Origin: an uncultured Verrucomicrobiae bacterium
GTDB taxonomy: Bacteria; Verrucomicrobiota; Verrucomicrobiia; Chthoniobacterales; Chthoniobacteraceae
Assembly: GCA_963769025.1 (NCBI GenBank)
Contig: CAVYKI010000008.1
Span: 1-42,582 of the forward strand
Direction: 5' to 3'
DNA length: 42,582 nucleotides
Shown here one piece after another: positions 1 to 42,582 of the stretch. The notes under the pieces are model-generated. The model was not told the origin of the DNA and ran no database searches. It saw only the letters and a list, made by a program, of their open reading frames with translations. The translations under genes were made by a program, and so were the position numbers. Numbering within the stretch: the first letter of the stretch is position 1; the number at the start of each line of letters is the position of its first letter.

Positions 1-59
1 AGGGACAAAAGGGTTCCACCTTTTGCAAAGTGACGGCGGGTCATGCGAGGGATGTTCAT
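1..59 (-). CDS. 5' end of a probable Tat-exported protein (runs off the window edge)
   Basis: The minus strand from ATG at 59 reads MNIPRMTRRHFAKGGTLLS with a twin-arginine motif (TRRHF). It is divergent from purH and not in the ORF track because it is truncated. Confidence 0.5.
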   Translation of the reverse strand, partial: MNIPRMTRRHFAKGGTLLS

Positions 60-206
60 CGGGCGGGAAGGTTCCTGCCGAGGGTATCCGCACCAGTCGC
101 GCAGCTTAGGACGCGTGACGCAACGCGAGTGCGCGCAAAGGCCGGCATCCATTTCCAGCGCGCCACTTGACCCACCCGCCGTCGCTGATAGCCTCCGCGC
201 CCTTCG

Positions 207-1733
207 ATGAAAATCACCCGCGCGCTCATCTCCGTTTCGGACAAGACCGGCCTAGTCGCCTTTGCACAGGAACTCTCCGCGATGGGAGTCGAAATCATCT
301 CCACCGGAGGCACGGCAAAGCTTCTGCAGGCGGAGAAAATCCCGGTGATCGAAATTTCACAATACACGGGCTTTCCCGAGATGATGGACGGACGCGTGAA
401 GACGCTGCACCCGAAGGTCCACGGCGGACTGCTGCATCTCCGCGACAATGCAGAACACGTGGCGCAGGCCAAGGAGCACGGCATCGAGCCAATCGATCTC
501 GTGGTCGTGAACCTGTATCCGTTTGAAGCCACGGTCGCGAAGGAAGGGGTGACGCTGGAGGAGGCCATCGAGCAGATCGACATCGGCGGCCCGTCGATGC
601 TCCGCAGCGCGGCGAAGAACTACCGGAGCGTGACGGTGGTCGTGGACCCGGCGGACTACACGGACGTGATCGATGCGATGAAGGCGAACGACGGCGAGAC
701 GACGCTGCAACTCCGCGAGCGGCTCGGCATCAAGGTCTTTGTCACCACTTCGAAGTACGACGGGGCGATCGCAAATTTCCTGAACGATGAGAAAGAGTGC
801 CCCTCGTCGTTCAGCATCAGCGAGCCGCTCGTTTCGCAACTCCGGCACGGCGAAAACCCGCACCAGACCGCCGCGCTCTACGGGCGCTGGAACGAACATT
901 TCGAGAAGCTCCACGGCAAGGATCTCTCGTATAACAACATCCTGGACATCACTGCCGCCGCCGAGCTCATCGAGGAATTCAGCGAGCCGACGGTCGCCAT
1001 TTTGAAGCACACCAACTCGTGCGGCGTGGGAAGCGACGCGGATTTGCGCGAGGCGTGGGACAAGGCGTTCGCGACGGACAAACAGGCGCCCTTCGGCGGC
1101 ATCATCATCTGCAACCGCCCGCTCACCGAGCCGCTCGCCCGCGCGATCAGCGAGATTTTCAGCGAGGTGATCATCGCCCCGGAATTCGAGCCCGATGCGC
1201 GCGCGCTGCTGCAGAAGAAGAAGAACCTGCGGCTGATGCGAATGCTCAGCCCGGTGCAGACGAAGGACGACCTCCTCATCCGCAGCGTGGTCGGCGGCGT
1301 GCTGGTGCAGGGCCGCGATATGTCGCCCGAGACGGACATCGAATCGAAGGTGGTGACCGCCCGCAAACCGACCGCTGACGAACTGGCAGCGATGCTCTTT
1401 GCGTGGAAAGTCGTGAAGCACGTGAAGAGCAACGCGATCGTGTACGCCGCGAAGGATCGCACGCTCGGAATCGGCGCCGGCCAGATGTCGCGCGTGGATT
1501 CGAGCCGCATCGCGATCTGGAAGGCGAAGGACGCGGGCCTCAGCCTCGCTGGCAGCGCTGTGGGCAGCGATGCATTCTTCCCATTTCCCGATGGCCTCAT
1601 CGCCGCGGCGGAGGCCGGCGCGACCTGTGCGATCCAGCCCGGCGGCTCCGTGAAGGATCCCGAGGTGATCGCCGCCGCGAACGAACGCCAGATGGCGATG
1701 ATTTGCACGGGAGTGCGGCATTTCAGGCACTGA
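207..1733 (+). CDS. purH: Bifunctional AICAR formyltransferase/IMP cyclohydrolase
   Basis: 508 aa with [62 protein letters not shown] and C-terminal GVRHFRH. Confidence 0.98.
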
Positions 1734-1748
1734 GCGACCGCGCCGCGA

Positions 1749-2480
1749 ATGAAACTCGGCGTCAACATTGACCACGTCGCCACGCTGCGCCAGGCGCGCT
1801 ACGCCGGCGGCATCGATGCACATAATGCGGAGCCGGACGTGCTCGCCGCAGCAGCGGTCTGCGAAAAGGCGGGCGCCCACGGCATCACCATCCACCTGCG
1901 CGCCGACCGTCGGCACATCCAGGACGCGGATGTTTTTCGCCTGCGCGATCAGCTCACGACGAAGATGAATCTCGAGATGGGCAACACGCCGGAGATTCTC
2001 GAAATTGCGTTGCGCGTGAAGCCCGCCGAAGTCTGCCTGGTGCCGGAGAACCGCCGCGAGGTGACCACCGAGGGAGGGCTGGATGTCGCCGGGCAATTCG
2101 ACGCCCTTCGCCCCACGGTCGATCGGCTGCGGGCCGCGGGCATCCGCGTGAGCATGTTCATCGAGCCGTCGCGCGAACAGATCGAGGTATCGCACAAGCT
2201 CGGCGCGGAGATCGTGGAGCTTCACACCGGTGCATTTGCGAACGCGACCAGCAACGCCCAGCGCGAGGAACTCGCGCGAATTCACGAGGCGTCGGTCTTT
2301 GCCCGCGGCCTCGGGTTGCAGGTGAATGCCGGGCACGGAATCAATTACACCAACATCGCGCTCATTCGTACGGTGCCGCATCTGGTCGAGCTGAACATCG
2401 GCCACAGCATCGTGTCGCGCGCCATTTTCTCCGGGCTCGACGCAGCCGTGCGCGAGATGCTCGCCTCGATGAATGCCTGA
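1749..2480 (+). CDS. pdxJ: Pyridoxine 5'-phosphate synthase
   Basis: LGVNIDHVATLRQAR, ITIHLRADRRHIQ, TTEGGLD, ELHTG, VNAGHG, ELNIGHSIVSRA. Confidence 0.98.
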   Translation: MKLGVNIDHVATLRQARYAGGIDAHNAEPDVLAAAAVCEKAGAHGITIHLRADRRHIQDADVFRLRDQLTTKMNLEMGNTPEILEIALRVKPAEVCLVPENRREVTTEGGLDVAGQFDALRPTVDRLRAAGIRVSMFIEPSREQIEVSHKLGAEIVELHTGAFANATSNAQREELARIHEASVFARGLGLQVNAGHGINYTNIALIRTVPHLVELNIGHSIVSRAIFSGLDAAVREMLASMNA

Positions 2481-2484
2481 CGCC

Positions 2485-2868
2485 ATGAGCGTGCTCGGCA
2501 TCGGCGTGGACATCGTGGAAATCGCGCGGTTCGCATCCGCGATGGAACGGAGTGGGCAGTCGCTCCTCGACCGCCTCTTTCTCCCTGCGGAGCAGGCCTA
2601 CTGCTCGCCCCAGCGTGAACCGGCCCGGTGCTACGCCGCGCGGTTCGCAGCAAAAGAGGCCGTGTCCAAGGCGCTCGGCACCGGCATCGGCGCGCAGCTT
2701 CACTGGCACGACATCGAGATTTGCCGCAAGGAAAGCGGCGCCCCGCACGTTGTCCTCAGCGGAATCGGTGCGGACACCGCCCGCGGGCTCGGCGTGGCCC
2801 AGGTGCTGCTGAGCCTCAGCCACAGCGAACACTACGCAGTGGCAAACGCGGTCGCGGTCGGCGGCTAG
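2485..2868 (+). CDS. acpS: Holo-[acyl-carrier-protein] synthase
   Basis: GIGVDIVEIARF, AARFAAKEAVSKALGTG, LSLSHSEHYAVA; follows pdxJ as is usual. Alternative start at 2473. Confidence 0.96.
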   Translation: MSVLGIGVDIVEIARFASAMERSGQSLLDRLFLPAEQAYCSPQREPARCYAARFAAKEAVSKALGTGIGAQLHWHDIEICRKESGAPHVVLSGIGADTARGLGVAQVLLSLSHSEHYAVANAVAVGG

Positions 2869-2881
2869 GCCGGCGCGTTCG

Positions 2882-5800
2882 CTATGCCGGCGTGTAATTC
2901 AGCCACGGACCGAGCCAGCGCTCCGCCTCGGCGAGGGACATTCCTTTGCGCTTCGCGTAGTCGGCGAGTTGGTCCTTGCCGAGTTTTCCGACGGCGAAGT
3001 AACGGGACTCCGGGTGCGCGAAGTAGAAGCCGCTCACGCTGCTGCCGGGCCACATCGCGCAGCTTTCGGTGAGCTTGATGCCGGTCTTCGCTTCCACGTC
3101 GAGGAGCTTCCAGAGCGTCTGCTTTTCCGTGTGATCCGGGCACGCCGGATAGCCAGGCGCGGGGCGGATGCCGCGGTATTTTTCCTCGATGAGATCGGCG
3201 GTGGTGAGCGATTCGGTCTTGCCGTAGCCCCACTCGTTGCGGACTCGCTTGTGCAGGCATTCGGCGAAGGCTTCTGCGAGACGATCTGCGACAGCTTCGG
3301 CCATGATGGCGTTGTAGTCGTCATGATCGGCTTTGAATTTCTTCACGAGTTCGTCGAGCCCGAAGCCGGTCGTGACGGCGAAGGCCGCGACGTGATCGCT
3401 GCCCTTGTCTGCGACGAAGTCGGCGAGGCATCGGTATGGGTTATCGTTGTCCTTCGCGACCTGTTGGCGGAGGTGGTGCAGGCGAGTGCGCTCGCTCGCG
3501 CGGGTCTCGTCGGTCCAGACGATGAGGTCGTCGCCGGTGCGGTTTGCCGGGAAGAAGCCATACACGGCGCGCGCGGTGAGCGAGCCATCGGCGATGAATC
3601 GGTCGAGCATCGCATTGGCATCGGCGAAAATCTTGCGCGCCTGCTCGCCGTATTTTTCGTGGTCGAGGATCTTCGGATAAACGCCGCGTAGTTCCCACGT
3701 GTGGAAAAATGGCGTCCAGTCAATGAACGGGCGCAGCTCGGCGAGCGGGAAATTTTCCAGCACGCGCACGCCGCTGAATTCCGGCTGCGGCAGGTCGCTG
3801 AACTCAAGCTTCGGTGCCTTCAGGCGTGCTTCTTCGATGGTGACGAGATTCGCAGCGCTGCCCGCGTGCTGCTGGCGGAGCGCTTCCTGATCAGTCGCAT
3901 TTTTTGCAACGAAATCCGCGCGGCCATCGGTGCTCAGCAGCGAGCTGACGACCGGCACGGCGCGGCTGGCGTCGAGGACGTGGACCACGGTGCCGTCGTA
4001 GTGCGGCGCGATTTTCACCGCCGTGTGCGCGCGCGATGTCGTCGCGCCGCCGATGAGCAGCGGGTGCTTCATGCCGAGGCGCTTCATCTCGCGGGCGACG
4101 TGCGTCATCTCGTCGAGCGAAGGCGTGATAAGGCCGCTGAGACCGATGATGTCCGCGCCGATCTCCACGGCTTTCGCCAGGATCTTGTCGCACGCGACCA
4201 TCACGCCCATGTCGGTGACCTCATAGTTGTTACACGCGAGCACGACGCCTACGATGTTCTTGCCGATGTCATGCACGTCGCCCTTCACGGTCGCGAGGAG
4301 CACCTTGCCCTGCGCCTTCACGGCTTCGCCGCGCGCGGCCATCGCGGCCTTCTCGGCCTCCATGAACGGCGTGAGGTACGCGACGGATTTCTTCATCACG
4401 CGCGCGGACTTCACGACCTGCGGCAGGAACATTTTCCCTGCGCCGAACAGATCGCCGACGACGCTCATGCCGTCCATGAGCGGGCCTTCGATGACGGTGA
4501 GCGGCTTGCCGTACTTCGCGAGCGCCTCGGCGGTGTCGGCATCAATGTGGAGATCGATCCCGCGCACGAGCGCGTGCGAGAGGCGTTCCTCGACGGTGCC
4601 CTTGCGCCATTCCTCCTCGACCTTCTTGTCGGCTGCGGTCGTGCCGGCGCTGGCGGCTTTCAATTTCTCGCCATGCTCCACGAGCCGTTCGGTCGCATCC
4701 GGGCGGCGGTTCAGCAGCACGTCCTCGACGAGTTCCTTCAGCTCCGGCTCGATCTCTTCGTACACTTCGAGCATCCCGGCATTCACGATGCCCATGTCCA
4801 TGCCCGCCTGGATCGCGTGGAAAAGGAACGCGCTGTGCATGGCCTCGCGCACGGGATTGTTGCCTCGGAAGCCGAACGAAACATTCGACACGCCGCCGCT
4901 CACCTTCGCGTGAGGGAGGTTCGCTTTGATCCACCGCGTGGCCTCGATGAAATCCACCGCATAGTTGTTGTGCTCTTCTATCCCGGTGCCGACGGTGAGG
5001 ATGTTCGGATCGAAAATGATGTCCTCGGGCGGGAAGCCGATCTCGTCCACCAGCATGCGGTAAGCGCGCTCGCAGATGCGGATTTTCTCCGCGTAAGTCG
5101 CCGCCTGTCCCTGCTCGTCGAACGCCATCACCACGACCGCTGCGCCGTATTTCAAAATGTGCCGCGCCTGCTGCCTGAACGCCTCCTCGCCGCCCTTGAG
5201 CGAGATCGAGTTCACGATGCCTTTTCCTTGCAGGCATTTCAGGCCGGCCTCGATCACTTCCCACTTCGAGGAATCCACCATGAAGGGCACTTTCGCCACG
5301 TCCGGCTCGCTGCCGAGGAGTTGCAGGAATCGCGACATCGCCGCGACGCCGTCAATCATCCCCTCGTCCATGCAGATGTCTATGATGTTGGCGCCGTTCT
5401 CAACCTGCTGCCGCGCGACCGCGACGGCCTCCTCGTAGTTTCCCGCCTTGATCAGCTTCGCGAATTTCGGCGACCCGGCGACGTTTGTGCGTTCGCCGAT
5501 CATCATGAACTGCCCGATCTGCTGCGTGAACGGCTGCGAGCCGGAAAGCCGCAGCGGCTTCGTCTCGACGGGCGACGAAATGCCACCGAGCCGCTCCGTG
5601 CCCGGCTCGCGCGGTGCGAGTTCGCGCGGGTGGCGGCTTTCGAGAGCCTTCGCGATTGCCGCGATGTGCTCGGGCGTGTTGCCGCAGCAGCCGCCCGCGA
5701 TATTCACGAGCCCGCTCTCGGCGAATTCGCCGAGGTAGCGCCCCATGTCCTCGGGGTTCAGATCAAAGCCCGTCGGCGAAAGCGGATTCGGCAGACCGGC

Positions 5801-6679
5801 ATTCGGGTAGCACGAAATCGCAGCGCCCGCCTTTTGCGACAGCTCTTCGAGAAATGGCCGCATGAGGTCCGGCCCGAGCGAGCAGTTCAGCCCGATGGAG
5901 AGCGGCTTCACGTGCGCGACCGCATTCCAAAACGCCTCGACCGTCTGCGCCGAAATCATCGTCTCGCCACCACGCCCGACCGCCGCGGAAAACGACACCG
6001 GCAGGATCATCTTGTCCTCCTCGAAGACCTCCTGGATCGCGACCGTCGCCGCCTTCGCGTTCAGCGAATCGAAGATCGTCTCCACGAGCAGAAAGTCCGA
6101 GCCGCCCGCGATCAGCGCGCGGATCTGCACTTTGTAGGCCGCCTTCACCTGATCAAATGTGCAGACGCGGAAGCCCGCATCGTCCGCATCCGGCGAGTTG
6201 GAAAGCGACACCGTGAGCGGTCCGATCGCGCCCGCAACGAAGCGCTGCTTACCGTCCTTGCTCCCGACGCGGTCCGCCCATTCGCGGCACTGCCTCGCGG
6301 AGGTCTCATTGATCTCCCACGCGAGGTCGTTGAGGAATTTGTCCTCGATGATCTTCTGGTAAAAGTCCGGGTCCTTCCGCCCTCCGAATTCGCGCGGGTC
6401 GTCCACGAAAAACTCGCTCTGCCCGATGCTCGTCGCCGAGAAAGTATTCGTCTCGATGATGTCCGCGCCCGCTTCGAGGAAGCGCCGGTGGATATCGCCA
6501 ATCATCGCCCCCTGCGTGATCGAAAAAAGGTCGCCGTTGTTCAGCAGATCCTTCTTCGAATCGCGAAACCGCTCCCCGCGAATGTCCGCCTCCGTCATTC
6601 CATAAGTGCGGATCGTGGTGCCCATCGCGCCGTCAATAATGGCGATTCGTCGGCGGAGGAGAGCTTCTAAGGGATGCAT
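2882..6679 (-). CDS. metH: Cobalamin-dependent methionine synthase
   Basis: DGAMGT, GGCCG Zn ligands, [10 protein letters not shown] pterin domain, [14 protein letters not shown] cap, [11 protein letters not shown]12-binding motif, [14 protein letters not shown] activation domain. Start taken at ATG 6679 (MHPLEALL). Confidence 0.98.
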
Positions 6680-6802
6680 GACGGAGACAATAAGAGCATG
6701 GTTTGCAGGCGCTTCAAGATTCAAAGTGACGCATCATGATTTGGTGATGGGTCGTGCTTTGAGGCTCAATCTGGCCCATCTCGGTCGAAAACCCGGCCTT
6801 CG

Positions 6803-8560
6803 CTACATGCGTTCTGGCACGCCGATGCCGAGGAGGTCGAGGCCCTTGGCCAGCACACGCGCGGTGGTATCGCAGAGAATGAGGCGCGAATTGCGGACGG
6901 ATTCCTCCGCCTTCAGCACCGGGCAGTTCTCGAAGAAGGAGTGGAATGCTCCGGCGAGCTCATAGAGGTAGTTGCAGAGCAAATTCGGCCGGTAGTCGTC
7001 GAGGATCGTCGGGAGGATCTCTCCAAACTGCCCGAGCTTCTTTGCGAGGGTCAGTTCCGCAGGCTCGGTGAATTGCGCGTTGGACCCTGGACGCTGGACG
7101 TCGGAGGTTCCTTCCGCCGCCTTGCGGAAAATCGAGCGTATGCGGACGTAGCTGTATTGGAGGTATGGCGCGGTGTTGCCTTGGAAACTCAGCATTTTCT
7201 CCCATGAGAAAACGTAATCGCCCTGACGGTTCGGGAGCAGGTCGGCATACTTCACGGCACCGAGGCCGACGATTTGCGCGATGTCCCGGCGCTCGGCCTC
7301 GGGCATGTCGGGATTTTTTTCGGCGATCACTTTCGCTGCGCGATCCACGGCTTCGTCGAGCAGGTCGGCGAGCTTCACGGTGTCGCCGCTGCGGGTTTTG
7401 AAGGGCTTGCCGTCCTCGCCGAGGATGCTGCCGAACCACACGTGCGCGAGTTTCATCTGCACCTTCGGCTGCCAGCGCCGCCAGATCGCGAAGAGCTGCC
7501 GGAAGTGGTGCTGCTGCCGGCCGTCGGTCACGTAGATGACTTCATCCGGCGAAATCTCGCGGCTGCGGTAGTCGAGCGTGGCGAGGTCGGTCGTGGTGTA
7601 GTTCGCGGCGCCATCGGCCTTCTGCACGAGGGCGGGCGCGGGCTTCCATCCGTTCTCGTCCTTGATCAAAAACGGATCCTCCTTCTCCGGCACGGAGCCG
7701 TCGCTGAAGACGCACAGCGCGCCGTCGCTCTCGCGGGCGATGCCCTTTTCCAAGAGCGAAGAGGCGACGTCCTTCAGCCACGGGTTGTAGAAGGATTCGC
7801 CGAGCGTGAGATCGAAATGGATCCCGAGCCGCGAGTAGATCGTGTCGAACTGCACCTGCGAAAGGCGGATCATCTCGCGCCAGATGCCGAGGTTTTCGTT
7901 GTCGCCGGATTGCAGCTTCACGAGCTCGGCGCGCGCGGCGTCGAGCTGCGCAGGGTCGGACTTGCAGCGTTCGTTCTGCGCCTTGTAGATGCGCTCGAGC
8001 TCGCCGATCGGGTCCGCCGCAAGCGCGTCCTTGTCGAGGATCGTCTTCCACGCGAGGCAGAGCATTCCGAACTGCGTGCCCCAGTCGCCGATGTGGTTGT
8101 CCGTCACGACCGTGTGGCCGAGGAATCGCCCGATGCGGGCGAGCGCGTCACCAAGAAAAGTGCTGCGGATGTGGCCGACATGCATCGGCTTCGCGACGTT
8201 GGGCGAGGAGAAATCGATCACGATGCGCCGTTGCGGAAGCGGCGGAACGCCGTGGCGATCATCCGCGGCAAGCGCGGTGAAATGCGCGACGATGGTGGCG
8301 GGCCTGAGCCGGAAATTGATGAACCCGGCGCCAGCGATCTCCGGCTTCTCGCACAGGTCGTCCACCTGCAGCTTCGCGATGATCTCCGTCGCGAGCTGGC
8401 GCGGATTTGCGCGGCGAGGCTTGGCGAGTTGCATGGCGACATTCGACTGGTAGTCGCCGAAACGCGCGTCCTGCGCAGACTGCACGGTCACGGGCACACC
8501 GCCGCTTTCGCCGACGGCGGCAAGGAGACGGGATTCGAGGATGGACTGGATGGTTTCCAT
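6803..8560 (-). CDS. argS: Arginine--tRNA ligase
   Basis: FGDYQSN, DFSSPNVAKPMHVGHIRS (HIGH-like), NHIGDWGTQFG, FKTRSG, GNTAPYLQY, C-terminal LLGIGVPERM. Confidence 0.98.
   Translation of the reverse strand: METIQSILESRLLAAVGESGGVPVTVQSAQDARFGDYQSNVAMQLAKPRRANPRQLATEIIAKLQVDDLCEKPEIAGAGFINFRLRPATIVAHFTALAADDRHGVPPLPQRRIVIDFSSPNVAKPMHVGHIRSTFLGDALARIGRFLGHTVVTDNHIGDWGTQFGMLCLAWKTILDKDALAADPIGELERIYKAQNERCKSDPAQLDAARAELVKLQSGDNENLGIWREMIRLSQVQFDTIYSRLGIHFDLTLGESFYNPWLKDVASSLLEKGIARESDGALCVFSDGSVPEKEDPFLIKDENGWKPAPALVQKADGAANYTTTDLATLDYRSREISPDEVIYVTDGRQQHHFRQLFAIWRRWQPKVQMKLAHVWFGSILGEDGKPFKTRSGDTVKLADLLDEAVDRAAKVIAEKNPDMPEAERRDIAQIVGLGAVKYADLLPNRQGDYVFSWEKMLSFQGNTAPYLQYSYVRIRSIFRKAAEGTSDVQRPGSNAQFTEPAELTLAKKLGQFGEILPTILDDYRPNLLCNYLYELAGAFHSFFENCPVLKAEESVRNSRLILCDTTARVLAKGLDLLGIGVPERM
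7079..7106 (-). repeat. Degenerate heptamer tandem repeat inside argS
   Basis: Coding strand CTCCGAC GTCCAGC GTCCAGG GTCCAAC encodes (T)SDVQRPGSN in a variable loop. Confidence 0.45.
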
Positions 8561-8673
8561 GGAAAAAGGGCAGGTCATTTAGCCGCTTGAGAGGCGGAGG
8601 ACACGGAGAAAGCGCGTCTTTTGCCGCCGCAATGCAACGGGAGCGCCGACGCTGAATCGCGCGGCGCGGGGAA

Positions 8674-9138
8674 CTACGCGGGCTGGCTCTTCTCGAAGAC
8701 CGCGAGGATGTCCGCGCCAGTCGGAGCCGAACCCAGACGTTCGCGGACGGAGCGGTCGTTCAGGAATTTTGCAATCGCGGCAAGCGTTCGCAGGTGCGTC
8801 TGGAACTGATCCTTCGGCACAACGAAGAGGACGACAAATTTCACGAGCGCGTTGTCCAGCGCCTCGAATTCGATGCCCTTGCTGGAACGCCCGAACGCCG
8901 CGACCACCTTCGTCACGCGGTCGCTGGAGGCGTGCGGGATGGCGATGCCGAAGCCGATGCCGGTGCTCATCGTCTCCTCGCGCGCACGGAGCGCGGCGAG
9001 CACGGTCTCACGGTCCGCCTCGGCGATCTGGCCGTGCGTGACGAGGAGGTTTACGAGTTCCGCGATTGCCGCGTACCGTTCCGTCGCCTGCATCTCGGGG
9101 ATGATCGAGTCTGCGGAGAGGAGATTTCCTAAGGTCAT
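8674..9138 (-). CDS. PTS EIIA (Ntr/fructose-type) domain protein
   Basis: 154 aa from ATG 9138; REETMSTGIGFGIAIPHA with the phospho-acceptor His, GIEFEALD, HLRTLAAIAK. Confidence 0.92.
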   Translation of the reverse strand: MTLGNLLSADSIIPEMQATERYAAIAELVNLLVTHGQIAEADRETVLAALRAREETMSTGIGFGIAIPHASSDRVTKVVAAFGRSSKGIEFEALDNALVKFVVLFVVPKDQFQTHLRTLAAIAKFLNDRSVRERLGSAPTGADILAVFEKSQPA

Positions 9139-9250
9139 GCGTCGGTTGGTGCCAAGGTTTGGGGCGGGGAGCCTAGGTGTGGCGTCCGGTGTGGCAAGCG
9201 CGATCTCGGCGTGTTCGTGCTTCCGTTGCGTGCGTGTTTTGCGGCAAGGC

Positions 9251-10633
9251 ATGGGCGTGCTTCCCAAACTCACAGGCGACGTCCCCGGCCCGCGCTCGCG
9301 CGAACTCGCGGCGCAGCTTCGGCGTTTCGAGTCGCGGAATGTCACCTTCACCGCGGAGGACTGGCCGATTTTCTGGGAGCGCGCCGAGGGCGCGAATGTG
9401 TGGGACGCCGACGGGAATTGCTTCCTCGATCTCACGTCGGCGTTCGGCGTGGCGGCTGCGGGACACACCCGCCCGGAGATCCGCGACGCGCTCGCGGCGC
9501 AGGCGTCGAAGCTCATGCACGTGATGGGCGACGTGCATCCCGCCGCAGCAAAGGCCGAACTGTGCGAGCGGCTGAGTGCGCTGACTTTCGAGCGCTGGGG
9601 CGCGGGCACGGGGAAAGTGATCCTCGGCAATTCCGGCTTCGAGGCCATCGAGGCGGCGCTGAAGACCTCGCTGCTGCATTCGGGAAAGCCGGGCGTCATC
9701 GCGTTTCGCGGCGGCTACCATGGGCTCGGCTTTGGCGCGCTCGCTGCGGGCGGCATTCCGTTTTTCCGCGAGCCGTTCCGCGCACAGCTCAGCGATTTCG
9801 CGGCGCTGCTGCCGTATCCCGGCTGCTACCGGTGCCCGTACGGCGCGCGCGAGGGATTCCGGCTGGAAGGCCGCGATTTTCCAAACTGCTCGAATGCGTG
9901 CCTGGAAAAGCTGCACACCGAGATCGACGACACCATCCGCCAGCGCGAAATCGGCGCGATTCTGGTCGAGCCGATCCAAGGGCGCGGCGGCTGCGTCGTC
10001 CCGCCGCGCGATTTCCTCCGGCTGCTGCGACACGTCTGCGACGAGCACAAGATCCTGCTCATCGCGGATGAAATCCTCACGGGCTTCAACCGCACCGGCG
10101 CGCTCTTTGCCTGCGAGCACGCGGACGTCGTGCCGGACATCATCTGCCTCGGCAAGGCGCTCACCGGCGGCTTTCCGCTCAGCGCGTGCGTGGGCCGTGC
10201 GGACATCATGGACGCGTGGCCCGCATCCGGCGGCGAAGCGCTGCACACAAGCACCTTTCTCGGCAATCCCCTCGGCTGCGCGATGGCGCTGGCCTCGATG
10301 AAGATTCACGCGGACCCGGAGATCGCACGCACGGTGCGCGAAAAAGGTGCGGCATTGAAAACCGCGCTGCATGCGATCCGCTCGCCGCACATCGGCGATG
10401 TCCGCGGTGCCGGGCTGATGCTCGGCATCGAACTCACCGAACCCGGCAAGGACGCTCCCGCGACGGAACTCGCGATCTCGATCGTGAAACAGGCGCTGAA
10501 AGACGGCGTCATCCTCCTGGCCGATTCGCCGGCCAGCAATGTCCTCAGCTTCACGCCACCCTTCTGCATTTCCGAGGAGGAGATCGCGTTCGCCGCTTCA
10601 TGGCTGGAGCGGGCGCTGGCGCAGCGGGCGTGA
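9251..10633 (+). CDS. Class III PLP-dependent aminotransferase (4-aminobutyrate/ornithine aminotransferase-like)
   Basis: WDADGNCFLDL, NSGFEAIEAALK, GGYHG, EPIQGRGG, LIADEILTGFNRTG, PDIICLGKALTGG (PLP lysine), TFLGNP. Confidence 0.93.
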   Translation: MGVLPKLTGDVPGPRSRELAAQLRRFESRNVTFTAEDWPIFWERAEGANVWDADGNCFLDLTSAFGVAAAGHTRPEIRDALAAQASKLMHVMGDVHPAAAKAELCERLSALTFERWGAGTGKVILGNSGFEAIEAALKTSLLHSGKPGVIAFRGGYHGLGFGALAAGGIPFFREPFRAQLSDFAALLPYPGCYRCPYGAREGFRLEGRDFPNCSNACLEKLHTEIDDTIRQREIGAILVEPIQGRGGCVVPPRDFLRLLRHVCDEHKILLIADEILTGFNRTGALFACEHADVVPDIICLGKALTGGFPLSACVGRADIMDAWPASGGEALHTSTFLGNPLGCAMALASMKIHADPEIARTVREKGAALKTALHAIRSPHIGDVRGAGLMLGIELTEPGKDAPATELAISIVKQALKDGVILLADSPASNVLSFTPPFCISEEEIAFAASWLERALAQRA

Positions 10634-10799
10634 GTTTGCCGCGGAGCACGCCCGCGCCGAAACCGGGGCGGGCCGACGCGGCTCCGAAGAACGGGCGTTT
10701 CCTCATTGACGGGAAGCGCGTGAAACGGGACTTCTCCCGCCCGCCTCCGTCCAATTCTGGCCGGAATTCCACATCCAACGTCCAGCCACACCACCAATT

Positions 10800-12431
10800 T
10801 TGAAAGCACGCGATCTCTTCCTCCTCCTCGTTCTCAGTCTGCTGATTTTTTGGGCAGGGCTCGGGAGGATCGGGCTGATCGACCCCGACGAGCCTTTCTA
10901 CGCAGTGACGGCGCGGGAGATGGTCGAGGGCAACGACTGGCTGACGCCGAAAATTTTCGGTGAGCCGCAGTTTGAGAAACCGATCTTCTACTACTGGTGC
11001 GTCGCGGCATCGTTCAAAATTTTCGGCATCAGTGAATGGGCCGGTCGCGTGCCGTCCGCGCTGCCTGCGACGCTCCTGGTTTTCCTCATGTATTGGTTCG
11101 TCACGCGTGTCTTCAACCGGCGCGCCGGGCTCCTCGCCGCAGTCGTGCTCGGGAGCGGGCTGGAATACGCGATCATGTCGCGGCTCATGCTTACCGACAT
11201 CTCGCTGGCGCTCTTCATCGGCGGCGCGCTCTTTTTCTACTGGCTCGCGGTGGATGATGAGAAGAACCGGGCCCGATGGATCATCCTGCACTTCGTCTTT
11301 GGCGGTCTCGCCATGCTGACAAAAGGTCCGCTCGGCCTGATCGTGACGCTGCTGGCAGCCGGCGCATTTTCGCTCGTCACGAAGCGGCCGCATCCGTATC
11401 GCGGCCGCGCGGTGTGGATCGGGATCGCGCTCTATCTCGCGATCGGACTGCCGTGGTATGTCATCATGACGGTGCAGCACGGCTGGGGCTTCCTCCATCA
11501 CTTCATCATGCATGAAAACATCGGGCGGTTCTTCCGCGCCGAGCATCAGGCACACCGCCATTTTTATTACTATTTCGGCATCCTCATCGGCGGTTCGCTG
11601 CCGTGGATTCCGGCGCTCGCCATGGCGTGTTCGCGGGCCGTTCGCGGCATCCGTCACGATCCCCGGCTCGTCTTCTTGTGGAGCTGGCTGATCACGAGCT
11701 TCATCTTCCTCACCTGCGCGCAGTCGAAGCTGCCGTCGTATTTCTTTTTTGTGTTCGTCCCCGTCGCGGTGCTGATCGGCGTGGTGCTGGACGATCTTCT
11801 GGCCAAGGGATTCCGCGACACGAAGGAGCGCGTCGTCGTGCTGTTGCTTGCCATCGTGCAGATCGGCCTTTGCTGCGCGGCACCATTTGTGAAGCAGTCG
11901 CAGCCGTTTCAGGTTCCGGCGCTCGTATTTGCCGGCCTGCTGGCGGTCGGGCTCGTCGCGCTCTGGCGGGGAAAGTTCGCCGTGTGGATCGGCATCAATG
12001 CGACGGCGACTGCCGTGCTGATCATCGGAGCGCTGGTGGTCACGCAGGACAAGGTGGAGGAGTTCAGTTCCGGGCGCCCGGTCGCGGCGGCGATGCTGAA
12101 GCTCCGCCAGGCGAATGAACCGATGCTCGCCGGCAAGGTGCTCGTCCGCGGCGTCCACTTTTACACGCGCCTGCCGATGGTCGTCATCGGCACCCGGGAA
12201 AAGGCGTTCAACTGGACCCAGCACGACATCCCCGTGATCGCCGGCATGGACGGAGTCGGCAAGGCGGGCGGCCTGCGGGCGTTCCTCAAGGAGCATGGCG
12301 CGGCCATCTGCACGATTCGCCGCGGCGAGTGGGAAGCCTACTGGGCGCCGTTCAAGATGTGGGATGAAGCGAATCCGCCCACGTGGTCCGGCGACAGCGT
12401 GATCGTCCGCCTCGTCCACAAGGAGCCGTAG
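10800..12431 (+). CDS. ArnT/PMT-family (GT-C fold) glycosyltransferase
   Basis: DPDEPFY, FEKPIFYYW, LTKGPLG, SKLPSY and many transmembrane segments; TTG start. Confidence 0.92.
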   Translation: MKARDLFLLLVLSLLIFWAGLGRIGLIDPDEPFYAVTAREMVEGNDWLTPKIFGEPQFEKPIFYYWCVAASFKIFGISEWAGRVPSALPATLLVFLMYWFVTRVFNRRAGLLAAVVLGSGLEYAIMSRLMLTDISLALFIGGALFFYWLAVDDEKNRARWIILHFVFGGLAMLTKGPLGLIVTLLAAGAFSLVTKRPHPYRGRAVWIGIALYLAIGLPWYVIMTVQHGWGFLHHFIMHENIGRFFRAEHQAHRHFYYYFGILIGGSLPWIPALAMACSRAVRGIRHDPRLVFLWSWLITSFIFLTCAQSKLPSYFFFVFVPVAVLIGVVLDDLLAKGFRDTKERVVVLLLAIVQIGLCCAAPFVKQSQPFQVPALVFAGLLAVGLVALWRGKFAVWIGINATATAVLIIGALVVTQDKVEEFSSGRPVAAAMLKLRQANEPMLAGKVLVRGVHFYTRLPMVVIGTREKAFNWTQHDIPVIAGMDGVGKAGGLRAFLKEHGAAICTIRRGEWEAYWAPFKMWDEANPPTWSGDSVIVRLVHKEP

Positions 12432-12549
12432 CAGCCTCAACGTGGCGCGCCGGCGTGAAAAACGGGCGCGGAAAGAGCGGTGAACGAAATTTTGCTTGCC
12501 GCCCCCACCTGCGCGCTGTTCAACGCGCAGCTCAGTTCTTTGCGAGTTC

Positions 12550-12785
12550 AACGATAACCACCGGTGCGAAGGAATTCCGTGAGATTCGGAAGCAGTTGCG
12601 CTGCTGTAACTGGATACGACTTCCCATTGCCAGTCCCTGCGAAAGCGGGATGAAGGCGGGAAGAAGGATGGCCGAGCCGAAAGGCGGAGCCGCAAGCCAG
12701 GAGCCAGAACATTTCCCCGGTCGTTCTCATTCGTGACCCCGCGTGTGCGGGTGCTCTCGGAAAAACTTCTTCGCAAAAAGAAGCA
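12550..12785 (+). promoter_or_regulatory. Cobalamin riboswitch (class I-like, sequence variant)
   Basis: Closing helix ACCGG 12560-64/CCGGT 12717-21; AGGAA then P4 TTCCG-TGAGATT-CGGAA; P5 AGC-AGTTGC-GCT then GCTGTAA; CTTCCC/GGGAAG and GCCAGT..TGAAGGC with a GAAA-capped stem; B12-box-like GAGCCAGAACATTTCC; downstream hairpin CTTCTT-CGCAAA-AAGAAG whose loop is complementary to L5. Confidence 0.85.
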
Positions 12786-12866
12786 ATGAGGGATCAGCCG
12801 TCCCGCCGCGGCGCGCTCTGCGCCGTGTCATGCGCTGGTCTCTTTTCACCAGACAGGAGACCAACC

Positions 12867-13550
12867 ATGAAAAAGAAAATCAGCACACTGGCAGTGGCAT
12901 TGTTCGCCGCAGCCGCCGGCCTTCGCGCCGACACATCGTATCTGCTCATCCAGGGCCCATTCGGGCCGCTGGACGCCGAACTCACGTTCAAATGGCAGGT
13001 GAACTATCCAGCCGGAGCGCTTGTGTACGGGCAGGATCTGATGAACGCCGTCTTCGGCGCGCCAACACAGAATGGCGTGTATATGGACGCTTTCGCCAAC
13101 ACGTACGACTACTACGAGGCAGGGACCGGCATGCAGAAAGCCGGGTACATCGATTTCGGAACCATGCCAGGCACACTCACATCGCCTTTTTTGGTCTCGC
13201 TCACGCTGGGTTTGACCACGGTCACCCAGGAACCCGACTACAATCCGGGCTTCACCTACTACGTCGCGGGCGGCGGCGGCGCGCAGGCGTATCCGAATGG
13301 CGGCACCTGGTCGTCGTCGTTGGACGGCGCGGCAACGCGAACACTCGCCAACGGCAGCTATGACGCGTTCGTTTTTGGGCCCACGGATTATCAAATGGAG
13401 GCCCAGATCAGCGGAACGACGAACACGCCCACGGCGACAAACTTCATCGCGGCGACGCCGATCAATGCAGTACCTGAGCCCGCCAGTGCGTTGCTGTTCC
13501 TGATCGGCGCGGGCGGATTGCTTGCGCTCTCGAAGAGGCGGCGTGCGTAA
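12867..13550 (+). CDS. PEP-CTERM sorting-domain surface protein, putative cobalamin-binding (DUF4430/transcobalamin-like)
   Basis: RBS AGGAGA upstream; signal peptide MKKKISTLAVALFAAAAGLRA; C-terminal VPEPASALLFLIGAGGLLALSKRRRA (PEP, TM, basic tail); lies directly under the riboswitch. The B12-binding call is inferred. Confidence 0.85.
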   Translation: MKKKISTLAVALFAAAAGLRADTSYLLIQGPFGPLDAELTFKWQVNYPAGALVYGQDLMNAVFGAPTQNGVYMDAFANTYDYYEAGTGMQKAGYIDFGTMPGTLTSPFLVSLTLGLTTVTQEPDYNPGFTYYVAGGGGAQAYPNGGTWSSSLDGAATRTLANGSYDAFVFGPTDYQMEAQISGTTNTPTATNFIAATPINAVPEPASALLFLIGAGGLLALSKRRRA

Positions 13551-13568
13551 CGGCGCGATTCCGCATTC

Positions 13569-14321
13569 GTGAAAAAAGCTTTCACACTCATCGAGCTGTT
13601 GGTGGTGATCGCGATCATCACCGTGCTCAGCGCACTGTCGGTGGCGGTGATGTCGCGGGCCAAGGTAGCCAGCGCGCGGGTCATCAGCACCCATTCCCTC
13701 AGCCAGTTAATCACGGCCGGGCGCGTTTATCTGGGCGATAACAACAATCTCTTCTGGCCCTACCGCCAGGCTGCGACCGGAGGGACGCTGTGGTGGTTCG
13801 GTTTTGAATCATCCACGTCTGCGCGCATGCCCGAGGGCAAGCGAACGTGCGATTATTCCAAGGGGCCGCTGGGCCCGTATGTCATGACCTCGGGCGGGAT
13901 CAAAACGGATCCCGCATTTCTCGACTGCAAGCCGCGGCTCAAACCGAAGTACCAGAACGGAAACTACGGCTACGGCTACAACACGGTGCTCGCTGCGGAT
14001 GCCGCCGGCACCCCGCGCAATGCCATGCAGGTGGATGAGCCTGCGCAGATGATCGTGTTCGCGACCTGCGCCCAGGTGAACACCTTCCAGGCTCCAGCGT
14101 CGGGAAAAAATCCGATGGTCGAGGAATTCTACATGATCAGCGACACGCAGCGGACAGCCCATTTCCGGCATGGCAGGGATGCGCTGGCGGCGTTCCTCGA
14201 CGGCAGCGTCCGCCCGCTGAGCATGGATACGGACATGCAGCCGGGCAGCCAGGACACCCGCATCCGATCCGCGAACATCGGGATGTTTAACACGGGCTAC
14301 GTGAAGCAGGCAGGTTGGTGA
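13569..14321 (+). CDS. Prepilin-type N-terminal cleavage/methylation protein with C-terminal H-X9-DG motif (DUF1559-like)
   Basis: KKAFTLIELLVVIAII N-methylation motif; YGYN; H-GRDALAAFL-DG; GTG start 18 nt after the PEP-CTERM gene. Confidence 0.92.
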   Translation: MKKAFTLIELLVVIAIITVLSALSVAVMSRAKVASARVISTHSLSQLITAGRVYLGDNNNLFWPYRQAATGGTLWWFGFESSTSARMPEGKRTCDYSKGPLGPYVMTSGGIKTDPAFLDCKPRLKPKYQNGNYGYGYNTVLAADAAGTPRNAMQVDEPAQMIVFATCAQVNTFQAPASGKNPMVEEFYMISDTQRTAHFRHGRDALAAFLDGSVRPLSMDTDMQPGSQDTRIRSANIGMFNTGYVKQAGW

Positions 14322-14342
14322 TTCCGCCCGCGACCCGGCGCG

Positions 14343-14972
14343 TTGCTCGTTGCCCGGAGGCCCGTCGATCGCGTATCGGGTGTCCGGCATTCAACCTCGC
14401 GATCTATCATTCACCCTTCTCCTGCCACCACTTCCGGGCGGCGCGCGCTGCGCCCGCGACACGGCCGGCTCCGTCTCTCCGCCCTCTGCGCGATCTGCTT
14501 CGCGAATCTCGCGGCGGCGGCTCCGCGTGCGGACGGGTGGCGGCATCTGTTCACGGACAAGGTGCTCGCCTGCGGTGTCGCGGCCGTGGCGCTGCTCGTC
14601 CTCTCACTGCTGCTGCGCGGGCTGCTGAAGGTGATCACGCTTGCGGTCGTGGTGGTGCTCGCCGCCGGGGTCTTTTGGTTTCTCCGCGACGGGTGGAGCG
14701 CGCGAACGGACCTGCTGCCGCAGCAATGGACCAGGCTTGCGGATGGGACGATCGATTCACCAAAGGCGCGCGAGGCATGGCAAAGCGTGGAAACGGAGCT
14801 GTCGCAACTTTCCGCGGACGCACGCTCACGGCTCGCGGCCGGGACGGACGACGCACGGAGAATCCTGGTGGCGAAACTCGAAACCCGGGCGCAGAAGCTC
14901 CGCAGGGAAGGCAGCGCCGTGGAGTCCGACCAACTCGCGCGCTTCGCCGATCTGCTCCGGCAGCAGAAATAG
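14343..14972 (+). CDS. Hypothetical membrane protein (2 TM helices plus helical C-terminal domain); start uncertain
   Basis: Hydrophobic segments VLACGVAAVALLVLSLLL and VITLAVVVVLAAGVFWFL followed by a charged helical tail. Confidence 0.6.
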   Translation: MLVARRPVDRVSGVRHSTSRSIIHPSPATTSGRRALRPRHGRLRLSALCAICFANLAAAAPRADGWRHLFTDKVLACGVAAVALLVLSLLLRGLLKVITLAVVVVLAAGVFWFLRDGWSARTDLLPQQWTRLADGTIDSPKAREAWQSVETELSQLSADARSRLAAGTDDARRILVAKLETRAQKLRREGSAVESDQLARFADLLRQQK

Positions 14973-15041
14973 CCCCCGCGCTTGCGTTCCGCAGGCCGTT
15001 TCGGTAGGCGATTCAAGCGCGTCCCTCGCGTGACGCCGCAC

Positions 15042-16559
15042 GTGGAAATCCAAGACCAAAGCACGTTCCCGTCGCAGCCCGTCACCACGCCGGGCACGGA
15101 TGAGGCGTCGCCGGGCACGACGTTGCCGGAGGAGGCCCTCGGGGCCATGTTTGGCATCGCCTGCAGGCAGAGCGGGCCCGCGGATTGGGAGCCGCCGCCG
15201 CCGGAGGAACTGCAACCGGATTTCCCCGATCACGAAATCCGCGGGCTCCTCGGACGCGGTGGCATGGGCGCGGTGTACCAAGGCTGGCACAGGAGCCTGA
15301 ACCGTTTCGAGGCGATCAAAATCCTCCCGCCGACCGCTGATGATGGAATCTCGGATTTCGCCGAGCGGTTCAAGCGCGAGGCCAATGCGATGGCGCAGCT
15401 CAGGCACCCCGGCATCGTCTCCGTGTACGGCGCGGGCGAGACGCCCGGAGGGCTCCTCTATTTTGTCATGGAATACGTGGACGGGACCGACGTGCAACGC
15501 CAGGTCGCCTCGCAGGGACGCCTGGAGCCCTGCGAGGCCCTGCGCATCACCGTCGCGGTGTGCGACGCCCTCGCCTATGCACACGGGCACGGCTTCATCC
15601 ATCGCGACATCAAGCCCTCAAACATCATGCTCGACGCGAGCGGTGCCGTGAAGATCGCCGACTTCGGCCTCGCGAAATGCACCGCGCCCGGGACCGCGTC
15701 GCTCACGATGACAAACGTCGCGATGGGCACGCCCGAGTTCATGGCACCCGAGGCGCTCATGGATGCGGCGAGTGTGGATCACCGCGCGGACCTGTACGCG
15801 GTCGGCGTCACGCTTTACTACATGCTCACGGGGAAAATCCCCCTCCCCGGCTACACCCTGGCCTCCCGCGCCATCACCGGTCTCGACAAGCGGATCGATC
15901 TCATTTTGGCCCGCACGCTGCGGCGCGATCCGGCGGCCCGCTACGGCAGCGCCGGCGAACTGCGGGACGCAATCGCGCCCACTCTCCAGCGCGCTGTCGC
16001 GAGATACACGGCGGCGGGCGGCGCGGGACGCAGGCGCTGGAAAATGATCGTCCTTTTTGGCATCATCGCAGCCTTGGCGGTCGCGATTCCCGCTGCGGCG
16101 AGCCGCTGGCGGCGAGCCGCAGCCCCCCCGTCGCGTCCGGGGGCCGGGGATGCGCGGGCCTTCGGCAACTACCGCTACCTCGTCGTGAAGGAGCAGGTCT
16201 CCTGGGCGGAGGCCGCGGCGCGAGCGAAGGCCATGGGTGGAAATCTCGCGACCGTCAGCAGTGCCGCGGAGCGCGAGATTCTGGATGCGATCTGCGCAAA
16301 GGCGATGCCGAGACGGCTGGGACTGGTCTGGCTCGGGGGCATCCGCACTGAGAATGGAGGCCCGTGGACGTGGGTCACGGGCAAGCCCTTCACCTTCACC
16401 GCCTGGGAATCCGGCAAACCCCGCCTGAGCGGTGCCGCATGGCTCACACTCGCGCCGGTGGGCGAGAAAGATTACGCGTGGAAGGAAATGCTTCAGAACA
16501 CTCCGGATGCCACGAAGCACGTCGGAGGCTTTGTCGTGGAGTGGCCGAAGCCGAAATAG
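15042..16559 (+). CDS. Membrane Ser/Thr protein kinase with C-terminal C-type lectin-like domain
   Basis: LGRGGMGAVY, AIK, HRDIKPSN, DFG, GTPEFMAPE; TM segment MIVLFGIIAALAVAIPAAA; SWAEA..AKAMGGNLATV, VWLGG, WTWVTGKPFTFTAW. Start uncertain (GTG 15042). Confidence 0.92.
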   Translation: MEIQDQSTFPSQPVTTPGTDEASPGTTLPEEALGAMFGIACRQSGPADWEPPPPEELQPDFPDHEIRGLLGRGGMGAVYQGWHRSLNRFEAIKILPPTADDGISDFAERFKREANAMAQLRHPGIVSVYGAGETPGGLLYFVMEYVDGTDVQRQVASQGRLEPCEALRITVAVCDALAYAHGHGFIHRDIKPSNIMLDASGAVKIADFGLAKCTAPGTASLTMTNVAMGTPEFMAPEALMDAASVDHRADLYAVGVTLYYMLTGKIPLPGYTLASRAITGLDKRIDLILARTLRRDPAARYGSAGELRDAIAPTLQRAVARYTAAGGAGRRRWKMIVLFGIIAALAVAIPAAASRWRRAAAPPSRPGAGDARAFGNYRYLVVKEQVSWAEAAARAKAMGGNLATVSSAAEREILDAICAKAMPRRLGLVWLGGIRTENGGPWTWVTGKPFTFTAWESGKPRLSGAAWLTLAPVGEKDYAWKEMLQNTPDATKHVGGFVVEWPKPK

Positions 16560-16703
16560 CACCCGCGATCCGAGCACCAAAGATCCGAAGTGGCACGGTC
16601 GTCCGTTGCCTTCGGGATAGAAATTTTCAATAACCCGGCAATAAACGCCGCCGTTTCGGGTTTGGAAAAGCACAGGGCGAAGGAAGGGGCCCGCCGACAG
16701 AGA

Positions 16704-16997
16704 ATGTTCCAAAGCCGCTGCGAAAACTGCAAGAGCGAGTACAGATGGACGCGCAAGGCGTGTCCACGTTGCTGGCGTCCCAATGAAAACACCCCCGCCG
16801 TGGTCGGGTGCAAACTGCTCTGCGTGGTGCTCATCTGCGCAGCGGTGTGGCTCACGGCGCACCTCTTGATGACAGCCGGCGACGGGAGTGCCGGGGTCGT
16901 GAAGCCCATGCCGGAAAAGGACCGCCCGCGCATTCGACAGTACTACATCGCACCAGAGGAACCGGTGCGCGACCCGGTGCCCGGAAGCCGCCGGTAG
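16704..16997 (+). CDS. Small zinc-ribbon membrane protein (97 aa)
   Basis: CENC-x10-CPRC followed by TM segment LLCVVLICAAVWLTAHLL. Confidence 0.6.
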   Translation: MFQSRCENCKSEYRWTRKACPRCWRPNENTPAVVGCKLLCVVLICAAVWLTAHLLMTAGDGSAGVVKPMPEKDRPRIRQYYIAPEEPVRDPVPGSRR

Positions 16998-17180
16998 CAG
17001 CGGCCCATTCCCGGCACCAGCAGGCGATCCGGCGGCAGCGGGCTCCGTGCGTTTTTGTCATCCGTTCAAAGGCCGCGGCGGCAGCGAAATTCCGCGGGCA
17101 TCGGTCATTCGGGCGTAGCCAAGCCCGCACGAAATGCTCTAGGCTCGCGCCCCTTCACTCCACGAAACCCACAACCCACC

Positions 17181-18539
17181 ATGAATCAGGAACCCAGAAT
17201 CATCACCCCGGATCAATTCACCCGCCGCAGCTTTCTCCAGCGCGGAAGTGCGGCGCTCGGAGGAGCGGCGCTCGTCGGCGCACTCTCCCCTGCCCGCTTT
17301 GCACTCGGCGTCTCGGGCGGGGACGAAATCAAGCTCGCCATCGTCGGCTGCGGCGGACGGGGCTCCGGCGCGGCAAACCAGGCGCTCTCCACCTCGAATC
17401 TCGGCCCGGTGAAGCTCGTCGCGGCGGCTGATGTCCACGAGGACCGGATGGATTCCTCGCTCAAGAATTTGCAGGCCAAGCATGGCGACCGCGCTACGGT
17501 CGCGAAGGAAAACCAGTTCCTCGGCTTCGACGCCTACAAGAAGGCGATCTCGATGGCAGACGTGGTTATCCTTTCCACGCCTCCCGGCTTCCGCCCGATG
17601 ATGTTTGAAGAGGCGATCAAGCAGGGCAAGCACGTCTTCATGGAGAAGCCGGTGGCGACCGACAGCGCCGGCGTGCGCACCGTGCTGGCCGCAGCCAAAC
17701 TCGCGAAGGAAAAGGGACTGAAGGTCGGTGTCGGCCTGCAGCGCCGTCACCAGAAGGGCTACCTCGAAACCGTGAAGCGCCTTCAGGACGGCGCGATCGG
17801 CGACATTACCTCGATGCGCGCCTTCTGGAACGGCAGCCGCCCCTGGCAGAAAAAGCGCGCCGACCTCGAGAAACAATACGGCCGCAAACTGACCGAGATG
17901 GAATACCAGATGCGCAATTGGTACTACTTTACTTGGATCTGCGGCGACCACATCTGCGAGCAGCACATCCACAACATCGACGTCATCAACTGGGTGAAGA
18001 ACGGCGCCCCTGTCAAAGCCCGCGCGATGGGCGGACGCGAAATCAACAATGGCGGCCCGGATGACGGCGAGATCTTCGATCATTTCGCGGTGCAATACGA
18101 ATACGAGGACGGTTCGATTTCCTTCAGCGAGTGCCGGCACCAGGTCGGCTGCTGGAACAGCGTCAGCGAGCACGTCGTGGGCACAAAGGGCAAGTCCGAC
18201 GTGTCGCGCAACACCATCGCCGCGACCGGCGGCGACGCATGGCGCCACAAGAACGAAGGCGACAAGGATCCCTACCAGCAGGAGCACGACGATCTCTTCG
18301 ACGCGATCCGCAACAACAAGCCGTTCAACGAAGCCGAATATGGCGCGATGAGCAGCATGACGGCGATCCTCGGCCGCCTCGCCGCCTACAGCGGCAAGGA
18401 AATCGAAATGGACAAGGCGCTGAAGAGCGAACTGAGCATCTTCCCGAAGAGCCTCGCATGGGACGCCGACATGCCCGTGAAGCCCGGTCCCGACGGCAAC
18501 TATCCGCGCGCGATTCCCGGCAAGACGGTGGTCATCTGA
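17181..18539 (+). CDS. Tat-exported Gfo/Idh/MocA family oxidoreductase
   Basis: TRRSFL Tat motif; IVGCGGRGSGA NAD-binding motif; KHVFMEKPVA; EQHIHNID. Confidence 0.95.
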   Translation: MNQEPRIITPDQFTRRSFLQRGSAALGGAALVGALSPARFALGVSGGDEIKLAIVGCGGRGSGAANQALSTSNLGPVKLVAAADVHEDRMDSSLKNLQAKHGDRATVAKENQFLGFDAYKKAISMADVVILSTPPGFRPMMFEEAIKQGKHVFMEKPVATDSAGVRTVLAAAKLAKEKGLKVGVGLQRRHQKGYLETVKRLQDGAIGDITSMRAFWNGSRPWQKKRADLEKQYGRKLTEMEYQMRNWYYFTWICGDHICEQHIHNIDVINWVKNGAPVKARAMGGREINNGGPDDGEIFDHFAVQYEYEDGSISFSECRHQVGCWNSVSEHVVGTKGKSDVSRNTIAATGGDAWRHKNEGDKDPYQQEHDDLFDAIRNNKPFNEAEYGAMSSMTAILGRLAAYSGKEIEMDKALKSELSIFPKSLAWDADMPVKPGPDGNYPRAIPGKTVVI

Positions 18540-18565
18540 TTCACGGACGACCGGCAAAAACATTC

Positions 18566-18603
18566 ACACCCCGCGCGTGGCCCAGCCACCGCGGGGTGTT
18601 TGC
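18566..18603 (+). terminator. Probable intrinsic terminator hairpin
   Basis: ACACCCCGCG 18566-75 pairs with CGCGGGGTGT 18590-99 around an inner GTGG/CCAC stem; only a short T tract; 26 nt after the oxidoreductase stop. Confidence 0.55.
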
Positions 18604-18694
18604 TTGCCGGATGTGCCGTCGCGACGCCGTGCGGGAAAACCCATTGCGCCGCGCGCGGCACCGTGTGCAATTTGGAGCCACGCCTTTCACTCCG

Positions 18695-19225
18695 ATGCGC
18701 ACATTCCTCTTCCTCGCAATGCTCGGGATGCTGGTGCTCCCGTCCTGCGAGCCTGCGGGCGGCAGTTCCGATGCCGGGAACTACAAGTCCCGCGAAGAGC
18801 GCGCCGGCGTGTTCGAACACATCGCCATCAACGACGACAGCAATGCGCGGCTCGCGGCGCGGGATTCCGTGGGCAAATCACCGCAGCCCCGGCATCTGCT
18901 CGACGCCGCGAGTGACACGTGCCCGGTTCATCGTGAGAAAATGAATGTCCGGGAAATCCCGATCGTCTTTGAGGATCCCGAGACGGGCGGGACGGAATCT
19001 GAAAACCTCTCCGCGACGGCCCGGTTCCCTTTCGGCGCGGAGCGGATTGTTTCCGCCGGGAACGCCCTGCTTCCCGGTGCGGCCCTGACCGCGCGCGTTT
19101 ACCAGTGCGAATCCTGCGTCAAAGCGCGGAAGGCCGCCAATGAGAAGGACGCACTGCCGGTCCGACCGCCGGGGTCGGAGCAGATTCCGGGTGTCATTTT
19201 GCCCGTTTCGCCACCGGGCGGATGA
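18695..19225 (+). CDS. Hypothetical lipoprotein with CPVH...CESC motif
   Basis: MRTFLFLAMLGMLVLPS-C lipobox-like signal; TCPVH and YQCESC. Confidence 0.7.
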   Translation: MRTFLFLAMLGMLVLPSCEPAGGSSDAGNYKSREERAGVFEHIAINDDSNARLAARDSVGKSPQPRHLLDAASDTCPVHREKMNVREIPIVFEDPETGGTESENLSATARFPFGAERIVSAGNALLPGAALTARVYQCESCVKARKAANEKDALPVRPPGSEQIPGVILPVSPPGG

Positions 19226-20105
19226 GCTTTGCGATTTCCTCCGACGAGACGCACGAACGCAGAGGCATGCCGTAGCTCGCGGTCACATTCTTGCCATCGG
19301 CGTTTTTCTCCTCGTCGAGGCTGGAGGTGATGCTCTCGACCTGGCCGACGACATTTCCGAATTCGTCCACGATCGGCGCACCGCTGCTGCCGGGTGAATA
19401 TTCCGCGGTGACATTGATGTAGAGCGAGGGCGCGAGCTGCGTTTTCTGCGGCGGTTTGTCGCCGTCGGTCGCGGCCTCGCGGTTGATGAAAAAGCGCGAC
19501 AGCATCCCGGCGGTGAACATCCAGTGGTTGCCATCCGGGTGACTGAGGCAAAAGACGGGGTCGCCGACCTGAGCGGTCCGGCTGAGCGGGAGTGGCGGCA
19601 GATCGAGGCCGGCCACGCGCAGCAGACAGGTGTCCGAATCGGTGTTCGATGCGAGGACCTCCGTGACGGGAAAGACGCGCCCCTTCACGTCCGCGACCAC
19701 GAGGAAGCCCTCCTTCATTTCCTCATCCTCGAAATTCACGACATGCTCGCAGGTGCTCACAACGCCATCGGCGGCGACAAAGCCGGACGCGCTGTCAAAA
19801 TGCCACTTTTTGCACTCGGTGCATTTGTAAAATGTCGCGACCACGACGGTGCTGTTGCGGACGAGACGGTAAACTTCCGACGGGCGGAGGCGCTCCTTGC
19901 GCGGCTCGGGGAGCGCCAGTTCGCAGTGTGCGCGCTTGAGCTGCGTGCGGAGTTTCTGGAGGGACACGAGCTTTCCCTGCCTGTGCAGCACGGTGGCGGC
20001 GGCGGTCGCCGTCTCTTCAAATGCCTCGTCATCCACGACGAGCCGATCCTCCGCAAACAGCGCGCAGGAGAAAACGAGGACGAGGCAGGCGGGAAATCGG
20101 AACAT
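19194..20105 (-). CDS. Secreted trypsin-like serine protease (S1 family)
   Basis: Signal peptide; SASGFV, TCEHV (His), DTCLL (Asp), SPGSSGAP (Ser), GNVVG. Confidence 0.88.
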   Translation of the reverse strand: MFRFPACLVLVFSCALFAEDRLVVDDEAFEETATAAATVLHRQGKLVSLQKLRTQLKRAHCELALPEPRKERLRPSEVYRLVRNSTVVVATFYKCTECKKWHFDSASGFVAADGVVSTCEHVVNFEDEEMKEGFLVVADVKGRVFPVTEVLASNTDSDTCLLRVAGLDLPPLPLSRTAQVGDPVFCLSHPDGNHWMFTAGMLSRFFINREAATDGDKPPQKTQLAPSLYINVTAEYSPGSSGAPIVDEFGNVVGQVESITSSLDEEKNADGKNVTASYGMPLRSCVSSEEIAKLIRPVAKRAK

Positions 20106-20282
20106 CGCCGGCAGCATCGCGAAGAAGTGCGGGCACGCAAGCATCCGCGGCACACTTGACGCCCGGTGGCACCTCAGGGATGCTACTCCATGAACAATCC
20201 CTTCGCTTCCACCGAGGGCGTTCACGACAAGCCGGTGCCGATGAACGCAGGACGCCGGCCCACGCCCGGCCGGACATTACCA

Positions 20283-21287
20283 ATGACTAACATGCAACGA
20301 ATTCTCATCGTCCTCCTCGCCATGACCACGACCGCCGGTTCATGGATGGCATTCCGATACCATGGCCAGCTCGCCGAGCGTGACGGGCGGATCGCGACCC
20401 TCACAGCGGAGCGAGACACCGCGCTCGCCGCGGAAAAGACCGCCCTCGCCATGACGGATCCCCTGAGGGAAAACGTCGATCGCCTCACACGCGAACGCGA
20501 TCGCCTTCAGGCGCAAACAAGGCCACAACGCGGACCGGATGGCGGACCTGACGCGGCCCCGCCAAATGCCGGCCCCGAGGATCCCAGAAGGCCGAACATG
20601 GGCGCATTCATCGCGATGATGAACTCGCCCGAGGGGCAGAAGATGTTTCGGACGCAGTCCGCCGCGAGGGTTCGCACGCAATATGCCGCATTCGCAAAGA
20701 AGATGAATCTTTCCCCGCAGGACACCACGGTGCTCATGGGACTCCTGGCCGACCGGCAGACTGCGATCGTCACCGCACGCGCCACGGGAGGAAGTGCCGA
20801 GGAGACTGCGGCGAGGCTCAAAGCCGTCGAGAGCGAATTTGGCGACAAGCTCCTGGCGACGCTCGGCCAGGCGGGCTACGACCAGTTCAGCGAATACGAG
20901 GGGTCGGTGCCGGAACGCACGGCCGTCAATCAGTTCGCGGACGAGTTCAATTCCGCCGGGACGCCGCTGGCAGAGGCGCAAAAGGAAGGCTTGATCGATC
21001 TGATGCAGACCGAGCGGGAGAATTCGCCCGCCAATCCGTTCGATCCCTCCAAAAACGATCCGGGTACCGTCCTGTCCTTGCTCAAGGACGATGCGACTTT
21101 TGCCGCATGGGAAAAGCAGCAGCAGGATTACCAGTCGCGCGTCCTGCAAAATGCGGCCAAGACGCTCTCGCCCGACCAGGTGAACACGCTCAAACGGGTG
21201 CTCGAACAGCGCACCGAGCGCGACAAGGCGGCCCTCCAGACATTCAAGAGCACTGGTACGCCGCCGCCTGGACCGCCGCCGCAGTGA
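20283..21287 (+). CDS. Hypothetical membrane-anchored coiled-coil/helical protein
   Basis: N-terminal hydrophobic anchor ILIVLLAMTTTAGSWMAF, coiled coil, helical repeats ending LSPDQV; Pro-rich tail. Start uncertain. Confidence 0.75.
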   Translation: MTNMQRILIVLLAMTTTAGSWMAFRYHGQLAERDGRIATLTAERDTALAAEKTALAMTDPLRENVDRLTRERDRLQAQTRPQRGPDGGPDAAPPNAGPEDPRRPNMGAFIAMMNSPEGQKMFRTQSAARVRTQYAAFAKKMNLSPQDTTVLMGLLADRQTAIVTARATGGSAEETAARLKAVESEFGDKLLATLGQAGYDQFSEYEGSVPERTAVNQFADEFNSAGTPLAEAQKEGLIDLMQTERENSPANPFDPSKNDPGTVLSLLKDDATFAAWEKQQQDYQSRVLQNAAKTLSPDQVNTLKRVLEQRTERDKAALQTFKSTGTPPPGPPPQ

Positions 21288-21317
21288 CGAGGGGGCAGCG
21301 CATTCTGCGTCGCTGAA

Positions 21318-22484
21318 ATGGCACTGCCTCTCCGATACAGCCTGCGCAACGTCTTCATCCGATGGCGCTCGACGCTGGCGACGGTACTGGGAGTCGCCGC
21401 TGTGGTCTTCGTGTGGATCCTCATGCAGGCGCTGGCGACCGGTCTCGAAACGGCCGGCGGCACCACCGGCGATCCGCGCAACCTGCTCGTCGTCCGCAAG
21501 GGGGCGGACTCCGAATCCACAAGCCAGATCAGCCTCGATGACCTGCGCTCCATCCAATACGCGGAAGAAATCGCACGCGACGAGGCCGGGAAGCCGCTCA
21601 TTTCCGCGGACACGCTCGTCGCCGCCTACCTCCAGCGCTCCGCCGGATCCGAGGGCGGCGCGAACGTAATCTTCCGTGGCGTTTCGCCGACCGGGCCGTC
21701 GCTCCGGCCGCAGGTGACGCTCGTCGCAGGCCGCTGGTTTTCGCCCGGCAAACGCGAGGTCACCGTAAGCGCCCGCCTCGCGAGGCGATTCACCGGGATG
21801 AATCCCGGTGATGAAATCAAGCTCGGCACGCGGACGCTCACGGTGGTCGGGCATTTCGACGCCGGTGGGAGCGCATTTGATTCGGAGACATGGATGGACT
21901 CCGACGAGGCGCGCGCCATTTTCAACCGCGCCAACTACGCCAGCCTGCTCATCCGTCCGGTGGATGCGGCCGCCGGGACGCGCCTGAAGCAGCGCCTCGA
22001 AGACGACCGCCGCCTCACCGTGCGCGTCGTCGCCGAGACGAGCTACTACGCCGAGCAGACGAAGACCGCGGGGCCGATCCGGTTTGCCGGGAATGTCATC
22101 GCGACCGTGATGTCCGTCGGCGCGGTCCTCGCGGCGATGAACACGATGTATGCGAGCGTCGGCGCGCGGACGCGGGAAATCGGAACGCTCCGCGTACTCG
22201 GTTTCCGGAGGCGCTCCATCGTCGGCGCAATCCTCCTCGAAGGGGCGTGTCTCGCCTTCGTCGGCGGCGTCATCGGCGGCGCAGCTTCGCTCGCGGTGAA
22301 TGGCTACAAGACGGGCACGTTCAATTTCCAGACGTTCAGCGAAATCGTTTTCGAGCTGACGGTCACCCCGCCCGTCATCGCAAAGGGCCTCGTCATCGCC
22401 GCGATCGTCGGCGTGCTCGGGGCGATGCTGCCCGCGATGCGCGCATCGCGCATGCCCGTGATCGAGGCATTGAAGGCGGTCTGA
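21318..22484 (+). CDS. ABC transporter permease (MacB/FtsX family)
   Basis: YSLRN..R..ST, periplasmic core with AGRWF, MNTMYASVGARTREIGTLRVLGF, C-terminal PAMRASRMPVIEALK. Confidence 0.93.
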   Translation: MALPLRYSLRNVFIRWRSTLATVLGVAAVVFVWILMQALATGLETAGGTTGDPRNLLVVRKGADSESTSQISLDDLRSIQYAEEIARDEAGKPLISADTLVAAYLQRSAGSEGGANVIFRGVSPTGPSLRPQVTLVAGRWFSPGKREVTVSARLARRFTGMNPGDEIKLGTRTLTVVGHFDAGGSAFDSETWMDSDEARAIFNRANYASLLIRPVDAAAGTRLKQRLEDDRRLTVRVVAETSYYAEQTKTAGPIRFAGNVIATVMSVGAVLAAMNTMYASVGARTREIGTLRVLGFRRRSIVGAILLEGACLAFVGGVIGGAASLAVNGYKTGTFNFQTFSEIVFELTVTPPVIAKGLVIAAIVGVLGAMLPAMRASRMPVIEALKAV

Positions 22485-22504
22485 ACCGCGTTACATTCGC
22501 CGCA

Positions 22505-23500
22505 ATGGACGCGGCCAAGTTGCAGACAATCAAAATCGCGGAAAGCCGCCGTCAGCGCTCTCCAGGCGCATTTCGATTCATCATCATCGGAGTCATCCTC
22601 GCAACCGCTGTCGCCCTTTTTGTTGCAAAACCGTGGGCCACGGAAACACGCGGCGCCGGAGGCAAGGAGGGTCGCACCGATGCGAAGGCGTCCGGAAACG
22701 CCTCGCCCAATGCCGCGGCCCCAACCCGCGAAAAGCCCGCGAGAGCCGGGGACGCGGTCCTCACCGTCAGCGGCTACATCATCAATCGCGAGCGGATCGA
22801 GATCAGCCCGCGCACCATGAACGAGGTGAAGTGGATCGGCGTGAAAAAGGGAGACCGCGTGAAGAAGGGAGATATCGTCGTGCGGCTGGACGACTCGGAG
22901 CAGCTGGCCCGCGTCGCGGAAATCGAGGGACAACTCGCCGCGGCTCAGATCGGAGTGGAACGCGCAAAAATCAATTTCGAGCGCGTCAAAAAACTCCGGG
23001 TCACGCACAACGAAACTGCCGAACGCGAAGACGAGGCAAGGCTCGCCCTCGCATCCGCCGAGGCACAGGTGCGCCAGCTCGAGGGCACGCGCGCCATGGC
23101 GCAGGTGTGGCTCGACTGGACGGTGATTCGATCGCCGATCGACGGCGTCATCCTCGAAAAGCTTTCCCATCCCGGCGAACTGGTGACGCCGCAGAATTTC
23201 GGCGGCTCGAGCACGCACGGCCCGAGCAACGCGCTGCTCTCCCTCGCCGACCCGAACGATCTCCAGGTCGAAGTGGACATCAGCGAGGCGGACCTCCCGA
23301 AAGTCACGATGGACCAGCGCTGCCGCGTCAGTCCCGAGGCGTGGCCGGAAAAAGTTTACGCGGGCACGGTCACGGAAATCGCGCCCGAGGCCAGCCGCCA
23401 GAAGGGCACGCTGCAGGTCAAGGTGCAGATCGAAAACCCGGACCGGTTCCTCACGCCCGAGCTGAGCGCGAAGGTCGAATTCCTGAAGCGCGGCGAGTAG
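22505..23500 (+). CDS. Efflux periplasmic adaptor subunit (MFP, HlyD/MacA-like)
   Basis: N-terminal TM, VKKGDRVKKGD lipoyl half-motif, coiled hairpin, IRSPIDGVI, VEVDISEAD, LTPELSAKVEF. Confidence 0.92.
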   Translation: MDAAKLQTIKIAESRRQRSPGAFRFIIIGVILATAVALFVAKPWATETRGAGGKEGRTDAKASGNASPNAAAPTREKPARAGDAVLTVSGYIINRERIEISPRTMNEVKWIGVKKGDRVKKGDIVVRLDDSEQLARVAEIEGQLAAAQIGVERAKINFERVKKLRVTHNETAEREDEARLALASAEAQVRQLEGTRAMAQVWLDWTVIRSPIDGVILEKLSHPGELVTPQNFGGSSTHGPSNALLSLADPNDLQVEVDISEADLPKVTMDQRCRVSPEAWPEKVYAGTVTEIAPEASRQKGTLQVKVQIENPDRFLTPELSAKVEFLKRGE

Positions 23501-25148
23501 CGCGGCGCGAGAACGCAACCACTCCACCTGCGAGCACGACGAGACCTGTACACCCGACGGCGAACACCGCGCCGTGCCGGGTGAAAAACGTCTCCGGCGG
23601 CGACTGTGAAACCATGATCCGACGCGTTGCGGCTCCCTGCGTGAAGGGCTCCAGCCAGCGGTCCACCCGGCCAAAGCTGTCGATCGACGCTGTGATTCCA
23701 TTGTTCGTGCAGCGCACCATCGGCCGGCGGTTTTCAATCGAACGGAAGACGGCGTCATTCATGTGCTGGGCCAGTTCGGCCGTTTGTCCGAACCAGCCGT
23801 CGTTGGTGAGGTTCACCAGCAGGTGCGCGCCCGCCTTCACCTGCTCACGCGTGATGTCCGCCCGCGTGTCCTCGAAGCAAATCAGCGGCCCGAGCTTCAG
23901 CGCCGGGCTCGCGAGTGAAAATACGCCGGCCGCCTTTCCCGGCTTGAAATCACCCGGCACAAGATGGCCCAGCATGCCGCCGAGCAACGGCCGGAATGGA
24001 AGGTATTCGCCGAAGGGAACGAGCTGCCGCTTGTCGTAAAATTGCGGCTCCATTTCACCGCTCCGGATGAACGCGGCGCTATTGTGGTCCTCGTCCACCG
24101 CGCCTCGGTTCGAGTCATCGGTCCCCACGATCATCGCGGGAACCAGCGCCGCGCGCTCCAGCATGAAGGCCAGCGTGGCTGCGTCGCCCATCATCCCGCC
24201 CGGCACGGAGGCCTCGGGCCAGAGCAGGACGTCCGGCGTGGTCAGCGCCGCGAGGTCGCTCAGCGAGCGCATCCGATCGATGATTTCCGGCCAGCGCTCG
24301 ATGTCGAATTTCCACTGCTGGGAAATGTTCGGCTGGATCGCGGCAACCTTCAGCGCGACGCCGTCCTCCGGCGTGCGCGGCGCACGGGTGAGCACATGGA
24401 CGCCGTGGCCGAATGCGAGGACGACGAGGGCGACGGTGACGGCGAAGTCGAAGTGGGGCCGCAGCCGGGTGCGCCCGATTTCCGCACGCACGCGAAGGAT
24501 GGTGATGAGGCCGATCGCATTGCACATCACGAGGAGAAAGCTGACGCCGCCCACGCCGGTGAACTCGGCAATCTGGATGAGCGCGAGTTCGCTGTGGAGC
24601 GCGACGCCGAGCGCATTCCAGCCAAAGCCCGAGATCAGCCATCCGCGCGTCCATTCCAGCGCGACCCACGCCGCGGCGCAGAAAATTGAGATCCCCAGAT
24701 TCCGGGTGGAAAGCAGCAGCACCGGACGCTCGAACGGGAGGAGCGGGTCCTGCGGCGGCACCGGGCGGAAGTGAGCGCCGGCGATCCACCCGGCCAGCCA
24801 CGCCCACGTGGCGGGAAAAAGCGCGAGGTAGGCCGCGAAGAGCAGCGGCAGGCCGTTCAGCACGGGCGACTCAAAGAGCGGCGCCAGTTCGGACAGCCAC
24901 CGGAATGTCGTCGCGAAGAAGACCAACCCCGTGACATACCCGAGTCCGAAGTGTACCAAGCCGCGCCTTTTCCCGCCCTGCGGAATCCACACGGCCATGA
25001 GCAGCGGAAACAGCGCGATGAATGCGAATCCACCGATGTCCGAAGGTGGAAAACAAAAAACGAGCAGCACACCGCTCGCCACCGCCGCAGCCCACGGCCA
25101 CCAGCGTGCAAAACGCGAGACATTGCCGGGCTTGGATCGATTCGTCAC
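23451..25148 (-). CDS. lnt: Apolipoprotein N-acyltransferase
   Basis: Multi-TM N-terminus, GFGWNALG, IQPNI, WPEAS, YDKRQLVPFGEYLP, ICFED, NLTNDGWF, RSIENRR, NNGIT. Start uncertain (GTG 25148 or TTG 25184). Confidence 0.95.
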   Translation of the reverse strand: MTNRSKPGNVSRFARWWPWAAAVASGVLLVFCFPPSDIGGFAFIALFPLLMAVWIPQGGKRRGLVHFGLGYVTGLVFFATTFRWLSELAPLFESPVLNGLPLLFAAYLALFPATWAWLAGWIAGAHFRPVPPQDPLLPFERPVLLLSTRNLGISIFCAAAWVALEWTRGWLISGFGWNALGVALHSELALIQIAEFTGVGGVSFLLVMCNAIGLITILRVRAEIGRTRLRPHFDFAVTVALVVLAFGHGVHVLTRAPRTPEDGVALKVAAIQPNISQQWKFDIERWPEIIDRMRSLSDLAALTTPDVLLWPEASVPGGMMGDAATLAFMLERAALVPAMIVGTDDSNRGAVDEDHNSAAFIRSGEMEPQFYDKRQLVPFGEYLPFRPLLGGMLGHLVPGDFKPGKAAGVFSLASPALKLGPLICFEDTRADITREQVKAGAHLLVNLTNDGWFGQTAELAQHMNDAVFRSIENRRPMVRCTNNGITASIDSFGRVDRWLEPFTQGAATRRIMVSQSPPETFFTRHGAVFAVGCTGLVVLAGGVVAFSRRATRRASGIRPSRSARA

Positions 25149-25212
25149 CGCAACGAGATGCCCTGCAACCGTTCCCGCTGCCAAGCCCGATGATCGCCGC
25201 CGCGCAAGCGCA

Positions 25213-25521
25213 CTACTCGCGCCGGACGCGCTTGCTCTTCTTCGCCGTCGGCTGCGGATCGAGCGCTTCCTTGAGGTCCTTGGAGTAGCCGGAGTTCACC
25301 CGAAAGTTCACATCCTCCATCTCCTCCTCGCTGTAAAACGAGTTCGAATCGGCATCCACGTATCCCTGCATCATGAGGCCGCGGATCGTATCGATCAGTT
25401 CGGCAATCTCGAGGTCCTGACACCGCGAAATCAGCGTGCCCCCATCGATTTCACCTCCCCCGATGCCGAGGGCTTTGATGACCGAGGTTTCGGTTCCGTC
25501 GAGGTTGATTTCACGTCCCAT
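25213..25521 (-). CDS. Hypothetical protein (102 aa), possibly winged-helix-like
   Basis: ATG start, host-like codon use, acidic core with basic tail KKSKRVRRE; lies between the phosphosugar mutase and lnt on the same strand. Confidence 0.8.
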   Translation of the reverse strand: MGREINLDGTETSVIKALGIGGGEIDGGTLISRCQDLEIAELIDTIRGLMMQGYVDADSNSFYSEEEMEDVNFRVNSGYSKDLKEALDPQPTAKKSKRVRRE

Positions 25522-25577
25522 GGGTTGGAGTCAGTTGTTGTGCCTGTCTAAGCGATTACCGAGCCACGCCGGAGGGA

Positions 25578-27533
25578 TTAGAGACGTTGTTTTACGTCCG
25601 CCTGAATCCACGCCCAAAGTCCGTCGAGCGACGCACGGGCCTCGGTCTTCACGGCACGAAGTTCTGCCGCCGCAAACCGCGCGCCCTTCGGATCGCGACG
25701 CACGAAGAGGTAGAATTTGATCTTCGGCTCCGTGCCGGACGGTCGCACCGCGACACGCCTCCCGTCGGCAAGATCGAACATCACCATCTTCTCCTTCGGA
25801 ATCACATCGCCTTCCACGTCCTTGAAAGTCTTCGTCAGGAAGTCGCGCGCGCCGGTCACTTTCGCGCCGTCCATGGCCTTGGGCGGGGTCTTCGCGTAGC
25901 TCGCGGCGAGCTTGGCGATCTTCGCCGCGCCGTCCGCGCCCTCGAAGGTGAGCGTCCCGTTTTTCTCCCAGTAGAATCCGTACTCCGCGTAGATTTCGTC
26001 GAGCAACGTGTCGATCGTCAGCCCGCGCGACTTCGCCCATGCGGCGACCTCGGCGAACATGACGGCTGCGGCGTTCCCGTCCTTGTCGCGGACGAAATCG
26101 TGCGCGCTGTATCCGTAGCTCTCCTCGCCGCCGGCGACGTAGTAGGTCGAGTGCTTCAGGCGGAGTTCCCGCGTCTCCTTCTCGCTGAGCTTGCGGTAAT
26201 TCGCCCGCGCAGCGGCGGGCAGCGCCGCCTCGTACTTGCCGAGCTTTTCGCCGATGTATTTGAAACCGGTGAGCGTCTCGACGCACCGCAGGCCGTGCTT
26301 CGCGGCGATCGCCTTTTGCAGATCGGTGGTCACGAACGTCTTGATGATCGCGCAGTTCGCTGCGTTCTCCGGCGTCATGACGCCCAGCTCGATGAGCTTC
26401 CGCACGCGGTAAGCTGCGATGAGCGAACCGATCTGGTTGCCGGTGAGCAGTTCCATCTCACCCTTCGCATTTCGAATGGCCACGCCCATCCGGTCACAGT
26501 CGGGATCGGTCGCCATCACGACATCCGCGGCCTCCTTCCCGGCGAGCGCAATCGCCATCGCGAGCGCCTCGGCATTTTCAGGGTTCGGCGATTTCACCGT
26601 CGGGAAACGTCCATCAAATGCGTCCTGCTCAGGCACCACCGTGAACCGGAAACCCAGCCGCTCCAGCATCGGCTTCGTGATGACGCCGCCGACGCCGTGG
26701 ATGCTTGTGAACACAATCTTCAGCCCGGATGCGGCCTTCACCATTCCGGGATCGAGCACGAGCGTCTCCAGCCGCTTCATGTAGGCCTCGTCGATCTCGC
26801 GGCCGAGCTTGATGCGCTTGCCCTGCTTCGCCTTCGGCAGCGGCTTGTAGCGATCGGTCCTGATGGCGTTCACCTTCGCGATGACCGCCCCGGCATGCGG
26901 CTCCACGAGCTGCGCGCCGTCGGCAAAGTACGCCTTGTAGCCATTGTCATGCGGCGGGTTGTGCGACGCGGTGATGACGATGCCCGCCGTCGCATTCGTG
27001 TGGCGCACGGCAAAGGAAAGCTCCGGCGTCGAGCGCGGCCCCTCGAAGAGCCCCGCGTCGCAGCCGAGATCCGTCGCGACCTTCGCGGTAAGCTCGGCAA
27101 ACTCGCGGGAAAAATGACGCGGGTCGTGCGCGATGACGATCTTCGGGCGACCCGGGAGCTTCTTTTTCCGGAACCACTCGTGCAGGTACGCCACGAGTCC
27201 CTGCGTCGCGCGGCTGATGTTGAAATAGTTCATCGCGTTCGTGCCGACGCATGGCTGCGCGGGCCGCTCGAGCTCACCTGCCCCGCCCCGCTCGGCGGCC
27301 GTCACCACGCGGCCGATCGTCCGGCCGCGGAGCCCGCCGGTCCCGAAGGCCAGCGTCTTGTAAAAGCGATCGACGATCTCGGTCCAGTGCCCGCCCTCCG
27401 CGAGTTGCGTGATGCTTTCCGCATACGCCGACGAATCGCCTGCATCGGCGACCAGACGGACATTTTGTGCGACGGACTCGATCAGCTTCGCCGTTTCGAG
27501 TGCAGCCTGCGCGGCTGGGGATGGTTTGCTCAT
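25578..27533 (-). CDS. Phosphoglucomutase/phosphomannomutase family phospho-sugar mutase
   Basis: FGTGGLRG, ITASHNP (catalytic Ser), TDPDCDR (metal loop), GEESYG, RPSGTEPKIKFY. Start ATG 27533. Confidence 0.96.
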   Translation of the reverse strand: MSKPSPAAQAALETAKLIESVAQNVRLVADAGDSSAYAESITQLAEGGHWTEIVDRFYKTLAFGTGGLRGRTIGRVVTAAERGGAGELERPAQPCVGTNAMNYFNISRATQGLVAYLHEWFRKKKLPGRPKIVIAHDPRHFSREFAELTAKVATDLGCDAGLFEGPRSTPELSFAVRHTNATAGIVITASHNPPHDNGYKAYFADGAQLVEPHAGAVIAKVNAIRTDRYKPLPKAKQGKRIKLGREIDEAYMKRLETLVLDPGMVKAASGLKIVFTSIHGVGGVITKPMLERLGFRFTVVPEQDAFDGRFPTVKSPNPENAEALAMAIALAGKEAADVVMATDPDCDRMGVAIRNAKGEMELLTGNQIGSLIAAYRVRKLIELGVMTPENAANCAIIKTFVTTDLQKAIAAKHGLRCVETLTGFKYIGEKLGKYEAALPAAARANYRKLSEKETRELRLKHSTYYVAGGEESYGYSAHDFVRDKDGNAAAVMFAEVAAWAKSRGLTIDTLLDEIYAEYGFYWEKNGTLTFEGADGAAKIAKLAASYAKTPPKAMDGAKVTGARDFLTKTFKDVEGDVIPKEKMVMFDLADGRRVAVRPSGTEPKIKFYLFVRRDPKGARFAAAELRAVKTEARASLDGLWAWIQADVKQRL

Positions 27534-27635
27534 GGCCCATCCATGCACAAGCCGCCGCCGCCGGGAAAGACCGGAGTTGGCAGAAGTGATTCCTCGTTCG
27601 ACATTCCGCTTCGCCGCGCTATCTACCGGCGCCTC

Positions 27636-28418
27636 ATGCCCGCCAACGCATACAAACGAATCGTCCTGAAATTTGGCTCCGGGATTCTTGCCACCGCCAA
27701 GGGCACGAACCTGGACCAGCGGCAGTTTGCCCGCATCGCCAAGGAAGTCGCCGTGCTGGCGGGCTCGGGACACGAGATCATCATTGTCTCCAGCGGCGCG
27801 GTGGCGGCCGGGCTCGGCGCGCTCGGCCTCATGTCGAGGCCCGAGGACCTCGCGACGCGCCAGGCCTGCGCAGCCGTCGGCCAGGGATGCCTGATGGCCT
27901 GCTACTCCGGGCATTTCGCGAGGCACAACATTCCGGTCGCGCAGCTCCTCCTCACGCACTCGGATCTGAACAGCCGGATCGCGTACTCGAACATCCGCAA
28001 CACCATCGGCCGCCTGCTCGCCAATCGCGTCATTCCCATCGTGAACGAGAACGACACCGTGGCCGTCGAGGAGCTGAAATTCGGCGACAACGACCACCTC
28101 AGCGCCGAGGTCGCCATCCTCGCCGATGCCAATCTCCTCGTCCTCCTCACCAGCGTGGACGGCCTTCTCGATTCCAAGGGCCTCACGCTCTCGCGTGTCG
28201 ATGACGTGGATACCGTGGGAAAATTCGTCCGGCAGGAAAAAGGCCGCCTCAGCGTCGGCGGCATGGCCTCGAAGCTCCAGGCCGTTCGCACCGCCGTGCA
28301 GGCCGGCATCCCGACCGTCATCGCCAGCGGCAGGAAGGCCGGCCAGATCATCCGCGCCGCATCAGGAAAACCCGCAGGCACCTACTTTCCCCCGCTCGTG
28401 CCCCTGCAGGCGCAGTAG
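27636..28418 (+). CDS. proB: Glutamate 5-kinase (no PUA domain)
   Basis: RIVLKFGS, VSSGAVAAG, QACAAVGQ, PIVNENDTV, FGDNDHLSA, GGMASKL; 260 aa. Confidence 0.96.
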   Translation: MPANAYKRIVLKFGSGILATAKGTNLDQRQFARIAKEVAVLAGSGHEIIIVSSGAVAAGLGALGLMSRPEDLATRQACAAVGQGCLMACYSGHFARHNIPVAQLLLTHSDLNSRIAYSNIRNTIGRLLANRVIPIVNENDTVAVEELKFGDNDHLSAEVAILADANLLVLLTSVDGLLDSKGLTLSRVDDVDTVGKFVRQEKGRLSVGGMASKLQAVRTAVQAGIPTVIASGRKAGQIIRAASGKPAGTYFPPLVPLQAQ

Positions 28419-28432
28419 AAAATCGCACCGCC

Positions 28433-29704
<1,272 letters not shown>

Positions 29705-29839
29705 GCGCAACGCGGTGAAACGCATCGGCTCGCGAGAAAGCGCCCGGGCCGGGCTCGGCTGCAAAACCTCAGCCTCGCGGCAGACAACGCCTGACCGCCC
29801 AAAGCTGCTTCATTGCAGCCTGGTAGCGATGAGGAGAGG

Positions 29840-30838
29840 ATGCTCTTCATGAGAAGCCGAAGCAACCTCGCGGACTGCCTCCGACAATTGTGCGCATCGC
29901 TGAGCGGACCAGATTTTCCAAGGGTGGATCTCGCAAAGCTGGCGCGGTCGTTTGAAGTCCTGAATGCAACTGCCTCGCGCGACCCCGAGCCTGATGCAGA
30001 GGAGCCGGTCTTCTTGCTGGCCACCAGCTGGCGCAGCGGTTCCACGCTGCTGCAGCGCATTCTTTGCACCGATCCATCCCTGCTATTGTGGGGCGAGCCG
30101 TTCGGACGCATGGCGCTCCTCTCGCGCATCAGTGCGGCGCTTTGCACGCTGGATGGAAAATGGCCACCCGGAGAATTCTGGTGCCCGGCCGAGCTTTCCG
30201 CCACTTCGATGGCCACGTCATGGATCGCAAACCTGTTTCCTGCCGGCGGGGATTTCCGCGCTGCGCTGCGTGAATTCCTGGTGCGCTGGCTGGCTACCCC
30301 CGCACGCCGGATGGGATTCCGACGCTGGGGCATCAAGGAGGTGCGCCTCGGGTCCGCAGAAGCCCGCCTCCTGACGTGGCTGTTTCCAAAGGCCAGCGTC
30401 GTTGTCCTCACACGCCACCCTCACGATGCCTACCGGTCGCTGAGCCGCGCATTTCCACCCGGCGTTCCTTGGGGGATGTTCTCACGGTGGCCCGAGATAC
30501 CACTCACCGGAGCAGCAAGCTTTGCGCGACATTGGAACGGGTTGACTACCAGTTGGCTCCCTCCCCTTGCAGGCGAAAATGCCACTCTCGTGCGCTACGA
30601 GGATGTGGTGAACGGCCGAATGGATTTCCGACGGCTGGAGTCACGGATCGGGCTGCACTTGGATGAACGAAAAGCGCTCACCGTGAACGTGGGTGGCACG
30701 ACCGACCGTGGCGAGCTTCATGCCTGGGAGCGCTGGCTGATCACCCGCGAAGCCCGCGCAGGCATGGAAGCTCTTGGCTATCACGCCGCAGGAGCCGAGG
30801 AGACATTTCATTATCCCGCGGGATGGGCTTCGCAGTGA
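29840..30838 (+). CDS. Sulfotransferase family protein
   Basis: 5'-PSB motif PVFLLATSWRSGSTLLQRIL, WGIKE, 3'-PB motif TRHPHDAYRS, LVRYED; RBS-like GAGGAG before ATG 29840. Confidence 0.88.
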   Translation: MLFMRSRSNLADCLRQLCASLSGPDFPRVDLAKLARSFEVLNATASRDPEPDAEEPVFLLATSWRSGSTLLQRILCTDPSLLLWGEPFGRMALLSRISAALCTLDGKWPPGEFWCPAELSATSMATSWIANLFPAGGDFRAALREFLVRWLATPARRMGFRRWGIKEVRLGSAEARLLTWLFPKASVVVLTRHPHDAYRSLSRAFPPGVPWGMFSRWPEIPLTGAASFARHWNGLTTSWLPPLAGENATLVRYEDVVNGRMDFRRLESRIGLHLDERKALTVNVGGTTDRGELHAWERWLITREARAGMEALGYHAAGAEETFHYPAGWASQ

Positions 30839-30892
30839 GCTGAATTCGCACGGATAGCTGACACCAAGCCTGCGGGATGGCGAATGGGTCCC

Positions 30893-33800
30893 TTATTTCC
30901 GCTCCCGCAACCAGGCGAAGATCACCGGCGTGACGACAAGGATGTGGAGGAGGCTGCTGAGCATGCCGCCGATGACGGGGGCGGCGAGGGGCTTCATCAC
31001 TTCCGCACCGGTGCGGGAACTCCACATGATGGGCAGCAGGCTCGCGACGATGGTGGCTACGGTCATCACCTTTGGGCGCAGCCGCAGACGCGCGCCTTCC
31101 TTGATCGCGGCGATGAGATCGGTGCGCGTGAACGCGGCACCGAGGGCCTTGCGCTTTTGCTCCAGCGCTTCCTCGAGATAGACGACCATGACCACGCCGG
31201 TCTGGATCGCGGTGCCGAAGAGCGCGATGTAGCCGACGGCGACGGCGGCGCTGAAATTGTAGCCGAGCGCGTATTGCAGGAAGACGCCGCCCGTCAGCGC
31301 GAAAGGCACGGCGAGGATGACGTGCGCGGCCTCCTTCGCGCTGCCATAGACGATGTAGAGCAGGAGGAAAATGACCACGAGCACGCCGGGGACGACGAGC
31401 CACATGGTCTCGATGAGGCGGATCTGGTTTTCGTACTCGCCGGCGAATTCGAACTTCACGCCGGGCGGACGCGGGATGGCTTCGACGCGCGCCTTCACTT
31501 CCTTCACGAAGCCGGCGAGATCGCGATCCTGCACGTTGGCCTGCACGTAGCTTTTCAGGCGCCCGTTTTCGCTCTGGATTTCGTTCGGCCCGCTCGTGCG
31601 GCGGATCGTCGCGACCTGCGCGAGCGGGATGTGCTTCCCATTCGGCATGCCGACGAGCAGCGAGCCGATGCGCTCGATGTCATCGCGCTCCTCGCGCGCG
31701 AGCCGGACCTGGATCGGGATGCGCACGCGGCCCTCGATCGTCGTCGCCACCGTGCGTCCGCCGAGGCCGCCCTCGATGACGGCGAAGAGCTGCTCCGCGC
31801 GCAGGCCGTAGCGTCCGGCGGCTTCGCGATCGATTTCGATTTCCAGATAGGGCTTTCCCTGCACGCGCAGCGGCGAGACGCCCGCCGCTCCGCGCACTGC
31901 GCGGATGACGCGCTCGACCTCGGACGTGAGCCTCTGGAGCGTGTCGAGGTCGTCGCCGAGAATCTTCACGCCGAGCTGCGCGCGGATGCCGGTGGCGAGC
32001 ATGAGGCGTCGGTTTTCGATGGGCTGGAGAAATGCGCCGGACACGTAGCCGGGCACCTGCGCGAGCTTCTGAGTCAGCTCGTTTTGAAGTTTCTGAAGCG
32101 TCATTCCCTCCCGCCATTGCTCCTGCGGTTTCAGCATGATGGTCGTCTCGATCATCTCGACCGGTGCGGGATCGGTCGCCGTTTCCGCGCGGCCGAGCTT
32201 GCCGCCGACGCTGAGCACCTCCGGCGTCTCCGCTATGACGCGATCCTGCCACGAGAGCACGCGCTTCACCTCGCTGAGGCTCGTGGCGGGGGTGAACACG
32301 GGCATGAAAAGGAGGCTGCCTTCGTTCAGCGGCGGCATGAATTCGCCGCCGATTCCGGCGAAGGCATTTTGCACGCGCGGCCAGCCATCGAGCTTTGCGA
32401 GCACGCCGCGCGGCAAACCGAGCGCGAGCGCCAGCGCGGAGACGAGCAGCAACGCGGCCAGCGCGAGCACGGTCTTTCGCCAGCGCAGAGCCCAGTCGAG
32501 AACGGGATCGTAGATGCGGAGCAAGGCGCGCATCACCCAGTTGTCCTCTTCGCGGTGGAATGGTCCGCGCACGAGCAGCGTGCACAGCACGGGCACGATC
32601 GTCACGGCGAGCAGCGTCGAGCCAATCATCGCGAAGGTCTTCGTGAAGGCGAGCGGGTGGAAAAGTTTCCCCTCCTGCCCCGTGAGCGCAAACACCGGGA
32701 CGAATGCGAGGATGATGATCGCCATCGCAAAGAAGATCGGGCGCCCGACCTGCTGCGCCGCCTTGAGCGTGACGTCCCATGTTTCGGCTGAGGTGAGGTG
32801 CTGCCCCTTTTCCTCCTCCGCCTTTTCGCAGTGGCGGATGACATTCTCCGTGATCACGATCGCGGCATCCACGAGCACGCCGATGGCGATGGCGATGCCG
32901 GCGAGGGACATGATGTTCGACGTGATGCCGAACTGCCGCATCAGGATGAACGCGATCAGAATCGAGACCGGAAGCGGGAACGTGACGATGAGGATGCTGC
33001 GGAAGTGGAAGAGGAAGATGACGTGCGCGAGCGTGACGAGGAGCACCTCCTCGATGAGCGCGTGCCTGAGCGTGCCGATGGTCCGGTCGATCAGCTCGCT
33101 GCGATCGTAGAAGGGCTTGATGCTCACGCCCGCCGGGAGACTCGGCGTGATGCGGGCGATTTCCTCTTTCACGGCCTTGATGACCGCGTGGGCGTTTTCG
33201 CCCGTGCGCATCACCACCACGCCGCCGACCACCTCGTTGCCATTCACATCGAGCGCGCCGCGGCGGAAATCTCCGCCGACCTCGATGCGCGCGACATCGC
33301 GCAGGTAGATGGGCGTGCCCTCCCGCTCCTTCAGCACGACATGTTCGAGGTCCGCGGCGTTCTTCACGAGGCCCAGGCCGCGGACGATGAACTCCATTCC
33401 GTTTTCCTCGATGACCCGCCCACCGACGTTGAGGCTGCTCTGGCCGACCGCCATCATCACCTCCTCGAGCGAAACACCGGCGGCCTTCATCTTGAAGGAC
33501 GACACCTCGACCTGCCACTGGCGCACGAAGCCGCCCACGCCCGCGACCTCGGCGACGCCGGGGACGCTTTGCAGCGCGTAGCGGATGAAGAAGTCCTGCT
33601 CCGCGCGGAGCCGCCCGAGATCGTAGCCGCCCTGCGGGGCCTTCGCGGGGTCCACGTCGAGGTAATATTGATACACCCAGCCGAGCCCGCTCGCGTCCGG
33701 CCCGAGCTTTGGCGCGACGCCGGCAGGGAGGCTGTCACCGACGGAATTCAGCCGCTCGAGGACGCGGGACCTCGCGAAGTAGTTGTCCACGTCATCGCGG

Positions 33801-34090
33801 AAAATGACCGTGAGCAGCGAGAAGCCGAACATGCTCTGTGCGCGCACGGCTTTCACCCCCGCGAGGCCCTGGAGCTGCGTGGACAGCGGATACGTGATCT
33901 GGTCCTCGACTTCACGGGCTGCGCGGCCCTCCCAGTCGGCAAAGACGATGACCTGGTTCTCGCTGAGGTCGGGAATGGCATCCACCGGCGCACGCCTGAC
34001 CTCGAAGATCCCAAGCGCGATGATCAGCAGCGTGCCGCATCCGACGAGGAAGCGGTTCCGCAGCGACCACTCGATGAGCTTCGGGATCAT
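30893..34090 (-). CDS. cusA: CusA/CzcA family heavy-metal efflux RND transporter (Cu/Ag type)
   Basis: VDAIPDLSENQVIV, EVEDQITYPL, GPDASGLG, SNIMSLAGIAIAIGVLVDA, EFMPPLNEG, ATDPAPVEMIET, RLRPKVMT. Confidence 0.95.
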   Translation of the reverse strand: MIPKLIEWSLRNRFLVGCGTLLIIALGIFEVRRAPVDAIPDLSENQVIVFADWEGRAAREVEDQITYPLSTQLQGLAGVKAVRAQSMFGFSLLTVIFRDDVDNYFARSRVLERLNSVGDSLPAGVAPKLGPDASGLGWVYQYYLDVDPAKAPQGGYDLGRLRAEQDFFIRYALQSVPGVAEVAGVGGFVRQWQVEVSSFKMKAAGVSLEEVMMAVGQSSLNVGGRVIEENGMEFIVRGLGLVKNAADLEHVVLKEREGTPIYLRDVARIEVGGDFRRGALDVNGNEVVGGVVVMRTGENAHAVIKAVKEEIARITPSLPAGVSIKPFYDRSELIDRTIGTLRHALIEEVLLVTLAHVIFLFHFRSILIVTFPLPVSILIAFILMRQFGITSNIMSLAGIAIAIGVLVDAAIVITENVIRHCEKAEEEKGQHLTSAETWDVTLKAAQQVGRPIFFAMAIIILAFVPVFALTGQEGKLFHPLAFTKTFAMIGSTLLAVTIVPVLCTLLVRGPFHREEDNWVMRALLRIYDPVLDWALRWRKTVLALAALLLVSALALALGLPRGVLAKLDGWPRVQNAFAGIGGEFMPPLNEGSLLFMPVFTPATSLSEVKRVLSWQDRVIAETPEVLSVGGKLGRAETATDPAPVEMIETTIMLKPQEQWREGMTLQKLQNELTQKLAQVPGYVSGAFLQPIENRRLMLATGIRAQLGVKILGDDLDTLQRLTSEVERVIRAVRGAAGVSPLRVQGKPYLEIEIDREAAGRYGLRAEQLFAVIEGGLGGRTVATTIEGRVRIPIQVRLAREERDDIERIGSLLVGMPNGKHIPLAQVATIRRTSGPNEIQSENGRLKSYVQANVQDRDLAGFVKEVKARVEAIPRPPGVKFEFAGEYENQIRLIETMWLVVPGVLVVIFLLLYIVYGSAKEAAHVILAVPFALTGGVFLQYALGYNFSAAVAVGYIALFGTAIQTGVVMVVYLEEALEQKRKALGAAFTRTDLIAAIKEGARLRLRPKVMTVATIVASLLPIMWSSRTGAEVMKPLAAPVIGGMLSSLLHILVVTPVIFAWLRERK

Positions 34091-34531
34091 GGGCGCACCT
34101 CCGCTCCGCACTCCAGCATCTCCGCGCCCCACCACGGATTCCGGAGATTGGTGGTGAACTGAATCCAGCGGCCGCGTTCCTTCGGCGCGCTGGGCACGGC
34201 GCCTTTCGCCATGTCGCATGCAAAGATTTTCACGGCGTCAAAACCGTCGTCCTCGCGGCGCAGGTCGAGCGCGAGTTCGGCGGCGGCTTCGCTCAGCGGA
34301 TAAAACGCGGCGCGCAGCGCGGGGAGTTCGCCGGTCTCCGGAAGTTTGGCGAGCGCGGTGATCTTTTCCGCGCGCTGCCCGAGTTGCGCACCGAGTTCGC
34401 TGCTCAGGGTGGCGAGCTTCCCTGCGCCGGCGCGGAAGTCCGCGGCCTTGTCGGCGGCGAGGGCCTCACCAAGCGAGGCCACGAGCGCGAAGAAATCGAG
34501 CGCCGCCTTGCGCTGGGGCTCGGTCAGGGTT
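34087..34531 (-). pseudogene. Out-of-frame C-terminal (DUF3347-like) domain of the cusB adaptor
   Basis: This frame reads TLTEPQRKAALDFFALVASLGEALAAD...RAAFYPLS...FACDMA...WIQ...RNPWWGAEMLECG; its TGA overlaps the cusA ATG (ATGA). Confidence 0.75.
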
Positions 34532-35764
34532 TGCCGCCGGGCTCCCTGGCGGCTCGGGCGGACGGTTGATTTGCGACTGCCCGTCGAGCAGGAGATTGCC
34601 GCTCGTCACGACACGCTCGTCCTCGCGCAGCCCGCCGGCGATTTCCCAAAGCTCGTCGCCCGCGACGCCGACCTGCACTTCCCGCGGCTCATAGACGCCC
34701 GCGCTTTTCTCCACGTAAACGATCGGCTTTCCCGCGGGCCACAGCACGGCGCTGCGCGGCACGGTGAGCGTGGGCGCTGTCTCGGAGCTGATGCGCCCTT
34801 CCGCGTAGAGCTTGTGCAGCAGCTCGTGGCGGTGTTTCCCAGGTTCATTCGTGAGGGGGTTGTCTAGCACGACGCGGACGCGCGCGCTGCGTGTCTCCGG
34901 ATTGAGATTTGGATCGATGAACGTAATCGGCGCGCGCATCACGCGGCCGGGCAGCGCGGGTGTCGAGATGTCCACGTTCGCACCCATGCGGACCCAAGGC
35001 AGGTCGCGCTCATACACGTCGAACACGAACCACATCTTCGAAAAATCCGCGATCTCGAAGAGCATATCGCCCTCCTTCACGTACTGGCCTTCATAGACGT
35101 TCCGGGAAACGACGGTGCCTGTGATCGGCGTGTACACCTTGAGTTCGACGGGGATCTTGTCGGATGCGAGAGCCGCATCGAGTTCCGCGACCGAAAGGCC
35201 CACCCGCAGGAGGCGTTCCCGGATGCTTTTCATGAGCTGGTCGCGCTGGGACGAGGCTGGCTGGCGCGCAATGAGCGGGTAATCGGCGAACAGATTCCGC
35301 AACGACGGGCTGTAAAGCGTGGCGAGGGGCTGTCCGGCGGTGACCTCGGCGCCGACGTAGTTGACGAAGAGCTTCTCGATGCGCCCCTCGGCGGTTGCGC
35401 TCAGGCGGCGATGCGCGCTGTCGTCGTCATCGACCATTCCCGCGACGCGGATGGTGCGCCGGATGGTCCTTTTCACCACGGGCGCCGTCTCGACACCCGT
35501 GACGGTGACGCCCTGCTTGCTCAGCGTGATGAGCGTCGAATCTGCATCGAAGCCGGAGTCGCCCTCGTAAACGGGCGCGAGTTCCATCCCGCAGATGGTG
35601 CAGCGGCCCGGTTTGTCAGACTTCACCCACGGGTGCATGGCGCTCTGGTAGTAGAGCACCTTGCGCCCGGCGGGCGTCTCGACATGCGAATGGCTGTGCT
35701 TGCCGAACCACCATCCGCCAAAGGCGGCGGAGGCGATGAGAATGAGGATGAGAATTTTTTTCAT
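34466..35764 (-). CDS. cusB: CusB-like efflux RND periplasmic adaptor with N-terminal heavy-metal-binding domain (frameshifted near the 3' end)
   Basis: YYQSAMHPWVKSDKPGRCTICGMEL, GRIEKLFVN, YSPSL, EGQYVKEGD, FIDPNLNPETRS, VVTSGNLLLD; the last ~25 aa look out of frame. Confidence 0.88.
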   Translation of the reverse strand: MKKILILILIASAAFGGWWFGKHSHSHVETPAGRKVLYYQSAMHPWVKSDKPGRCTICGMELAPVYEGDSGFDADSTLITLSKQGVTVTGVETAPVVKRTIRRTIRVAGMVDDDDSAHRRLSATAEGRIEKLFVNYVGAEVTAGQPLATLYSPSLRNLFADYPLIARQPASSQRDQLMKSIRERLLRVGLSVAELDAALASDKIPVELKVYTPITGTVVSRNVYEGQYVKEGDMLFEIADFSKMWFVFDVYERDLPWVRMGANVDISTPALPGRVMRAPITFIDPNLNPETRSARVRVVLDNPLTNEPGKHRHELLHKLYAEGRISSETAPTLTVPRSAVLWPAGKPIVYVEKSAGVYEPREVQVGVAGDELWEIAGGLREDERVVTSGNLLLDGQSQINRPPEPPGSPAANPDRAPAQGGARFLRARGLAW

Positions 35765-35846
35765 GAGTCTGAGAAGTTGCGTTGACGTTCACCGAGCCCG
35801 CGCAGCGATGATCGCGCCCGGGCACACCACTGGCGTCAAAGCCTCC

Positions 35847-36221
35847 TCAGACCATCCACATGCAGTTCACCGACTGGAACGAATGGCCGTCGGCATGAGC
35901 GCACAGGCCGACTTTCTCCAGCGGGAAAACGACTGGCTCCACCGGAGGCTGAATCGCGAAAGGCAGCCGCGGCGCGAGTGCCGCGGGCTGCCATTGCCCG
36001 GACTGGGAAGCCGGAGGCGCCGCCGGATCTTGTGCAGGCGCGTGATTCACAGGCGCGGCGCAGCAGCCCTCCGCCCCGGGCTGGCTGCAACACTCGCAAC
36101 CGCGTTTCAACTCGCGCGCGCCGCAGTCGCCCGCCGACAGTATCGCCAAGGATCCGAAGCTCATCGCAACTGCGATGAAAACCCGGAGGAGGCTGGCAAC
36201 TGCGGACGGCATACGACTCAT
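35847..36221 (-). CDS. Cys/Pro-rich small exported protein upstream of cusBA (possible metal-responsive leader)
   Basis: Hydrophobic N-terminus, GCECC...GCC cluster, Pro-rich linker, C-terminal CAHADGHSFQSVNCMWMV; 8 Cys; 82 nt before cusB. Confidence 0.7.
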   Translation of the reverse strand: MSRMPSAVASLLRVFIAVAMSFGSLAILSAGDCGARELKRGCECCSQPGAEGCCAAPVNHAPAQDPAAPPASQSGQWQPAALAPRLPFAIQPPVEPVVFPLEKVGLCAHADGHSFQSVNCMWMV

Positions 36222-36301
36222 TAGTCACCCAAAGTGGAGCAACGTTCAAACGGTATTCTCCCGGGCGGCCTCCGACCGCGATATCCGATGGCGGCCTCCG
36301 G

Positions 36302-37180
36302 ATGACGCCAGAACCCTCCAGCCAGAACACGCGCATCGCGGCAGCGCCCCCGCCGACGGAATCGCTGGTCGATCTGCTGGAGGAGGCCGTGATCGTCGCG
36401 AGCAGGGATGGGAGCATCCTCGAATGGAACAGCGGGGCGACACGCGCCTTTGGATGGACGCCCGACGAGGCGCAGGGGATGTCGGTTCACGCGCTGCAAT
36501 CCGCGGACGCCGTCCGGGGCCTCGCCGGATGCGGCGGCGGGGAGCTACGTGTGGTTTGAAGTCAGCGACACCGGCTGCGGCATGGAGCCGGACGTGCTCC
36601 AGCGGATCTTCGATCCGTTTTTCACCACGAAATTCACGGGCCGCGGACTCGGGCTCGCCGCGGTGCTGGGGATCGTGCGCGGCCACCGGGGAGCGCTCGA
36701 GGTCACCAGCCAGCCCGGCGTGGGGACGCGATTCCGCGTGCTGCTTCCCACCACGGGCGAGATTCCCGAGCCGGCATCCATCGCCGGCCCGCCGGCCCGC
36801 CGGCCGACGAGTGGCGGGGCTCCGGGCTCGTCCTCGTCGTGGATGACGAGGACACGGTGCGGAATGTCGCCACGCGCTTCCTGGACTTCCTCGGGTTCAA
36901 GGCCATCACGGCGACCAATGGGCGCGAGGCACTGGCGCTGTTCCCGTCGCTGGAGGACGTGCGGTTCGTCTTTCTCGATCTCACGATGCCGCAGATGTAC
37001 GGCGAGGAGACGCTGCGCGAACTGCGCAAACTGCGGCCCGATCTGCGGGTGCTCGTGATGAGCGGATACACCACGCAGGATGTCGCGAGCCGCTTTGGAA
37101 ATGACCCGCTGGTTGACTTCATTCAGAAGCCATTCAACCTCGACCACGTTCGCAAAAAAATCCGGTGCCTGCTCGATTAG
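36302..37180 (+). pseudogene. Decayed PAS-domain hybrid sensor histidine kinase/response regulator
   Basis: PAS start ([22 protein letters not shown]) in one frame; HATPase G-boxes ([25 protein letters not shown]) in another; receiver domain (LVVDDE, FLDLTMP, MSGY, FIQKPF) back in the first frame; H-box and N-box absent. Confidence 0.88.
36782..36805 (+). repeat. Octamer tandem repeat (CGCCGGCC)x3 at the kinase/receiver frameshift
   Basis: Three exact copies at 36782, 36790 and 36798. Confidence 0.9.
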
Positions 37181-37215
37181 GCGCCGGTTCGTTCCCACCA
37201 CATCACCCCCATTTC

Positions 37216-38334
37216 ATGAAACAATCCCTCGCCCTCATCGCCCTCCCTTTCCTCCTCGGCTCCTTCTGCGCCGCCGCCGACACGGCGGAATTCTACATCG
37301 GCACCTACACGAAGCCCGGCGGCAGCCTTGGAATTTATCGCGGCACCATTGACCTCAAATCCGGTGCGCTCAGCGCGCCGGTTCTCGCCGGCGAGGCGAA
37401 GAGCCCGAGCTTCCTCGCAGTCCATCCGAATGGGAAGTTCCTCTACGCGGCGATCGAGAGCGGCGGCGGCATGGTCGGCGCATTCGCCATCGGGAAGGAC
37501 GGCTCGCTCCGGCACCTGAACGACGAATCCACCAAGGGCGGTGGAAACTGCCATGTGACGGTGCATCCCGGCGGCAAGAGCGTATTCGCGGCAAACTACG
37601 GCGGCGGAAGCGTCGCCGCCCTGCCGATCCGCGAGGACGGCTCCGTCGGGCCGGCGTCGGGCTTCGTCCAGCACACCGGGAGCAGCGTGAACGCCTCGCG
37701 CCAGAAGGCGCCCCACGCGCATTCGATCTACGTCAGCGGCGATTACGTGTACTCGTGCGACCTCGGGACGGATGATGTCTTCGTGTATCGCTTCGACGCC
37801 GCAAAGGGCACGCTCACGCCGAACGATCCGCCCAGCGGGAAAGTCCCGCCGGGGAGCGGCCCGCGGCATCTCGCGTTTCATCCGAAGGGCGGTTTCGCCT
37901 ACGTGTGCGACGAGATGACGAGCGCGATCACCGTCCTCGCGCATGACGCGAAGAAGGGCACGCTCAAGGCGATCCAGACACTCAGCACGCTGCCGGAAGG
38001 CGCGCCCGACGCGCAGAAAAACAGCACCGCCGAGATTTTCTGCCACCCGAATGGCCGCTTCGTCTATGTCTCGAACCGCGGGCACGACAGCATCGCCGTC
38101 TTCGCCATCGGCGACGACGGGAAGGTGACGACCGTGCAGCACGCGCCCGCCAATGTGAAGGTGCCGCGCGGCTTCGCGTTGTCCCCCGACGGCGGATGGC
38201 TCGTCGCCGCCGGCCAGAACGACAACAGCCTCGCGTCGCACAAAATCGATCCCGCGACCGGAAAACTCACGCCGGCGGCACAGGTCTCCGGCGTCGGTTC
38301 GCCGGTGTGCGTGGTCTTCGCCGTCCCGCGCTAG
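37216..38334 (+). CDS. Secreted lactonase family beta-propeller (6-phosphogluconolactonase-like)
   Basis: Signal peptide; YIGTYT, SPSFLA, ANYGGGSV, PHAHS, DLGTD, GSGPRHLAFHP, YVSNRGHDSI, PRGFALSPDG. Confidence 0.93.
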   Translation: MKQSLALIALPFLLGSFCAAADTAEFYIGTYTKPGGSLGIYRGTIDLKSGALSAPVLAGEAKSPSFLAVHPNGKFLYAAIESGGGMVGAFAIGKDGSLRHLNDESTKGGGNCHVTVHPGGKSVFAANYGGGSVAALPIREDGSVGPASGFVQHTGSSVNASRQKAPHAHSIYVSGDYVYSCDLGTDDVFVYRFDAAKGTLTPNDPPSGKVPPGSGPRHLAFHPKGGFAYVCDEMTSAITVLAHDAKKGTLKAIQTLSTLPEGAPDAQKNSTAEIFCHPNGRFVYVSNRGHDSIAVFAIGDDGKVTTVQHAPANVKVPRGFALSPDGGWLVAAGQNDNSLASHKIDPATGKLTPAAQVSGVGSPVCVVFAVPR

Positions 38335-38511
38335 CCGCTTGTCGAAAGACGCGCCGTTCCGCGCGGGTTCTTCAGCCCCCGGTGCGTCCGTCAGGCGGTC
38401 GACTCCGCGACGGTGAGGGATGGACGGGCAAAGGATCCCGAGAAAGAGACAGCCACTCCGGCCTCCTTTGCCGATGTCAGGGGCAGCCCTTATCAAACCA
38501 TCCCACTCATC

Positions 38512-38730
38512 ATGAAAATCACCCACCTCTCCGCCGCCGTCATCACCGTCCTGTTCACCGCCTGCGACGTCAAAGTGAACAACCCGCCGCCGGCCGGCGA
38601 CACGACCATCGTCAATCCGCCCGCCGAAAAGAAAGTGGAACACAACACCACCATCGTGAACCCGCCTGCTGAAAAAAAGGTGGAACACAACACGACCATC
38701 GTGAATCCCCCCGCGCCCGAGAAGAAGTAG
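38512..38730 (+). CDS. Small repeat lipoprotein (72 aa)
   Basis: MKITHLSAAVITVLFTA-C lipobox; about 2.7 copies of TTIVNPPAEKKVEHN with synonymous codon differences between copies. Confidence 0.85.
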   Translation: MKITHLSAAVITVLFTACDVKVNNPPPAGDTTIVNPPAEKKVEHNTTIVNPPAEKKVEHNTTIVNPPAPEKK

Positions 38731-38789
38731 TCCGCGCGCGCGCCCTGCACTGCGGCGGTTTTTTCCCCCTTTTCGCCTTTGATTTCTGG

Positions 38790-38978
38790 AAGGGAAAGTC
38801 CCTCGCGTCCAAACGCAAGACTTTCGTGGCCCCTCGGAGAGCGTTCGCGCCCCCACGAACGCGATCCGTGCTCCCACGAACGCAATCCGTGGCCCCACGA
38901 AACCCTCCCGAGGGCTGACGAATGCTCTCCGAGCCCACTCGAATCCCTCAAGTTTGGACCCGAAATCCGGAAATCGTC
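38790..38978. repeat. Degenerate 21-bp tandem array (about 9 units), intergenic
   Basis: Core units CCACGAACGCGATCCGTGCTC (38853), CCACGAACGCAATCCGTGGCC (38874), CCACGAAACCCTCCCGAGGGC (38895), TGACGAATGCTCTCCGAGCCC (38916); the phase continues on both sides. Confidence 0.8.
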
Positions 38979-39132
38979 CCAAAAAGCCCGGTTTTCCGCC
39001 CTTTCGCCTTCCTTATGGCAGCCCCACGGAGGCGGACACCGGCCACCAAGAGGCTGTGAGTGAAAAAATCGGGGATTGCCGGGACACTCCGGGCGCGCCC
39101 CCGCTGGCACGGGGATTGCCTGTCTGGCGAGG

Positions 39133-40017
39133 ATGCGATTTCTGCCCGTCCTCCTTTTGCTCGTCGCCTGCGCCTGTGCTGCGCAGGAGACATCCGCCGG
39201 CGTGCTGCCGGAGGTTCCGTTTGAAAAGCTCTCGGACCGGACGCTCACGGCGCTGGGGAAAAAGGCGCTGCAAGTCCGCGCCAGTGACTGGAAGCACGGC
39301 GAGACGGAGCATTTCGTCTATCATTTCTTCGACCGCCCGACGGCGTCGTCGGTCTCGGTGGAGGCGGAATTTTACTACCGCGTGATCGCGGCGGAACTCG
39401 GACGGGACACGACCAAATGGGAGCGGAAGTGCCACTTGTTCCTTTTCGACGATGCAGCCGACTGGAAGGCGTTTCAAAAGTTCGGCGGGCTGGATCCGTG
39501 GACCGGCGGCATCCACGGCGAGGGCACGCTCTTCATCCTGAGAAAGCCCGGCCCGGTGGCGGACAACACCACGCTGCCGCACGAGATCACGCATCTGGTG
39601 CTGTTTCGCTTTTTCGGCCCGGGCATCCCGCTGTGGCTGAACGAAGGCTTCGCGGAATACGCGGCCTCGCGGTGCCGCGCGGCGTTCTACCGCGCGCGCG
39701 GATACAACGCCCGGCCGCAGGCCAGCCCGGTGAAGCGGTGGCTCTACATCCCGCTCGCGGAGCTGACCGCCGCTAGCGAGTATCCCGACGAGGTGGAAAA
39801 CGTGGCCGCATTTTACGAGGAGTCGCAGAAGCTCGTGCGCTTCCTCTCGGCGGCGGACAAGAAGGGCTTCGTGGCGTTCCTCGATGCGATGGGGAAGGGC
39901 GCGCACTTCGAGACGGCGGCGCGGAATCACTTCGGAAACCGCTTTCTGAACTTGGATGCGGTCGAGAGCGAGTTTAAGAGCTACGCGACATCGCCCCTCA
40001 TCCCGACCACGCCTTGA
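39133..40017 (+). CDS. Secreted putative zinc metallopeptidase (gluzincin, peptidase MA-like)
   Basis: Signal peptide; ETEHF, LPHEITHLV (HExxH), PLWLNEGFAEY (third-ligand Glu). Confidence 0.8.
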   Translation: MRFLPVLLLLVACACAAQETSAGVLPEVPFEKLSDRTLTALGKKALQVRASDWKHGETEHFVYHFFDRPTASSVSVEAEFYYRVIAAELGRDTTKWERKCHLFLFDDAADWKAFQKFGGLDPWTGGIHGEGTLFILRKPGPVADNTTLPHEITHLVLFRFFGPGIPLWLNEGFAEYAASRCRAAFYRARGYNARPQASPVKRWLYIPLAELTAASEYPDEVENVAAFYEESQKLVRFLSAADKKGFVAFLDAMGKGAHFETAARNHFGNRFLNLDAVESEFKSYATSPLIPTTP

Positions 40018-41138
40018 AAAACGACGCCGCTCCCATCCACGCCATCCTCGGCACGGACGATTTCGAGGTGAAGCGCGTGGCGCGGGAGCTGGCGGAAAGG
40101 CTCACGCCGCCCGGGGACTTCGGGAAGGAGGTCATCAACGGCCAGGCGATGAACGCGGACGACGCGGCGCAGAAGGTTTTCCAGACGATCGAGGCGCTGG
40201 ATACGTACGGCTTTTTCGGCGGCGCGAAGCTCGTGTGGCTGCAGGACGCGAACTTCCTCGCCGATGACCGGACCGGCGGCGCGGAGGCCACGCGCGACGC
40301 GATCGAGAAGCTCACTGCCCTGCTGCAACGCGGGCTGCCGGAAGGCACGCGATTCCTGCTGAGCGGCGGCGCCATCGACAAGCGGCGCTCGTTTTACAAG
40401 ACGCTCGACAAGATCGCCGAGGTGCAGACTTTCGACCGGCTGGATTCCACCAAGCAGGGCTGGGAGCGCAACGCCGTCATCCTCTGCCGCGACCTCGCCC
40501 GCCAGCACGGCCTGACTTTCGACGAGGACGCGATCGAGCTTTTCACGCTCTACACGGGCGGCGACCGCTACGCGATCACGAGCGAGCTGGAGAAGCTCGA
40601 CCTCTACCTCGGCAAGGACAAGCGCCGCGTGACGCAGGACGACGTCCGCATGCTCACGCCGATGTCGCGCGCGGGCGTCATCTTCGAGCTCGGCAACGCA
40701 ATCTCCGCACGGCAGCTCCAGCGGGCGCTGGAACTCCTCCAGCAGCTCCTTTTCAACGGCGAAAAGGCCATCGGCATCCTGCTCGCGACGATCATCCCCA
40801 CCGTCCGAAACCTCCTCCTCGCAAAGGATCTCCTCGTCCGGCACAAGCTCGCCGCGCCGTCGAATCCGTTCAATTTCACCTCGACGCTCGAACGCCTCCC
40901 CGCCGCCGCGATCGCGCATCTGCCGCGCACCAAGGAGGGCAAGCTGAACGCCTTTTCGCTCGGCTTCGCCGCGGCTGGCGCGCGCAATTTCACGCTGCCG
41001 GAACTGCAGGCCGGCCTGAAGGCGTGCCTGGACGCAAACGTGACCCTCGTCTCCGCGCCGACGGAAACCGAGGTCGTCCTCAGCCAGCTCCTCGTGCGCC
41101 TGATCGGCGGGAGCAAACGTGCCGCCGCCGCGCGCTGA
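40014..41138 (+). CDS. holA: DNA polymerase III subunit delta
   Basis: ILGTDDF, GFFGGAKLV, IDKRRSFYK, SELEKLDLY, VTQDDV, IFELGNAI; TTG start overlaps the upstream TGA. Confidence 0.88.
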   Translation: MKNDAAPIHAILGTDDFEVKRVARELAERLTPPGDFGKEVINGQAMNADDAAQKVFQTIEALDTYGFFGGAKLVWLQDANFLADDRTGGAEATRDAIEKLTALLQRGLPEGTRFLLSGGAIDKRRSFYKTLDKIAEVQTFDRLDSTKQGWERNAVILCRDLARQHGLTFDEDAIELFTLYTGGDRYAITSELEKLDLYLGKDKRRVTQDDVRMLTPMSRAGVIFELGNAISARQLQRALELLQQLLFNGEKAIGILLATIIPTVRNLLLAKDLLVRHKLAAPSNPFNFTSTLERLPAAAIAHLPRTKEGKLNAFSLGFAAAGARNFTLPELQAGLKACLDANVTLVSAPTETEVVLSQLLVRLIGGSKRAAAAR

Positions 41139-41142
41139 AGCG

Positions 41143-41574
41143 TCAGCGTTTCCGCAGTCGGCGGATCTCCCTCGTCACATCCCGGTCCGCCGATTCGAGT
41201 TCCTTGCGCAACGCCTCCACGGAAATGGCCAGCCCGCCAAACGTGATCACCGTCTGCTGCTCGAGGTGGTCATTCGTCGCCACGGTGATTTCGTGCTCAC
41301 CCGCATACTTCGCCGCGAGCCGCTCGATGATGGAATCCGCCGAGTCCTTTCCGCCGGAATAGAACACCTGAATGCCACCCGGCATCTTCTCCGAGTTCGG
41401 CCGCTCCCCTTTCCCGTCAAACACCAGCACGACCCGCACACCCGTCGCGTCCTGATACGCCGTGAGCTTCCGCGTCAGTTCCTCTCGCGCGACGAGCCGA
41501 TTGCGGCCGTGCAGTTCGTGAAACTCCGGCCACGAAAAAATGACGCTGTGCGCATCGACGAGGAGATAGCGCAT
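41143..41574 (-). CDS. NYN-domain (YacP-like) ribonuclease
   Basis: YLLVDAHSVI, VVLVFDG, SADSIIERL, VATND acidic PIN/NYN motifs. Confidence 0.88.
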   Translation of the reverse strand: MRYLLVDAHSVIFSWPEFHELHGRNRLVAREELTRKLTAYQDATGVRVVLVFDGKGERPNSEKMPGGIQVFYSGGKDSADSIIERLAAKYAGEHEITVATNDHLEQQTVITFGGLAISVEALRKELESADRDVTREIRRLRKR

Positions 41575-41616
41575 GGCTTGCCCTCATCCGGACAACAGCC
41601 CGATCCGCCGGGGGAC

Positions 41617-41766
41617 CTACGCCGCGGCTGCGGCCTTCTTCTTGGCAGGGCGCTTCGCGCGAATCTTCGCGCCACCCTTGCCGGCGGCTGCCGCCTTCGC
41701 CTTGCGGCGCACGAGGTAATTGAGACGGCGGCGCTTCTTTTCGACTTTGTTGTATTGCTTGCCCAT
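41617..41766 (-). CDS. Small very basic protein (49 aa)
   Basis: MGKQYNKVEKKRRRLNYLVRRKAKAAAAGKGGAKIRAKRPAKKKAAAAA; ATG start and host-like codons. Confidence 0.75.
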   Translation of the reverse strand: MGKQYNKVEKKRRRLNYLVRRKAKAAAAGKGGAKIRAKRPAKKKAAAAA

Positions 41767-41942
41767 GTTCGGTGAAAGGTGTGGTGAGAAAAGTGAGGGC
41801 GCGTTGTTACGGGCGTCGTGCCACCGGGTCAACGGAAAGTTGAGGTTTCAAAGTGAAAGTTGGGAGTTGGTATGCGCGGCGCGGCGCGCGTAACGTGCCT
41901 TCGCCCCCGCCGCTCCACTCTCAATTTTCAAACCCTCAACTC

Positions 41943-42245
41943 ATGATCAAAGGCCAGCGCGTAGTTTGCGTGGACGATCGCTTTCCAAAGTGGGTCGTCG
42001 AATTCTTCAACCAGCTCCCGGTGAAAGGCCGCACCTACACCATCCGCGACGTGTGCCTGCGCCGCGAGACCATGCGAGGCTCCGACTCCGCGACCATCGC
42101 GCTCCTGCTTGAGGAACTCGTCAATCCGCCCGACCCCACGCACAAAGGCAGCGAGGAGCTCGCCTTCAAGTCAGAACGCTTCGCCCCGCTGGAGGAAATC
42201 TCCGAGGAACAGGAAGCCGAGCTGGAGCTGAGCACCTTCAACTGA
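41943..42245 (+). CDS. Hypothetical protein (100 aa)
   Basis: MIKGQRVVCVDD...LPVKGRTYTIRDV...EELVNP...FKSERFAPL with an acidic tail; host-like codon use. Confidence 0.8.
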   Translation: MIKGQRVVCVDDRFPKWVVEFFNQLPVKGRTYTIRDVCLRRETMRGSDSATIALLLEELVNPPDPTHKGSEELAFKSERFAPLEEISEEQEAELELSTFN

Positions 42246-42254
42246 CTCCGGCAA

Positions 42255-42509
42255 ATGGACGACGGGCAAATCTCCGAGGAAGTGGTCACGCTGGTCCACG
42301 CCATCCGGGATCACGCGCACCTGCGCGAATGGCTGTTTCGCCTGGAGCAGTGCCCGGACTCCGTCCGACGCATCGCGTTTGACCAGATGCTCACGGAGAT
42401 GAGGGCGGCAGGCGAGGACAGCGCGCTCATCACGGCAATCGCCGAACTTGCGAATCCGCAGATTTGCACTGCCGCCTGCCACGCGCTCCGGGCGTTGGAG
42501 CCGGAGTGA
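42255..42509 (+). CDS. Hypothetical protein (84 aa)
   Basis: ATG 9 nt after the previous stop; predicted helical; no recognised motif. Confidence 0.6.
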   Translation: MDDGQISEEVVTLVHAIRDHAHLREWLFRLEQCPDSVRRIAFDQMLTEMRAAGEDSALITAIAELANPQICTAACHALRALEPE

Positions 42510-42582
42510 ATGCATTGCGTTCCGCGGCGTAGGAAAAGGCCGCAAAGCCCCGGCGCTGCCGGTCAATTCGCGGACACCCGGC

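Follow-up and report, generated by a model that had tools for sequence, protein, structure and literature searches.

A cobalamin riboswitch stands at the head of an operon-like pair of genes in the 42,582-nucleotide stretch of Chthoniobacteraceae DNA analysed here (hereafter the window). The first gene encodes a secreted PEP-CTERM protein, predicted to adopt the DUF4430 fold, which is that of the beta domain by which transcobalamin, intrinsic factor and haptocorrin bind cobalamin, and the second encodes a prepilin-type protein. The trio of riboswitch, PEP-CTERM protein or proteins and pilin recurs across the order and the phylum. Riboswitch, gene 1 and gene 2 probably constitute a corrinoid acquisition module, whose two genes are best read as B12-repressed, and the cassette looks like an undescribed B12-scavenging way of soil Verrucomicrobia. 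Coordinates of the features discussed below are collected in Table 1.

Table 1. Positions of the cassette and its neighbouring B12-related gene within the window
Feature	Position	Strand	Remark
metH	2885-6724	-	5.8 kb upstream of the riboswitch
Cobalamin riboswitch aptamer (RF00174)	12545-12735	+	cmscan
Leader / expression platform	12736-12866	+	Three small hairpins; the last is predicted to pair the Shine-Dalgarno sequence GGAG just 5′ of the ATG
Gene 1, secreted PEP-CTERM protein, 227 aa	12867-13550	+	ORF; candidate surface corrinoid binder
Signal peptide of gene 1, residues 1-21	12867-12929	+	Ends LRA; read from the sequence, probable cleavage site
Gene 1 beta-grasp domain, residues ~20-175, with insertion	12924-13391	+	Aligns to B12-carrier beta domains
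PEP-CTERM sorting signal of gene 1, residues 201-226	13467-13544	+	P203-E204-P205, hydrophobic stretch, RRR
Gene 2, prepilin-type protein, 250 aa	13569-14321	+	ORF, GTG start; constant cassette partner
Prepilin N-terminal motif of gene 2, KKA/FTLIELLVV (slash, prepilin site)	13572-13637	+	PF07963, residues 2-23; TIGR02532
H-x9-DG motif of gene 2, H201...D211-G212	14169-14204	+	Inside conserved block HFRHG; from the sequence

Riboswitch, leader and host genome

The initial annotation of this DNA had described a cobalamin riboswitch directly ahead of two genes 18 nt apart. A covariance-model search with cmscan bears this out, matching the full RF00174 model (positions 1-189 of 189) at 42.7 bits, above the gathering score of 31.5 (E 1.4e-7), as the sole Rfam match within the window; likewise, 18 nt separate the stop of gene 1 (13550) from the start of gene 2 (13569). 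The 5.34-Mb assembly holds two RF00174 matches, the second belonging to a near-duplicate of this locus. That second locus (C6:121770-121961) was considered as an independent paralogue and rejected: the whole window is duplicated there, at ~87% identity and with many frameshifts, and the locus is therefore not counted as independent.

The RNA of positions 12700-12885 folds with a minimum free energy of -65.6 kcal/mol (z -2.49), placing the Shine-Dalgarno sequence within a stem. In an alignment of five related loci, some of which have another first gene, the leader sequence is kept up to the start codon, and simple pattern scans between riboswitch and gene 1 gave no promoter-like site and no convincing intrinsic terminator. 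We infer that the riboswitch acts by translational control, via a Shine-Dalgarno-sequestering hairpin in this conserved leader. When cobalamin is scarce, the leader would free the ribosome-binding site and the proteins of both genes would be made. In four RNA-library runs compared at 80% likeness, contigs 90-96% alike span the riboswitch and leader (~12570-12867), the only coding part covered being the generic pilin N-terminus (~13571-13640); these contigs stem from relatives. Among public sequencing runs, the best contains at most 0.13 of the sampled words.

The host is a Chthoniobacteraceae bacterium whose assembly is 83% complete. The annotation had placed a metH gene nearby, as is the case, and had remarked that the window lacks the usual uptake components; indeed, no TonB-receptor (Plug, TonB_dep_Rec), BtuF, BtuC or ECF domain occurs among the 27 larger window ORFs scanned. 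In the host genome, at the completeness given, neither CbiC nor CobS was found, nor BtuF/BtuC, nor an inner-membrane corrinoid transporter, the sole FecCD match being ZnuB. Three TonB-dependent receptors are encoded, none of them riboswitch-led or beside B12 genes, and any of the three could be a BtuB; given these receptors and the 83% completeness, we do not claim that BtuB is absent from the genome. With a MetE-like Meth_synt_2 gene (116 bits) present, B12 may not be strictly required for making methionine. The genome also encodes three exosortases (PF09721, 146-160 bits), a prepilin peptidase and secretins.

The PEP-CTERM protein and the exchange of partners

The export and sorting signals attributed to gene 1 by the annotation are both in evidence. 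A signal-like helix occupies residues 2-17 of the model, and the PEP-CTERM models PF07589 and TIGR02595 are matched at 24.0 bits (cut-off 20.7) and 23.9 bits (cut-off 16), respectively. Across 28 homologues, residues A21 to G30 around the mature N-terminus DTSYLLIQG are invariant or nearly so, with TSYLLIQG found in all 28; P203, E204 and P205 are invariant across the aligned homologues, 27 of the 28 of which match PF07589. The anchor is thus the PEP-CTERM signal, and no Cys follows the signal peptide as it would in a lipoprotein. There are 71 homologues, and the named ones all come from Chthoniobacteraceae.

Sequence comparison places gene 1 in no known Pfam or NCBIfam family apart from the PEP-CTERM tail. 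Pfam DUF4430 (PF14478) does not match gene 1 or 27 homologues at E≤10, and DUF4465 (PF14717) does not match gene 1 in Pfam; the family profile retrieved no B12 carrier from PDB sequences, where its only two matches (E 0.17 and 0.25) were at chance level. The AlphaFold2 model has a pLDDT of 88.2 and a pTM of 0.81. When it was compared by VIA-align with 48,161 chains, the top five matches were the DUF4430 protein 3u7z and beta domains from intrinsic factor, haptocorrin and transcobalamin, with Z scores of 10.4, 10.3, 10.1, 9.9 and 9.6 over 96-111 aligned residues; gene 1 residues 19 to 175 align to 2pmv, 4kkj, 2bb6, 3u7z and 5no0. The next-best matches are generic beta-grasp proteins at Z 5.5. 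Foldseek likewise ranked transcobalamin first (E 0.031, probability 0.96), and PDB entry 5np4 is titled as an isolated beta domain with cyanocobalamin bound. In the carrier proteins the beta domain supplies just half of the B12 site. Moreover, the fold is a beta-grasp variant and a common fold does not show function, so that the likeness is no proof of binding. In the ESM Atlas, the DUF4430 cluster appears for gene 1 only at rank 7 (score 0.76), a weak language-model lead and not evidence.

The neighbourhoods of relatives provide a separate line of evidence. Anchored on gene 1, 11 full-length loci were recovered, with RF00174 upstream in seven and a pilin directly downstream in ten; loci L013-L019 were set aside as unrelated to gene 1, their match covering only 28-83 residues near the C-terminus. 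Anchored on the pilin, 49 loci were examined (29 top loci and 20 from other families), of which 26 have a cobalamin-class riboswitch, be it RF00174 or AdoCbl-II, on the same strand and upstream. Among the top loci, 13 of 29 carry RF00174; among the other families, 13 of 20 carry a riboswitch (seven RF00174 and six AdoCbl-II). Since both RF00174 and AdoCbl-II head pilin loci, two riboswitch classes serve the same cassette. No riboswitch was found upstream in 15 of the 29 top loci, 13 of these representing one genus that keeps the pair without it, nor in seven of the 20 loci from other families; L008, L009 and L020 also gave none.

Within the window's own genus, RF00174 occurs in 21 of 21 genomes, with exactly one match in 17. 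The order of riboswitch, one or two PEP-CTERM proteins and pilin is found in 16 of the 20 other genomes, in most of which the cassette stands behind the sole RF00174 match of the genome. Riboswitches of the genus that lie outside the cassette precede classic targets, namely NrdB and NrdA or a BtuF-like Peripla_BP_2 protein. A 209-aa gene 3′ of the pilin was considered as part of the module and rejected, since its conservation does not extend beyond the genus.

Different genomes have different proteins in the slot ahead of the pilin. Gene-1-like proteins alternate with a homologous family, here type C (hhalign probability 99.5%, E 2.8e-22 against the gene 1 family), and elsewhere the slot holds a further PEP-CTERM type of ~310 aa or, in L047 and L149, a DUF4465 protein (E 3.7e-50 and 5.7e-53). 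One PEP-CTERM partner type appears lectin-like by language-model features, which is a lead only. Across the phylum, RF00174 lies just upstream of type C domains in 17 of 20 loci, with N_methyl/DUF1559 pilins downstream, and cassette pilins in other classes pass the PF07596 cut-off of 23.3 (28.9 bits in L106, 25.7 bits in L100). In one genome (L116), a TonB-dependent receptor stands where the pilin would be, after a type C binder. The same arrangement in dozens of related loci is more than chance would give; lack of such synteny in relatives had been set beforehand as a refutation test, and the order of riboswitch and gene pair in fact recurs widely. The suggestion that the PEP-CTERM protein is B12-binding-like is supported by the predicted fold, rather than by sequence, and also by the DUF4465 B12 binders that can take its place in the slot.

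These results bear on whether the two proteins handle corrinoid at all. Both could instead be surface or adhesion proteins that respond to B12 status and bind no corrinoid, serving for example attachment to B12-producing neighbours or flocculation. Exopolysaccharide and floc formation are known to involve PEP-CTERM proteins, as adhesion does pilins, the NCBIfam PepA model is listed weakly, no proven B12 binder matches gene 1 in sequence, and the lectin-like lead would point the same way. We nevertheless regard this explanation as very improbable: the structural match of gene 1 is specific to the beta domains of cobalamin carriers, with other folds clearly behind, DUF4465 B12 binders can replace the partner, and in one genome a TonB-dependent receptor accompanies the same binder family.

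The prepilin-type protein and its possible roles

Gene 2 carries a clear prepilin N-terminus, matching N_methyl (PF07963) at 26.8 bits (cut-off 21.2) and TIGR02532 at 28 bits (cut-off 16.3). F5, T6, L7 and E9 are invariant among 34 sequences, the last placing Glu at mature position 5. A canonical prepilin peptidase site has Gly at position -1; here the residue is Ala, as in 23 of 34 family members (Gly in eight, three unscored), and processing and filament assembly of gene 2 are therefore uncertain. At the other end of the protein, H198, F199, R200 and G212 are invariant and H201 and D211 at least 90% conserved, the H-x9-DG motif being present in 27 of 34 members; further conserved polar residues of the head are E80, E89, R92 and D95. 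The assignment of this protein to the H-X9-DG/DUF1559 group accordingly stands for the motif (H201-x9-D211-G212) and falls for the family models, as neither TIGR04294 nor DUF1559 (PF07596, SBP_bac_10) matches gene 2 at E≤1. TIGR04294 does match 11 of the 34 family members at E≤1 (best E 1.3e-6).

Homologues of gene 2 number 681 at E≤0.001 among 8000 candidates scored, many of them exactly 250 aa long and at least 70% identical. The family is matched in 128 of 301 genomes of the order, usually in single copy; the present genome holds the window's gene and the near-duplicate on C6. The AlphaFold2 model (pLDDT 88.6) has a long N-terminal helix and an alpha/beta head, whose best structural matches are weak (PilA4, Z 5.9; ComP, 5hz7, Z 5.4; PilV, Z 5.2), and Foldseek returned nothing at E≤0.001, results that leave room for other folds. 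Structure searches gave the head no fold likeness to known B12 binders or to periplasmic binding proteins.

We infer a role for the pilin within the module as follows. The gene 1 protein would be exported by Sec, sorted by exosortase to the cell surface and there capture free corrinoid, which the gene 2 protein would then take over from this binder and move towards the outer membrane and periplasm, or across them. It might do so as a short pseudopilus, built by the type II/type IV machinery of the cell and acting through a secretin, or as a periplasmic receiver anchored in the inner membrane. If the cassette is an acquisition module, gene 2 may possibly be a transport element standing in for a TonB-dependent BtuB, although we hold this part of the reading to be doubtful. 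Fairly unlikely is the more specific proposal, that an H-x9-DG/DUF1559-type pilin acts as a ligand-specific (pseudo)pilus subunit, moving cobalamin from a swappable exosortase-anchored binder via a secretin into the periplasm. The delivery of B12 by a pseudopilin through a T2SS/T4P-like machine, as first put forward, has weak support: the window contains no pilus or T2SS assembly genes, the head is unlike B12 binders, and the -1 residue is Ala. The annotation had suggested more widely that pairs of PEP-CTERM protein and pseudopilin might in general be substrate-specific uptake modules.

The pilin could alternatively serve the export of its partner. Pseudopilins belong to secretion machines, and gene 2 might be a dedicated pseudopilin that handles no B12; as piston or tip subunit of machinery resembling type II secretion, it would drive the co-expressed PEP-CTERM B12 binder across the outer membrane, with B12 itself entering by a TonB-dependent receptor encoded elsewhere. 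The secretins, prepilin peptidase and three TonB-dependent receptors of the genome are consistent with such an arrangement, as are a pilin head that matches no B12 binder and a pilin that stays constant while its exported partner varies, as expected of a part serving any cargo. However, the sorting of PEP-CTERM proteins is ascribed to exosortases, three of which this genome encodes, with no need for a pseudopilin, and in L116 an importer occupies the place of the pilin after the same binder family. Nor would a generic part be expected as the only regulated partner under a B12 riboswitch in 16 of 20 genomes of the genus. Overall, we consider export of the partner an unlikely function of gene 2.

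It is quite improbable that gene 2 remains unassembled, held at the inner membrane through its N-terminal helix, and binds corrinoid in the periplasm in the manner of BtuF, handing B12 to an inner-membrane transporter after passage of the outer membrane via a TonB-dependent receptor. The Ala at -1 in 23 of 34 members may hinder prepilin processing, as this would allow, and if BtuF/BtuC, not found in the genome as noted above, are indeed lacking, such a place would be left to be filled; the conserved polar and His residues of the head (HFRH, E80, E89, R92, D95) would suit a binding site. In addition, one member of the genus has no riboswitch-led cassette, and its sole riboswitch governs a BtuF-like Peripla_BP_2 protein. 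Against these points, the head has no fold likeness to periplasmic binding proteins, the locus has no partner permease, and the invariant F-T-L-x-E motif with Glu5 is what filament-forming pilins keep.

Should the acquisition module operate by the pilin route, it would represent TonB-independent import of a vitamin across the outer membrane, and the large expansions of such pilin-like proteins seen in Planctomycetota and in Verrucomicrobiota would amount to a set of uptake pili, each with its own substrate. Among uncharacterised families of PVC bacteria, the prepilin-like H-x9-DG/DUF1559 proteins rank with the largest. The cassette ties one conserved single-copy pilin branch to one ligand, through two riboswitch classes, B12-binder partners and substitution by a TonB receptor, and the function of this pilin family is thereby directly testable. 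In gene 1, moreover, bacteria would be using the transcobalamin-beta fold at the cell surface, anchored by exosortase, in a candidate corrinoid binder. Abundant soil Verrucomicrobia, apparently non-producers of B12, may compete for the vitamin in this way.

Comparison with known systems

No description of the riboswitch/PEP-CTERM/pilin cassette was found in the literature on DUF4430, DUF1559, H-X9-DG, PEP-CTERM and pseudopilins with cobalamin or riboswitches, and the DUF1559 literature found shows no link to B12. Gene 2 resembles type II pseudopilins and type IV minor pilins, such as ComP of DNA uptake, in its class III signal motif and in the long helix and alpha/beta head of its model. It differs from PilA4, ComP and PilV in a head about twice their size, the Ala at -1, the lack of nearby assembly genes and Z scores below 6. 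Pili that take up a ligand bound to them by way of a secretin serve as a working analogy only, and to our knowledge there is no precedent for a small-molecule cargo of such pilins. With the H-X9-DG/DUF1559 proteins of PVC bacteria (TIGR04294, PF07596), gene 2 shares the N-terminal prepilin motif and the C-terminal H-x9-DG; unlike them, it matches neither model and belongs to a single-copy family, its head domain occurring only twice in the genome (once in the near-duplicate), whereas those families are massively expanded.

The predicted fold of gene 1 is like that of the beta domains of transcobalamin, intrinsic factor and haptocorrin and of DUF4430 (2bb6, 2pmv, 4kkj, 5no0/5np4, 3u7z; Z 9.6-10.4), with whole target domains of 96-111 residues superposed at an rmsd of 2.2-3.1 Å for four of the five structures and 6.3 Å for 2bb6. 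Identity is nevertheless only 5-14%, and neither gene 1 nor 27 relatives match Pfam DUF4430. Compared with the carriers, gene 1 has an insertion of ~50 residues and a PEP-CTERM tail, and it lacks the alpha domain.

DUF4465 (PF14717, BtuJ-type) is described in PMC13398666 as a B12-binding family with an augmented beta-jellyroll fold, whose genes neighbour TonB receptors and ABC transporters; the words pilin, DUF1559 and PEP-CTERM do not occur in that paper. DUF4465 proteins thus differ from gene 1 in fold, yet in L047 and L149 they occupy the same slot of the riboswitch/PEP-CTERM/pilin arrangement.

A close parallel is provided by the Btu loci of Bacteroides thetaiotaomicron, which, in the portions of the reports available, combine a riboswitch-controlled BtuB with the surface B12-binding lipoproteins BtuG, BtuH and BtuJ (PMC10404256, PMC8941943, PMC13616437, bioRxiv 10.1101/2025.07.01.662609). 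As far as those portions describe them, the Btu binders are lipoproteins, in contrast to the PEP-CTERM/exosortase anchor here, and the Btu binder is a beta-propeller, in contrast to the transcobalamin-beta-like fold predicted for gene 1. The conserved partner here is prepilin-type rather than a TonB-dependent BtuB, although the L116 relative does have a TonB receptor, and the window's locus has no btuFCD. Within the same limits, the two systems agree in placing a cobalamin riboswitch over surface corrinoid-capture proteins (as proposed here) for a B12-dependent non-producer, and in drawing on interchangeable accessory binders of several folds, DUF4465 among them.

Features of the cassette and of the nearby methionine synthase gene
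Feature	Coordinates	Strand	Description
Cobalamin riboswitch aptamer (RF00174)	12545-12735	+	cmscan 42.7 bits vs gathering score 31.5, E 1.4e-7, full model
Gene 1	12867-13550	+	ORF, 227 aa, signal-like N-terminus, PEP-CTERM tail
Gene 2	13569-14321	+	ORF, 250 aa, GTG start, 18 nt past gene 1
metH	2885-6724	-	Full-length B12-dependent methionine synthase, all five Pfam domains; riboswitch 5.8 kb away

Anatomy of the riboswitch-led gene pair

The riboswitch that the initial annotation placed ahead of a closely spaced PEP-CTERM/prepilin pair is borne out by the RF00174 match, the two ORFs, and matches to PF07589 and PF07963. The aptamer is the sole Rfam match of cmscan in the entire window. The further claim of a nearby metH and no B12 transporter in the window also held, as a domain scan of the other larger ORFs returned housekeeping genes and no B12 transporter. 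RNA folding predicts small hairpins in the 131-nt leader between aptamer and gene 1, with the Shine-Dalgarno sequence base-paired inside the final one, and a simple scan found no terminator-like site in this leader. Alignment revealed conservation of the leader, from aptamer to start codon, among loci with differing first genes, which suggests a constant regulatory region behind which first genes are swapped in and out as a cassette. Contigs 90-96% alike from four soil/aquifer RNA libraries (four studies) span the riboswitch and leader (12570-12867) up to the start codon; they are consistent with abundant leader RNA in close relatives, with the qualifications that the contigs do not show transcript ends and that DNA carry-over is possible.

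The tail of gene 1 matches PF07589 (24.0 bits, cut-off 20.7) and TIGR02595. Few of its 71 homologues carry names, and those that do are Chthoniobacteraceae; all 28 aligned sequences have TSYLLIQG at the predicted mature N-terminus. No Pfam or NCBIfam model matched the body of this protein or of 27 relatives, the family profile found no relative among PDB sequences, and gene 1 is not a member of DUF4430 at sequence level. The AlphaFold model is nevertheless confident (pLDDT 88.2, pTM 0.81). In an all-against-representatives structural search, the top five chains, each aligned across 96-111 residues, were intrinsic factor (2pmv, Z 10.4), haptocorrin (4kkj, Z 10.3), transcobalamin (2bb6, Z 10.1), a DUF4430 protein (3u7z, Z 9.9), and the isolated transcobalamin beta domain (5no0, Z 9.6). 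The sixth match drops to Z 5.5 and represents generic beta-grasp proteins. Foldseek independently placed transcobalamin at the top, weakly (E 0.031, probability 0.96). From this ranking, the predicted fold of gene 1 is the beta domain of cobalamin carriers, with an insertion.

Gene 2, hereafter the pilin, carries an N-terminal prepilin methylation motif (PF07963, 26.8 bits vs 21.2; TIGR02532 also matched). Its initial H-X9-DG/DUF1559 label stands as to the motif, H201-x9-D211-G212 within a conserved HFRHG block, but not as to the models, since the pilin matched neither TIGR04294 nor DUF1559; 11 of 34 family members do match TIGR04294. Among 8000 candidates scored, 681 homologues were found at E<=0.001, many of them exactly 250 aa long and at least 70% identical. 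The structural model (pLDDT 88.6) combines a long N-terminal helix with an alpha/beta head and gave weak matches to known pilins (Z up to 5.9). Its own genome has just one other copy of the head domain, in the near-duplicate on contig C6. Across the order, 128 of 301 sampled genomes (a tally that takes in G158, a genome flagged unpublished) contain a match at E<=1e-20, nearly always a single one.

Recurrence of the cassette and exchange of its partner gene

All 21 sampled genomes of the window's genus contain RF00174, with exactly one match in 17. Excluding the window's own genome, 16 of 20 show the order riboswitch, PEP-CTERM protein (one or two), pilin. Frameshifts or contig ends obscure the gene order in another three; in one of these, a DUF4465 PEP-CTERM gene led by a riboswitch sits where a contig ends. 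In the last, G703, the sole riboswitch (locus L153, G703:C141:2514-7400) precedes genes for a 525-aa protein without assignment, a Diphthami_syn_2 protein, a DUF6580 protein (207 bits; possibly a membrane component), and a BtuF-like Peripla_BP_2 protein. The extra riboswitches of G699, G700, and G701 have one common gene order; the one of these three that was scanned (L152, G699) precedes the genes for NrdB and NrdA, a B12-independent isozyme and as such a classic target. A second cassette architecture was also seen in the genus (L154, L157-L159, L163, L165-L167, L169-L171), in which the riboswitch is followed by two PEP-CTERM proteins (312-352 aa, then 266-281 aa) and a more divergent pilin (E 1e-28 to 1e-35 against the pilin family profile). 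In L159, a 'planctomycete cytochrome' protein (PSCyt1/PSD3/PSD4/PSD5) comes next.

A scan of species-representative genomes anchored on gene 1 gave 18 loci, 11 of which match most of the protein. In 10 of these 11 the pilin is the next gene; RF00174 lies upstream in seven and was not found upstream in three, while one locus breaks off within gene 1. For the best 29 non-self pilin loci, RF00174 occurs at most 1.5 kb upstream in eight; in a further five it lies up to 5 kb away, with two PEP-CTERM genes in between (13/29 in total), and one more has a sub-threshold AdoCbl-II match (33.9 bits vs 36.5). Thirteen of 15 riboswitch-less pilin loci belong to one small-genome genus that retains the pair. 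The two samples overlap, as L007 and L010 (gene-1-anchored) are apparently the same places as L029 and L030 (pilin-anchored). A second sample drew 20 pilin loci from other families, and 13 of them show a same-strand upstream cobalamin-class riboswitch, divided between RF00174 (seven) and AdoCbl-II, RF01689 (six).

Individual loci show further variation. In a Chthoniobacter MAG (L006, JBBCHV010000050.1, 2044-5453), the locus contains the riboswitch, one additional PEP-CTERM gene, gene 1 in two tandem copies of which the first carries a frameshift, and the pilin. In L054 (G103:C125), an Acido-Lenti-1 sRNA match (9-55; 51.3 bits, gathering score 37) lies ~120 nt before the cobalamin riboswitch of the cassette. 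L004 (CAZHIM010000090.1), from a MAG labelled uncultured Bifidobacteriaceae, which is probably a binning error, combines the riboswitch with a gene 1 of 54% identity; a tRNA comes next, and the pilin is missing.

The gene preceding the pilin encodes a secreted protein in every locus, PEP-CTERM in most, and may be gene-1-like, type C, a ~310-aa type found in the closest relatives and on C6, or DUF4465. Type C (consensus F-x-D-I-Q-Y-W-V-G-T-G) is homologous to gene 1 by profile-profile comparison (probability 99.5%, E 2.8e-22, 168 columns). Its domain occurs in 27 of 401 sampled genomes across the phylum, with RF00174 just upstream in 17 of 20 scanned loci and prepilin-type genes downstream, two of which (L106, L100) exceed the DUF1559 cut-off. 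DUF4465 occupies the partner slot in L047 (E 3.7e-50) and L149 (E 5.7e-53); the family is reported to bind B12 and to be widespread (PMC13398666), in a paper that lacks the words pilin, DUF1559, and PEP-CTERM. In a genome of another family in the window's class (L116, G619:C1:27153-30731), positions 1187-3579 hold RF00174, a 194-aa PEP-CTERM protein from the gene-1 superfamily and, immediately after it, a TonB-dependent receptor (Plug 86 bits, barrel 64 bits) in place of the pilin.

Host genome and proposed function

The sole riboswitch regulon, the B12-carrier-like fold, the interchange with DUF4465, the two riboswitch classes, and the substitution of a TonB-dependent receptor for the pilin together make corrinoid acquisition the likely role of these two genes; that gene 1 and the pilin instead form a B12-responsive adhesin pair is very improbable. 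We infer that low B12 would derepress translation of the pair, and that the gene 1 protein, displayed on the surface by exosortase, would capture corrinoid. The next step would fall to the pilin, either as a short pseudopilus that draws the ligand in via a secretin or as a periplasmic receiver anchored in the membrane. What the analysis shows directly is how the cassette is built and how widely it recurs; corrinoid binding, B12 control, surface location, and the part played by the pilin are inferred.

The host assembly (5.34 Mb, 13 contigs) is 83% complete, such that absences are not proof. It encodes MetH, a MetE-like Meth_synt_2 protein (C2:78406-79452, 116 bits), three exosortases, one prepilin peptidase, and secretins; with this equipment the pilin might alternatively be a dedicated secretion pseudopilin for the binder, although this is unlikely. 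CbiC, CobS, and BtuC were not found in the incomplete assembly, the lone FecCD match being ZnuB adjoining ZnuA. A role of the pilin as a BtuF-like periplasmic receiver is also an alternative, and an unlikely one. None of the three TonB-dependent receptors in this assembly has a riboswitch or B12-related neighbours, and their similarity to the BtuB model is at most plug-level (78.7 bits, cut-off 599.7). The window, on contig C8, is itself a second copy of a 48-kb stretch (G000:C6:87417-135126; DNA identity ~80-97%, approaching identity at the ends). Most genes of the C6 copy, among them those for MetH, a kinase, AcrB, and the pilin, are disrupted by several frameshifts, and a different PEP-CTERM protein, of the ~310-aa type, sits between riboswitch and pilin there. 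The doubling seems less a genuine duplication than an alternative haplotig, or a strain variant with poor polishing, within a long-read bin.

The corrinoid-acquisition reading has weak points. No sequence link from gene 1 to any proven B12 binder was found; no inner-membrane B12 transporter was identified in the 83%-complete assembly; and about half of the pilin loci examined have no cobalamin-class riboswitch. In addition, the residue ahead of FTLIEL (13569-13583), at the putative cleavage site of the pilin, is Ala rather than Gly, as in most of the family (23/34).

Full-text literature searches returned no description of a riboswitch-controlled PEP-CTERM and pilin cassette. The cassette is a variation on published riboswitch-controlled surface B12 capture, and would be categorically new if the pilin turned out to be the import element.
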